Shown: piece after piece, positions 1 through 64,000 of the stretch
How the letters are laid out: each line of letters opens with the position of its first letter
How positions within the stretch are numbered: position 1 is the stretch's first letter
From: Alphaproteobacteria bacterium
GTDB taxonomy: Bacteria; Pseudomonadota; Alphaproteobacteria; UBA828
DNA length: 64,000 nt
Direction of reading: 5' to 3'
Assembly: GCA_965214705.1 (NCBI GenBank)
Contig: OZ243972.1
Coordinates: 2,784,001 to 2,848,000, forward strand
Notes under the pieces: generated by a model
The model's input: only the letters and a program-made list of their open reading frames with translations
Told to the model about the DNA's origin: nothing
Databases searched by the model: none
Program-made: the position numbers and the translations under genes

Positions 1-1
1 G

Positions 2-499
2 ATCACTGGTAATGGAGGTTCGTCGGGACCTGTTTTGGAAGGATACTTGTTCAACAAGAGTTTGGTTTCAAGGAATCTTGATGTTCGATTAGGTACGCCA
101 CTATTTTTCAAGAACAAAGGCGTCGGCCAAAACATGATAGCAACGCAAATCTACCAGAGAGACTTATCCTACATGTCTGACGGTGAGAATTCCTTCATTA
201 CTTTGGGGCCCAATGAGCGTCTCTCGATAATGCTCATTGCCTATTGCGTGGACTTCTATAAAGAAAACCCATCGGGAGATGATTCGTTTTCGATCACAGG
301 TATTCCATCGAACTTGATTGGCATCGCAAGAAAGATATCTGCTTACGAAGGAGCTAATCCAAGCAGGAACGTGACGTTAAGTGCACAACTTGCTCTGTGG
401 AAGGCTCAAGGCATTAGTCTCAAAGAAATAAGAGAAAGATTCCCATTTGGCCCTGCCGATGAAACGGAGATGCGCGCAATTCTACGTACAAGTGAGTAA
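2..499 (+). CDS. Hypothetical protein, 5'-truncated by window edge; AT-rich relative to the rest of the window
   Basis: Frame is open from position 2 (ITGNGGSSGPVLEGYLF...) to TAA at 497-499; no recognisable motif. Confidence 0.6.
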   Translation: MTGNGGSSGPVLEGYLFNKSLVSRNLDVRLGTPLFFKNKGVGQNMIATQIYQRDLSYMSDGENSFITLGPNERLSIMLIAYCVDFYKENPSGDDSFSITGIPSNLIGIARKISAYEGANPSRNVTLSAQLALWKAQGISLKEIRERFPFGPADETEMRAILRTSE

Positions 500-587
500 G
501 GACGAACATACTGGTGCCAAAAGACAATTTGTACAGACAAGGTAATCGACTGACAGTTGCCGCCTGCGGTGGCACGGGTTATCCACG

Positions 588-2183
588 CTAAGCCGCGTCC
601 GGACGGCGGGCGAGGGCGACAGCGCAGCCCGTGGACAAGAGCTGGCCTGCGGTGACGGAGGCATTGATGAGCGCCGTCGTGGTCACGCGGGTCGCATCGA
701 TCACGCCCGCTTCCCGATAGGGGCGGAAGGCCCCCCCGCGCGCGTCGAAGCCGATGTCCGCCGGGGCCTCCTTTAGCCTTTCCAGGGCAAGCGCCGGCTC
801 GCACCCGGCGGCACCCGCGATCCGGCGGAAAGGCTCCTTCAGGGCACGGGCGAAGGCGCGGCGCTCGGGCTCGCCGGTGCCGACCGCGCCGTTCTCGATG
901 GCGAAGGCCGCGCGCGCGAGCGCCACGCCCCCGCCCGCCACCACGCCGTCCTTCGCGGCGGCCCGGGCGGTGTTCAGCGCGTTCTCGCAGGCCTTGTAGC
1001 GCGCCTTCCATGCGGTCTCGGTGACGCCGCCGACCCGAATGTTGGCGACGCCCGAGACCAGCCGGGCGAGGCGGGCCTCGTACTTGCCCCGGTCGTAACT
1101 CTTCCGCTCGTGCTCGATGGCGTCGCGAATCTGCGCGGCCCGGCGCTCCACCGCCTCCGGCGTGCCGCCGCCGCCGAAGATGGTGGTCGAGACTCCGTCC
1201 ACGATCGCCCGCTTGGCACTGCCGAGAGCCGAGCCATCGACCTTCTCCGGCATCAACCCCGTCTCCTCGCCGACCAGGCGCCCGCCGGTGAGCACGGCGA
1301 CGTCGTCGGTGGCGGCGTGGCGGTAGATGCCGGACTCGGGCCCCTTCACCGCCGCACAGTGCACCGTGCTCTCTCGGTGGTTGGTGAGCATGACGGCGAG
1401 CGCCTGGTCGGAGACGTCCTGAGCCAGCACCAGCAAGCTCCGCTTGGCCTCGCGCGCCGCCTCCAGCGCCGGCAGGAGCTGGGCCGTCTCGGTCAGCTCG
1501 CCCTGGCACATGAGCAGGAAAGGCTGGTCGAGCTTGACCTCCGTCTCGCCCGCCTTGAGCAGGAAGTTGCGCGAGAGCAGACCGTGCTCGAAGGCCATGC
1601 CGCTCATGAAGTCGACCGTCGTATCGACGCCCTGGTGATAGGAGATGTTGACCACGCCCTCGGCGCCGAGCCGCTCCACCGCCTCGGCCACGAGGTCAGC
1701 GATCTCCGCGTCGCCGTCGGCGGCGACGCCGGCGAGCTGCGCCAGCATCGCGCGGCCTGAGACCGGGCCGCTCTGCGGCTCGAGCGCCGCGAGCGCCTCG
1801 CGCGTGAGCGCCTCGAAGTCGCGCCGCACCGAGGGCGGATCGATCCCCGCCGCCACCAGGCGCAAGCCTGCCTCGGCGAAGGCGCCCGCGAGCAGAGCCG
1901 TGGTGGTCGAGCCGTCGCCCACCGCGTCGCGGGTCTTCTTGACACAGGCCTTGAGCAGCTCCGTGCCGAGAGTCGCGAAGCGGTCCTCGTCCTCCAGGTC
2001 CCTGATGGCGGTGAAGCCATCGCGGGTGAGCTCGGGGTAGTCGTCCGCGCGCTCCAGCACGACGCGGCCGCCGTGGGGGCCTAGCGTCAGCCCCGCGAGC
2101 CGCGCGGTGTGCCCAAAACCCGCCATCAACGCCTCGCGGGCGTCCGCGCCGGTCTTTATGTGCTTGGGCCGCTCAAGCGCCAT
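588..2183 (-). CDS. Divergent GroEL/Cpn60-family chaperonin
   Basis: 531 aa; TLGPHG, TRDGFT, VGDGSTTT, RLARLVSGVANIRVGG, GVVAGGG and GVIDA motifs; no GGM tail; no adjacent groES. Confidence 0.88.
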   Translation of the reverse strand: MALERPKHIKTGADAREALMAGFGHTARLAGLTLGPHGGRVVLERADDYPELTRDGFTAIRDLEDEDRFATLGTELLKACVKKTRDAVGDGSTTTALLAGAFAEAGLRLVAAGIDPPSVRRDFEALTREALAALEPQSGPVSGRAMLAQLAGVAADGDAEIADLVAEAVERLGAEGVVNISYHQGVDTTVDFMSGMAFEHGLLSRNFLLKAGETEVKLDQPFLLMCQGELTETAQLLPALEAAREAKRSLLVLAQDVSDQALAVMLTNHRESTVHCAAVKGPESGIYRHAATDDVAVLTGGRLVGEETGLMPEKVDGSALGSAKRAIVDGVSTTIFGGGGTPEAVERRAAQIRDAIEHERKSYDRGKYEARLARLVSGVANIRVGGVTETAWKARYKACENALNTARAAAKDGVVAGGGVALARAAFAIENGAVGTGEPERRAFARALKEPFRRIAGAAGCEPALALERLKEAPADIGFDARGGAFRPYREAGVIDATRVTTTALINASVTAGQLLSTGCAVALARRPDAA

Positions 2184-2279
2184 GCGCCGATCTTCCGCGC
2201 TACTGAGCAGCGGTCAACGGCAACGGCGCGGCCGGGACGTTTTCCTCGGCCGCGCCGCGCCTTGTCGAACGGGAGCGGA

Positions 2280-3638
2280 TCAGGCCGCGCTGAAGCGGTT
2301 CCACTCCTTGATGTAGCTGGTCACATGCGTGGGCCACACCATCCAGAACGCGATGTTGGACTGACGCCGGGTCTTCGGGCCGGTGTCGCGGTCCTTGCCC
2401 ATGTACCAGCGGCGGTAGTCCTCCACGGTCAGGAAGTTGAGTACCGGGTCCGGACAGGGCGAGTAGTAGCCCTGCGGCGCCACCGCCGAGCCCCACCAGC
2501 CGTCGAGGCACCAGTCCATGTAGGCCATGGCGACCTCGGGCTCCGGCGCTTCGCTGGAGAGGCACATGGTGTGGACCCAGGCGGCCGTGCCCTCGAAGAC
2601 GTCGACGTACCAGCACGGGATGCCGCGCTTCTTCACGTCCTCCACCACCGGGTTCCAGCAGTCCATGCCCCACACCTCCTCGGAGGCGAGCAGGTTCACG
2701 GCCTCGCCGTAGTTGTTCCAGATGAGGCGGAACACGCCGTCGTTCTTGGCGGCGATGAGGTAGTCCACCACGCCTGCCACCTCGTCCGGCTCCATGTCGG
2801 AGTTGCCGACCTTGGGCGGGTCCATGATCCCGTTCTTCCAGAGGAAGCTGTAGGCGCGCGGCGGCCCCATCAGCTCGTCGTTCTGGATCGAGGTCTTGCC
2901 GACCGCGTCCACGTCGCGCCACTTGCCGGTGTAGAGCAGCCCAAGCGAGTCGGGGATCGCGAAGTCCGGCTGAGTCGGCGCGAACTTGTGCGGCAGCACG
3001 CCGAGCGCGTCCATGTTGTAGAACTGGGGCACGCCGTAGAACGAATCCTTGTTCTCGTCCCAGTAGACGATGTTGGACGGCCAGCCGGTCACCTCGTCGG
3101 CGCCGATGTGGCCGGGCTGGGTGTAGAGCGAATCGGCGAACTCCCAGTTGGTGATCTTCTCGGCCGGGATCGGCACAATCACCTCGGCCTCCCGCAGCGC
3201 CGGCTGGCGGTAGGCGTTGGTCTCGACCATCGAGTAGGTCTTGTTGCCGCCGGTGATGAACTTGGTGATCATCTCGCTCAAGCCCGCCACCGTACCGGTC
3301 ACGTCGAGGCCGGTGTCCTCCTTGAACCTGTTGAAGAAGCGCTCCTGCACCGAGACTCCAAGTCCGATGGTCTGCATCGGGTCGTCCTGGGTGATGCCTG
3401 CCACGCGCTCCGCGAGGCCCGCCTTCGCAGTGCCCGTGCCGAGCACGGTGCCGGCCGCGGCCGCGGTCACGCCGGCTGCGGCGAGGAAGGTGCGGCGGTC
3501 GATGCCTCCGCCCTCCTGCTCCTCCGCCTCGGCATCGCGGAAGCGCTTGATCGCCTTCTCCTCCGCTGCCATCGCGGTATGGAGATCCATCCGGTCCGAC
3601 AGATGCTCGTACTTCTTCTCCAGATGTTTGCTGTCCAT
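2280..3638 (-). CDS. ABC transporter substrate-binding protein (PotD/PotF-like), Tat-exported
   Basis: DRRTFL twin-arginine motif followed by a hydrophobic stretch; lies downstream of PotABC-like genes. Confidence 0.85.
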   Translation of the reverse strand: MDSKHLEKKYEHLSDRMDLHTAMAAEEKAIKRFRDAEAEEQEGGGIDRRTFLAAAGVTAAAAGTVLGTGTAKAGLAERVAGITQDDPMQTIGLGVSVQERFFNRFKEDTGLDVTGTVAGLSEMITKFITGGNKTYSMVETNAYRQPALREAEVIVPIPAEKITNWEFADSLYTQPGHIGADEVTGWPSNIVYWDENKDSFYGVPQFYNMDALGVLPHKFAPTQPDFAIPDSLGLLYTGKWRDVDAVGKTSIQNDELMGPPRAYSFLWKNGIMDPPKVGNSDMEPDEVAGVVDYLIAAKNDGVFRLIWNNYGEAVNLLASEEVWGMDCWNPVVEDVKKRGIPCWYVDVFEGTAAWVHTMCLSSEAPEPEVAMAYMDWCLDGWWGSAVAPQGYYSPCPDPVLNFLTVEDYRRWYMGKDRDTGPKTRRQSNIAFWMVWPTHVTSYIKEWNRFSAA

Positions 3639-3705
3639 GGTCTCCTCCCTGTGCAGTCTCCGTTTCCCAATCGCGGCCGGCCCGAAAAGCGACCTGCCGG
3701 CCCGA

Positions 3706-4587
3706 CTAAACCTGGTGCTCCTCCTGCCCTCTGAAGCGGGGCCGGTAACGACTCGCGGTCATCAAGTACCCGAAGATGCCGATCACCGCGAACGAGATCA
3801 ACGTGATGATGACGCCCACCGCGAAGATGCGGGGCGTAATGCGGATCGTGGTCGCGCCCAGCACGTCCAAGGGCAGCGTGTTCTGCGATCCGGCCACCAG
3901 CACGGTGCGGGCGAACTCGTCGAACGAGAGCGTAAAGCCGAAGAGCGCGGACGCCATGATGCCGGGCTTCATGATCGGCAGCGTGATGTGCCAGAACGTG
4001 CGCCAGCTGTTGGCGCCCAGGCACATTGCCGCCTCCTCCGTCGAGCGGTCGAAGCGGTTGAACACCGTCAGCATCACGATGAAGCAGAACGGGAAGGTCC
4101 AGAGGATGTGGACCGGCAGCGTGGTGCCCAGCCAGTGCTTGTCGATGCCGATGCCCTGCCAGAACAGCGCGTGGCCCAGGCCCACGGTGACGCCGGGGAT
4201 CATGATGCCGACTAGGTAGAGGTAGAAGATCGGACCCGCGCCCAGGAAGCGCGCGCGCATCGCCTGCGCCGCCATGGTGGCGAGCACGGTCGAGATGCAC
4301 ATGACGAGCAGCGCGAGCACCAGTGAGCGCAGGCCGGCATTGCCGAAATCGCCCACGTACTCGCCGATGTCGCGCGCTGTGCCCGAGGGGTTGAAGAGCC
4401 GCTCGTACCAGAAAATGCTGGTCCCCTGCATGGGGAAGGTCGGCCCGCCGTCCTCGCCCTGGAAGGAGAGGATCGCCATGACGATGAAGGGCCCGTAGAG
4501 CATCAGCACGAAGAGCACCACGTAGATCGCGAGGACGATCTTGACCCAGCCGAACTTGGCGACGTGATAGCTCGTTGGCTCCGCCAC
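3706..4587 (-). CDS. ABC permease, PotC-like
   Basis: Multiple TM segments; EEAAMCLGA (EAA loop); FTLSFDEF. Confidence 0.9.
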   Translation of the reverse strand: MAEPTSYHVAKFGWVKIVLAIYVVLFVLMLYGPFIVMAILSFQGEDGGPTFPMQGTSIFWYERLFNPSGTARDIGEYVGDFGNAGLRSLVLALLVMCISTVLATMAAQAMRARFLGAGPIFYLYLVGIMIPGVTVGLGHALFWQGIGIDKHWLGTTLPVHILWTFPFCFIVMLTVFNRFDRSTEEAAMCLGANSWRTFWHITLPIMKPGIMASALFGFTLSFDEFARTVLVAGSQNTLPLDVLGATTIRITPRIFAVGVIITLISFAVIGIFGYLMTASRYRPRFRGQEEHQV

Positions 4588-4590
4588 GGC

Positions 4591-5496
4591 TCAGAGCTCC
4601 CGTCGCAGATTGACGAACTGGAAGATCAGCACGATCACCGGAATCGAGACGAGCACCATGACCACCGCCACGGCCGACGCCGCCGGCCACTGCAGCAGGC
4701 CCTGCTGCTGGATCAGCACGTTGGCCAGCATGGTGGTCTTGCCGCCGCCGATGAACTTCTGAATCGCGAACTCGCCCATCATCACGACGAAGACGAAGAG
4801 GATGCCGGTCGCGAGCCCCGGCTTGGTCAGCGGCACGATGATCCTCCAGAAGGTGGTCCAGGCCGAGGCGCCGAGGTCGCGCGCCGCCTCGATCACCTGG
4901 CGGTCGATCTTGGCCATGGAGAAGTAGATCGGGCCGATCATGAACACCGACCAGATGATCGCCATGGAGAAGACCATGCTGGGTTCGCTGTAGAGCAGGA
5001 TCTCCGCCGGCTCGTCGATGATGCCGATCCCCATCAGGATCTGGTTGATCAGGCCCTTGCGTCCCAGCAGCGGCAGCCACGCCACCATGCGGATCAGCGC
5101 GCTGGTCCAGAACGGCACGATGCAGAGCAGCAGGATGTAGAGCTTGAGCCGCTCGCTCTTCACGAAGAAGCAGACGTAGTAGGCCACCGGATAGCAGAGC
5201 AGCACCATCAGCGGCAGCACGATAATGGCGATCAGGAAGGTGAAGCCCAGGGTCTGCAGGTAGGTCGCGGTGGTGAAGAACTCGATGTAGTTTTCGAGCA
5301 CGAAGCCCGGCTTCATGCCGTAAGCCCAGGGCTTGTAGAAGCTGAAGACCACGACCGAGACCAGCGGGATGCCGCAGAAGAGCGCCATCACGATGGTAGG
5401 CGCCGCCACCAGCATGAGGGCCTGGCGCGCGCGCTTCTTGGTGAGCGTCATCCCGGACGAAAGGGCCGGGACCGGCGTTTGGGTTACGTCCGTCAC
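4591..5496 (-). CDS. ABC permease, PotB-like
   Basis: PFWTSALIR; IEAARDLGA (EAA loop); PLTKPG. Confidence 0.9.
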   Translation of the reverse strand: MTDVTQTPVPALSSGMTLTKKRARQALMLVAAPTIVMALFCGIPLVSVVVFSFYKPWAYGMKPGFVLENYIEFFTTATYLQTLGFTFLIAIIVLPLMVLLCYPVAYYVCFFVKSERLKLYILLLCIVPFWTSALIRMVAWLPLLGRKGLINQILMGIGIIDEPAEILLYSEPSMVFSMAIIWSVFMIGPIYFSMAKIDRQVIEAARDLGASAWTTFWRIIVPLTKPGLATGILFVFVVMMGEFAIQKFIGGGKTTMLANVLIQQQGLLQWPAASAVAVVMVLVSIPVIVLIFQFVNLRREL

Positions 5497-5556
5497 CTGG
5501 CCTTCGTCCCGCCAGTCATGGCTGCCTGCGCCCCCGTGGCGGTGCGGTCCGCGCGC

Positions 5557-6639
5557 TCACTCGAATACCACCAGCGCATCGTCGGTGTTCCAGCCCACTC
5601 TCACCTTGTCGCCGTGGCCGAGCGCGGTAATCGCCGGCGGCGGCTCGTGCTCGTCGACACGGATCGAATCGCCGCTCGGCAGGTCGACGTTGAACTCGAT
5701 CTGCGAGGTCTCGAAGATGGAGAACGACACTTGGCCCTCCACCGTGTTCTCCGGCGTCTCGCCGTTCAGCAGCAGGTTGGTCAGGCTCGCCCGCACCACC
5801 ACGTGGCAGTCCTTGCGCGCCGGCGCGTCGTCTGCGATGCGCGCGCGGAAGGTGCCGGCCGGTCCGGTGACGGTGGCGACGCCGTTCTCCACGCCGGTGA
5901 TCTCGCCCGCCAGGATATTGTTCTTACCCACGAACTGGGCGACGAACAGGTTCTTGGGGCGGTGGGTCACCTCCTCCGGCGGGCCGATCTGCTCGATCCG
6001 GCCCAGGTTCATAATCACCACCCGGTCGGAAACCGCGAAGGCCTCGGTCTGGGTGTGGGTGACGTGCACGAAAGCGACGCCGAAGTCGGTGTTGAGGCGG
6101 CGCAGCTCGCGCTGCATCCGCAGGCGCAGGTTCGCGTCGAGCGAGCCCAGCGGCTCGTCGAGCAGGAGCACATCCGGCCGCGTGACCAGCGCCCGCGCCA
6201 GGCCGACGCGCTGCTGCTGGCCGCCCGAGAGCTGCTGGATCGCCCGGTCGGCCAGGTCCTCGATATCCACGGCGCGCAGCATCTCCAGCGCGCGCTGGGC
6301 GCGCTCCCTTGACGAGACATTGCGCATGCGCAGGCCGAACTCGACGTTCTGCGCCACCGACATGTGCGGGAATAGCGCGAAGTGCTGGAACACCATGGCG
6401 GTGTTGCGCTCGTGCGGCTCCAGGTGGGTGCAGTCGCGGCCCGCGATCAGGATCTGGCCGTCCGTGGGCTCCTCGAAGCCGGAGATCATGCGCAGCGTGG
6501 TGGTCTTGCCGCAGCCCGACGGGCCGATGAAGGAGATGTACTCACCCTGAGCGATGTGGAGCGTCATCTCGTCGACGGCGAGGATGTCCCTGCCGAAACG
6601 CTTGGTGACGTTGATCAGATCGACGGCAATGTCGCTCAT
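5557..6639 (-). CDS. ABC ATP-binding protein, PotA-like
   Basis: GPSGCGKTT, LSGGQQQR, LLLDEP; ATG at 6639 with AGGGAG RBS. Confidence 0.92.
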   Translation of the reverse strand: MSDIAVDLINVTKRFGRDILAVDEMTLHIAQGEYISFIGPSGCGKTTTLRMISGFEEPTDGQILIAGRDCTHLEPHERNTAMVFQHFALFPHMSVAQNVEFGLRMRNVSSRERAQRALEMLRAVDIEDLADRAIQQLSGGQQQRVGLARALVTRPDVLLLDEPLGSLDANLRLRMQRELRRLNTDFGVAFVHVTHTQTEAFAVSDRVVIMNLGRIEQIGPPEEVTHRPKNLFVAQFVGKNNILAGEITGVENGVATVTGPAGTFRARIADDAPARKDCHVVVRASLTNLLLNGETPENTVEGQVSFSIFETSQIEFNVDLPSGDSIRVDEHEPPPAITALGHGDKVRVGWNTDDALVVFE

Positions 6640-6809
6640 GCCGCTCCCTACCGCTCCCGTGCCCCCGGCCGCCGCGCGACCTCGCCTCGCCAGCCCGACC
6701 ACAAGTTATTGATATTATTATCCTCTGACGCGAGCCAAGGTTAAGTCTAACTGTCGTCGGAGCGCGCCGTCAACTCGACGGCCACGTGGGCGACGTGCGA
6801 GACGATTTG

Positions 6810-7334
6810 TCAGCGGGCGACGGCGTCGCCCTCCAGGTAGCGCGCGGGCCAGCCGATGCCCTGCCATGTCTGAATCTGCACGGGGTCGAGGCGGATCAGC
6901 CAGCGCTTCCAGCTCATCGTGGGCTCCAGGTAGCTCGGGCCGTTCTCACCGTAGTAGCGGATCGACATGGTGCGGGCCACCTCCACCCAGCGGCCGCCCA
7001 CATTCGGCTGCTCGACGATCGCTGCCTCGCACTGGGCGAGGAAGCGTCGCTGCACGCCGGCATCGGAGGCGCGGTCGGCAGCCGAGGATTCGTCGATGGT
7101 CACCGCACAGCGCGGTCTCGCTTCGAGGTAGCGCGCCCAGGCGGAGCGCGCCCGCGGCACAACCCAGAGCGTAGCGCCATCCCACTGATACCAGCAGGGC
7201 ACGACGTAGGGCCAATGGTTGTCGTCGAGACAAGCGACGCGGGCGAGGAACGGCTCATTTAGAAAGCCATCGATCTCGTCCGCGCTCATCTTGCCGATCT
7301 TGCCGCGCCAGCTCTTGCTCTCCTGTGCACTCAT
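6810..7334 (-). CDS. Pyridoxamine 5'-phosphate oxidase-like (FMN split-barrel) protein
   Basis: ARVACLDDNHWPYVVPCWYQWDG ... PRCAVTID pattern. Confidence 0.75.
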   Translation of the reverse strand: MSAQESKSWRGKIGKMSADEIDGFLNEPFLARVACLDDNHWPYVVPCWYQWDGATLWVVPRARSAWARYLEARPRCAVTIDESSAADRASDAGVQRRFLAQCEAAIVEQPNVGGRWVEVARTMSIRYYGENGPSYLEPTMSWKRWLIRLDPVQIQTWQGIGWPARYLEGDAVAR

Positions 7335-7368
7335 CGTCTACCCCTCAACCGCCACAAACGGCGTTGCG

Positions 7369-8400
7369 TCATTGAGTCTCGCCCTTCACATCGGCACCGA
7401 GATGGAACAGGCAGTCGCCCCGCTCGACCCGCCCCGGTATGCGCTTGCAGACGACGAGGCCCGTTGCTTCGAAGTGAGCCTCCGTCGGCGCCCGCCACGG
7501 CGTCTCCGGCGTGTGGATCAGGCCTGCGAGCTGGCCTTTCTCCACCTCGGTCCCAAGCTCGACCACAGGTTCGAACAGGCCGTCCTCGCTGGCGTAGGTG
7601 AAGAAGTCCCACGATTCGGCGGTGAGCAGACGCGTGTCCACCGCAGGCTCCTCGTCGTCCTCCACCGGGCCATGCCAGACGCCAACGTGGCGGAGCACAC
7701 GACGAACGCCCGCCTCGCAAATGCGCAGGCATTCGAGCGTGACCGTGCCGCCGCCGCCCATCTCCGTCGCGAGCACGACCACGCCGCGGCTGATCGCTGC
7801 CCGCATGTTGGTGCCGGTCATGCCTTGCACTGCCGGGAAGAGGAAACCGTAGGGCGCGCCGAAGACCCGGCCGAGCTCGTCGATCTTCTCCTGTATGTCC
7901 GGCGGGTTGGCGGCATCGCGGAGAATCGTGGTGGGCAGGTACATGAGCGAGCTGCCGCCCGAATGGAGGTCGAGCAAGTAGTCCGCGCGCGGGGTGAGCT
8001 CGGTGTCGACGTAGTGGGCGAGCATTTCGGTTAGCCGCCCGTCGTGCTTGCCGGGAAAAACGCGGTTCATGTTCAGCTCGTCCACTGGCGAGGTCCTGAG
8101 CCCTGACTTCGCAGCCGGGTAGTTGGCCATGGGCAGGATGATGATGCGGCCCGTCACATCAGCGGGCTCCAGCGCGCGGATGAGCCTGGTGAGCGTCACC
8201 TGCCCCTCGTACTCGTCGCCGTGCACGCCGGACGTGAGCAGCACAGTCGGCCCCTCGCCGTTCTTGACGCAGACCAACGGCACCGGCAGCCAGCCGTAGG
8301 CCGAGCGGTGGACCGAATGGGGTAGACGGAGATGGTCGCACTGCTTGCCGTCGCGGTCGAAATCGATTTGCGTGCTGAGCCGCGTGCCCGTCTCTTCCAT
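7369..8400 (-). CDS. Succinylglutamate desuccinylase/aspartoacylase family (DoeB-like deacetylase)
   Basis: GVHGDEYEG, NMNRVFPG, LDLHSGG, TEMGGGG; start taken at ATG 8400. Confidence 0.88.
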   Translation of the reverse strand: MEETGTRLSTQIDFDRDGKQCDHLRLPHSVHRSAYGWLPVPLVCVKNGEGPTVLLTSGVHGDEYEGQVTLTRLIRALEPADVTGRIIILPMANYPAAKSGLRTSPVDELNMNRVFPGKHDGRLTEMLAHYVDTELTPRADYLLDLHSGGSSLMYLPTTILRDAANPPDIQEKIDELGRVFGAPYGFLFPAVQGMTGTNMRAAISRGVVVLATEMGGGGTVTLECLRICEAGVRRVLRHVGVWHGPVEDDEEPAVDTRLLTAESWDFFTYASEDGLFEPVVELGTEVEKGQLAGLIHTPETPWRAPTEAHFEATGLVVCKRIPGRVERGDCLFHLGADVKGETQ

Positions 8401-8543
8401 GGCATCGTTTCCCGAGGGCTGTCTGGTCGCGCCAGTCTGCCCGGCTCCGGGTGGCGGCGGCAATGGCTCTCGATGGCGCGGCGGTTTGACGCAGAGAGCC
8501 GCCGGCGCCAGTCTCCGGCATGAAGCCACACGGGAGGGACGGC

Positions 8544-8867
8544 ATGGCACTCTACGAAATGAGGACCTACACGGTACAGGCCGGCAAGCTCGCCGAGGTG
8601 GTCGCGCTCTATAAGGAGGAAGGCTGGCCGGTGCTGGAGAAGGAGGGCTTCGGTGCCAATCTGGTCGGCTACTTTGTCGCCGACACCGGCACCATCAACC
8701 GGCTGGTGCACATCTGGAAGTTTGATGACGACGCCGCTCGCCGCGCCCATTGGGCCCGGCTCTTCCAGAGCGAGGCGTTCATGCGCTTTGCCGGAAAGGC
8801 CCGCCCGTCGGTGCTGACGCAAGAGGTGGTGCTGCTCAACGAAGCCCCCTTCGGCCCGCATCCATAA
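8544..8867 (+). CDS. NIPSNAP family protein
   Basis: LYEMRTY ... GTINRLVHIW motif; GGGAGG RBS. Confidence 0.88.
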   Translation: MALYEMRTYTVQAGKLAEVVALYKEEGWPVLEKEGFGANLVGYFVADTGTINRLVHIWKFDDDAARRAHWARLFQSEAFMRFAGKARPSVLTQEVVLLNEAPFGPHP

Positions 8868-8906
8868 CGTTGCTGCGGCCCGACATCGGGATGGGCAGGG
8901 GGCGGC

Positions 8907-9731
8907 CTACTTCTTCAGCTTCGCGAGGATGGTCTCCACGCGCTCCAGCGCGGCGCGGGCGTTTGCCGCCTCCTCGCGGACGGTTCTGAGCGTCGCCTCG
9001 TCTTCGCTTTCGTCGCCCCTGGCCGGCCTCACCTCGAGGCGCGCGTCGTGCAGGTTGTTGATCACGACCGCGATCACGAGGTTGATCATGATGACCGCTG
9101 CCAGCATCACGAAACTGACGAAGAAGAGCCACGCCATCGGATGGAGCTCCATCGCGACGTACATGATGTCGGTCCAGTCCTCGAGCGTCATCACGCGGAA
9201 GAGCGAGAGCAGCGCGATGCCGAGGTTGCGCCAGTGGGTCGGGTCGTGGTCGCGGAAGAGGTGCACGCCCGCGATCGCATAGACGTAGAAGACCGCAGAC
9301 AGCAGCAGCATCACGTGGCCGAGCCCCGGCAGGGAGCGAATCAGGGTCGAGACGATGACGCGAAGCTGCGGCACCACCGTCGCCACCCGCAGCACCCGGA
9401 GCAACCGCGCGAGCCGTGCTATGAGGGCGAACTCGCCGGCATCTGGCAGGAAGGCGAGAACCAGGATGGCGAAGTCGAAGAGGTTCCAGCCGTCCTTGAA
9501 ATAGCGCTCGAACCGGGGCGCGACGGCGGTGAGCTTGATCGCCGCCTCGACCACGAAGACGGCGAGCGCCACGTGGAAGGCCCATTCGATGGCGTGGCCG
9601 AAGCGTGCGTCGAACCACTGGCTCGTCTCCAGGCCGAGGCCGATCGCGGTGATCAGGATCATCACGATGATCAGCACGTTGAACGCCGGCGCCGCAACAA
9701 TGCGCGCGCACAGCCGCTTCAGTTCGCTCAT
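8907..9731 (-). CDS. Bacterial voltage-gated cation channel (BacNav-like, 6TM)
   Basis: WNLFDF, S4 RLARLLRVLR, pore filter TLEDWTD, S6 INLVIAVVINN, C-terminal coiled-coil-like tail. Confidence 0.9.
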   Translation of the reverse strand: MSELKRLCARIVAAPAFNVLIIVMILITAIGLGLETSQWFDARFGHAIEWAFHVALAVFVVEAAIKLTAVAPRFERYFKDGWNLFDFAILVLAFLPDAGEFALIARLARLLRVLRVATVVPQLRVIVSTLIRSLPGLGHVMLLLSAVFYVYAIAGVHLFRDHDPTHWRNLGIALLSLFRVMTLEDWTDIMYVAMELHPMAWLFFVSFVMLAAVIMINLVIAVVINNLHDARLEVRPARGDESEDEATLRTVREEAANARAALERVETILAKLKK

Positions 9732-9779
9732 ATGAGGACGCTCCCGTGATCGCTGCCGGCACGCCCCGATGGAGTTCGG

Positions 9780-9995
9780 CCGGGAGCGTGTTCAGGTGGC
9801 GCGTCGGACCGCCCCGAAGAGTATGCGCGTCCAGTGCGGCTCTTCGTCGATCCCCGCATTGGCTCGCGAGAGGAGGGGAAAGTCCGGCGGAGCGACATCG
9901 CCGCGTTGCACCACGCTCTTCGGGCGACGCCCAATCGGGCTGGCCGGACGCTAGCGGCGTTCTCGACGTTGTTCAACCTCGGTGAGAATGGGTGC
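9780..9995 (+). pseudogene. Tyrosine integrase internal fragment
   Basis: PRIGS...VRRSDIAALHHALRATPNRAGRTLAAFSTLFNLGE resembles the core-binding region of phage integrases; no start or catalytic domain. Confidence 0.55.
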
Positions 9996-10152
9996 CTGGG
10001 TTCGGTGCTTCTGGCCTGCGGTTATCGACAGACGGAAGCTCCGGTTAGGCACCGAGGCGCCGAAGCCCTCCTGATAACCACTGGAGCGCTCAAGTAATAA
10101 CCAAAAGTTATGTATATGTCGTAAAGTAAATCATGCGACAAAATAGACTTAT

Positions 10153-11654
10153 GAGCCACTTGCAAAACTCCCAGGCGCGGTCTGCTTTTCCCGAGAGCCC
10201 GGCGTGAGGACATTGACGGTCGGAACGTAACATGAACTTCGGGACGAGCGGACGTCGCTGGCTGCCGCCGGGGCGCCGATTCGCCGCAAACCGATGCCCA
10301 TGCGGGCGCATTTTGGACCCGCCGTCGCGATGCGGACATGGCTTTTTGCGCCTCCGCGGAGGGAGGCGTGCCGGCGTGACAGCGACGGAGGCGCCGCTCA
10401 GGCCAGGAGGCGCATCAGCTGGTCGACCGTGAGCACCAGGATGCCGAACATCAGGTGGCAATGAACCTTGGCATGGCCGCGCACGCGGACATGGCGGCCC
10501 CCGCAGTTGTCCTTCAGCCCACCGTTGATGCGCTCGATGTTCGAGCGCTCGTTGTAGCGCTCGTCCGCCGGGTGGCGGTGACCGACGCCTCTCTGCGCCC
10601 GGGCCTCGCGCGCCAGCTCCTCCTTGTACTCCTTGTCGCGAGGGTTGACGTCGATGATCGGGACGTGGCCCAGCAGGTAGCTGTGCCAGCCGATCTCGGG
10701 CGCGTCATAGGCTGAGTCCATGAGGTCGTACAGATTGGTGACGCGGTCGGCGGTCATACTCGCCAGCGGGATCGCGGCCTGGCTGTCGTGCAGCGAGGCG
10801 GACGTCAGGATGCAACTGATCGGAATGCCGCCATCGGCGGCGTCGATGTGCAGCTTGTAACCGATCCACGATGTGGTATGGCCCCTGGCGTTGCGCTTGG
10901 TGCCGACGTCGCAGGCTTTCGGCAGGTCGTCGAGCATCTGGGGCAAGCTCATCGTGAGCTGGCGTTTCACGCGGCGCTCCTCCTTGGGCCGCTCCTCGCC
11001 CTTGCGCGGGCGGCCGCGCTTGCGTTTCGGCTTCTCCGCCTTGGGCTTGGGCTGAGGCTTCTCGCGCGCCTCGATCGCCGTCGAGTCGCGCGAGACGTGC
11101 CCGACCAGATGGTCTCCGAGGGTCTGCTTGATCAGCGCCTCATGCACGCGAGCGGGCAACGCACTCTCGGAGAACTCCGCAAACGCCCGCGAAAACGTCG
11201 CCTCGCTCGGGATCTCTGCGGCATAGGTCCAGCCGCAGAGACGGCGTAGCGTCTTGTCGTTCTCAAGGCGCTCGATCAGGGCGCGCGTCGTGGGTACGTC
11301 GAACACCGCCTTGGCGATGAAGGCGCGGGCCAAGGCCGCCCGATCCTCGACCGGCCGACCGGGCAGGCCATGGAAATGGGGAAGGAAGCTCTCGACCCGC
11401 GCAAGCTCAAGCACGGTGACGAAGCGCCGGTACCTCTCGCCGAGCGGCCCGAGCTCCTCCTCAAGCCACGGGAAAAGATCCGCTTGAATGTGATGCCAGA
11501 ATCCGGATAGTGTCTGTCCCAGCGACATGGGGCCGCCCTCTCCGTCGATGTTGTCCGAAACCCGACAGGAACAGAGAGCGGTCCCGATTTCCAGGACAAT
11601 CTGACCGCCACGGCGGCAAAATCCCGCTCAAATGCGGAATTTTGCAAGTGGCTC
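10153..11654 (-). mobile_element. IS element copy 1 (IS5/IS1182-related DDE), 1502 bp
   Basis: 15-bp terminal IR GAGCCACTTGCAAAA; 4-bp target duplication TTAT at 10149-10152 and 11655-11658; second copy at 42517-44018. Confidence 0.93.
10398..11528 (-). CDS. DDE transposase
   Basis: SRDSTAI, GYKLH, HDSQ, MDSAYD, RSNIERIN motifs. Confidence 0.93.
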   Translation of the reverse strand: MSLGQTLSGFWHHIQADLFPWLEEELGPLGERYRRFVTVLELARVESFLPHFHGLPGRPVEDRAALARAFIAKAVFDVPTTRALIERLENDKTLRRLCGWTYAAEIPSEATFSRAFAEFSESALPARVHEALIKQTLGDHLVGHVSRDSTAIEAREKPQPKPKAEKPKRKRGRPRKGEERPKEERRVKRQLTMSLPQMLDDLPKACDVGTKRNARGHTTSWIGYKLHIDAADGGIPISCILTSASLHDSQAAIPLASMTADRVTNLYDLMDSAYDAPEIGWHSYLLGHVPIIDVNPRDKEYKEELAREARAQRGVGHRHPADERYNERSNIERINGGLKDNCGGRHVRVRGHAKVHCHLMFGILVLTVDQLMRLLA

Positions 11655-11684
11655 TTATGTTCTGCATTTTGATATTCGATTTTC

Positions 11685-12539
11685 GTGGTCGATTTGGACA
11701 CCAAGCAGCTCCGCTCCTTTCTTTGCCTTGCAATGGATCGGAGTTTCTCGAGGGCGGCCCGGCAAATGGGGTGTTCTCAGGCGACCATGTCAATCCGCAT
11801 CCAAAAGCTGGAGGACGCGCTCGGTATCCGCCTGTTCGAGCGGGGGCCTCACGAGGTGACGTTGACGGCCGAGGGGCGCGATCTGCTGCCCGATTTTCGG
11901 GCGTTCGTCGATGTGCAAGACCGCATGTACGAGCGCACGCAATCGTCGCGAGAAGTCGGCAGCGTCAGGCTCGGCGTCGCCGAGGGCTACGAGGCGGCGC
12001 TGCTGCCGGGTCTGCTCAAGCACATGTGGCAAGACCACGCCGCGGCAGAACTGGAAATTCGGTGCCAGCCGAGTTGGCGCCTGCAGCAGATGATCGAGGC
12101 GCGCACGCTGGATCTGGCGGTCGTGACATTGCCGGAGGAAGCGCCGCCGGCGGTGACGCTTTGCCGGACACCGCTCCACTGGGTGGCAGCCTCCAGGTTC
12201 GAGCTTGCTCCTGCGATGCCGGTACCGATCGCTTGGCACCCGGACACGTGCTTCTTCCGATGCGCTGCTGCCGCGGCGTTCAAGGATCGGGGCGTTCCCC
12301 ATCGCGAGGTCCTGTGCAGTGCCGATTCCCGGATCGTCCGGGCCGCCGTCGAAGCCGGCACCGCCGTCACTATCATGGCCGAAGGGACCGTTCCGGAGAC
12401 GTTGAGAGCGATATCCGATCCCTCGATCCTGCCGCCGCTCGGCACTGCCCCGATCCAGTTGCTGGAGCGGCCGGGCCTGCAGTCCGAGGCGTCGGGGGTG
12501 GTGAAGCGGAAGCTGGTGGACGCCTACCGGGAGGCATGA
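11685..12539 (+). CDS. LysR-family transcriptional regulator
   Basis: SFSRAARQMGCSQATMSIRIQKLEDALGIRLFER HTH. Confidence 0.92.
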   Translation: MVDLDTKQLRSFLCLAMDRSFSRAARQMGCSQATMSIRIQKLEDALGIRLFERGPHEVTLTAEGRDLLPDFRAFVDVQDRMYERTQSSREVGSVRLGVAEGYEAALLPGLLKHMWQDHAAAELEIRCQPSWRLQQMIEARTLDLAVVTLPEEAPPAVTLCRTPLHWVAASRFELAPAMPVPIAWHPDTCFFRCAAAAAFKDRGVPHREVLCSADSRIVRAAVEAGTAVTIMAEGTVPETLRAISDPSILPPLGTAPIQLLERPGLQSEASGVVKRKLVDAYREA

Positions 12540-12769
12540 ACGCCCCTCCCTGACTGGCACGCGTCGAGAGACCCCACAGCTTCTTTCGCCACGCGACGAA
12601 GCCGTCACCGGCAATCGCCTTGCCGGCTCTCCAGGAGCGGCGACAGAAATTTCGAGGGCGTGTTCGTAACTGCTTTGGAGACCGATTCCCGTAAAATTCC
12701 AATCGATTCCCAGCCCGAGATCAACAAATGAAAATCGCGCGTAAACGGCTCTTACCTTGTTGATTTTGT

Positions 12770-12845
12770 TGGTACGCCCGCCTGGACTCGAACCAGGGAC
12801 CCTCTGATTAAAAGTCAGATGCTCTACCACCTGAGCTACGGGCGC
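12770..12845 (-). tRNA. tRNA-Lys(UUU)
   Basis: Reverse complement GCGCCCGTAGCTCAGGTGGTAGAGCATCTGACTTTTAATCAGAGGGTCCCTGGTTCGAGTCCAGGCGGGCGTACCA: cloverleaf, anticodon TTT, TTCGA T-loop, encoded CCA. Confidence 0.97.
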
Positions 12846-12968
12846 GCCGCGGCGCCGAACGATAGGGAGGCACTGCCGGAGGGTCAAGCGGTCGTCCCCA
12901 TCGTGCTCGCTCTCGCCCCGGCCGCGCCCGTTTCGGCACCCGTCCGCGCGCTGTAAAGTATCGCCGCC

Positions 12969-14135
12969 ATGACCGAAGCCAAGACACCGGCCCTGCTGCC
13001 GACCGGCCTGCGCGACCTGCTGCCGCCCGAAGCGGGCGCCGAGGCCGCGCTTGCCGAAGCGCTGCTCGCGCGCTTCGCGGCGCAGGGCTACGAGCGGGTC
13101 AAGCCGCCGCTCGTCGAGTTCGAGGAGAGCATGTTGAGCGGCGCCGGCGTCGGGCTCGCCGACCAGACCTTCCGCCTGATGGACCCGGCTTCGCACCGCA
13201 TGATGGCCGTGCGCAGCGACCTCACGCCGCAGATCGCGCGGATTGCGGCCTCGCGGCTCTCGCGCAGCCCCCGGCCGCTGCGCCTGAGCTACGCCGGCGA
13301 GATCCTGCGCGTGCGCGGCGGCGAGCTGCGCCCCGAGCGCCAGTTCCGCCAAGTCGGCTTCGAGCTCATCGGCATCGGCGCCGGCGCCGCCTGCGATGCT
13401 GAAGTCATCCTGCTGGCTGCCGACGCGCTGCGCGGGCTCGGGCTGGAGGGCGGCCTCTCCGTCGATCTCAACGCGCCGACCCTGGTGGCGTCGCTGCTTG
13501 CCGAGGCGGGGCTCGATGCGCATGACGCCGCCGCGCTCCGCGACGCGCTCGACCGCAAGGACGCGGCGGCGGTCCAGGACGCGGACGGTGCCGTCGCGGG
13601 CTTGCTGGCGCCCCTGATGCGGGCCACCGGCGCGGCCGGGACGGCGCTCGACGCGCTGACGCAGCTCGTGCTGCCCGGCGCGGCGGCCGCGGCGCTGGCC
13701 CAGCTGCTGGAGGTGGCGATGCTGCTGCGCGAGGCGGCCCCCGCGCTCGCGCTCACCGTCGATCCCATCGAGTGGCGCGGCTTCGAATACCACACCGGCA
13801 CGAGCTTCAGCCTGTTCGCGGGCGGCGTGCGCACCGAGCTCGGCCGCGGCGGCCGCTACTCCGTGGGCGACGCCGGTGCGGAGGCGGAGGAGGCCGCCGG
13901 CTGCACGGTCTATGTCGACACGGTGCTCCGGGCCGCACCCGCGCCGCCGGCGCCGCGTCGCGTCTACCTGCCGCATGGCACGCCGCGCGCGGACGGTGCC
14001 GGGCTCCGCGACGAGGGCTGGATTACAATCGCGGGCCTCGCGCCCGAAGCGGACCCAGCCGTCGAGGCCACGCGGCTCGGCTGCAGCCACCTGTGGCGGG
14101 GCGGCGCCGTCCGGTTTCTCGCAGGAGAGGACTAG
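12969..14135 (+). CDS. hisZ: ATP phosphoribosyltransferase regulatory subunit
   Basis: LPTGLRDLLP, RSDLTPQIAR, RQFRQVGFELIG, YHTG, GRGGRY; upstream of purA. Confidence 0.93.
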   Translation: MTEAKTPALLPTGLRDLLPPEAGAEAALAEALLARFAAQGYERVKPPLVEFEESMLSGAGVGLADQTFRLMDPASHRMMAVRSDLTPQIARIAASRLSRSPRPLRLSYAGEILRVRGGELRPERQFRQVGFELIGIGAGAACDAEVILLAADALRGLGLEGGLSVDLNAPTLVASLLAEAGLDAHDAAALRDALDRKDAAAVQDADGAVAGLLAPLMRATGAAGTALDALTQLVLPGAAAAALAQLLEVAMLLREAAPALALTVDPIEWRGFEYHTGTSFSLFAGGVRTELGRGGRYSVGDAGAEAEEAAGCTVYVDTVLRAAPAPPAPRRVYLPHGTPRADGAGLRDEGWITIAGLAPEADPAVEATRLGCSHLWRGGAVRFLAGED

Positions 14136-14138
14136 CCG

Positions 14139-15431
14139 GTGGGCAACGTCGCGGTGGTGGGCTCCCAATGGGGCGACGAGGGCAAGGGCAAGATCGTCGA
14201 CTGGCTCTCCAGCCGGGCCGATGTCGTGGTGCGCTTCCAGGGCGGACACAACGCCGGCCACACGCTGGTGGTGGATGGCGTCCAGTACAAGCTGAGCCTG
14301 CTGCCGTCTGGCGTGGTGCGGGGCGGCAAGCTCTCCGTGATCGGCAACGGGGTGGTGGTCGATCCCTGGGCGCTGCTTGACGAGATCGACACCATGGCGG
14401 GGAAGGGCGTCCACGTGAGCCCGGAGACGCTGACGATCGCCGAGAACGTCTGCCTGATCCTGCCGATCCACCGCGAGCTCGACCAGGCGCGGGAGGAGGC
14501 GCGCGGCGGCGCCAAGCTGGGCACGACCGGGCGCGGCATCGGCCCGGCGTACGAGGACAAGGTCGGCCGCCGCGCCATCCGGCTTTGCGATCTGCGCGAC
14601 GTGAAGACGCTCAGGCCTCGGCTCGGCGAGCTGCTGCTCCATCACAACGCGCTCAGGCGCGGCTTTGGGATGCCGGATGCGGACGCCCTCCAGCTTGAGA
14701 GAGACCTGCTGGAAATCGCGCCTCGCCTGCTGCCCCTCGCGGCACCGGTCTGGCACCGGCTCGACCGCGCCCGGCAGGAGGGCAAGCGCATCCTCTTCGA
14801 GGGCGCGCAGGGGGCGATGCTCGACATCGACCACGGCACCTACCCCTTCGTCACCTCGTCCAACACGCTCGCCGGCCAGGCGGCGGCGGGTGCCGGGGTC
14901 GGGCCCGCGACCATCGGCTACGTGCTCGGCATCACCAAGGCCTATACGACGCGGGTCGGCGGCGGGCCGTTCCCCACCGAGCTCGACGACGAGGTTGGCC
15001 GCACCCTCGGCGAGCGCGGGCGCGAGTTCGGCACCGTGACCGGCCGCCCCCGGCGCTGCGGCTGGTTCGACTCCGTGCTGGTGCGCCAGGCGGTGAAGAT
15101 CGGCGGCATCAAGGGAATCGCACTCACCAAGCTCGACGTGCTCGACGGCATGCCGGAACTGAAGGTGTGCGTCGGCTACCGGCGCAACGGCGAGGTGCTC
15201 GACCACATCCCGGCCGCCACGGCGGATCAGGCCCTGGTGCGTCCGGTCTACGAGAGCTTCGACGGCTGGCAGGAGAGCACGCGGGGCGCGCGCTCCTGGG
15301 CCGATCTGCCGGCGACGGCGGTGAAGTACATCCGCCGGATCGAGGAGCTGATCGAGGCGCCGGTGGCGATGCTGTCCACCAGCCCCGAGCGGGAAGACAC
15401 CATCCTCGTCCACGACCCCTTCGCCGACTGA
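14139..15431 (+). CDS. purA: Adenylosuccinate synthetase
   Basis: [43 protein letters not shown]. Confidence 0.98.
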
Positions 15432-15453
15432 TCCCTCACGATCGTTGCCGGGC

Positions 15454-16437
15454 TCACCCCGGCCCGCTCCACGCCGCGGGATAGGCCGGAGGGCCGGTGG
15501 GCCAGAGCCGGCGCTCCGCGTCCCGCCGTCTCATCTCGACCTCGTGCGCGACCCATCCATCCGGCCCTTCGCGCGGGTGGTCTGCGTCGCGCGCTTTGCG
15601 TGCGCGGCAATCATCCTTCGCCCCGCGCACGCGGTCGGCATCTTGCTCTGCGCGCGGGTGTTCCGCATCCTGCGCTCCGCGCACGTGGCCCGCATCCTGT
15701 GCGTCGGGCTTGTCCAGTTCGTCGTCGCGCGCCCCGCGCGCGCCCATTGCGCCGTTGTGTGCCGCAGTCGCATCCCACTCGTTTTGTGCCTCATCGTCGG
15801 CAGGCGCGTCGGGCGTGGGGCCCGGCGGCGCAGCGTGGGACTCCCCGGCTGGGGCAGCCGCCTCGTCGGGCATCGGCGACGGCCAGTCCCCGCCCCTGGA
15901 AAAGGATTCCTCCTCGGCGACCCGGCGGACGATGGCGACTTTCTCCTCATAGGGGAGATTTCTGCGCCTGGCCGCCTCGCGTTGGGCGGCGGTGTCGGCC
16001 GTTGCCTTCTCGTTCGCGATGCGGAGCTTTTCGGCGGCCTCGATGCGATAGAGCATGAGAGCGAGGCGGGCGAGCTCCTCCGTCGATGCGGGCTCGTCGC
16101 GCCCGCTCAGCTCGGCGATCTTGCGCAGTGCCAGGCCTCGCAGGGCCTCGAGGGCGACGCGCCCGATACGCCCTTCGGCGCCGGGCTCGCGCGCCTGGTC
16201 CCAATCCTCGGCAAAGCTCTCGCTCTCGCTCAGCAGGCCCGTCAGGTCGTCCATGCACCCGGCGTCGCGGTCGGACGGCGCAGGGTCGTCATCCTCCGCG
16301 CCGATGCGAGCTGCGATCTCGTCGGTGGAGGCGCCGTCGTCGAACGCCGCCAAGATGCAGTCCAGGATGGCGGGATGTCCGCCCGGCGCGCTCCCGCCCA
16401 ACGCGCTTGTGGTGGCCTGCATGCTTTCGCTCTGCAT
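15454..16437 (-). CDS. Hypothetical protein with five imperfect 9-aa repeats
   Basis: Long GC-biased ORF; AQDAGHVRG/AQDAEHPRA/EQDADRVRG/AKDDCRARK/ARDADHPRE; start uncertain. Confidence 0.55.
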   Translation of the reverse strand: MQSESMQATTSALGGSAPGGHPAILDCILAAFDDGASTDEIAARIGAEDDDPAPSDRDAGCMDDLTGLLSESESFAEDWDQAREPGAEGRIGRVALEALRGLALRKIAELSGRDEPASTEELARLALMLYRIEAAEKLRIANEKATADTAAQREAARRRNLPYEEKVAIVRRVAEEESFSRGGDWPSPMPDEAAAPAGESHAAPPGPTPDAPADDEAQNEWDATAAHNGAMGARGARDDELDKPDAQDAGHVRGAQDAEHPRAEQDADRVRGAKDDCRARKARDADHPREGPDGWVAHEVEMRRRDAERRLWPTGPPAYPAAWSGPG

Positions 16438-16893
16438 GCCGCGAGTCTGCCGCGCCCGGTGGGCGCCGTGCACCGCACCATGGTCCGGTGAGTCTTGGCG
16501 GCAACGGACGAGGCGTTTGCCATGTATCGTGCCGGGCTGCGAAGCAGCCCGGAGCGCGCGCCCGGCGCCTGAGGGAAATGAAAGAGTCAGCCCGGACGGC
16601 GCGATAGCGCCGCGCGGAAACAGACAGAGCATTTGCCAAGTGTGGAGCCAGGCTGCGGAGCAGCCTGGAGCGCGCGATCGCGCGCCGCGCCGAAGGCGCG
16701 GAGACTAACGAGTGATTGTATCGTTAGGCATGTTCGAAAGGACATAAGGTGACATTTGGTGGTATATTGCAATGGTTTAGGAGAACACTGCGAAGCATTT
16801 CACCTTTTCGAGGCGACATGAGATGCCTTTCGGTTCCTTTCGCGTGTTGGGCTATGTGTTGACAGATGGCTGCCTCCATGATCCAATGACGCC

Positions 16894-18180
16894 ATGAACA
16901 CCAAGCCGGGAAAACGCGTCGCCAAGACCAAGATTACCATCACCAAGCGTGCCGTCGATGCCCTCAAGCCTGGCGACAAGCCCTGGATCGCGTGGGATGA
17001 CAGGCTCACTGGCTTCGGCGTCAGGGTGCACCCCACCGGCGCCAAGTCATTCATCGTCAACTACCGTGCGGGTGACGGCGGCAGGAAGGCGCCGAACAAG
17101 CAGGTCGTGCTCGGCCGATATGGCAAGATCGCGCCCGGTCAGGCCAGGCGCCTGGCCCAGACCACCCTCGGCAAAGTAGCCAGCGGCGAGGACCCGGCTG
17201 AGGAACGTGCGCAGGCGCGAGGGATGCCGACCCTGGCGGATGCGCTCAAGGACTACCTGGGTGCCAATCCCAACCGCTCCGAGAGCACCAACAAGCTCTA
17301 CCGCTACGAGGCCGAGCGCTATCTCGGTGACTGGCTCAGCCGCCCACTCGATTCCATCACGCGGCGCGAGGTGGAGGCCCGCTTCAACCGTATTACCGTG
17401 GACCACGGCTGGTCACCGGCCAACCACGCGATGTCTCTGCTGCGTTCCGTCTACCGCCGTCCCTGCGTCGATCTCGAAGGTCTGCGCAACCCGGTCGACC
17501 TCTGGCTTGTCGCAGGCGGGAAGTTCCATCGCAAGACGCGACGCAAGATCTCCACGCCCGCCGAGGTGCTGCCCTGTTGGCGAACCGGCATCGAGGCCGA
17601 GGTCAAGATGCCGGCCATGAGTGACGCGCTGTGGTTCGGGCTTTACACCGGCATGCGGCTGAGAGAAGTCCTGACACTGCGCTGGGAGCGAGTAGACATG
17701 GCGTCGCTCACCTTCCGCGTCGAGCAGACCAAGACCCGGGTCCCTCTTGAGCTTCCGATCACCCGACAACTGGAACTCATCCTCGAAAGGCGTCGGGCGG
17801 CGAGGGCGGCGGTGCCGGGCACCGTGCGGGACTGGGTGTTCCCCTCTCCGGCCAGCAAGTCCGGGCATGTCGAGGATCCGCACTATCTCTACCCGCGCAT
17901 CACGAAGACGGGCGGTGCGAAGTTCTGGTTCCATGCGTTCCGCAACTGCTTCATCACGGTGGCCGAACGGGACTTGATGCTTCCCTCGCCGTTGACCAAG
18001 CGCCTTGTGAACCACGCCAGACCCAACGACGTGACGGAGGGCTATGCTGCGGACTGGACGATCGCCCAGCTCCGAGAGCCGGCTCAAAGGGTTGCCGATC
18101 GGATTGAGGCGCTGATGGGCACCGCGCCGGAGGTCACCGCCGAACAGGATGATATTCAGGTCGGCGCCGGGTCTGGCTGA
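16894..18180 (+). CDS. Tyrosine integrase with N-terminal arm-binding (DUF4102-like) domain
   Basis: WDDRLTGFGVRV N-terminus; catalytic TGMR, K, HAFR, NH, Y residues present. Confidence 0.92.
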   Translation: MNTKPGKRVAKTKITITKRAVDALKPGDKPWIAWDDRLTGFGVRVHPTGAKSFIVNYRAGDGGRKAPNKQVVLGRYGKIAPGQARRLAQTTLGKVASGEDPAEERAQARGMPTLADALKDYLGANPNRSESTNKLYRYEAERYLGDWLSRPLDSITRREVEARFNRITVDHGWSPANHAMSLLRSVYRRPCVDLEGLRNPVDLWLVAGGKFHRKTRRKISTPAEVLPCWRTGIEAEVKMPAMSDALWFGLYTGMRLREVLTLRWERVDMASLTFRVEQTKTRVPLELPITRQLELILERRRAARAAVPGTVRDWVFPSPASKSGHVEDPHYLYPRITKTGGAKFWFHAFRNCFITVAERDLMLPSPLTKRLVNHARPNDVTEGYAADWTIAQLREPAQRVADRIEALMGTAPEVTAEQDDIQVGAGSG

Positions 18181-18309
18181 GACGAGGCACGGCGACGGTT
18201 TCGACCGAGAAGCGTTGACCGAGAGAGGCAAGCATCACGAGAGGGCCGGAGGCATTTCGCATCGGGTTGCGGCGTTCGGGCGGCAATGACGGCCTGGCGA
18301 GGACGAACG

Positions 18310-19305
18310 ATGACAGTCGAACTCGATCTGCGCGAAGACACTGCCATCTTCCGTTACCCATCGGGATACGACCGGATCGTCAATGAGCTGGACGGTCTAC
18401 TGGACCGGCGGGACAGAGGAGAGCTCGCGGATGCCGGATACGTGAGCGGACTGGAGGATCTCGTTGCGCGCCACCCCTGGTTCATCGATGGCCACGCACA
18501 CCTGGGAAGCGCACTTTACCGGCAGGGCGAGACCGAAAGTGCGCTGGATGCCTGCATGCGGGGCTATTCGCTGGGCACGGAACTACTGACGCCGGACATG
18601 CAGGAGCTTGTCGAATGGAGCCACCTGGAGAACCGTCCGTTTCTGCGCGCGGCCCACGGCGCCGCTCTCTGTCATTTGCGGCTGGGCGGGCGGGAGGAAG
18701 CCATATCTGTCATGGAGCGGATCCTGCTGTGGAACCCCGACGACAATCAGGGCATCCGCTTTCTGATCGGCTCGGAATACTTGCGTACGGGCCAGGAGGG
18801 CCGTGCCGAGACGTTCTTCGAGACGGAGGCGCCGGGCTATCCTCCGTACTGGTACGAGAAGGCGCTTCTGTTTCTGCGCCAGGACAGGCATGTGGCGGCG
18901 GCGACCAGCCTGCGCCGCGGGTTCGTGGAGAACGGCTACATCGCGGAGATTCTTTGCGGGAACCCTGACCCTCGCCCGATCGGGATCTGGCACGGGTGGG
19001 CCTTTGCCGAGCCGGAACTGGCGAAGGAGTATGCGGATTCGTATGGCGGCCTGTGGCACGAGACTGCGCACGCGATTTCCTTTCTGCGCTGGCTGCACAT
19101 GCATCCCGTGATCATGTCCGAGCGCGCTGCCATCCTTGAGCTGAGCGAGCGTCTTCTCTGGGAGTTCGATGTCGAGCGGCGCGAGTCGATTTCGCGGATG
19201 CAGGATGAAGCATTGGCGCTGATCGACGACGAGCTGTCGGAGGAGATTGTGATCGATCGCGCCGACAGACGCGGGAGTGCGGTCTCTCCCTGGCTTTTTT
19301 CGTGA
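18310..19305 (+). CDS. TPR-like helical repeat protein
   Basis: FIDGHAHLG, ENRPFLRA, NPDDNQGIRFL helical-repeat pattern. Confidence 0.7.
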   Translation: MTVELDLREDTAIFRYPSGYDRIVNELDGLLDRRDRGELADAGYVSGLEDLVARHPWFIDGHAHLGSALYRQGETESALDACMRGYSLGTELLTPDMQELVEWSHLENRPFLRAAHGAALCHLRLGGREEAISVMERILLWNPDDNQGIRFLIGSEYLRTGQEGRAETFFETEAPGYPPYWYEKALLFLRQDRHVAAATSLRRGFVENGYIAEILCGNPDPRPIGIWHGWAFAEPELAKEYADSYGGLWHETAHAISFLRWLHMHPVIMSERAAILELSERLLWEFDVERRESISRMQDEALALIDDELSEEIVIDRADRRGSAVSPWLFS

Positions 19306-19917
19306 GGTTCCGGCAGACCGCGAGCCTGGGGCCGGCCGAGACAGGACGGGTTCGAGGCACGGCAGCGTCCCGCCGACCGTCAGCAGTGCGGTTCGATTAT
19401 TCCGGTCGGGGAGGTCGCGAGCGAACTGCTTGAACCGGAAGCGGAGCGCAGCGAGACGGTCTTGGCGTTCTCACTATCGGTCGGCTCCTGCGCGACCGCA
19501 GACAGCCGTCACGAACACGCGCCAGCGGGGTCTCGAACGGTGTCGCAGCTTCCGAGGGAATCGCGGTCATCAATGTTGAGACACTACCGATTGCGGAACA
19601 CGTTCTCGACACGAGCGTGGCCGCCCGGCAGATGGAAGATTTCGCTCCGCGTTACACGGGCGTCCCGCCCCTTTCCTCGCGACGACCGGACGGCGCACAT
19701 TCGCGAGGGGCGACAGCTCGCCGGCCTTGGCGCCGGCGCACCGGCGTGTTATCGGACCGCCCCGCCACAGGATCGGAGACCCGTACATGGCGACTTCCCA
19801 ACCCCGCATGTTGTCAAGCGCGCCTTGTTGACCCGCCGCAATGCTGCAAGATCAAGGAATTGCCGCGCCGAGCGGCACCGAACCTACGCGCCGAGCAACA
19901 GGTGACGGGAGGCGGCA

Positions 19918-21177
19918 GTGGATAACCTGGAAAGACTCGATTCTCTTCTTGGAGAATTCGACGAGTTGGGTCGGCATTCTGTGGGCTATCCCTGCAATCT
20001 GGATTTCGATTTCACAGCACTTCTGCCCTTCATGCAATACGCTCTCAACAACGTGGGCGACCCTTTCCACGACAGCAACTACCAAAGCAACACCCACCGG
20101 ATAGAGCGCGAGGTCATCGGCATTTTCGCCGATTTGATGCACATTTCGCGCGAACAGGTGTGGGGTTACGTCACGTCGGGCGGCACCGAGGGCAACATGT
20201 ATGGCCTGTACCTGGGGCGGGAGCTCTATCCGGACGGCGTGGTCTATTTCTCCCAGGATACCCACTACAGCGTGGTCAAGATCATGAGCGTGCTGAAGGT
20301 GCGCAACATCATGATAAGGAGCCAGGACAACGGGGAAATCGATTACGGCGACCTCCACGAGACGATTCGCATCAACCGGGACGTGCCCGCAATCGTGATG
20401 GCGAACATCGGCACGACGATGAAGGGCGCGATAGACGACGTGGGCAAGATCCGTGACATCCTGGACGACCTCGCGGTGACCAGGTCCTACTTGCACGCGG
20501 ATGCTGCCCTGAGCGGCATGATATTGCCGTTCGTGGAGGATCCGCAGCCCTACGGGTTCGATGCCGGGTTCGACAGCGTTGCGATCAGCGGACACAAGAT
20601 GGTCGGCTCGCCTCTGCCCTGCGGTGTCGCGCTGACCCGGCGCGAGTACGTCTCGCGCATCGCGCGCGCGGTCGAATACGTGGGCGTCTTGGACACCACG
20701 CTCACAGGCTCACGCAACGCGCTGACGCCGCTGATGATGTGGTACGCGTTCGAGCAGAAGGGGGTGGAGGGCTTCAGGCGCATCGTGAACAGGTACCTTC
20801 AGATTGCGGAATACGCGGTCACGCGCTTCAACGACGGCGGCATTCCCGCATGGCGCAACAGGAACTCGGTCACCGTCGTGTTTCCCAGGCCGCCGGCGGA
20901 TGTCGTGCGCAAGTGGCAGCTCGCGCCCTGCGAGGACATCGCGCACCTCATCGCGATGCCGCACATAACGCGCGAGACCATCGACGCCGTGGTGAACGAC
21001 TGCATGCGTGGAGCAACGGCACCAAAGGACGAAACGGGGACAACCGCACGACCAGGATCGTCGTCATCGCCAACAACGAGGCGGGCGTCATCGCCGACAT
21101 CGCCGGAGCCTTGGCCGAGCGCGACATCAATATCGAGACCATCAGTGCAGAGGCACTCGGGGAGAAGGGCGCGATAA
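19918..21177 (+). CDS. hdc: PLP-dependent histidine decarboxylase (ancestral stop probably at 21049-21051)
   Basis: GYP, NNVGDPF, WGYVTSGGTEGN, THYSV, HADAALSG, SGHK (PLP lysine), GSRN. Confidence 0.88.
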   Translation: MDNLERLDSLLGEFDELGRHSVGYPCNLDFDFTALLPFMQYALNNVGDPFHDSNYQSNTHRIEREVIGIFADLMHISREQVWGYVTSGGTEGNMYGLYLGRELYPDGVVYFSQDTHYSVVKIMSVLKVRNIMIRSQDNGEIDYGDLHETIRINRDVPAIVMANIGTTMKGAIDDVGKIRDILDDLAVTRSYLHADAALSGMILPFVEDPQPYGFDAGFDSVAISGHKMVGSPLPCGVALTRREYVSRIARAVEYVGVLDTTLTGSRNALTPLMMWYAFEQKGVEGFRRIVNRYLQIAEYAVTRFNDGGIPAWRNRNSVTVVFPRPPADVVRKWQLAPCEDIAHLIAMPHITRETIDAVVNDCMRGATAPKDETGTTARPGSSSSPTTRRASSPTSPEPWPSATSISRPSVQRHSGRRAR

Positions 21178-40166: not shown

Positions 40167-42190
40167 GTGTGCTGGGCAGCGCCCAGATCAGGTGGGTTCA
40201 AGTCCCACTGGCGCTCGGGTAAGGGGCGCCATATCCAAAAGTGGGGGTAATTCCTCACTGGCCGGAGTGAGCCGATAAGCGAAACTCTAAACGGGCACGA
40301 AGCCGGAAACGGCGGAGACAGCCAAGGGAGGAGCTAAGTTGGTCCACTGTCGAAAGACAACCGGAAGGCAGGGTGTCCACCGCGAGGTGGAATCTGAAGG
40401 GCTTGCGGAGAAGTACCGGGCCGTAATCGAGGGGGCCACCCCATGATGAATCGGTCGGCCAAAGACGGGGCAAGGTCGAGCCGGCACTATGGCGGCGAAG
40501 GCGTTCTTACCCACCCGTCGCACCAAGGTGTTTGCGAGCGGCACGGTACGGAAGATCTGGACGTGACCCCAGGAGGGCTCGCCGCGTTCCCGGGTGGCAC
40601 CGGGATAACGGACCCTATAAGCCGAAAGGCGAAATGGGAAAGGATGCGCGGCGAGCAATCGGACAACCGAATAGTACCTGAAGCCCGGCGAAAGCCGGGT
40701 GACCGCGCGAGCGGCGGCCGTGTGGGCCGGGGAAGTCGGTTGGCAGAGGTGGTCGGCGAGAGACAGCGATGAGTGAGTAAGGACCATGACGCGGACAAGT
40801 TCCTTGAGCGAAAGACCCGGACATCATGGCCCGAGGAGACTCATCGACTGGATCAACCCGGCGGGTGACAGGAAGGTCCACTCACTGGTGGACAAGGTGT
40901 ACAAGCGGAAGAACCTTGAGGTGGCCTGGGAAAAGGTGAAGCGCAACCGGGGTGCCGGTGGCGTGGACGGAGAGGATTTAGCGGCGTTCGAGGCATCGCT
41001 GGATGCAAATCTCGATCGCCTGCACCGGGAGTTGCGGGACGGTGAGTATCACCCGCAGCCGGTTCTCCAATGCCTGATCCCCAAGGCGGGCCAGCCGGGG
41101 AAGTTCCGCCCGCTCGGCATCCCGACAATCTACGACCGGGTGTGCCAGCAGGCGCTGCTGAACCGGCTGGAACCGATCTTCGAGCCGGTGTTCGACGATG
41201 CCAACTACGGGTACCGGCAAGGAAGGTCTGCCCATGGAGCGTTACGCAAGATATGGAGGGAACTGGACGAGGGCAACGAGTGGGTTCTCGATGCGGATTT
41301 GAAAGACTTTTTCGGGTCCGTGGACCACGAAAAGCTCCTCGAACTCGTCAACCAGCGAGTCTCGGATGGCCGGGTATTAGGTCTGCTCAGGCAGATGCTC
41401 ACGGCCGGGGTGGTGGCCGACGGTAAGAGGCTGCCGACCGAACAGGGCACTCCGCAGGGCGGCATCGTTTCACCGCTGCTCAGCAATATCTTGCTGACCC
41501 CGTTCGATTGGGAAATGCGTCGTCGCGGCTATCGACTAACGCGATACGCCGATGATTGGCTGATCACGTGCCGCACACGCGGGGAAGCCCGCGCAGCACT
41601 GGAGACGGCCAGGCGGATTCTGGCAAAGCTGGGTGTGTCCCTCAACGCCGGGAAGACCCGCATTGTCCATGTCAGGCACGGGTTTGAGTTCCTCGGCTAC
41701 AAGATCAAGCAGGGCGAGCGGCCTCTCCGGCTGTCGTCCTCCAAGATCAAGAGCGGGGTTCGCGGGGGAGCGCGCTACGCGGTTCCGCGTGAGAAATCCA
41801 TCCGGCACTTCAAGGACCAGATTCGCCAGCGTACCCGGCGCAAGGCTCCTGTCAGCACGCAGGAGCTGATTGACGAGATCAACCCGATCATTCGGGGATG
41901 GGGCCAATACTATTGCAAGGCCCACGTCCGCGGGCTCTTCCACCAGCTTGACGGCTGGATCGTGCGGTGGCTCTGGTCGCATCGTCGCAAGCGCTGGCGC
42001 AACGCTGGCTGGAAACAGTTGCCGGAGCGCAAGCTGATCGACGAATACGGGCTTGTTCGCCTGATCTCACTGGTTCCGTCCTTGAACCTTCGTTGAGACA
42101 CCTTTGTGAAAGCGGCTTACGGGAAAACCGTACGGGCCGTTTGAGCGGCGGACGGAGGCTAGCCTCGCGGGGCGCCTCCTCCGACCCGAC
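40167..42190 (+). mobile_element. Group II intron, apparently complete
   Basis: 5' GTGTG; EBS1 ACTATGG (40486-40492) pairs with upstream exon TCGTAGT (40160-40166); domain V AAGCGGCTTACGGGAAAACCGTACGGGCCGTTT; domain VI ending CCGACCCGAC. Confidence 0.9.
40786..42096 (+). CDS. ltrA: Group II intron reverse transcriptase/maturase (no En domain)
   Basis: GAGGVDG, RPLGIPTIYDR, GTPQGGIVSPLLSNI, RYADD, FEFLGY, GWGQYY. Confidence 0.96.
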   Translation: MTRTSSLSERPGHHGPRRLIDWINPAGDRKVHSLVDKVYKRKNLEVAWEKVKRNRGAGGVDGEDLAAFEASLDANLDRLHRELRDGEYHPQPVLQCLIPKAGQPGKFRPLGIPTIYDRVCQQALLNRLEPIFEPVFDDANYGYRQGRSAHGALRKIWRELDEGNEWVLDADLKDFFGSVDHEKLLELVNQRVSDGRVLGLLRQMLTAGVVADGKRLPTEQGTPQGGIVSPLLSNILLTPFDWEMRRRGYRLTRYADDWLITCRTRGEARAALETARRILAKLGVSLNAGKTRIVHVRHGFEFLGYKIKQGERPLRLSSSKIKSGVRGGARYAVPREKSIRHFKDQIRQRTRRKAPVSTQELIDEINPIIRGWGQYYCKAHVRGLFHQLDGWIVRWLWSHRRKRWRNAGWKQLPERKLIDEYGLVRLISLVPSLNLR

Positions 42191-42516
42191 ACCCCGCCAC
42201 CTCAGCCTCTCGGCACGGCATTCGTCGAAGCGCTTGACGGCGGCAAGCGCACCGAACTGCTGTTCGTTGCCGACCGGCACGGCCATACGGCCGGAATGCA
42301 CAGGCTATTCGCGATCCGGAGGATATCGTGAGCCCGGAGCATCAGCGCCACTGACAGGACGGAGGTCCCACTCTTTCAATGACACAATCAAGTTAACCGT
42401 GCATGAGATCCTCTCGAGTAACTTGCCGCGACAATGCCGACGCGTGCGGGGGTGCCCGCTATGAGGCGACTCGAAGACCGGCGCTACGGTGCCGTTCTGA
42501 CCAATCCTCATAAGGA

Positions 42517-44018
42517 GAGCCACTTGCAAAATTCCGCATTTGAGCGGGATTTTGCCGCCGTGGCGGTCAGATTGTCCTGGAAATCGGGACCGCTCTCTGT
42601 TCCTGTCGGGTTTCGGACAACGTCGACGGAGAGGGCGGCCCCATGTCGCTGGGACAGACACTATCCGGATTCTGGCATCACATTCAAGCGGATCTTTTCC
42701 CGTGGCTTGAGGAGGAGCTCGGGCCGCTCGGCGAGAGGTACCGGCGCTTCGTCACCGTGCTTGAGCTTGCGCGGGTCGAGAGCTTCCTTCCCCATTTCCA
42801 TGGCCTGCCCGGTCGGCCGGTCGAGGATCGGGCGGCCTTGGCCCGCGCCTTCATCGCCAAGGCGGTGTTCGACGTACCCACGACGCGCGCCCTGATCGAG
42901 CGCCTTGAGAACGACAAGACGCTACGCCGTCTCTGCGGCTGGACCTATGCCGCAGAGATCCCGAGCGAGGCGACGTTTTCGCGGGCGTTTGCGGAGTTCT
43001 CCGAGAGTGCGTTGCCCGCTCGCGTGCATGAGGCGCTGATCAAGCAGACCCTCGGAGACCATCTGGTCGGGCACGTCTCGCGCGACTCGACGGCGATCGA
43101 GGCGCGCGAGAAGCCTCAGCCCAAGCCCAAGGCGGAGAAGCCGAAGCGCAAGCGCGGCCGCCCGCGCAAGGGCGAGGAGCGGCCCAAGGAGGAGCGCCGC
43201 GTGAAACGCCAGCTCACGATGAGCTTGCCCCAGATGCTCGACGACCTGCCGAAAGCCTGCGACGTCGGCACCAAGCGCAACGCCAGGGGCCATACCACAT
43301 CGTGGATCGGTTACAAGCTGCACATCGACGCCGCCGATGGCGGCATTCCGATCAGTTGCATCCTGACGTCCGCCTCGCTGCACGACAGCCAGGCCGCGAT
43401 CCCGCTGGCGAGTATGACCGCCGACCGCGTCACCAATCTGTACGACCTCATGGACTCAGCCTATGACGCGCCCGAGATCGGCTGGCACAGCTACCTGCTG
43501 GGCCACGTCCCGATCATCGACGTCAACCCTCGCGACAAGGAGTACAAGGAGGAGCTGGCGCGCGAGGCCAGGGCGCAGAGAGGCGTCGGTCACCGCCACC
43601 CGGCGGACGAGCGCTACAACGAGCGCTCGAACATCGAGCGCATCAACGGTGGGCTGAAGGACAACTGCGGGGGCCGCCATGTCCGCGTGCGCGGCCATGC
43701 CAAGGTTCATTGCCACCTGATGTTCGGCATCCTGGTGCTGACGGTCGACCAGCTGATGCGCCTCCTGGCCTGAGCGGCGCCTCCGTCGCTGTCACGCCGG
43801 CACGCCTCCCTCCGCGGAGGCGCAAAAAGCCATGTCCGCATCGCGACGGCGGGTCCAAAATGCGCCCGCATGGGCATCGGTTTGCGGCGAATCGGCGCCC
43901 CGGCGGCAGCCAGCGACGTCCGCTCGTCCCGAAGTTCATGTTACGTTCCGACCGTCAATGTCCTCACGCCGGGCTCTCGGGAAAAGCAGACCGCGCCTGG
44001 GAGTTTTGCAAGTGGCTC
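42517..44018 (+). mobile_element. IS element copy 2 (IS5/IS1182-related DDE), 1502 bp
   Basis: Same 15-bp IR as copy 1; 4-bp target duplication AGGA at 42513-42516 and 44019-44022. Confidence 0.93.
42643..43773 (+). CDS. DDE transposase, protein identical to 10398-11528
   Basis: Identical 376-aa translation. Confidence 0.93.
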   Translation: MSLGQTLSGFWHHIQADLFPWLEEELGPLGERYRRFVTVLELARVESFLPHFHGLPGRPVEDRAALARAFIAKAVFDVPTTRALIERLENDKTLRRLCGWTYAAEIPSEATFSRAFAEFSESALPARVHEALIKQTLGDHLVGHVSRDSTAIEAREKPQPKPKAEKPKRKRGRPRKGEERPKEERRVKRQLTMSLPQMLDDLPKACDVGTKRNARGHTTSWIGYKLHIDAADGGIPISCILTSASLHDSQAAIPLASMTADRVTNLYDLMDSAYDAPEIGWHSYLLGHVPIIDVNPRDKEYKEELAREARAQRGVGHRHPADERYNERSNIERINGGLKDNCGGRHVRVRGHAKVHCHLMFGILVLTVDQLMRLLA

Positions 44019-44124
44019 AGGAGACACGATATGTCCTCATTGAACGAGGCCGCTGCGCCGGCCGAGGCGGAGCAACGAGCTGTGGTCTATGGGGTTCCGC
44101 GATGCCGGTCAGGGGGACAAGTCG

Positions 44125-45485
44125 TTGACGTATTATGCTCATAGTGACGATAGCAAGGATCGGGAAGAATGGCATCGGTTGTCCGAACACCTTGAGGATA
44201 CAGGGGCAAGGGCGGATCGCTTTCTCGAATCTGTCGGATGCGGGGACCTCGCCAGGGCTGCGGGGCTGTTGCACGACATAGGCAAGTACAGCCGGGAATT
44301 TCAGGCGCGATTGGACGGCGGGCCGCGCTGTGATCATTCAACCGCGGGTGCGAAGCTTGCCATCGAGAGGTATGGCGATGGTGACGCCGGCAAGGGCTCA
44401 CTAGGTAAAATGCTGGCCTACGTCATCGCGGGTCATCACGCGGGTTTGGCTGACGGTGTAGGCGGAGACGGCCCCCGGCCACTTGCGGACAGATTGAATA
44501 CGCCGGTACCGAGGCTAGACCCGGTATGGGAGCGGGAAATCACGCTCCCAAGCCTCTCTCCTCCCCGCTTGAAGCCGGGTCATATTGAGATGGCAGGCTT
44601 TTGTGCAGCGCTCGCAACACGCATGATCTTCTCTGCATTGGTAGACGCGGACTATCTCGATACCGAAGCGTGGTACGAACGGAGCGAAGGCCGACCCATC
44701 GCGCGGGGACGCCATCCTTCGCTTCCCGAGCTTTCGGTGCGCCTGAGTGCCTATCTCGAAGGGCTGATGTCAGACGCACCGAACACGCAGGTGAACAGCG
44801 TGCGCCGGGAGGTGCTGACCTATGCGCGCGACAAGGCGACGGAGCAGCCTGGACTATTCAGCCTCACCGTACCCACGGGCGGCGGAAAGACACTTTCTTC
44901 TCTGGCTTTTGCCCTAGAGCACGCCGTGAACCACGGTCTAGCGCGCGTGATCTACGTGATTCCCTATACCAGCATCATCGAACAGACCGCGCGGGTGTTC
45001 CGCCAGGCGCTAGGTGGAACTGGGGACGACGTGTCGGACTTCATCATCGAGCATCACAGCGCCTTCGACGAAGAGCGCATCAGAGAACGGGAAGCGAAGG
45101 ACAAACTGCGGCTGGCCATGGAGAACTGGGACGCGCCGATCATTGTCACTACCGCAGTGCAGTTTTTCGAAAGTCTCTTCGCCAACCGTCCGTCACGCTG
45201 TCGCAAGCTGCACAACATCGCGCGCAGCGTCGTTATTCTCGACGAGGCGCAGACATTGCCATTGGGGCTGTTGCGGCCTTGCGTGGCCGCGCTCGACGAG
45301 TTGGCACGAAACTGGCGAACCAGCGTCGTACTATGCACCGCTACACAGCCCGCGCTCAACTCAGCGGACGGTTTCTCTGGTGGTCTGGAGGGACTGCGCG
45401 AGATCGCGCCGAACCCGGCGGGCCTGCATCGAATCCTAAAGCGCGTCCGAATATGTCGGGAGAGAGAAAAATTGGCGGATGCCCA
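44125..45485 (+). pseudogene. cas3: Cas3 (HD + helicase N-half), truncated by ISKra4
   Basis: YYAHS, LHDIGK, DHSTAG, GHHAGL, LVDADYLDT, PTGGGKT, LDEAQ, CTATQP; similarity stops at the IS end at 45486. Confidence 0.93.
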
Positions 45486-45554
45486 GGGTGTGATTCTCGT
45501 ATGGCGATATGCCAGTCGTGATGGCGCTAAAGGATATGGGCTGGTTCATTTTGG

Positions 45555-46168
45555 TCAAGCAGCGAGTGCCAGGACTTCGGTTGGGCTGATGTTGTCGTTA
45601 GCTGGTCCGGATCGGGCGTCCATGAGCGCATCCCATGCCCGGTCGAAGAGGCCGGATTTGATCAGGGCGCGGAAGGTCAGAACCGCCTGCCCGCCGTCGA
45701 TCCGCCAGCGCATGCCCGAGCGTTTCAAGCGCTGCGCGACGAGGGTCTTGCAGGCCGCCTCGACCACACCCGAGCCGATGGCGATGCCCTCTTCCTTCAG
45801 GGCGTGGTAGCGCATCCGATGGCGGTGCTTTCGGAAGAAGGCCAGCTCGCGCTCGATCTCGGCCGGGTCCCCCTTTGCCCTGTCCAGGAGGTAGCGCAGT
45901 GCCCGGATCACCTTGTCGACGCCGCGGGGGTCGTGGCGCAGGATTTCGCGGTGCTTCTCGAACCAGTGGCGCGCCACCGCATGGTCAGAGGCCACGCGGA
46001 GATGCTCGCAAGCGTGCCAGAAGTCGATGACCTCGGTCTCGGGCGAGAGGCTTTCGAGGAAGGTCCAGTTGTCGGCGGCCCCGTCGGCGACGGCGCCGAT
46101 CCTGATCTTCGGGCTCACACGGCGGATATGGGCGACCTCGCTTGCAAGTTGCGCTTTCAGCGCGGCCT
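45555..46168 (-). pseudogene. ISKra4 transposase C-terminal part
   Basis: ADGAADNW, DFWHACEHL, IGSGVVEAACK, RLKRSGMRW. Confidence 0.88.
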
Positions 46169-46349
46169 TGTTGGCGATCACGCAAAAGCGCGCGTATTCG
46201 CTCATTTTGACAGCCTGATGTGGTGGAGCGTTGATCGGCGTGGCGCCGATCTGCAGTGCTGAGCGCGGTCCGGCTTGTGGTGTTGGTCGTCGTGATCGCG
46301 GTGGTGCGAGAGCGGCCCTGCAGGTTTGGCTGAGGGACCCTGTTGTTTT

Positions 46350-47270
46350 TCAGTCGATGAGCCGATCGTCGGTCTCGAGCATATTGCCTTCGAGGTCACG
46401 CCTGCGCATGTCGTTCCAGTCGTCACCGTCGAGGGCGGGCCGCACGCGGACGACCCTGCTGTCGCTTCGGAACAGCCGCTCGGCGGCGTCATCGCCGCCA
46501 GGGGTAGCGTCGTAGGCACAGAAGATGCGGCGGGGGTTCCAGTCCTCGATCCACGCGGGGAGGCTTGGAGTGACGGCGGCGATGGAGACCACGGCACATT
46601 CCCTGAGTTCGGCGGGCATGAGCTGGAGGGAGAGGGCGGACAGGGCGTCGATGGCGCTCTTTGCGATGAGCACGGAGTGCGGCCAGTCGAGCTCCCACGA
46701 TATCCAGAAGCCCCCGCGGGCGAGCGGGGATGGGGCAGCTTCGCCGGCGCCGGCAGCCGCTCCGCACCGGCCGCCGGTGGGGACGATCTCGGCGCCGGTC
46801 GCGACCCCTGCGGCGTCTCGACAGACGAACACGGCATTGGCGTTGCGGTCGGCGTGGACCAGGCGGAGGTCGCGGCACAGGGTGAGGAGCACGGGCGAGA
46901 GACCGCGCTCGTCGACGAGGTGGCGTTCCACTGCGGGCCAGTGCCGCTCCTGCGGATGCGGCAGCCGTGGGCAGGGGCACTGCGGGGGGCGCCGGGAAAG
47001 GCCCGGCAGTTTCGCGAGGAAGGCCAGGGCGTCGGGCACGGTGCAGCGTTGGGCATGGACCACCAGGTCGACGGCCCCGGCGCCGCCCTCGCCGCGCAGA
47101 TGGTCGTAGAACATGAAGCGGTTGATGGTGACGACCGATCCAAGACGCCTCCAGCGATCGGCGTCGTCGGGATCGCGGCGGTAGCCGAGGGCGCGGGCGA
47201 CGTCTTCGAGGGGACAGCCGCGCAGCCCCTCTGCCCGCAGCCGCCGCTCCCATGGGCGTAGCTGGCGCAC
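46350..47270 (-). CDS. DUF3991/Toprim-like protein carried inside the IS21
   Basis: [15 protein letters not shown]-like segment, [25 protein letters not shown]. Confidence 0.72.
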
Positions 47271-47282
47271 GGCTGCGCCGCC

Positions 47283-48077
47283 TCAGTCGTCCCCGGTGTC
47301 CTGCGGGTCGCCGGATCGCCGGCGCCCTTTCTCCTGGCGCCGGCGGCGGCGCTCTGTGCTGCGCTGCTTCTGGCGCTCCTCGGCCTCCTTGCGGCGGTAT
47401 GAATCGCCGTCGATGGCGATGATCTCGGCGTTGTGGACGAGGCGGTCGACCAGGGCCACGACGCAGGCGGCGTTGGGGAAGGCCTCGCCCCACTCGGCGA
47501 ACGGCCGGTTGGTCGTGATAATCGTGGAGTTCTGCTGGGTGCGGCTTGAGACGATGCTGAACAGCAGGTCGGCGTGGCGGTTGCTGTAGGAGAGGTATCC
47601 CACCTCGTCGATCACCAGCAGTTGCTGGCGGGCGTAGAAGCGCAGCTTTCGCTGGAGCAGGGTGTCGGAGTCGATGGCGGCGAGCTCGCCGAGCATGCTG
47701 GCAGCGGTGGCGAAGCGCACGGTATGGCCCTCGAGGACGGCGCGGTGGGCGATATTGGCGGCGATCGTCGATTTGCCGACGCCGTTGGGGCCGACCAGGA
47801 CGACGTTGGCGGCCTCCTTGAGGAAGTCGAGGCCCATGAGGTCCTCGACGGCCATGCGGTCGCAGCGGCGGGGCCAGTCCCAGTTGAAGTCGGCGAGCGG
47901 CTTGAAGTCACCGAGCCGGGCATCGGCGAGGCGGCGCTTGAGGCTTCGGGCGCGTCTCTCGTCTTCTTCCCAGGCGATGAGCGTGGTCAGCCAGTCGCAC
48001 TCGCCGACCTCGTCCCAGTGTGCGATGAGGCCGTGCAGGCCGAGGGCACGGGCCCGGTCCTTGAGGGTGTCGGTCAT
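47283..48077 (-). CDS. istB: IS21 helper ATPase
   Basis: [38 protein letters not shown]; ATGA overlap with istA. Confidence 0.95.
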
Positions 48078-49579
48078 TCTTCGCTGTCCTCCTCCTCGCC
48101 CTCGCCCGCCAGCCCGTCGTAATCCGTCAGGTCGTGGTCGCGGACGGCGATGTCGCGGACCTTCGGATCGTCGGGCAGATCGACCGGGATGGGCGGCGGC
48201 TTGTCCTGCTGTTCGCGGCGCCTCGTCAGGCTCAGGCGCACGGCGTTGGGATGGGGGACGCCGCGCTTGAGCGCCTCGTCGATGCCGGCCTCGAGCTCGG
48301 CGGCGCCATACTCGTCGAGGAGGCGCAAGAGGGCGGCGACGATGGAGCCGAGATGGCCGCCGCGTTTGGCGGCCTCGTCGAGCAGGCGCTCGCTGTTCGG
48401 CGCAGCCTTGATCAGACGATCCTGCCCGCGAAGGCGCCGGGCGTGACGCTTTTTCTTGGCCAACTCGGCGATGTGCTCGGGGATCTCGATGCAGGCGCCC
48501 TTGTCGAAGCTGCGCGGATGGGTGGCAATGACGTCCGTGCCGTCGAGGATGCGGACCTCGTCCAGCGTCGCGATCACGACAAGGGTGTGCCGCGCATGGG
48601 TGTGGGGGACGCTGTAGTCGTTGAGATCGAACCGGGCGTAAGGCGTCTTGCCGATGACGACCTCGACCCGTTCGTCGACGGGGAAGCGGTCGCCGGGCAA
48701 GGCCATGAGAGAGCTGCGTTCCTTCTCGAAGGCCTCGCGCACGGTGATGGAGCGATCCTCGGGCCAGGGGCGGTCGGCGGCGATGCCCTCGCACCAGGCC
48801 TCGGCCTGGGCGTTGAGGTCGTCGATGTCGCGCCACTCCCGGGCGGCGAAGAAGCTGGCGCGTACATAGCGTATGGCCCGCTCGACGCGCCCTTTTTCGT
48901 TGCCGCGCGCGATCGCGACAGGCCGTGCCAGCACGCGGTAGTGGGCGGCGAAGTCGAGGTACCGGGGATTGAAGTGGACAGCGCTCCCGCGGCGCTCGAG
49001 CACGACGCTCTTCAGGTTGTCGCACCAGATCTCGCGCGGCACCCCCTGCCAGGCCTCGAAGGCGTCGATATGGCCGCGCAGGAAGTTGTTCATCCCTGCG
49101 CCCAGGTAGAAGCGCAGGAAGATGCGGCGCGAGTAGCTGAGCACCATCACGAAGCCCATCAACGGGCGCTCCGCGCGCCCGATCCTGACCTTGCCGAAGT
49201 GGGCCCAATCGACCTGGGCCTGCTCGCCGGGAAGGGTCTTCAGCCGCAGATAGGCCTCGGCTTCAGGCTTCGGCCGCAGGGAGGCGATCACACGACGGAA
49301 GTGGCTCTGGCTCCCCCGGTAGCCGCGCCCGCACACCATCTCGTAGAGCCGGCTGGCCGGCAGCGTCGGGTATTTCTTCAGTGTCTGGCGGATGAAGGGG
49401 ATGAAGGGATCGAGCTTCGAGGGCCGCGGCTTGTGCTGCCGAGGCTCCTCGGCGTCCCTGATCGCGCGCCGCACGGTGCCGTGATGGACGCCGAGCTGAC
49501 GCGCGATCGTGCCGATCTTCCACTTCTCGGCGTGATACAGCCGCAGGATCTCCGCTCTCGTCTCCTTGTCTGTGGTCAT
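48074..49579 (-). CDS. istA: IS21 transposase
   Basis: HTH IARQLGVH, PGEQAQVDW, DNLKS, KGRVER. Confidence 0.95.
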   Translation of the reverse strand: MTTDKETRAEILRLYHAEKWKIGTIARQLGVHHGTVRRAIRDAEEPRQHKPRPSKLDPFIPFIRQTLKKYPTLPASRLYEMVCGRGYRGSQSHFRRVIASLRPKPEAEAYLRLKTLPGEQAQVDWAHFGKVRIGRAERPLMGFVMVLSYSRRIFLRFYLGAGMNNFLRGHIDAFEAWQGVPREIWCDNLKSVVLERRGSAVHFNPRYLDFAAHYRVLARPVAIARGNEKGRVERAIRYVRASFFAAREWRDIDDLNAQAEAWCEGIAADRPWPEDRSITVREAFEKERSSLMALPGDRFPVDERVEVVIGKTPYARFDLNDYSVPHTHARHTLVVIATLDEVRILDGTDVIATHPRSFDKGACIEIPEHIAELAKKKRHARRLRGQDRLIKAAPNSERLLDEAAKRGGHLGSIVAALLRLLDEYGAAELEAGIDEALKRGVPHPNAVRLSLTRRREQQDKPPPIPVDLPDDPKVRDIAVRDHDLTDYDGLAGEGEEEDSEE

Positions 49580-49580
49580 C

Positions 49581-50027
49581 TCACCCCTCTCGTGCCGGGT
49601 GGCGCACCGTGCGCAGGCCCGGATGAACGAACACCGCGCAGAAGCGGCCGCAGATGCTGCAGCGGAAGCCCCCGGCGGGCTCCTCGTCCCCGAAGGGGCG
49701 TGTTCCGCGGCGCGTCCCTGGCGTCCGTGGCACGACAACACGGCGGTGCGCGCGCGTCGAAGGGTGATGCGTCACTTTCCGCCCGCAGCCCTCATCCTGA
49801 AGCGCCCTGCAGCGCTGCCGGTCCCGATAGCGTCTCTGGCGCTCCGCGTGCTTGCGGCGCCCCGGGCGCCCGTCCTGGTAGCGCCGCCCGGCGAGACGCT
49901 GCGACTCTCGGCGCGCGCTCTCGCTGCACTCCCTGGAGCAGTAGTGATTGCCGCGGTCGCAGCGGGGGCAGAGAACAACCTGCCGATGACACTGCGGGCA
50001 GTTGAAGATGCGGCCGAAGTTCCTCAT
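49581..50027 (-). CDS. Cys/Arg-rich protein upstream of istA
   Basis: CPQC..CPRCDRG..YCS..C and CSIC; ends 2 bp before the istA start. Confidence 0.7.
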   Translation of the reverse strand: MRNFGRIFNCPQCHRQVVLCPRCDRGNHYCSRECSESARRESQRLAGRRYQDGRPGRRKHAERQRRYRDRQRCRALQDEGCGRKVTHHPSTRAHRRVVVPRTPGTRRGTRPFGDEEPAGGFRCSICGRFCAVFVHPGLRTVRHPAREG

Positions 50028-50451
50028 CGCGGCGGTCGATGAGAACGGGCTCGACCCCCGCAGAATCCAGCACAATACTGTGCATCTGGGCCGTGTCTGG
50101 CATGGCTCGGGGGTGCGGCGTCGGCTGTTGCGATCAGGCAAACGGGGCCGGCGCCGCATCGTTCTCAGCGGCCCGAGTCTACCCCCGGCGATCTCGATGT
50201 CAGGTGCGCAACGCTGCCGACGGCAAGCCCGCCGGACCTCAAAATCGGCAGGTCGCCTGGCCCAGCTTCCACACGACCGGCCGAAGGCCTGTGGACAAGT
50301 GGACAGCCGCTCCGCGCCTGACCACTTCCCCACAGGCCCAACAGCAACAAGCGCTCAAATCAGTGCGGACAAAAAACCCGTCAACTACATCGCCACCAAA
50401 ATCACGCGCCCTAAATGAGCGAATACGCGCGGGTCTAGACGGTCACCAACA

Positions 50452-51229
50452 CGGCCTTGCCGCTCTCGGGCATACGGCCGAGATAGAGGGTCTTCAGCCG
50501 TTGGCCCTCGGCGTCGTGGAAGGAGACCGTGCCGCAAGAGGCCTCGCGCCAGCACGCCTCGGCACGGCCGTCCTCGCCGGCCCGCAGCGCCACCATGACG
50601 CCGTCAAGGGAGACGGACGCGGTGACCGCATCGGGCGGTATGCCCTGGGTTTCACGGATGCTGGCCAGCGTCTCCGGGGCGACGCTCTCCCAGTGCTCAT
50701 GCATGCTCAGGGCCAGGCGCTGCAGCGTGCTCACCGACGGCGTCATTCCGCCCATTTTCGCGAAGAACTCCTCCGCTTCACGCGGCGTACAGTGGCCCAT
50801 CATCATCAGCCCGAGCTGCGCCGCCGGCCGCGTCAGGTAGTCGTCGATGAGGCCCAGGCTCTCGTCCACCGGCACCAGCGACGTGCTGCTCGCGCCGCTG
50901 CGATAGCGCGCACGCCGATAGGTCACGGGACCGAGCGTCGTCATGATCGTCTTCGGCGTCGCCGCCACCCGGACCCAGCTCTGTCCGTCGCGCTCGATCC
51001 GGCTCGCACCGTCGTCGCGGCTCTCGGCGAAGGCCCCAAGGAGCTTGCAACCCAAGCCGTTCATGGCGTCCCGCAGCCCCGTCTCAACCGTTTCGAACGT
51101 CTCGGCAGACGGGTCAGACCCAGCCTGTTCGCGACAGAACTCCACCACCTGGGCGACCGCTTCGGCGACTTCGGCAGGCAGGCCCAAAAGGTCGATGGAC
51201 GAGGCGATGAGAGACTGCGACACTGGCAT
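50452..51229 (-). pseudogene. ISKra4 transposase N-terminal part
   Basis: TTLGPVTYRRARY, SLDGVMV, WREASCGT; rejoins the C-part as MPESGKAALKAQL. Confidence 0.88.
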
Positions 51230-51453
51230 GGGAACGCTCCTGATGTTGGGTCTGATGTTGGGTTGTCGGCGCGGCATCCTACCGCATCTCGCGGTGCGGA
51301 GCGTTCCCACCCACCACTGCTGGATGCCGCCGTTGTGACAAAATCCGGCCCTGCACCGGCCGATTGTCACGAAAACCCGATTCTGGCTGCCTACGGCCAC
51401 CCGCCAATCGCGCTAAATCAATGACTTACGATCGCCATGCCAGACCTACACCC

Positions 51454-51830
51454 CCACGGATCCCCATGTGATAGAGCTTTGTGGGTTGACACGCGCAGGC
51501 AGGTCTCGATGTCGCGCAAGCTGGCCCGATAAGTGAGCTGAGCGAAGGCCATGCATCGGTACTGATCCGCGCAGGTGAACGACTTGATCTTGCGGTTTCC
51601 GTTGTAACGGGCCACGCAGCGACGGAAACTGTGCCAGGGTAGGTGATCCATGATTTGCGCGAAGACCAGCTTGCCGGAATACATCGGCCATCCTCTCCTG
51701 ATACATGTTGGACAGGAAAAGCGTGCCGAACCGGCGCTACGGTCTCAAGTCGGTGACTCCCTTGAACAGGATTTCTCGAACGAATATCAATCTGTTAACC
51801 GCACCAACTTCGAAAACGTTGGGACACTAG
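51454..51830 (-). mobile_element. IS4-family (DUF4372-type) remnant: left end plus 5' part of transposase
   Basis: MYSGKLVFAQIMD...MAFAQLTYRASLRDIE (starts 51684); end sequence CTAGTGTCCCAACG. Confidence 0.82.
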
Positions 51831-51867
51831 TGACTATTCGTATTTCTTGCAAAACGGTGAGGTTCTG

Positions 51868-52553
51868 GTCGCCCCCCACGCGGGGGGCGCGGATTGAAAC
51901 TGTGCACTGCCGTCGTCGAACGAGCCGAAAGGCTTATCCCCTTACATCCGGCTTCTCCATATGTGGGGTGCCGGATCGCTGGGCACTTTACGGGCAACCC
52001 ATTGAGACACGGAAGGAACTGCGACCGTGTCGGATACCGCCGCCGAGGTGATCGGTACAACATGTTGGGGAACCGGAGCCAGAGGGATAAGCCTTCGAGC
52101 CGATATGCACGTCGCCCCCCACGCGGGGGGCGCGGATTGAAACATCGCGGAGGCCAGGCTCGCGGGTGCGGTCTGGTGTCGCCCCCCACGCGGGGGGCGC
52201 GGATTGAAACAACTATCTGGCGCCCGGCGAGGAGCCGGATCCGGGTCGCCCCCCACGCGGGGGGGGGGGGGGGCGCGGATTGAAACATGCGCGGCCGAGT
52301 CCATGGCGGCGCCTGTCTGGTCGCCCCCCACGCGGGGGGCGCGGATTGAAACTTGACTCCACCAACCCGCACGTAGACCTGGCGAGTCGCCCCCCACGCG
52401 GGGGGCGCGGATTGAAACCGCTACTGGGACAGCGAGCACGTCGAGGCTGCGGGTCGCCCCCCACGCGGGGGGCGCGGATTGAAACGTCTGCGCATCCAGC
52501 GCCTGCGTCGTCGTCTTGGCGTCGCCCCCCACGCGGGGGGCGCGGATTGAAAC
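51868..52553 (+). CRISPR. Type I-C-like CRISPR array: 8 repeats, 7 spacers
   Basis: 33-bp repeat GTCGCCCCCCACGCGGGGGGCGCGGATTGAAAC at 51868, 52111, 52178, 52245, 52320, 52386, 52453, 52521; spacers 33-35 bp except the first (210 bp). Confidence 0.97.
51929..52095. mobile_element. 167-bp MITE inserted in CRISPR spacer 1
   Basis: 12-bp IR AAGGCTTATCCC; 8-bp duplication CGAGCCGA at 51921-51928 and 52096-52103; removal restores a 35-bp spacer. Confidence 0.92.
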
Positions 52554-52838
52554 ACGTGTCGTCGGCGGTGTCGTGCAAAATCTGGCCTCATTTGACCGCA
52601 GTTCTGATTGAACGAAGCCGCTACGCGGAGTTGGCGGCTTAGGGTTCGCTAATTTCCGTGATGCTGCAGGTTCTGCTGGCGGGTGTCGCGTGCGTTTCTG
52701 GATTACGCCGAGCGCCGAAGTGCCGGTGAGGCGAGACGCCGGCAGCTTGCCGATCACCAGTGGTTAGCATCGATCTCCGAGACGGTCCGCCGTCGGAACG
52801 GTTCGGCGGCTCGCCGTCGCGATCACGGGAGATCGACG

Positions 52839-53717
52839 ATGACCGAGAAAGCCGCCAACGGGACAACCGGCACCCCTCTTCGCCAGAAGATGATCGACCA
52901 GATGCGCATTGCCGGTCTGGCCGAGAGCACGCAGGCCATCTACATCGGCGAGATCAAGCAGCTGGCCAAGCACTTCAAGGCCTCGCCGGCCGACCTCGAT
53001 GCCGACCAGCTGCGCACCTGGGTCCTGTCCGGCATCGAGCGCGGCCTGAAGCCGACGACGACCAACGTCACCGTCGCCGCCCTGAAGTTCCTCTACGCCG
53101 ACACGTTGGGGAGCCCCGAGCTCGTGACCGGACTGCGCGCCCGCAAGAAGCAGCGCAAGCTGCCACGTCACATGGCGGAGGAGGAGGTCGAGCGCATCAT
53201 CCTTGCAACGCCCGACCTCCGGTACCGCGCCGCCATCGTCACCGCTTATGGCTCAGGGCTTCGCATCTCCGAGACCGTTGCCATCAGGGTCGGCGACATC
53301 AAGTCGGACAAGAAGCTGCTACACATCCCTTCCGGCAAGGGCGGCACCGAGAGGATGGCACCGATGCCGGAAGCCGTCATCCATTACCTGCGCGGCTACT
53401 ACAAGAACATCTGGCCGGAGCCGGAGAGCTGGCTCTTCTATGGCGCCTCGCCCGACCTGCCCATCCGGACATCGGCCCTGCACTATGCCTTCAAGAAGGC
53501 GCGCGAGCGGGCCGGCATCGACAGCCGCTACAGCTTCCACTGTCTGCGGCATTCGGCCGCCACCCATCTTCACGAGCGCGGCGCCAACATGGAGGTGATC
53601 CGCGACGCGCTGGGCCATCGTCGTGCGGACACGACCCGCGAGTACGCGCGCTCGACCGCCAAGATGTTCGAGGGCCTCGACCACCCCGTCTCGGGCTTCC
53701 CGGTGCTTCGCAACTGA
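52839..53717 (+). CDS. Tyrosine recombinase of the integrase + IS91-like transposase module
   Basis: LRQKMIDQM, GLRISE, GKG, HCLRHS.ATHL, LGH, TREY. Confidence 0.92.
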   Translation: MTEKAANGTTGTPLRQKMIDQMRIAGLAESTQAIYIGEIKQLAKHFKASPADLDADQLRTWVLSGIERGLKPTTTNVTVAALKFLYADTLGSPELVTGLRARKKQRKLPRHMAEEEVERIILATPDLRYRAAIVTAYGSGLRISETVAIRVGDIKSDKKLLHIPSGKGGTERMAPMPEAVIHYLRGYYKNIWPEPESWLFYGASPDLPIRTSALHYAFKKARERAGIDSRYSFHCLRHSAATHLHERGANMEVIRDALGHRRADTTREYARSTAKMFEGLDHPVSGFPVLRN

Positions 53718-53993
53718 GGGCGCGTGGCACGCGAGCGCGCCGGCAGCGCTTTCCGTGAGCGCATGGCCGGCCGGCTCGACGCTGGACGGCTCAAGGTCAT
53801 GGCGGCGATCGAGGCATGCCGCACCGCCGTGCTCGGTGGGCACATGTATGCCTGCGAGGGCTGCGGGCGGGAGCATCCGCTCTTCAGATACCATGAGCAC
53901 GGTGGCACCGAATCGATTCTGGCGGTTAGACAAGCTCGGAGAGAAGGCCAGCACCTTCTCTCCGAGCGGAATCGTCAACAACGGAGTGGACGG

Positions 53994-55190
53994 ATGTCGG
54001 ATGGTCCAGACACGACCGCGCTGACAGGCGCAAGTAGTAGCACGATTTATGTCGCGGTGGAGATCAGCCTCAAATCGTGGATCGTTGGCGTGCATTGCCC
54101 GGATGCCTCGGGTGGCAGCATCAGCATCCACACACTGGCTGCTGCCGACACGGCGGGACTGTTGGATCTCGTCGGGTCGGTGCGGGAACGGGTGGCGAGG
54201 GAGCTCGGCGCCCGTCCTCGGGTGATGCTGACCTACGAGGCGGGCTACGAGGGGTTCTGGCTTGCCCGCGATATCGAGCGCCGTGACGCGGAGATCGATA
54301 TCTTCATGAACGATCCGGCGAGCCTGCGGGTGAACCGGCGCGCCAAGAAGAAAAAGACCGACCGTATCGACGCGAGGAGGATGGTTCGGGCTCTGAAGGC
54401 ATGGGACCAAGGCGATTCGGAGGCCATGTCCTGGGTGCGCGTGCCCGATGTGGACCAGGAGGATGCCAAGCGCCTGCTGCGCGAGAGGGACACGCTGATC
54501 AGCGAGCGTACCCGCGTCAACAACCGGATCAAAGGGCTCTTGCAGTTGCACGGCATCTTCGATCTGGCGCCGCGCAAGCCGGACTTCCTCGAACGCCTCG
54601 CGACCGCGCGGACGGGCTATGGGGCGCCGTTGCCGCCGCGTGCGCGGGCAGAGATTGAGAGGGCGGTGGGGATGCTTCGCCTGGTTGAGGAGCATATCGA
54701 GATGATCGAGGCCGAGAAGAGGGCCCTGCTGAAGGCTGGCCGGAAAGCCCAGGACGCGACCAATCGTGACGGGACGGCGATGATCGCGGCGCTTACGCGC
54801 ATCCATGGCATCGGCCTCAATGACGCCACACTGCTGGCTGGCGAGGTGTTCTATCGGGACTTCCGCAATCGCCGGGAGTTGGGCAGCTGGGCCGGGTTGA
54901 CGTCGGTGCCGTGGGCGAGCGGAGATGTCGACCACGATCTTGGCATCAGCAAGGCCGGCCCCTCGCATGTCAGGAAGCACATGATCCAGATGGCTTGGCG
55001 CTGGCTGAAGCTGCAACCGGAAAGCGCGATCACGAAGTGGTTCCACGCCTACGTCGCCAGGGATGCCGGTGGCGGGAGGGACCGGCGAGCGAGGAAGCGG
55101 GCGATCGTGGGGGTCGCGCGCAAGCTGCTGATCGCGCTGTGGCGCTATGCCACCCAAGGACTGGTGCCTGAGGGCGCCATCGTCTCCTGA
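53994..55190 (+). CDS. IS110-family DEDD recombinase/transposase
   Basis: YVAVEIS, YEAGYEGFW, KTDRIDA, IHGIG, AGLT..PWASG, GISKAG, AIVGVARKL. Confidence 0.95.
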   Translation: MSDGPDTTALTGASSSTIYVAVEISLKSWIVGVHCPDASGGSISIHTLAAADTAGLLDLVGSVRERVARELGARPRVMLTYEAGYEGFWLARDIERRDAEIDIFMNDPASLRVNRRAKKKKTDRIDARRMVRALKAWDQGDSEAMSWVRVPDVDQEDAKRLLRERDTLISERTRVNNRIKGLLQLHGIFDLAPRKPDFLERLATARTGYGAPLPPRARAEIERAVGMLRLVEEHIEMIEAEKRALLKAGRKAQDATNRDGTAMIAALTRIHGIGLNDATLLAGEVFYRDFRNRRELGSWAGLTSVPWASGDVDHDLGISKAGPSHVRKHMIQMAWRWLKLQPESAITKWFHAYVARDAGGGRDRRARKRAIVGVARKLLIALWRYATQGLVPEGAIVS

Positions 55191-55535
55191 GGGCACCGGC
55201 CGAACGAACGGGAAAATACAGGAGGTTCCGACGTGGTCGGACGCGGCCGCGGAGGATGCCGGGCAAGGCGTGTGACCGGGCAAGAGTTGGGTCGCCGCTT
55301 GGCACCGTTCTACAGATGGGTCCCGCCTCCCGGAACGTCACCACCGCTTGGATGCGGTATTGGGGTCACGGAGCCGGCAAGCGCCGGAGTTCCGAACCGG
55401 ATAAGAGCTGAGCAGCGTGGCGGATCGCTGCGTGGAAACGACGTTCTGCCTGGACATCGGCCGCGGATTCGAGTGGAGAGATTGCGAATGCCATTGACGT
55501 AGATGAAGCCGGGCCTTGCGGAGAGAGCTCATAAG
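55191..55535 (+). ncRNA. Candidate bridge/seek RNA (target loop about 55274-55322, donor loop about 55345-55415)
   Basis: Two stem-internal loop-hairpin modules whose loop strands match the reconstituted target and the circle junction. Confidence 0.75.
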
Positions 55536-55720
55536 AACTCCTGCCGCAACCGGCACTGTCCGACCTGCCAGGGCATGGCTGCCATCCGCTGGAGCGAGGC
55601 GCGCGCCGCCGAGCTCCTGCCGGTGCCCTACTTCCACGTGGTCTTCACCCTGCCGAGCGAGGTCGCCGAGATCCCGGCGCACTCAACGAGGACAACGCCG
55701 CCGAGGCCGCGCGCTGGTAC

Positions 55721-56047
55721 ATGCCCGACGCCATGATCCGCCACGAGGGACGCACCGCGCCCGAGAACCTGCGCATCCTCGGCGCACGCGGCGATTCCAT
55801 GGAGCCCTTCATCGGAGAGGGCGACAGGATCGTGGTCGACATCTCCCGCCGCATGCCGGTGACCGGCGAGATGGTGGTGCTCTGGGACGGCGGCGGCCTC
55901 GTGGTCAAGCGGGTCGAGATGCTGGCCCGCTCCGATCCCCCCGCGATACGACTGCTCTCCGCGAACCCGGACTACGAGCCCTATACCTGCCTGATCGACG
56001 AGGCCCATATCGTCGGCAAGGTGATCTGGACCGTCAGGAAGGTCTGA
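55721..56047 (+). pseudogene. S24 peptidase (LexA/CI-like) C-terminal domain lacking HTH
   Basis: GDSMEP, LVVKR, LLSANPDY, IVGKV. Confidence 0.8.
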
Positions 56048-56182
56048 GCCGGACCGTCAGACGCGAGGTCGCCGGCGCCCGGGTGCCGGCGCCTTCTCGA
56101 AAACACTTCTCGAAAATCATGTAGGCCGACCGCGCCGGGACCGCTAAAGTATTGACCAGTTGCATGACCACAAGGGGCTGTC

Positions 56183-56422
56183 GTGATCACCGTCAATCTG
56201 GCGCAGGCCAAGGCGCGCCTCAGCGAAATCCTGGACAAGGTCGAGTCGGGTCAGGACGTGGTCATCACTCGTCGCGGCAAGGCCGTGGCGCACGTGTCTG
56301 CCGTCGTCCGACCCAGGAATCCGCTGCCGCTGGGAGACCTGGCCGAGTTTCGGGCGGCCATGCCTCGCTTGCGGCGCCCTGCCGCCGACTTGCTCCGCGA
56401 GGTGCGGGACGAGCGTTTGTGA
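56183..56422 (+). CDS. Phd/YefM-family antitoxin
   Basis: VNLAQAKARLSEILDKVESGQDVVITRRGKAVA. Confidence 0.92.
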   Translation: MITVNLAQAKARLSEILDKVESGQDVVITRRGKAVAHVSAVVRPRNPLPLGDLAEFRAAMPRLRRPAADLLREVRDERL

Positions 56423-56440
56423 AGTCGGCAATCCCCTCGG

Positions 56441-56893
56441 ATGCGCTATTTCGACACCAGTTTCCTCGTGCCCCTCATCCTCCCCGAGGCCACCAGCGAA
56501 CCGATAGCCGGATTCTTCGAAAACCTGCCGGCCGACGAACTGGCGGTCAGCCACCGGACCCGGGTCGAGTTCGCCTCGCTGCTTGCCCGCGAGGTCCGCA
56601 TGGGCGAGCTTGACCCCTCAGCGGCGCACGAGGCGGGGTCACGGTTCGAATCCATGATCGAGGAGTCCTTTGTCGTCTTGTTGCCGGACCGTAACGATTT
56701 CGATCGGGCCAGGGATTGGGTCAACCGGTTCGAGACCGGTCTGAGGGTGGGGGACGCATTGCACCTCGCCATTGCGGACAACCACCGGGCCGATGCGATC
56801 CACAGCCTGGACAAGTCGATGGTGGCGGCCGCAACGCAGTTGGGCTTGCCCGCTACCGAAGGCATCCTCCTTTCGAGCCACGGCGATCGATGA
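56441..56893 (+). CDS. vapC: PIN-domain toxin
   Basis: YFDTS, VEFAS, LRVGDALHLA, SLD. Confidence 0.92.
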   Translation: MRYFDTSFLVPLILPEATSEPIAGFFENLPADELAVSHRTRVEFASLLAREVRMGELDPSAAHEAGSRFESMIEESFVVLLPDRNDFDRARDWVNRFETGLRVGDALHLAIADNHRADAIHSLDKSMVAAATQLGLPATEGILLSSHGDR

Positions 56894-56989
56894 CATCCAT
56901 CAGCGCGTTTGCCGACGAGAATGTCGACCGACCCCATGTCGCTCGACGCCAACGCGCCCGGCGCTGCACCGGCGCCGTCCATAACGTCT

Positions 56990-57309
56990 CGGGCTGGCCC
57001 CAATTCGGGACCACCTGGGGACGCGGTGGAGCAGCGACTTGCCGGATGTGACGGGCGCGAATATGAGCGGCACGCCTACGGGCAGCGTCGCTTCGATATG
57101 CTCGACCGTGCCCGGCCATTCGACTTCGCCCAGCGGTGCGTGGACGGCTACGAGTTGGGCGAGCGGGACGATCCGCGACAGCAGGATCGTCATGGCCTGT
57201 GAAGCCTTGCCGCCTGAATGAATGATTGATTGATGGCGACGAGGGCGCCGGCACGAATCATGTCGTCGCACCGCGGCGGCATGGGAATGTCGGCGATGCG
57301 GCTGGACAT
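56990..57309 (-). pseudogene. PAPS-reductase-family protein N-terminal fragment, frameshifted
   Basis: MIRAGALVAIN / HSGGKASQAMTILL..VHAPLGEVEWPG in two frames. Confidence 0.65.
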
Positions 57310-57476
57310 GGTTCGGTCTCCCCGGCGGTGGCGCGAGACGCCGCTCTCCGGCCCCCACGAGGCGCCTGGAGCAGGCCAACCTCGAACGCCTGAAGCCGCG
57401 CCGCGAGGCTTGGCAGTGCGACACGCCGGTGGCGTCGCTCCGGCAGGAAGAGGGCGGAATTGCCGCTGCCGGGATC
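57221..57476. repeat. Direct repeat copy 1 flanking IS1634
   Basis: Near-identical to 59394-59645 (3 substitutions and a 4-bp indel seen). Confidence 0.92.
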
Positions 57477-59393
57477 CCTGACTTCGACGGTTGAGCCGAG
57501 TTTTCGCTGGAATCCCGGTTCGGGATTCCAGTAAAGACAATGACTTGGCAGTTGCGGTGCGGTCAAGTCGGTTTGTTGTGCCTAGTAGTTATTTTGGGTT
57601 GTCCACGCCGCCGCTCGCTATGCTTCCCCCATGTTCGTGCGCATCAAGACCACCCCTAACAGCCCGCGACGCTCGGTCCAGCTCGTCGAGGGCGTGCGCG
57701 ACGGCGGCAAGGTCCGACAGCGCATCGTCCGCCACATCGGCGTCGCCATGGACGAGGACGAGCTCGAGCGCCTGAGGCAGCTCGGCGAGTACGTCAAGGC
57801 GAAGCTGGAGGACGAGCGCCAGCCCTTGCTGTTCGCGCCCGAGAAGATCGCCGAGCAGGTGATCCGCGTCGGCCGCCAGGGGGACGGCAAGCAGGAACTC
57901 CCGGTCGACCTCAAGCAGATCGAGGAGGAGCAGCGCCTGGTCACAGGCGTCCACGAGGTCTACGGCGAGATGTACCGCCTGCTGGGCCTCGACGCGCTGC
58001 TGCCGCGCTCGCGCTACCGCGCCTCGCACGACGCGCTGTTCCACGTGGTGATGGCACGGATCGCCAACCCCGACAGCAAGCGGGGCAGCGTGCGCCGGCT
58101 CGAGGAGGACTTCGGCGTGAGCCTGCCCCTCGAGAAGGTCTACCGGATGATGGACCAGCTCGACGCGAAGGTGATCGAGCGCCTGCGCACGCGCATCGGC
58201 GAGGCGAGCCGGTCGCTGCTGCCGGAGCCGGTCGCGATCCTCTTCTTCGATTGCACCACGCTCTACTTCGAGACCGCCGTTGAGGACGAGCTTCGCCAGC
58301 ACGGCTTCAGCAAGGACGGCAAGCACAAGGACTCGCAGGTCCTGCTGGCATTGATGGTGACGCGCGAAGGGCTGCCGATCGGCTACGAGGTCTTCCCCGG
58401 CGCCACCTACGAGGGGCACAGCCTGGTCCCGGTCCTGCAGGACATGCAGCGCCGCCACCAGGTGGAGCGCACTGTGTGTGTGGCCGACCGGGGCATGCTG
58501 AGCGCCGACAACCTCGACGCCATGGACAGGATCGGCGGCGAGTACGTCGTCGGCGCGCGGCTGCGCAAGCTGCCGCTCGCGCTGCTGAGGCAGATTCTCG
58601 ACCCGGACACCTATGCCCCGCTGGAGGGCTCGGAGAACCGCCGGGTCGGCGAATGGGAGTACAAGGGCCGGCGCCTGATTGTCGTCTTCTGCCCCGTGCG
58701 GGCGCGCAAGGACGCCCACGAGCGCCGCAAGCAGGTGGAGCGCGTGCTCGACAAGCTGGCCCGCAGCGACAATCCGAAGGAGCTGCTCTCCAATCACGGA
58801 GCGAAGCGCTTCATCGCCGTCGAGGGCGAAGCCCGGCTCACGGTGAACGCGGAGAAGATCGCCGAGGCCGAGCGATGGGACGGGCTCGCCGGCGTCATCA
58901 CCAATCTGCGCGACGCGAGCGTCACCGAAGTGATGTCTCACTACCACGGGCTCTGGCAGGTCGAGGAGAGCTTCCGCATCACCAAGCACGACCTCCGGGT
59001 GCGGCCCATCTGGCACTGGAACCCGGACCGGATCCGCGCCCACATCGCCATCGCCTTCATGGCCTTCGCCTGCGTCCGCCACCTGGCGTACCGCGTCGCC
59101 ATCCAGAAGCGGCGGATGTCCCCGGAGGTCATCCGCTCCGCCCTCGTCCACCGCCAATGCTCCGTCCTGCGCTGCCGGCAATCAGGAAACCGCTACGTCA
59201 TCCCCTCGAAGCCGACACCGGCGGCGGAACAGATCTACGCGACCATGGGGCTGCCCCTGACGATCACGCCGTACCAGCTCGCTTGATCGCCGGCGAAGCC
59301 CGGCCCGGACCCGAAATGCCGGATGTTGTGCCTAGCCAGAAATGAGAACTGGGTTATATCAACCACTTACGAAAATAAACCGTCGAAGTCAGG
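57477..59393 (+). mobile_element. IS1634-family element, 1917 bp
   Basis: 16-bp IR CCTGACTTCGACGGTT at both ends. Confidence 0.92.
57631..59286 (+). CDS. IS1634-family transposase
   Basis: FFDCTTLYFE, GFSKDGK, VADRGM, YHGLWQVEESFR..K..L.VRPIWH. Confidence 0.95.
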   Translation: MFVRIKTTPNSPRRSVQLVEGVRDGGKVRQRIVRHIGVAMDEDELERLRQLGEYVKAKLEDERQPLLFAPEKIAEQVIRVGRQGDGKQELPVDLKQIEEEQRLVTGVHEVYGEMYRLLGLDALLPRSRYRASHDALFHVVMARIANPDSKRGSVRRLEEDFGVSLPLEKVYRMMDQLDAKVIERLRTRIGEASRSLLPEPVAILFFDCTTLYFETAVEDELRQHGFSKDGKHKDSQVLLALMVTREGLPIGYEVFPGATYEGHSLVPVLQDMQRRHQVERTVCVADRGMLSADNLDAMDRIGGEYVVGARLRKLPLALLRQILDPDTYAPLEGSENRRVGEWEYKGRRLIVVFCPVRARKDAHERRKQVERVLDKLARSDNPKELLSNHGAKRFIAVEGEARLTVNAEKIAEAERWDGLAGVITNLRDASVTEVMSHYHGLWQVEESFRITKHDLRVRPIWHWNPDRIRAHIAIAFMAFACVRHLAYRVAIQKRRMSPEVIRSALVHRQCSVLRCRQSGNRYVIPSKPTPAAEQIYATMGLPLTITPYQLA

Positions 59394-59645
59394 AATGATT
59401 GATGGCGACGAGGGCGCCGGCACGAATCATGTCGTGGCACCGCGGCGGCATGGGAATGTCGGCGATGCGGCTGGACATGGTTCGGTCTCCCCGGCGGTGG
59501 CGCGAGACGCCGCTCTCCGGCCCCCACGAGTCGCCCGGAGCAGGCCAACCTCGAACGCCTGAAGCCGCGCCGCGAGGCTTGGCAGTGCGACACGCCGGTG
59601 GCGTCGCTCCGGCAGGAAGAGGGCGGAATTGCCGCTGCCGGGATC
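59394..59645. repeat. Direct repeat copy 2 flanking IS1634
   Basis: Begins immediately after the right IR. Confidence 0.92.
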
Positions 59646-59747
59646 GAAACGGCGGAGGTTTCGTGCTAACCGTGGGCGCCGGCCTCGGCTATGGTCTGTC
59701 GGGCGGATCGGGCGTTCCGAGAACGCGGCAACGCAGGGAGAGAACGG

Positions 59748-60030
59748 GTGAACAAGTCGGAGATCGCGGGCCTTGTGGCCGCCCGGACCGGAGTCGGAAA
59801 GTCCGCGGCCGGGTATGCGGTGGACGCCGTGTTCGAGGCGATCTCGGAGGCCCTGGCCAAGGGCGAGGATGTGCGGATCGCCGGCTTCGGCACCTTCGGC
59901 ACCAGGAGCCGCCCCGCCCGCACTGGGCGCAATCCCAGGACGGGAGAAAGCTGAACATCGCTGCCTCGACCGCACCGACGTTCAAAGCCGGCAAGCCGTT
60001 AGCGGGATGCCGTCACCGCAGGCGAATCAT
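59748..60030 (+). pseudogene. hup: HU-family DNA-binding protein, frameshifted
   Basis: MNKSEIA...IAGFGTF...GRNPRTGE then stop; LNIAASTAPTFKAGKPL continues in another frame. Confidence 0.85.
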
Positions 60031-60184
60031 GATCGGGGTGACGGGCGATCGAGGACAAGCGGGGACAGGAGGGGCCGCATGTTGAATTCGGCCGCTTGCC
60101 GTTCGAAGACAGCGCGAGGTCCGGCAGGATCGCCGTGCTGCGAGAAATCAAGCAGGGGTAAGGGGTTGGTGCAGGGATGGCGGG

Positions 60185-60802
60185 CGAGGTGAACTGGGTC
60201 GCCGGGTGATTGTGCTCGCTCAGCACCTTGAACTCGAAGGTGTCGATCGAGGCCAGCATCGGGCCGGTGCGGACGGAGAAGTGGCCCAGCGGAATACCGG
60301 GGAAGTTGTGCATTCCGAATACCGCGTCCACGGGAAACCGCTCGAACAGGCCGTCGCGAACCATCCGGTTGCCGCCGCGCTCCTCGTTGCCCGTCTCCTC
60401 GGCGGGCTGGAAGATGAAGCGGACGGTGCCGTCAAACCGCCTGTTCCGCGCCAGGTACCTGGCCGCGCCGAGGAGCATGGTCGAGTGCCCGTCATGGCCG
60501 CAGGCATGCATCTTGCCGTCGTTCTGCGAGCGATGCGCGAAGTCGTTCTCCTCCTGGAGAAAGAGCGCGTCCATGTCGGCCCGCAGGCCGATGACCCGCC
60601 CGTTGGTGCCGTGTGTCAGCGTAGCCACCACGCCGGTGCCAGCGAGACCCCTGTAGACTTCCAGCCCGAAGCCCGTCAGCTTCTCGGCAATAAAGTCAGA
60701 TGTGCGGCATTCCTCGAACGCCGTCTCGGGGTGCGCGTGGAGATCCCGCCGCCAGGCCGCCAGCTCCTCGTGCATGTCCCGAATGTCGCGCATCGCGTCC
60801 AT
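60185..60802 (-). pseudogene. M20D amidohydrolase, 3'-truncated
   Basis: RRDLHAHPE, LRADMDAL, MHACGHDGH, FQPAEE, GMHN; similarity ends near 60185. Confidence 0.85.
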
Positions 60803-61010
60803 CGCCACTGTCCCTCCGAGCCTGAAGCGGGATCACGATTGCACGCAGGCTCAGGGTCGGCAAGCAAACCTCGGAAGGCTGGGAGTCGCCCAATCGTGTT
60901 GGCCGTGTGATGGACAATTGGAGTACGCTTGCCGTGACGGACGCCAGACGCGAGACAGCCGATCGGGCGGACCGTCTTCGCAAGGATGAACACCCGATGG
61001 GAGGAACGTC

Positions 61011-62279
61011 ATGCTGGACATCGGCCTAGGGAAGCGCGTGCTGCGTGCCGCGAGGCTCAGCGGTGTCGCCGCTCTCGCGCTCGGACTCGCGTCCGCATTT
61101 ACGCTGGAAGAGGCGTCTACCGAAGACAAACTGGTCAAGATCGGTGTTCTCGCCGCCTTGACGGGCCCCGGTGCCGCCGACGGCGAGGAGACGGTGCGCG
61201 GCTCCACGCTCGCCTTGGAAGAATTCCAGGCCGCCGGCGGCATGCCGGGCTACACCTTCGAGATCGAGGTCTCGGACGTGCGCGATCAGACCTCGGACGC
61301 CGTTATGAGCGGCGTCGAGCGGCTGATGAACGACGACGCGGTCGATTTCATCATGACCGGCTATGCCAGCCTCTCGAACTTCGAGATCGAGTTCATGCGC
61401 GAGGAGGAGATGCCCTATTTCGTGGCGGCCAACTCGCAGCAGACTCGGGAGATCGTGAGCAAGGATCCGGAAGCATACTGGATGGTCTGGTCGCTGACCC
61501 CGTCATACGACGCCTATGAGACCGAGATGCTCCCGGTGGTGGAGGGACTCGCAGCGAGCGGGGCGATCGAGCTCAAAAACAAGAAGCTCGCGATCATCTC
61601 CTCCGACAATGCCTACTCGAAAACGATTTATAACGGGCTGAAGAAGAGCTTCTCTGGCGCGGGCTGGGAGATCGTCGTCGACGAGGTGATCCCGAGCGGC
61701 GAGGTCAACGATTGGCGCGCCTTCCTCGCCAAGGTCCGGCAGGACCCGCCGGATCTCGTGGTCAACACGGACTGGGTACCGGCCAATGCCTCGACCTTCA
61801 TCACCCAGTTCTTGGAAGATCCGACCGACAGCCTGGTCTTCATCCAGTACGGCCCCTCGGTGCCGGAATTCCTCGACCTCACCAAGGACAAGGCGACAGG
61901 TGTGATCTACAACCTGCTTGGCGGCCATGTCCCCACGATTCCGCGCACCAAGGAAGTGATGGGGAAATACGAGGAGCGCTGGGGCTCGGCGCCCGGTCCC
62001 TATGGCGTCGGTCTCTACGAGATGATGCAGCTTTACCTGGAGGTGGCGCAGAAGGTCGGTGATCCGACCGACCGCAGGGCCATGGCGAATGCGCTGTCGC
62101 AGACGGACAAGGTGGTGTCCGAAGGCCGGCTGGTGTTCGACCCGGCGACGCACCTCGCGCGTCAGGGCAACGACTATATCCCGATCACGTTCTACCAAAT
62201 TTGGGACGGTGAGCGGACGCTGTTCTACCCGGACCAATGGAAGAATGGCGAATTCAGACGTCCGCCTTGGATGCAGTAG
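61011..62279 (+). CDS. Branched-chain-type ABC substrate-binding protein
   Basis: Signal peptide, VKIGVLAALTGP; upstream of Liv-type ATPases. Confidence 0.88.
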   Translation: MLDIGLGKRVLRAARLSGVAALALGLASAFTLEEASTEDKLVKIGVLAALTGPGAADGEETVRGSTLALEEFQAAGGMPGYTFEIEVSDVRDQTSDAVMSGVERLMNDDAVDFIMTGYASLSNFEIEFMREEEMPYFVAANSQQTREIVSKDPEAYWMVWSLTPSYDAYETEMLPVVEGLAASGAIELKNKKLAIISSDNAYSKTIYNGLKKSFSGAGWEIVVDEVIPSGEVNDWRAFLAKVRQDPPDLVVNTDWVPANASTFITQFLEDPTDSLVFIQYGPSVPEFLDLTKDKATGVIYNLLGGHVPTIPRTKEVMGKYEERWGSAPGPYGVGLYEMMQLYLEVAQKVGDPTDRRAMANALSQTDKVVSEGRLVFDPATHLARQGNDYIPITFYQIWDGERTLFYPDQWKNGEFRRPPWMQ

Positions 62280-62353
62280 GCAGTTCCAATCGTCGCCCGG
62301 TCGCCTCGTTGGGCGGCCGGGCGGCGTCCGCGTTCTTCCTGTAGTCTTCGGTC

Positions 62354-63094
62354 GTGGATTCGATCCTCGTCGTCGACGGCGTCTCCAAGTCGTTCGGCTC
62401 GCTCCGGGCTGTCGATGACGTGTCGCTCTCGGTCGAACAGGGCGAGATATTCGGCATCGCGGGGCCAAACGGCAGCGGCAAGAGCACGCTGTTCAATATC
62501 ATCACCTCCATCCCCTTCCCGGCCGATTCGGGCCGCATCGTCTTCGAGGGGAAGCAGATACAGCGCATGCGTGCAAACAGGATCTGCCGGTCCGGCCTGG
62601 CGCGTACCTTCCAGAAGGAAACCGCATTCGACACGCTGTCGACACTCGACAACGTGATCCTCGGCTCGACCTATGGACGCGGCACGTACGACAGCGCGGA
62701 GAGCCGGAGGCAGGCCAGCGAGACGCTTGAGTTCGTCGGCATCGGCGCGGACCAGTTCGAGAGGCCCGCGGCGGAACTATCCGTCTTCGACAAGAAGCGT
62801 CTGATGATCGCGTCCGCCATCGTCACGGAGCCGCGCGTGCTCCTGCTCGACGAGCCTGCATCGGGCCTGACCAAGCCGGAGATCGACGAGACGATCGATC
62901 TGATCCGGCGCCTGAACGAGCGCGGCGTGACGCTGCTCGTCATCGAGCATGTGTTGCCGCTGCTGCTGTCGGTGTCGGCGCGGTTGCTGGTGCTCAACCA
63001 CGGAAGCGAGCTCGTCACCGGCACGCCTGACGACGTCATCCGCGATCCCCACGTGGTCGAAGCCTATCTCGGCTCGCGTGCGAGTCATGAGTGA
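62354..63094 (+). CDS. livG: ABC ATP-binding protein, LivG-like
   Basis: GPNGSGKST, ARTFQ, LLDEPASGL, VVEAYLG. Confidence 0.88.
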   Translation: MDSILVVDGVSKSFGSLRAVDDVSLSVEQGEIFGIAGPNGSGKSTLFNIITSIPFPADSGRIVFEGKQIQRMRANRICRSGLARTFQKETAFDTLSTLDNVILGSTYGRGTYDSAESRRQASETLEFVGIGADQFERPAAELSVFDKKRLMIASAIVTEPRVLLLDEPASGLTKPEIDETIDLIRRLNERGVTLLVIEHVLPLLLSVSARLLVLNHGSELVTGTPDDVIRDPHVVEAYLGSRASHE

Positions 63095-63114
63095 GCGCAA
63101 GAGGTCCACGCGGA

Positions 63115-63834
63115 ATGGCTGAGCCGATCCTCGATATCCGTGAGGTCTCGGTGGGCTACGGCAAGACCCAGGTCCTCTGGGACATCAGCCTCACGGTGCC
63201 CGAGGGTCAGCAAATCGGCCTGTTCGGCCCCAACGGACACGGCAAGACGACCCTACTGCGCACGATCTCTGGACTGCTCAGGCCCTGGAGCGGCGAGATG
63301 CATCTCAGGGGTCAGCGGATCGACAAGGCCCTGCCGCGCGCCATCGTCGATCGCGGCGTCGTTCAGGTGCCGCAGGGAAATGTGCTCTTCCCCGAGCTCA
63401 CCGTGGCAGAAAATCTGCGTCTCGGCGCTTATTGCAGGCGGGCACGGCCGCGGCAGGCGGACAATTTGGCGCGGGTCTACGACCTGTTTCCGCGTCTCAA
63501 GGAGCGCCGTCGCCAGCAGGCGAAGACCCTCTCCGGCGGCGAGCGTCAGATGCTTGCAATCGGCGCGGGCCTCATGGGCGAGCCCACGATGCTTATGCTG
63601 GACGAGCCGACACTCGGCCTCGCGCCGAAACTCAAGGACGAATTGTTGGATGCAATCGCGGAAATATCGCGCTCGGGCGTGCCGCTGATGCTGGTGGAGC
63701 AGGACCTGGAGTTCCTGCTCGCGCTTACGGACCGCCTCTACATGATCAACCACGGTGTGGTCGCGCTCGACCTCGACGCCGGCGAAGGCTTCGATCACGA
63801 CCAGATCATCCAGATGTATTTCGGCAAGGAGTGA
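63115..63834 (+). CDS. livF: ABC ATP-binding protein, LivF-like
   Basis: GPNGHGKTT, LFPRLKER, LSGGERQMLAI, LDEPTLGLAP. Confidence 0.88.
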   Translation: MAEPILDIREVSVGYGKTQVLWDISLTVPEGQQIGLFGPNGHGKTTLLRTISGLLRPWSGEMHLRGQRIDKALPRAIVDRGVVQVPQGNVLFPELTVAENLRLGAYCRRARPRQADNLARVYDLFPRLKERRRQQAKTLSGGERQMLAIGAGLMGEPTMLMLDEPTLGLAPKLKDELLDAIAEISRSGVPLMLVEQDLEFLLALTDRLYMINHGVVALDLDAGEGFDHDQIIQMYFGKE

Positions 63835-63837
63835 CCG

Positions 63838-64000
63838 GTGGACGCCGGCACAGCGCAATCGGTCCTACTGAGCGGCATCGTCCTCGGCTCGCTCTATGCG
63901 CTCATGGCGACCGGACTCTCCCTCATCTGGACCACGCTCGGCATCTTCAACTTCGCGCACGGCGTGTTCATGACCATCGGCGCCTTCATCGCTTGGCAGA
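63838..64000 (+). CDS. livH: ABC permease, LivH-like, runs off window
   Basis: GIVLGSLYALMATGLSLIW...FNFAHG. Confidence 0.85.
   Translation, partial: MDAGTAQSVLLSGIVLGSLYALMATGLSLIWTTLGIFNFAHGVFMTIGAFIAWQ

Follow-up and report, generated by a model that had tools for sequence, protein, structure and literature searches.

Within the window, a stretch of 64,000 nucleotides of contig OZ243972.1 from an alphaproteobacterial genome, a transposase gene of an IS91-like element is split by 1650 bp of foreign DNA, which raises the question of what kind of element has inserted there and how it recognised its site. The first-pass annotation had proposed an element of IS1111 type using an RNA programmed against the [F/Y]NSC codons of IS91-family transposases. 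Taking all observations together, it appears very likely that the insertion is an insertion sequence (IS) of the IS110 family with IS1111-type layout, active now or until recently, which encodes a predicted bridge RNA with two loops and is guided to the HPL(F/Y)↓NSC codons of IS91 transposase genes (the arrow marks the insertion point).

Boundaries and anatomy of the element

The IS extends from position 53886 to 55535 on the forward strand, on which all features described here are located. These limits are based on full-length copies, on empty sites and on contigs that skip the element. They are considered correct, with an ambiguity of 1 nt (A), because a blastn search of the genome with the 1650-bp sequence detected 18 full-length copies whose alignments cover bases 1-1650, 14 of them with an identity of 99.9-100% and four with 86-97%. 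Removal of 53886-55535 rejoins CATCCGCTCTTC and AACTCCTGCCGC. The restored form postulated by the first-pass annotation is real, as the same genome contains 68 exact empty sites (16-mer CGCTCTTCAACTCCTG) that correspond to the abutted flanks. Furthermore, one contig in each of three public runs, probably derived from the same or a close organism, skips exactly 53886-55535, the shorter side of the joint being only 23-29 letters long.

The left end consists of the 7-nt terminal extension AGATACC (53886-53892), which starts with the donor core AG and represents the right-donor half, and of the sub-terminal inverted repeat ATGAGC (53893-53898), the reverse complement of GCTCAT at 55527-55532. On the right, this repeat and an extension of exactly 3 nt (AAG) occupy 55527-55535. 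The repeat is perfect over only 6 bp and matches at 7/8 positions when extended. The 5' leader contains a 13-bp hairpin (CTCGGAGAGAAGG...CCTTCTCTCCGAG, 53934-53966) that is kept in all copies of the lineage and shows a compensatory change (CCCGG...CCGGG) in the relative c86. The gene tnp (53994-55190) is predicted to encode a transposase/recombinase of 398 amino acids based on NCBIfam and Pfam matches. It is preceded by only 108 nt of non-coding DNA compared to 345 nt on its 3' side (55191-55535). The latter region harbours a scaffold conserved among relatives and is the candidate source of a bridge/seekRNA.

An in-frame fusion of tnp with the host transposase was considered as a design feature and dropped, because the frame of the leader is not conserved. 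In the window element, c97, c86 and L061/62 the leader measures 108 nt, contains no stop codon and shares the frame of tnp, whereas it comprises 109 nt and is out of frame in L058-60 and L021.

A candidate -35 box TTGCGG (55516-55521; TTGAC in the alignment of relatives) and a tentative -10 box TACCAT (53889-53894) may form a promoter that arises only when both ends abut, with 17 bp between the boxes as counted on the sequence. This tentative function is proposed by analogy to the circle-junction promoters described for IS110/IS1111 elements (PMC11187229). No -10 box as good as TACCAT was found in relatives with the left end AGATCCT.

The protein scores 174.4 bits (cut-off 140) against NF033542, "IS110 family RNA-guided transposase", 33.0 bits (cut-off 29) against Pfam DEDD_Tnp_IS110 (PF01548) and 45.8 bits (cut-off 21.3) against Transposase_20 (PF02371). 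Judged by these models it is a member of the IS110 family. Assigned by motif, the residues E82, D123, D126 and S309-G310 are invariant across 13 aligned relatives, and the first acidic position, E26 (VAVEIS), is E rather than D in every covering row. A sequence search of the PDB with the transposase yielded 0 matches at E ≤ 1. According to PMC11187229, transposases of the IS1111 family comprise 330-350 amino acids, sub-terminal repeats 11-13 bp and terminal extensions 7 nt (left) and 3 nt (right); PMC11208160 gives 7-17 bp for the repeats. The 398-aa protein lies outside this length range. We therefore use the term "IS1111-type layout" in place of an assignment to the IS1111 clade. The family models, the layout and the covariation of the loops described below support the anatomy suggested by the first-pass annotation, including a predicted guide RNA on the 3' side.

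The IS91 target site and its occupancy

The host is an IS91-like element whose tyrosine recombinase gene (52683-53717; Pfam Phage_integrase, Phage_int_SAM_4) is followed by the interrupted transposase gene. The left half encodes an N-terminal fragment (53724-53885, ..ACEGCGREHPLF) that matches positions 4-48 of the 90-position Pfam profile Zn_Tnp_IS91 (PF14319; E 2.7e-08), and the right half (55536-55733, NSCRNRHCPTCQG..) matches positions 52-90 (E 2.3e-16). The insertion point HPLF↓NSC thus lies in the zinc-ribbon codons, between TTC and AAC. The canonical IS91-like element of this genome measures 2,672 bp and has the same two ORFs as the host copy, its 415-aa ORF containing ..CEGCGREHPLFNSCRNRHCP... 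The host copy in the window is only 76% identical to it and is truncated about 133 bp beyond the right junction, only 133 bp being alignable.

About 90 copies of the IS91-like element are present in the genome, of which 19 carry the IS at the identical position and in one orientation, so that about one fifth of this family is knocked out. All 19 left junctions fall on the same base, as do 18 right junctions, the remaining one having a T at +1. Because the empty sites equal the abutted flanks, the insertions lack a target duplication. Two metagenome contigs (L061, L062) with two additional variants of IS91 carry an intact IS of 91% nucleotide identity at HPLY↓NSC. Together with the 19 occupied genes they bear out the proposed targeting of the [F/Y]NSC codons.

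A single insertion into one IS91 copy could also have been followed by the spread of an IS91::IS composite, either through trans-mobilisation by an intact IS91 transposase or through copying by recombination. The 99.9-100% identity of 14 IS copies, the near-identity of most host IS91 copies and the sharing of haplotypes, for example by three occupied copies with left SNP 155, would be in accordance with this scenario, and part of the 19 could indeed be composite copies. However, the occupied copies comprise nine near-canonical haplotypes and seven divergent copies, and five of these haplotypes were also found empty. Furthermore, the host in the window is the truncated relative mentioned above, IS copies that diverge by 4% and 8% in DNA (96% and 92% identical) share the same site, and other IS91 variants on metagenome contigs are hit there as well. 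Composite spread also leaves unexplained why the loop strands match the flanks and change jointly with them in relatives. It therefore seems very unlikely that composite spread accounts for the pattern. Based on the many IS91 haplotypes occupied and on the only 76% identity of the window host, the insertions are judged to have been independent events.

Predicted target-binding loop and its guide strands

All sequence elements listed in the first-pass annotation are present in the 3' region, namely GACC (55274-55277), GGCAAGAGTTG (55279-55289), the hairpin GGTCGCC-GCTT-GGCACC (55290-55306), GTTCTACA (55307-55314) and GGTC (55319-55322). They make up a predicted target-binding loop (55274-55322) with the outer stem GACC/GGTC, two guide strands and the inner hairpin. 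The putative right-target guide (RTG; GCAAGAGTT, 55280-55288) can pair with the top strand from +1 to +9 (AACTCCTGC) at 8/9 positions. The putative left-target guide (LTG; TTCTACAG, 55308-55315) can pair with the bottom strand from -6 to +2 (CTCTTC↓AA) by five Watson-Crick pairs and two G-U pairs, with one mismatch. At the IS91 target of this genome, the positions +6 (A-C) and -2 (A-A) are mismatched with the guides.

In a genome-wide search for the 17-mer implied by the guides, no site was detected with 0-1 mismatch, one with two mismatches and 75 with three, 70 of which are the IS91 site; the match of the guides to this site exceeds chance. The unoccupied near-matches are one single-copy site with two mismatches and five non-IS91 sites with three.

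The ideal target that the first-pass annotation had derived from the guides, reading P-F-Y-N-S-C, was recovered only in part. Its Tyr codon TAC occurs at -1 in the HPLY↓NSC sites of the metagenomes and fits the left guide of the window better than TTC does, whereas neither the Ser codon TCT nor TTC as the -2 codon was observed in any IS91 gene. Searched with up to one mismatch in 201 genomes, the ideal 17-mer gave two matches (G047, G091) compared to five for the reversed control, which corresponds to chance level. One of the two, that in G047, was examined and lies in a Rieske-type oxygenase gene (AFYNSCPHRG). Given these chance-level counts, the full 17-mer is unsupported as a feature of IS91 genes.

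The role of the two strands was assessed across 16 element/target pairs, in which the loop strands change together with the flanks. The RTG forms at least 7/9 Watson-Crick pairs in 13 of them. In c86, in L021 and among the more distant relatives, a different target goes along with a different LTG. Matches between guides and their own flanks amount to 140 in 12 elements, compared to a mean of 71 and a maximum of 111 after shuffling (0/20000 shuffles reached 140). A register shift of 1 nt is required for a fit in two of the 16 pairs (L025, L034), and the left guide of L040 fits poorly. The order of the strands corresponds to that described for IS1111 seekRNAs, in which the complement of the top strand lies 5' of the complement of the bottom strand (PMC11187229). 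The proposal that the two loop strands act as target guides is supported by this covariation.

Predicted donor-binding loop

Apart from the target loop of the first-pass annotation, we identified a putative donor-binding loop. Its 5' strand contains the right-donor guide (RDG) region GCGGTATTG (55354-55362), of which GGTATT (55356-55361) can pair with bases 2-7 of the left end. The RDG overlaps a local hairpin (ACCGC/GCGGT), and its exact extent is therefore approximate. It covaries with position 5 of the left extension in three states across relatives (A:U, C:G and G:C). The predicted inner hairpin CCGGC-AAGC-GCCGG (55374-55387) shows a compensatory change in L021 (CCTGC...GCAGG), and the alignment columns 125/154 within it are occupied by GC in eight sequences and by CG in six.

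The 3' strand of the loop, the putative left-donor guide (LDG) ATAAGAG (55401-55407), is identical to the five terminal nucleotides of the right end followed by the core AG. Across 13 elements with five kinds of right end (AAG, AAA, ATA, ACA and GTG) it matches right end plus core at 90/91 positions, the maximum after shuffling being 88 (0/20000 reached 90). In the IS91-targeting lineage the donor core is AG, in contrast to the target core AA.

Structure and expression of the predicted RNA

RNAalifold, applied to 18 sequences, predicted three of the four outer pairs of the target loop as well as its inner stem, one pair in each of the two stems showing compensatory changes. The stem pairs are formed in 93.5% of the alignment cells compared to 86.0% after shuffling (0/500) and to 23-47% when the pairing was slid; many of these pairs are invariant and hence uninformative on covariation. 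The 3' scaffold is conserved even in relatives whose transposases are 38-56% identical. Folding of 55191-55535, suggested by the first-pass annotation as a check, and of its sub-stretches as single sequences gave z-scores of only -0.5 to -1.2 and a minimum free energy structure that differs from the comparative one. Single-sequence folding is uninformative in such G+C-rich sequence, and the predicted structure is supported by the comparative data. A scan of 53500-56000 against Rfam 15 (E ≤ 10) revealed no relevant family, the matches being at chance level (CC3552, tpke11).

With regard to expression, the assembled contigs of a public RNA run include one of 733 nt that is about 92% alike over 53885-54537, besides short pieces elsewhere. 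This contig stems from a relative and does not prove transcription of the element in the window.

The insignificant single-sequence folds and the lack of an Rfam match could also be taken to mean that target recognition depends on the protein or on DNA structure and that the 3' region is complementary to the flanks only by coincidence. In that case the protein could read as a core the C↓AAC common to all targets of the close lineage. Such a reading seems extremely improbable, since it would have to accommodate four guide strands that covary with their DNA partners among elements with transposases 38-95% identical, and elements of 85-91% identity in which a change of target goes along with a few altered bases in the loops. 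Moreover, published IS1111 and IS110 systems use RNAs of this kind (PMC11187229; PMC11208160).

Retargeting among relatives

Starting from a single protein query, three related loci were detected in genomes and six in metagenomes. In a plasmid collection, the only matches were short ones of 65-93% to other IS110 genes, and no close relative with a name was among them. One of the related elements (L045) is followed by a tandem second copy of its own 3' region.

Sister lineages with 85-97% DNA identity occupy IstB and a DDE_Tnp_1 transposase gene; elements in this range differ by one to eight bases in their loop strands and use three or four different targets, all of which share C↓AAC. The element c86 (86% nucleotide identity) is located in IstB, and its guide ATAGGCGTT matches the target AACGCCTAT at 9/9 positions on an empty paralogue. 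L021 (85%) is located in the DDE_Tnp_1 gene, where its guide CCACCAGTT matches the target AACTGGTGG at 9/9 positions. The elements L058-60 carry a right guide that matches the IS91 site at 8/9 positions and the new site actually occupied at only 7/9, whereas their relative L021 matches that site at 9/9; they appear to represent an intermediate in retargeting. In ten more distant elements the guides likewise follow the targets, and distant relatives were also found in IS6 and IS110 genes. Concerning the insertion sites of close homologues, on which the first-pass annotation had made its proposal depend, the loop strands of homologues located elsewhere are altered and match the sites that these occupy, an outcome in favour of the proposal. 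Its view of an element specialised on another transposon family holds for the IS91-targeting lineage and does not extend to the clade, whose sisters reside in IstB and the DDE_Tnp_1 gene.

The element c97, located in IstB at a site that matches the right guide only, gives rise to a further scenario, according to which the guide evolved for the Walker-A codons of IstB (GKSW, antisense) and IS91 is a tolerated near-match, dominant only by virtue of its approximately 90 copies. The right guide is indeed perfect at these codons (9/9, or 12/12 with neighbouring bases), as also seen in c97 (RTG 9/9), and the same A-C mismatch at +6 recurs in every IS91 target of this genome and of L061/L062. The left guide, however, forms only three Watson-Crick pairs and one G-U pair out of eight at IstB, compared to 7/8 at IS91 when G-U pairs are counted and to 8/8 when the TAC variant is paired with the guide of its own element. 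Taking furthermore into account that only one occupied and one empty IstB site of that sequence exist, and that three diverged IS variants use the IS91 site, which is also occupied on independent metagenome contigs, there is hardly any probability left for an origin of the guide at IstB.

Proposed mechanism of insertion

The preferred explanation of an RNA-guided IS builds on the observed anatomy, site specificity and independence of the insertions and on the covariation of the four guide strands with targets and ends. Transcription of the RNA, its binding by the protein and recombination via a circular intermediate are presumed by analogy with published systems. In the target loop the RTG would pair with the top strand to the right of the insertion point and the LTG with the bottom strand to the left, both overlapping at the core. 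In the donor loop, GGTATT and ATAAGAG would pair likewise with the abutted ends of the excised circle, which would read ...GCTCATAAG directly followed by AGATACCATGAGC. Between TTC and AAC of HPL(F/Y)↓NSC, the RNA-guided recombinase would then integrate the circle in a single orientation, and the target would not be duplicated. Every such insertion would disrupt an IS91-family transposase gene encoding the zinc ribbon, and the approximately 90 IS91-like copies would offer the IS many harmless landing sites.

The guide mismatches at +6 and -2, the unoccupied near-match sites and the 68 perfect-looking IS91 sites that are still empty count against this explanation, as do the register shift of L025 and L034, the poor left guide of L040, the c97 site matched by the right guide only and the single-sequence folds. 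So does the difference between the target core AA and the donor core AG, since in IS621 a mismatch of this kind would be expected to hinder recombination.

Comparison with known systems and significance

IS1111-type elements that target Tn21-type transposons are known to hit the non-coding 38-bp ends. The present element resembles them in its fixed target inside another family of mobile elements and in its single orientation. In contrast to them, it hits conserved transposase codons and inactivates the gene, and its host family is IS91, which is of the rolling-circle type.

Similar to ISEc11, ISXne4 and other IS1111 elements (Siddiquee et al. 2024, PMC11187229), the guide RNA is predicted to be encoded 3' of tnp, with the same order of guides and their overlap at the insertion point, the left end extends 7 nt and the right end 3 nt past the sub-terminal repeats, no target is duplicated, and close relatives appear to be naturally redirected by changes in the loop strands. 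As judged by the description in that paper, the element differs in its transposase of 398 amino acids (330-350 there), in its six perfect repeat base pairs (usually 11-13) and in its target, a coding motif in the transposase gene of another IS; furthermore, it is known here from its sequence alone. With the bridge RNA of IS621 (Durrant et al. 2024, PMC11208160) the predicted RNA shares two internal loops, a donor formed by the abutted ends of the circle, bottom strands as the partners of LTG and LDG, top strands as those of RTG and RDG, and the inclusion of a core dinucleotide in the pairings. Unlike IS621 as described there, the RNA would originate from the 3' instead of the 5' end, the order of the guides within the loop is reversed, and the core is AG instead of CT, with a target core AA whose second base differs from the donor. 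Like the REP- and attC-targeting elements ISPa11, ISPpu9, ISKpn4 and ISPst6 (PMC11187229, PMC12288879), the element appears to use a short sequence repeated in the genome as a safe landing site. Those repeats are non-coding, whereas in the present case a proliferating IS provides the repeat.

The mechanism, bridge/seekRNA-guided recombination by IS110/IS1111 elements, is known since its publication in 2024, and it is the class of target, IS91 genes, that is new. A report of an IS110/IS1111 element targeting IS91 genes was not found in the literature searched, the supplementary target logos of PMC11187229 and PMC11208160 being places that may hold similar cases.

A more far-reaching interpretation, which we regard as possible and rather doubtful, is that of a clade of bridge-RNA elements parasitic on other transposons, with guides that drift between conserved motifs of transposase and helper genes. 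As part of this interpretation, the guides would have drifted from HPL[F/Y]↓NSC of IS91 through a half-adapted intermediate to LIY↓NWW of the DDE gene and then to DRIVH↓NAY of IstB. If it is true, each insertion knocks out a gene of the host transposon and places the guest in sense behind the host promoter, and the IS, self-propagating and programmed by sequence, would slow down a transposon bloom such as that of the approximately 90 IS91 copies. Under the same interpretation, the AA target core and AG donor core would mean that a mismatch between the cores is tolerated by these recombinases via G-T wobble.

The locus represents a natural, internally controlled data set on the evolution of guides, and its differing donor (AG) and target (AA) cores bear on the programming rules of such recombinases. 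With the conserved codons of another transposon's transposase gene as a new class of target, it ties RNA-guided recombination to the conflict between mobile elements.

Boundaries, copies and host of the IS110-family element

The element extends from position 53886, where it opens with AGATACCATGAGC, to position 55535, where it closes with GAGCTCATAAG, and is flanked by CATCCGCTCTTC on the left and AACTCCTGCCGC on the right; all sequence strings quoted in the first-pass annotation were recovered within 53700-55700 at the positions given there. A search of the organism's own genome (G000; 7.9 Mb, contigs C1 to C3) detected 14 full-length copies with 99.9-100% identity, four diverged full-length copies (96.7, 96.0, 92.1 and 86.2%) and several partial copies: another element interrupts three of them, one is a 3' fragment and one a tandem fragment of 165 bp. 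Since every full-length alignment spans base 1 to base 1650, the ends are considered correct, with a 1-nt ambiguity because the element's left end and its right flank share an A. The abutted form exists as well, since the genome contains the joined-flank 16-mer CGCTCTTCAACTCCTG 68 times. Exactly 53886-55535 was furthermore skipped in one contig of each of three public runs; these joints are short-sided and probably not independent of the assembly.

The flanks represent the two halves of a Zn_Tnp_IS91 domain (Pfam; profile positions 4-48 and 52-90) and a gene for a tyrosine recombinase (52683-53717) lies upstream. The host was identified as a 2,672-bp IS91-like element in which the tyrosine recombinase gene precedes the IS91-type transposase gene (canonical copy G000:C1 ~4827-7498). 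With 66 full-length copies in the genome (for 62 the identity rounds to 100%), in addition to split and divergent ones, its expansion is unusually large. Nineteen copies of the IS share one orientation and exactly one insertion point, which separates TTC (Phe) from AAC (Asn) in CEGCGREHPLF^NSCRNRHCP (marked by the caret). This set consists of the 14 near-identical IS copies, the variants of 96% and 92% identity and the three copies into which an IS66-family element inserted later. Empty sites were found 68 times exactly and five more times with one base different.

The host copy in the window is 76% identical to the canonical one on its left side, while only 133 bp (86%) can be aligned on the right before it is truncated. 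The 19 occupied copies represent nine near-canonical SNP haplotypes, five of which were seen both occupied and empty, and seven divergent copies, and IS variants differing by 4% and 8% in their DNA occupy the same site. The 76% host copy, the many haplotypes and the diverged IS variants show that the insertions do not go back to a single, repeatedly copied event.

The IS66-family element (Pfam DDE_Tnp_IS66 and zf-IS66; ~2,750 bp, 8-bp target duplications) interrupts three IS copies at three different positions (G000:C2:520096-522847; C3 ~1715128-1717879 and, at locus L057, ~687936-690687), resulting in a nesting depth of three, IS66 within IS110-type within IS91. In the window, a CRISPR-like array of nine ~32-nt repeats GTCGCCCCCCACGCGGGGGGCGCGGATTGAAAC with 66-68-nt spacing, one of them disturbed by a G-run, covers 51864-52554 and its end directly precedes the IS91-like host element. 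The truncated IS91 fragment is directly followed by three ORFs (55721-56893), which from their translations resemble a LexA/S24-type peptidase fragment (108 aa), an antitoxin (79 aa) and a PIN/VapC protein (150 aa).

Proposed target-loop guides and core dinucleotide

Single-sequence folding of the 3' region of the IS was uninformative. The proposal of the first-pass annotation that two loop strands in this region (55279-89 and 55307-14; delimited here as right guide 55280-88 and left guide 55308-15) act as target guides gained strong comparative support, as these strands change together with the flanks in related elements. In the diverged copies of the genome the 3' regions are nearly identical except for these two strands. 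The 86% copy (c86) carries GAATAGGCGTTG and GTTCCATA and is located at DRIVH^NAY in an IstB gene (Pfam IstB_IS21), where its right guide pairs 9/9 with the empty paralogue GTCCAC^AACGCCTATCGC. Similarly, the element on a relative's contig (L021, 85% nucleotide identity) carries the right guide CCACCAGTT and interrupts a DDE_Tnp_1 transposase at LIY^NWWSLF, its right flank AACTGGTGG pairing 9/9 with its own guide.

A search of 201 genomes, 11 of which contributed elements, and public genome contigs provided more distant elements with transposases of 38-56% identity. They retain the scaffold CCG-[10 nt]-GGG..hairpin..CCG-[6-7 nt]-AG-A(U/A)GGG. The 9-nt right guide forms at least seven Watson-Crick pairs with positions +1 to +9 in 13 of the 16 element/target pairs; in L025 and L034 it fits once shifted by 1 nt. 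With its 6 nt and the core AG, the left guide forms 5-8 of 8 pairs including G-U in 14/16, and 4/8 in the 97% copy and in L040. In a permutation test with 12 distinct elements the guides matched their own flanks at 140 positions, compared to a mean of 71 and a maximum of 111 after shuffling (0/20000 reached 140). The top-strand complement has been reported to lie 5' of the bottom-strand complement in IS1111 seekRNAs, both overlapping at the insertion point (PMC11187229), and the guides of the present IS follow this order.

In the distant relatives AG follows both junctions (2-nt ambiguity), indicating an AG core common to donor and target. In the lineage of the window all targets read C^AAC, so that the left junction shows the donor AG and the right junction the target AA. 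The UU at the end of the right guide matches AA, and the AG at the end of the left guide pairs with the bottom strand via a G-T wobble. This pattern is consistent over the 19 copies; the 92% copy has T at +1. At the right junction of c86 (G000:C3:485333/485334, locus L053) one A is lacking (CATAAG^ACGCC compared to CATAAG^AACGCC in the empty paralogue) and that of L034 seemingly has one A extra, both anomalies being located at the core, where donor and target differ or repeat.

Donor loop and predicted RNA structure

A donor loop, which the first-pass annotation had not described, was detected 3' of the target loop. Its left-donor guide, ATAAGAG (LDG, 55401-07) within CCGGAUAAGAG, reproduces the terminal five bases of the right end together with the two that open the left end. 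Among 13 elements with right extensions AAG, AAA, ATA, ACA or GTG, this strand matches the right end and core at 90/91 positions (shuffled maximum 88; 0/20000 reached 90). The right-donor guide GGUAUU (RDG, 55356-61) can pair with left-end bases 2-7, and three covarying states (A:U, C:G and G:C) were seen at left-end position 5; since the guide falls partly within a conserved local hairpin, its precise limits are inferred. Five helices were 93.5% paired in an alignment of 18 sequences, compared to 86.0% when shuffled (0/500) and 23-47% when slid; both-sided changes were seen in 5/17 pairs, and many pairs are invariant and hence carry no information. The predicted RNA would employ the same two-loop logic as that of IS621 (PMC11208160), but is encoded at the 3' end.

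Transposase and element layout

The transposase ORF (53994-55190, 398 aa) matches the NCBIfam model NF033542 'IS110 family RNA-guided transposase' with 174.4 bits (cut-off 140) as well as Pfam DEDD_Tnp_IS110 and Transposase_20. An alignment with 12 relatives shows no variation at the acidic residues E82, D123 and D126 or at the S309-G310 pair; all rows covering the first acidic position have E instead of D there. The non-coding region comprises 345 nt at the 3' end compared to 108 nt at the 5' end, the sub-terminal inverted repeat is flanked outside by extensions of 7 nt (AGATACC, left) and 3 nt (AAG, right), and insertion occurs without target duplication. These features correspond to the IS1111-type layout given in PMC11187229. 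However, the repeat with only 6 perfect bp (ATGAGC/GCTCAT) and the protein length, compared to 330-350 aa, are atypical of the family outlined there.

The 5' leader contains a perfect 13-bp hairpin (53934-53966) immediately upstream of the ribosome-binding site of the transposase gene, with no T-run after it. The lineage conserves this hairpin, c86 having C-G in place of U-A as a compensatory change. The transposase ORF is open upstream across the left end and continues the reading frame of the initial 54 IS91 codons (53724-55190, 488 aa); such an extension is also present in the IstB-sited c86 and absent in L058-60 and L021. Tandem second copies of part of the element's own 3' region were detected behind it at G000:C1:1873053-1874866 (165 bp) and in L045 (2713-3400, ~400 bp, with a second complete guide-RNA module), reminiscent of the extra Ssr9 copies reported for ISPpu9 (PMC12288879).

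Apparent retargeting and the guide-implied target

Three metagenome contigs (L058-60, 90.6% nucleotide identity) carry the element at the DDE_Tnp_1 site GATCTAC^AACTGGTGG, which has TCTAC^AACT in common with the IS91 site carrying Tyr. Their right guide GCACGAGUU matches the IS91 site at 8/9 compared to 7/9 at their own site, and the L021 guide CCACCAGUU matches 9/9 at the same DDE_Tnp_1 site. The series from L058-60 to L021 looks like an off-target insertion that may have been followed by adaptation of the guide. L043 lies antisense within an IS6-family transposase gene, and the L045 site is, by its motif MIGIDLAKN, presumably the start codon of another IS110-type gene. L026 and L037, judged by eye, are at apparent REP-like palindromes and others in sequences without recognised family. 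These sites hint that the relatives may tend to insert into IS genes of other families.

The guide-implied 17-mer GTTCTAC^AACTCTTGCC has no site with 0 or 1 mismatch in the organism's own genome. The best match, with two mismatches, is a single unoccupied site (G000:C1:2977796) which, from its motif YYNFC (..LYFLYYNFCRPHLSL..), we take to be in an IS1-like transposase gene; 70 of the 75 sites with three mismatches are the IS91 site. Across the 201 genomes up to one mismatch was found twice, compared to five times for a reversed control, and the one match inspected, in G047, is part of a gene for a Rieske-type oxygenase. A metagenome scan revealed two intact elements (L061 and L062; 91% DNA and 95% protein identity) in two further IS91 variants at CDGCGREHPLY^NSCRNRHCP(A/T)CQG, where the codon before the insertion point is TAC (Tyr), as predicted by the left guide of the window; GCTCTAC^A shows seven matches and one G-U to the guide GUUCUACA. 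Of the ideal target P-F-Y-N-S-C proposed initially, the Y-N-S-C part is therefore supported by these TAC codons, but the TCT serine codon and the Phe preceding the Tyr were not seen. An A-C mismatch at +6 is common to all IS91 targets.

Relation to known systems

Among described systems, the seekRNA elements of the IS1111 family and the bridge RNA of IS621 come closest. IS4321 and IS5075 are IS1111-type elements targeting the ends of Tn21-family transposons. ISKpn4 and ISPst6 are IS1111-type elements targeting attC sites (PMC11187229; PMC12288879), and both pairs provide a precedent for IS1111-type elements aimed at other mobile elements. Natural re-direction among seekRNA elements of this family has been described for ISEc11 and ISXne4 (PMC11187229). 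In a literature search at the level of article text, no report of an IS91-family transposase coding motif as the target of an IS110/IS1111 element was found. Taking the comparative evidence into account, the predicted function of the present IS as an RNA-guided element acting on IS91 genes appears well supported.
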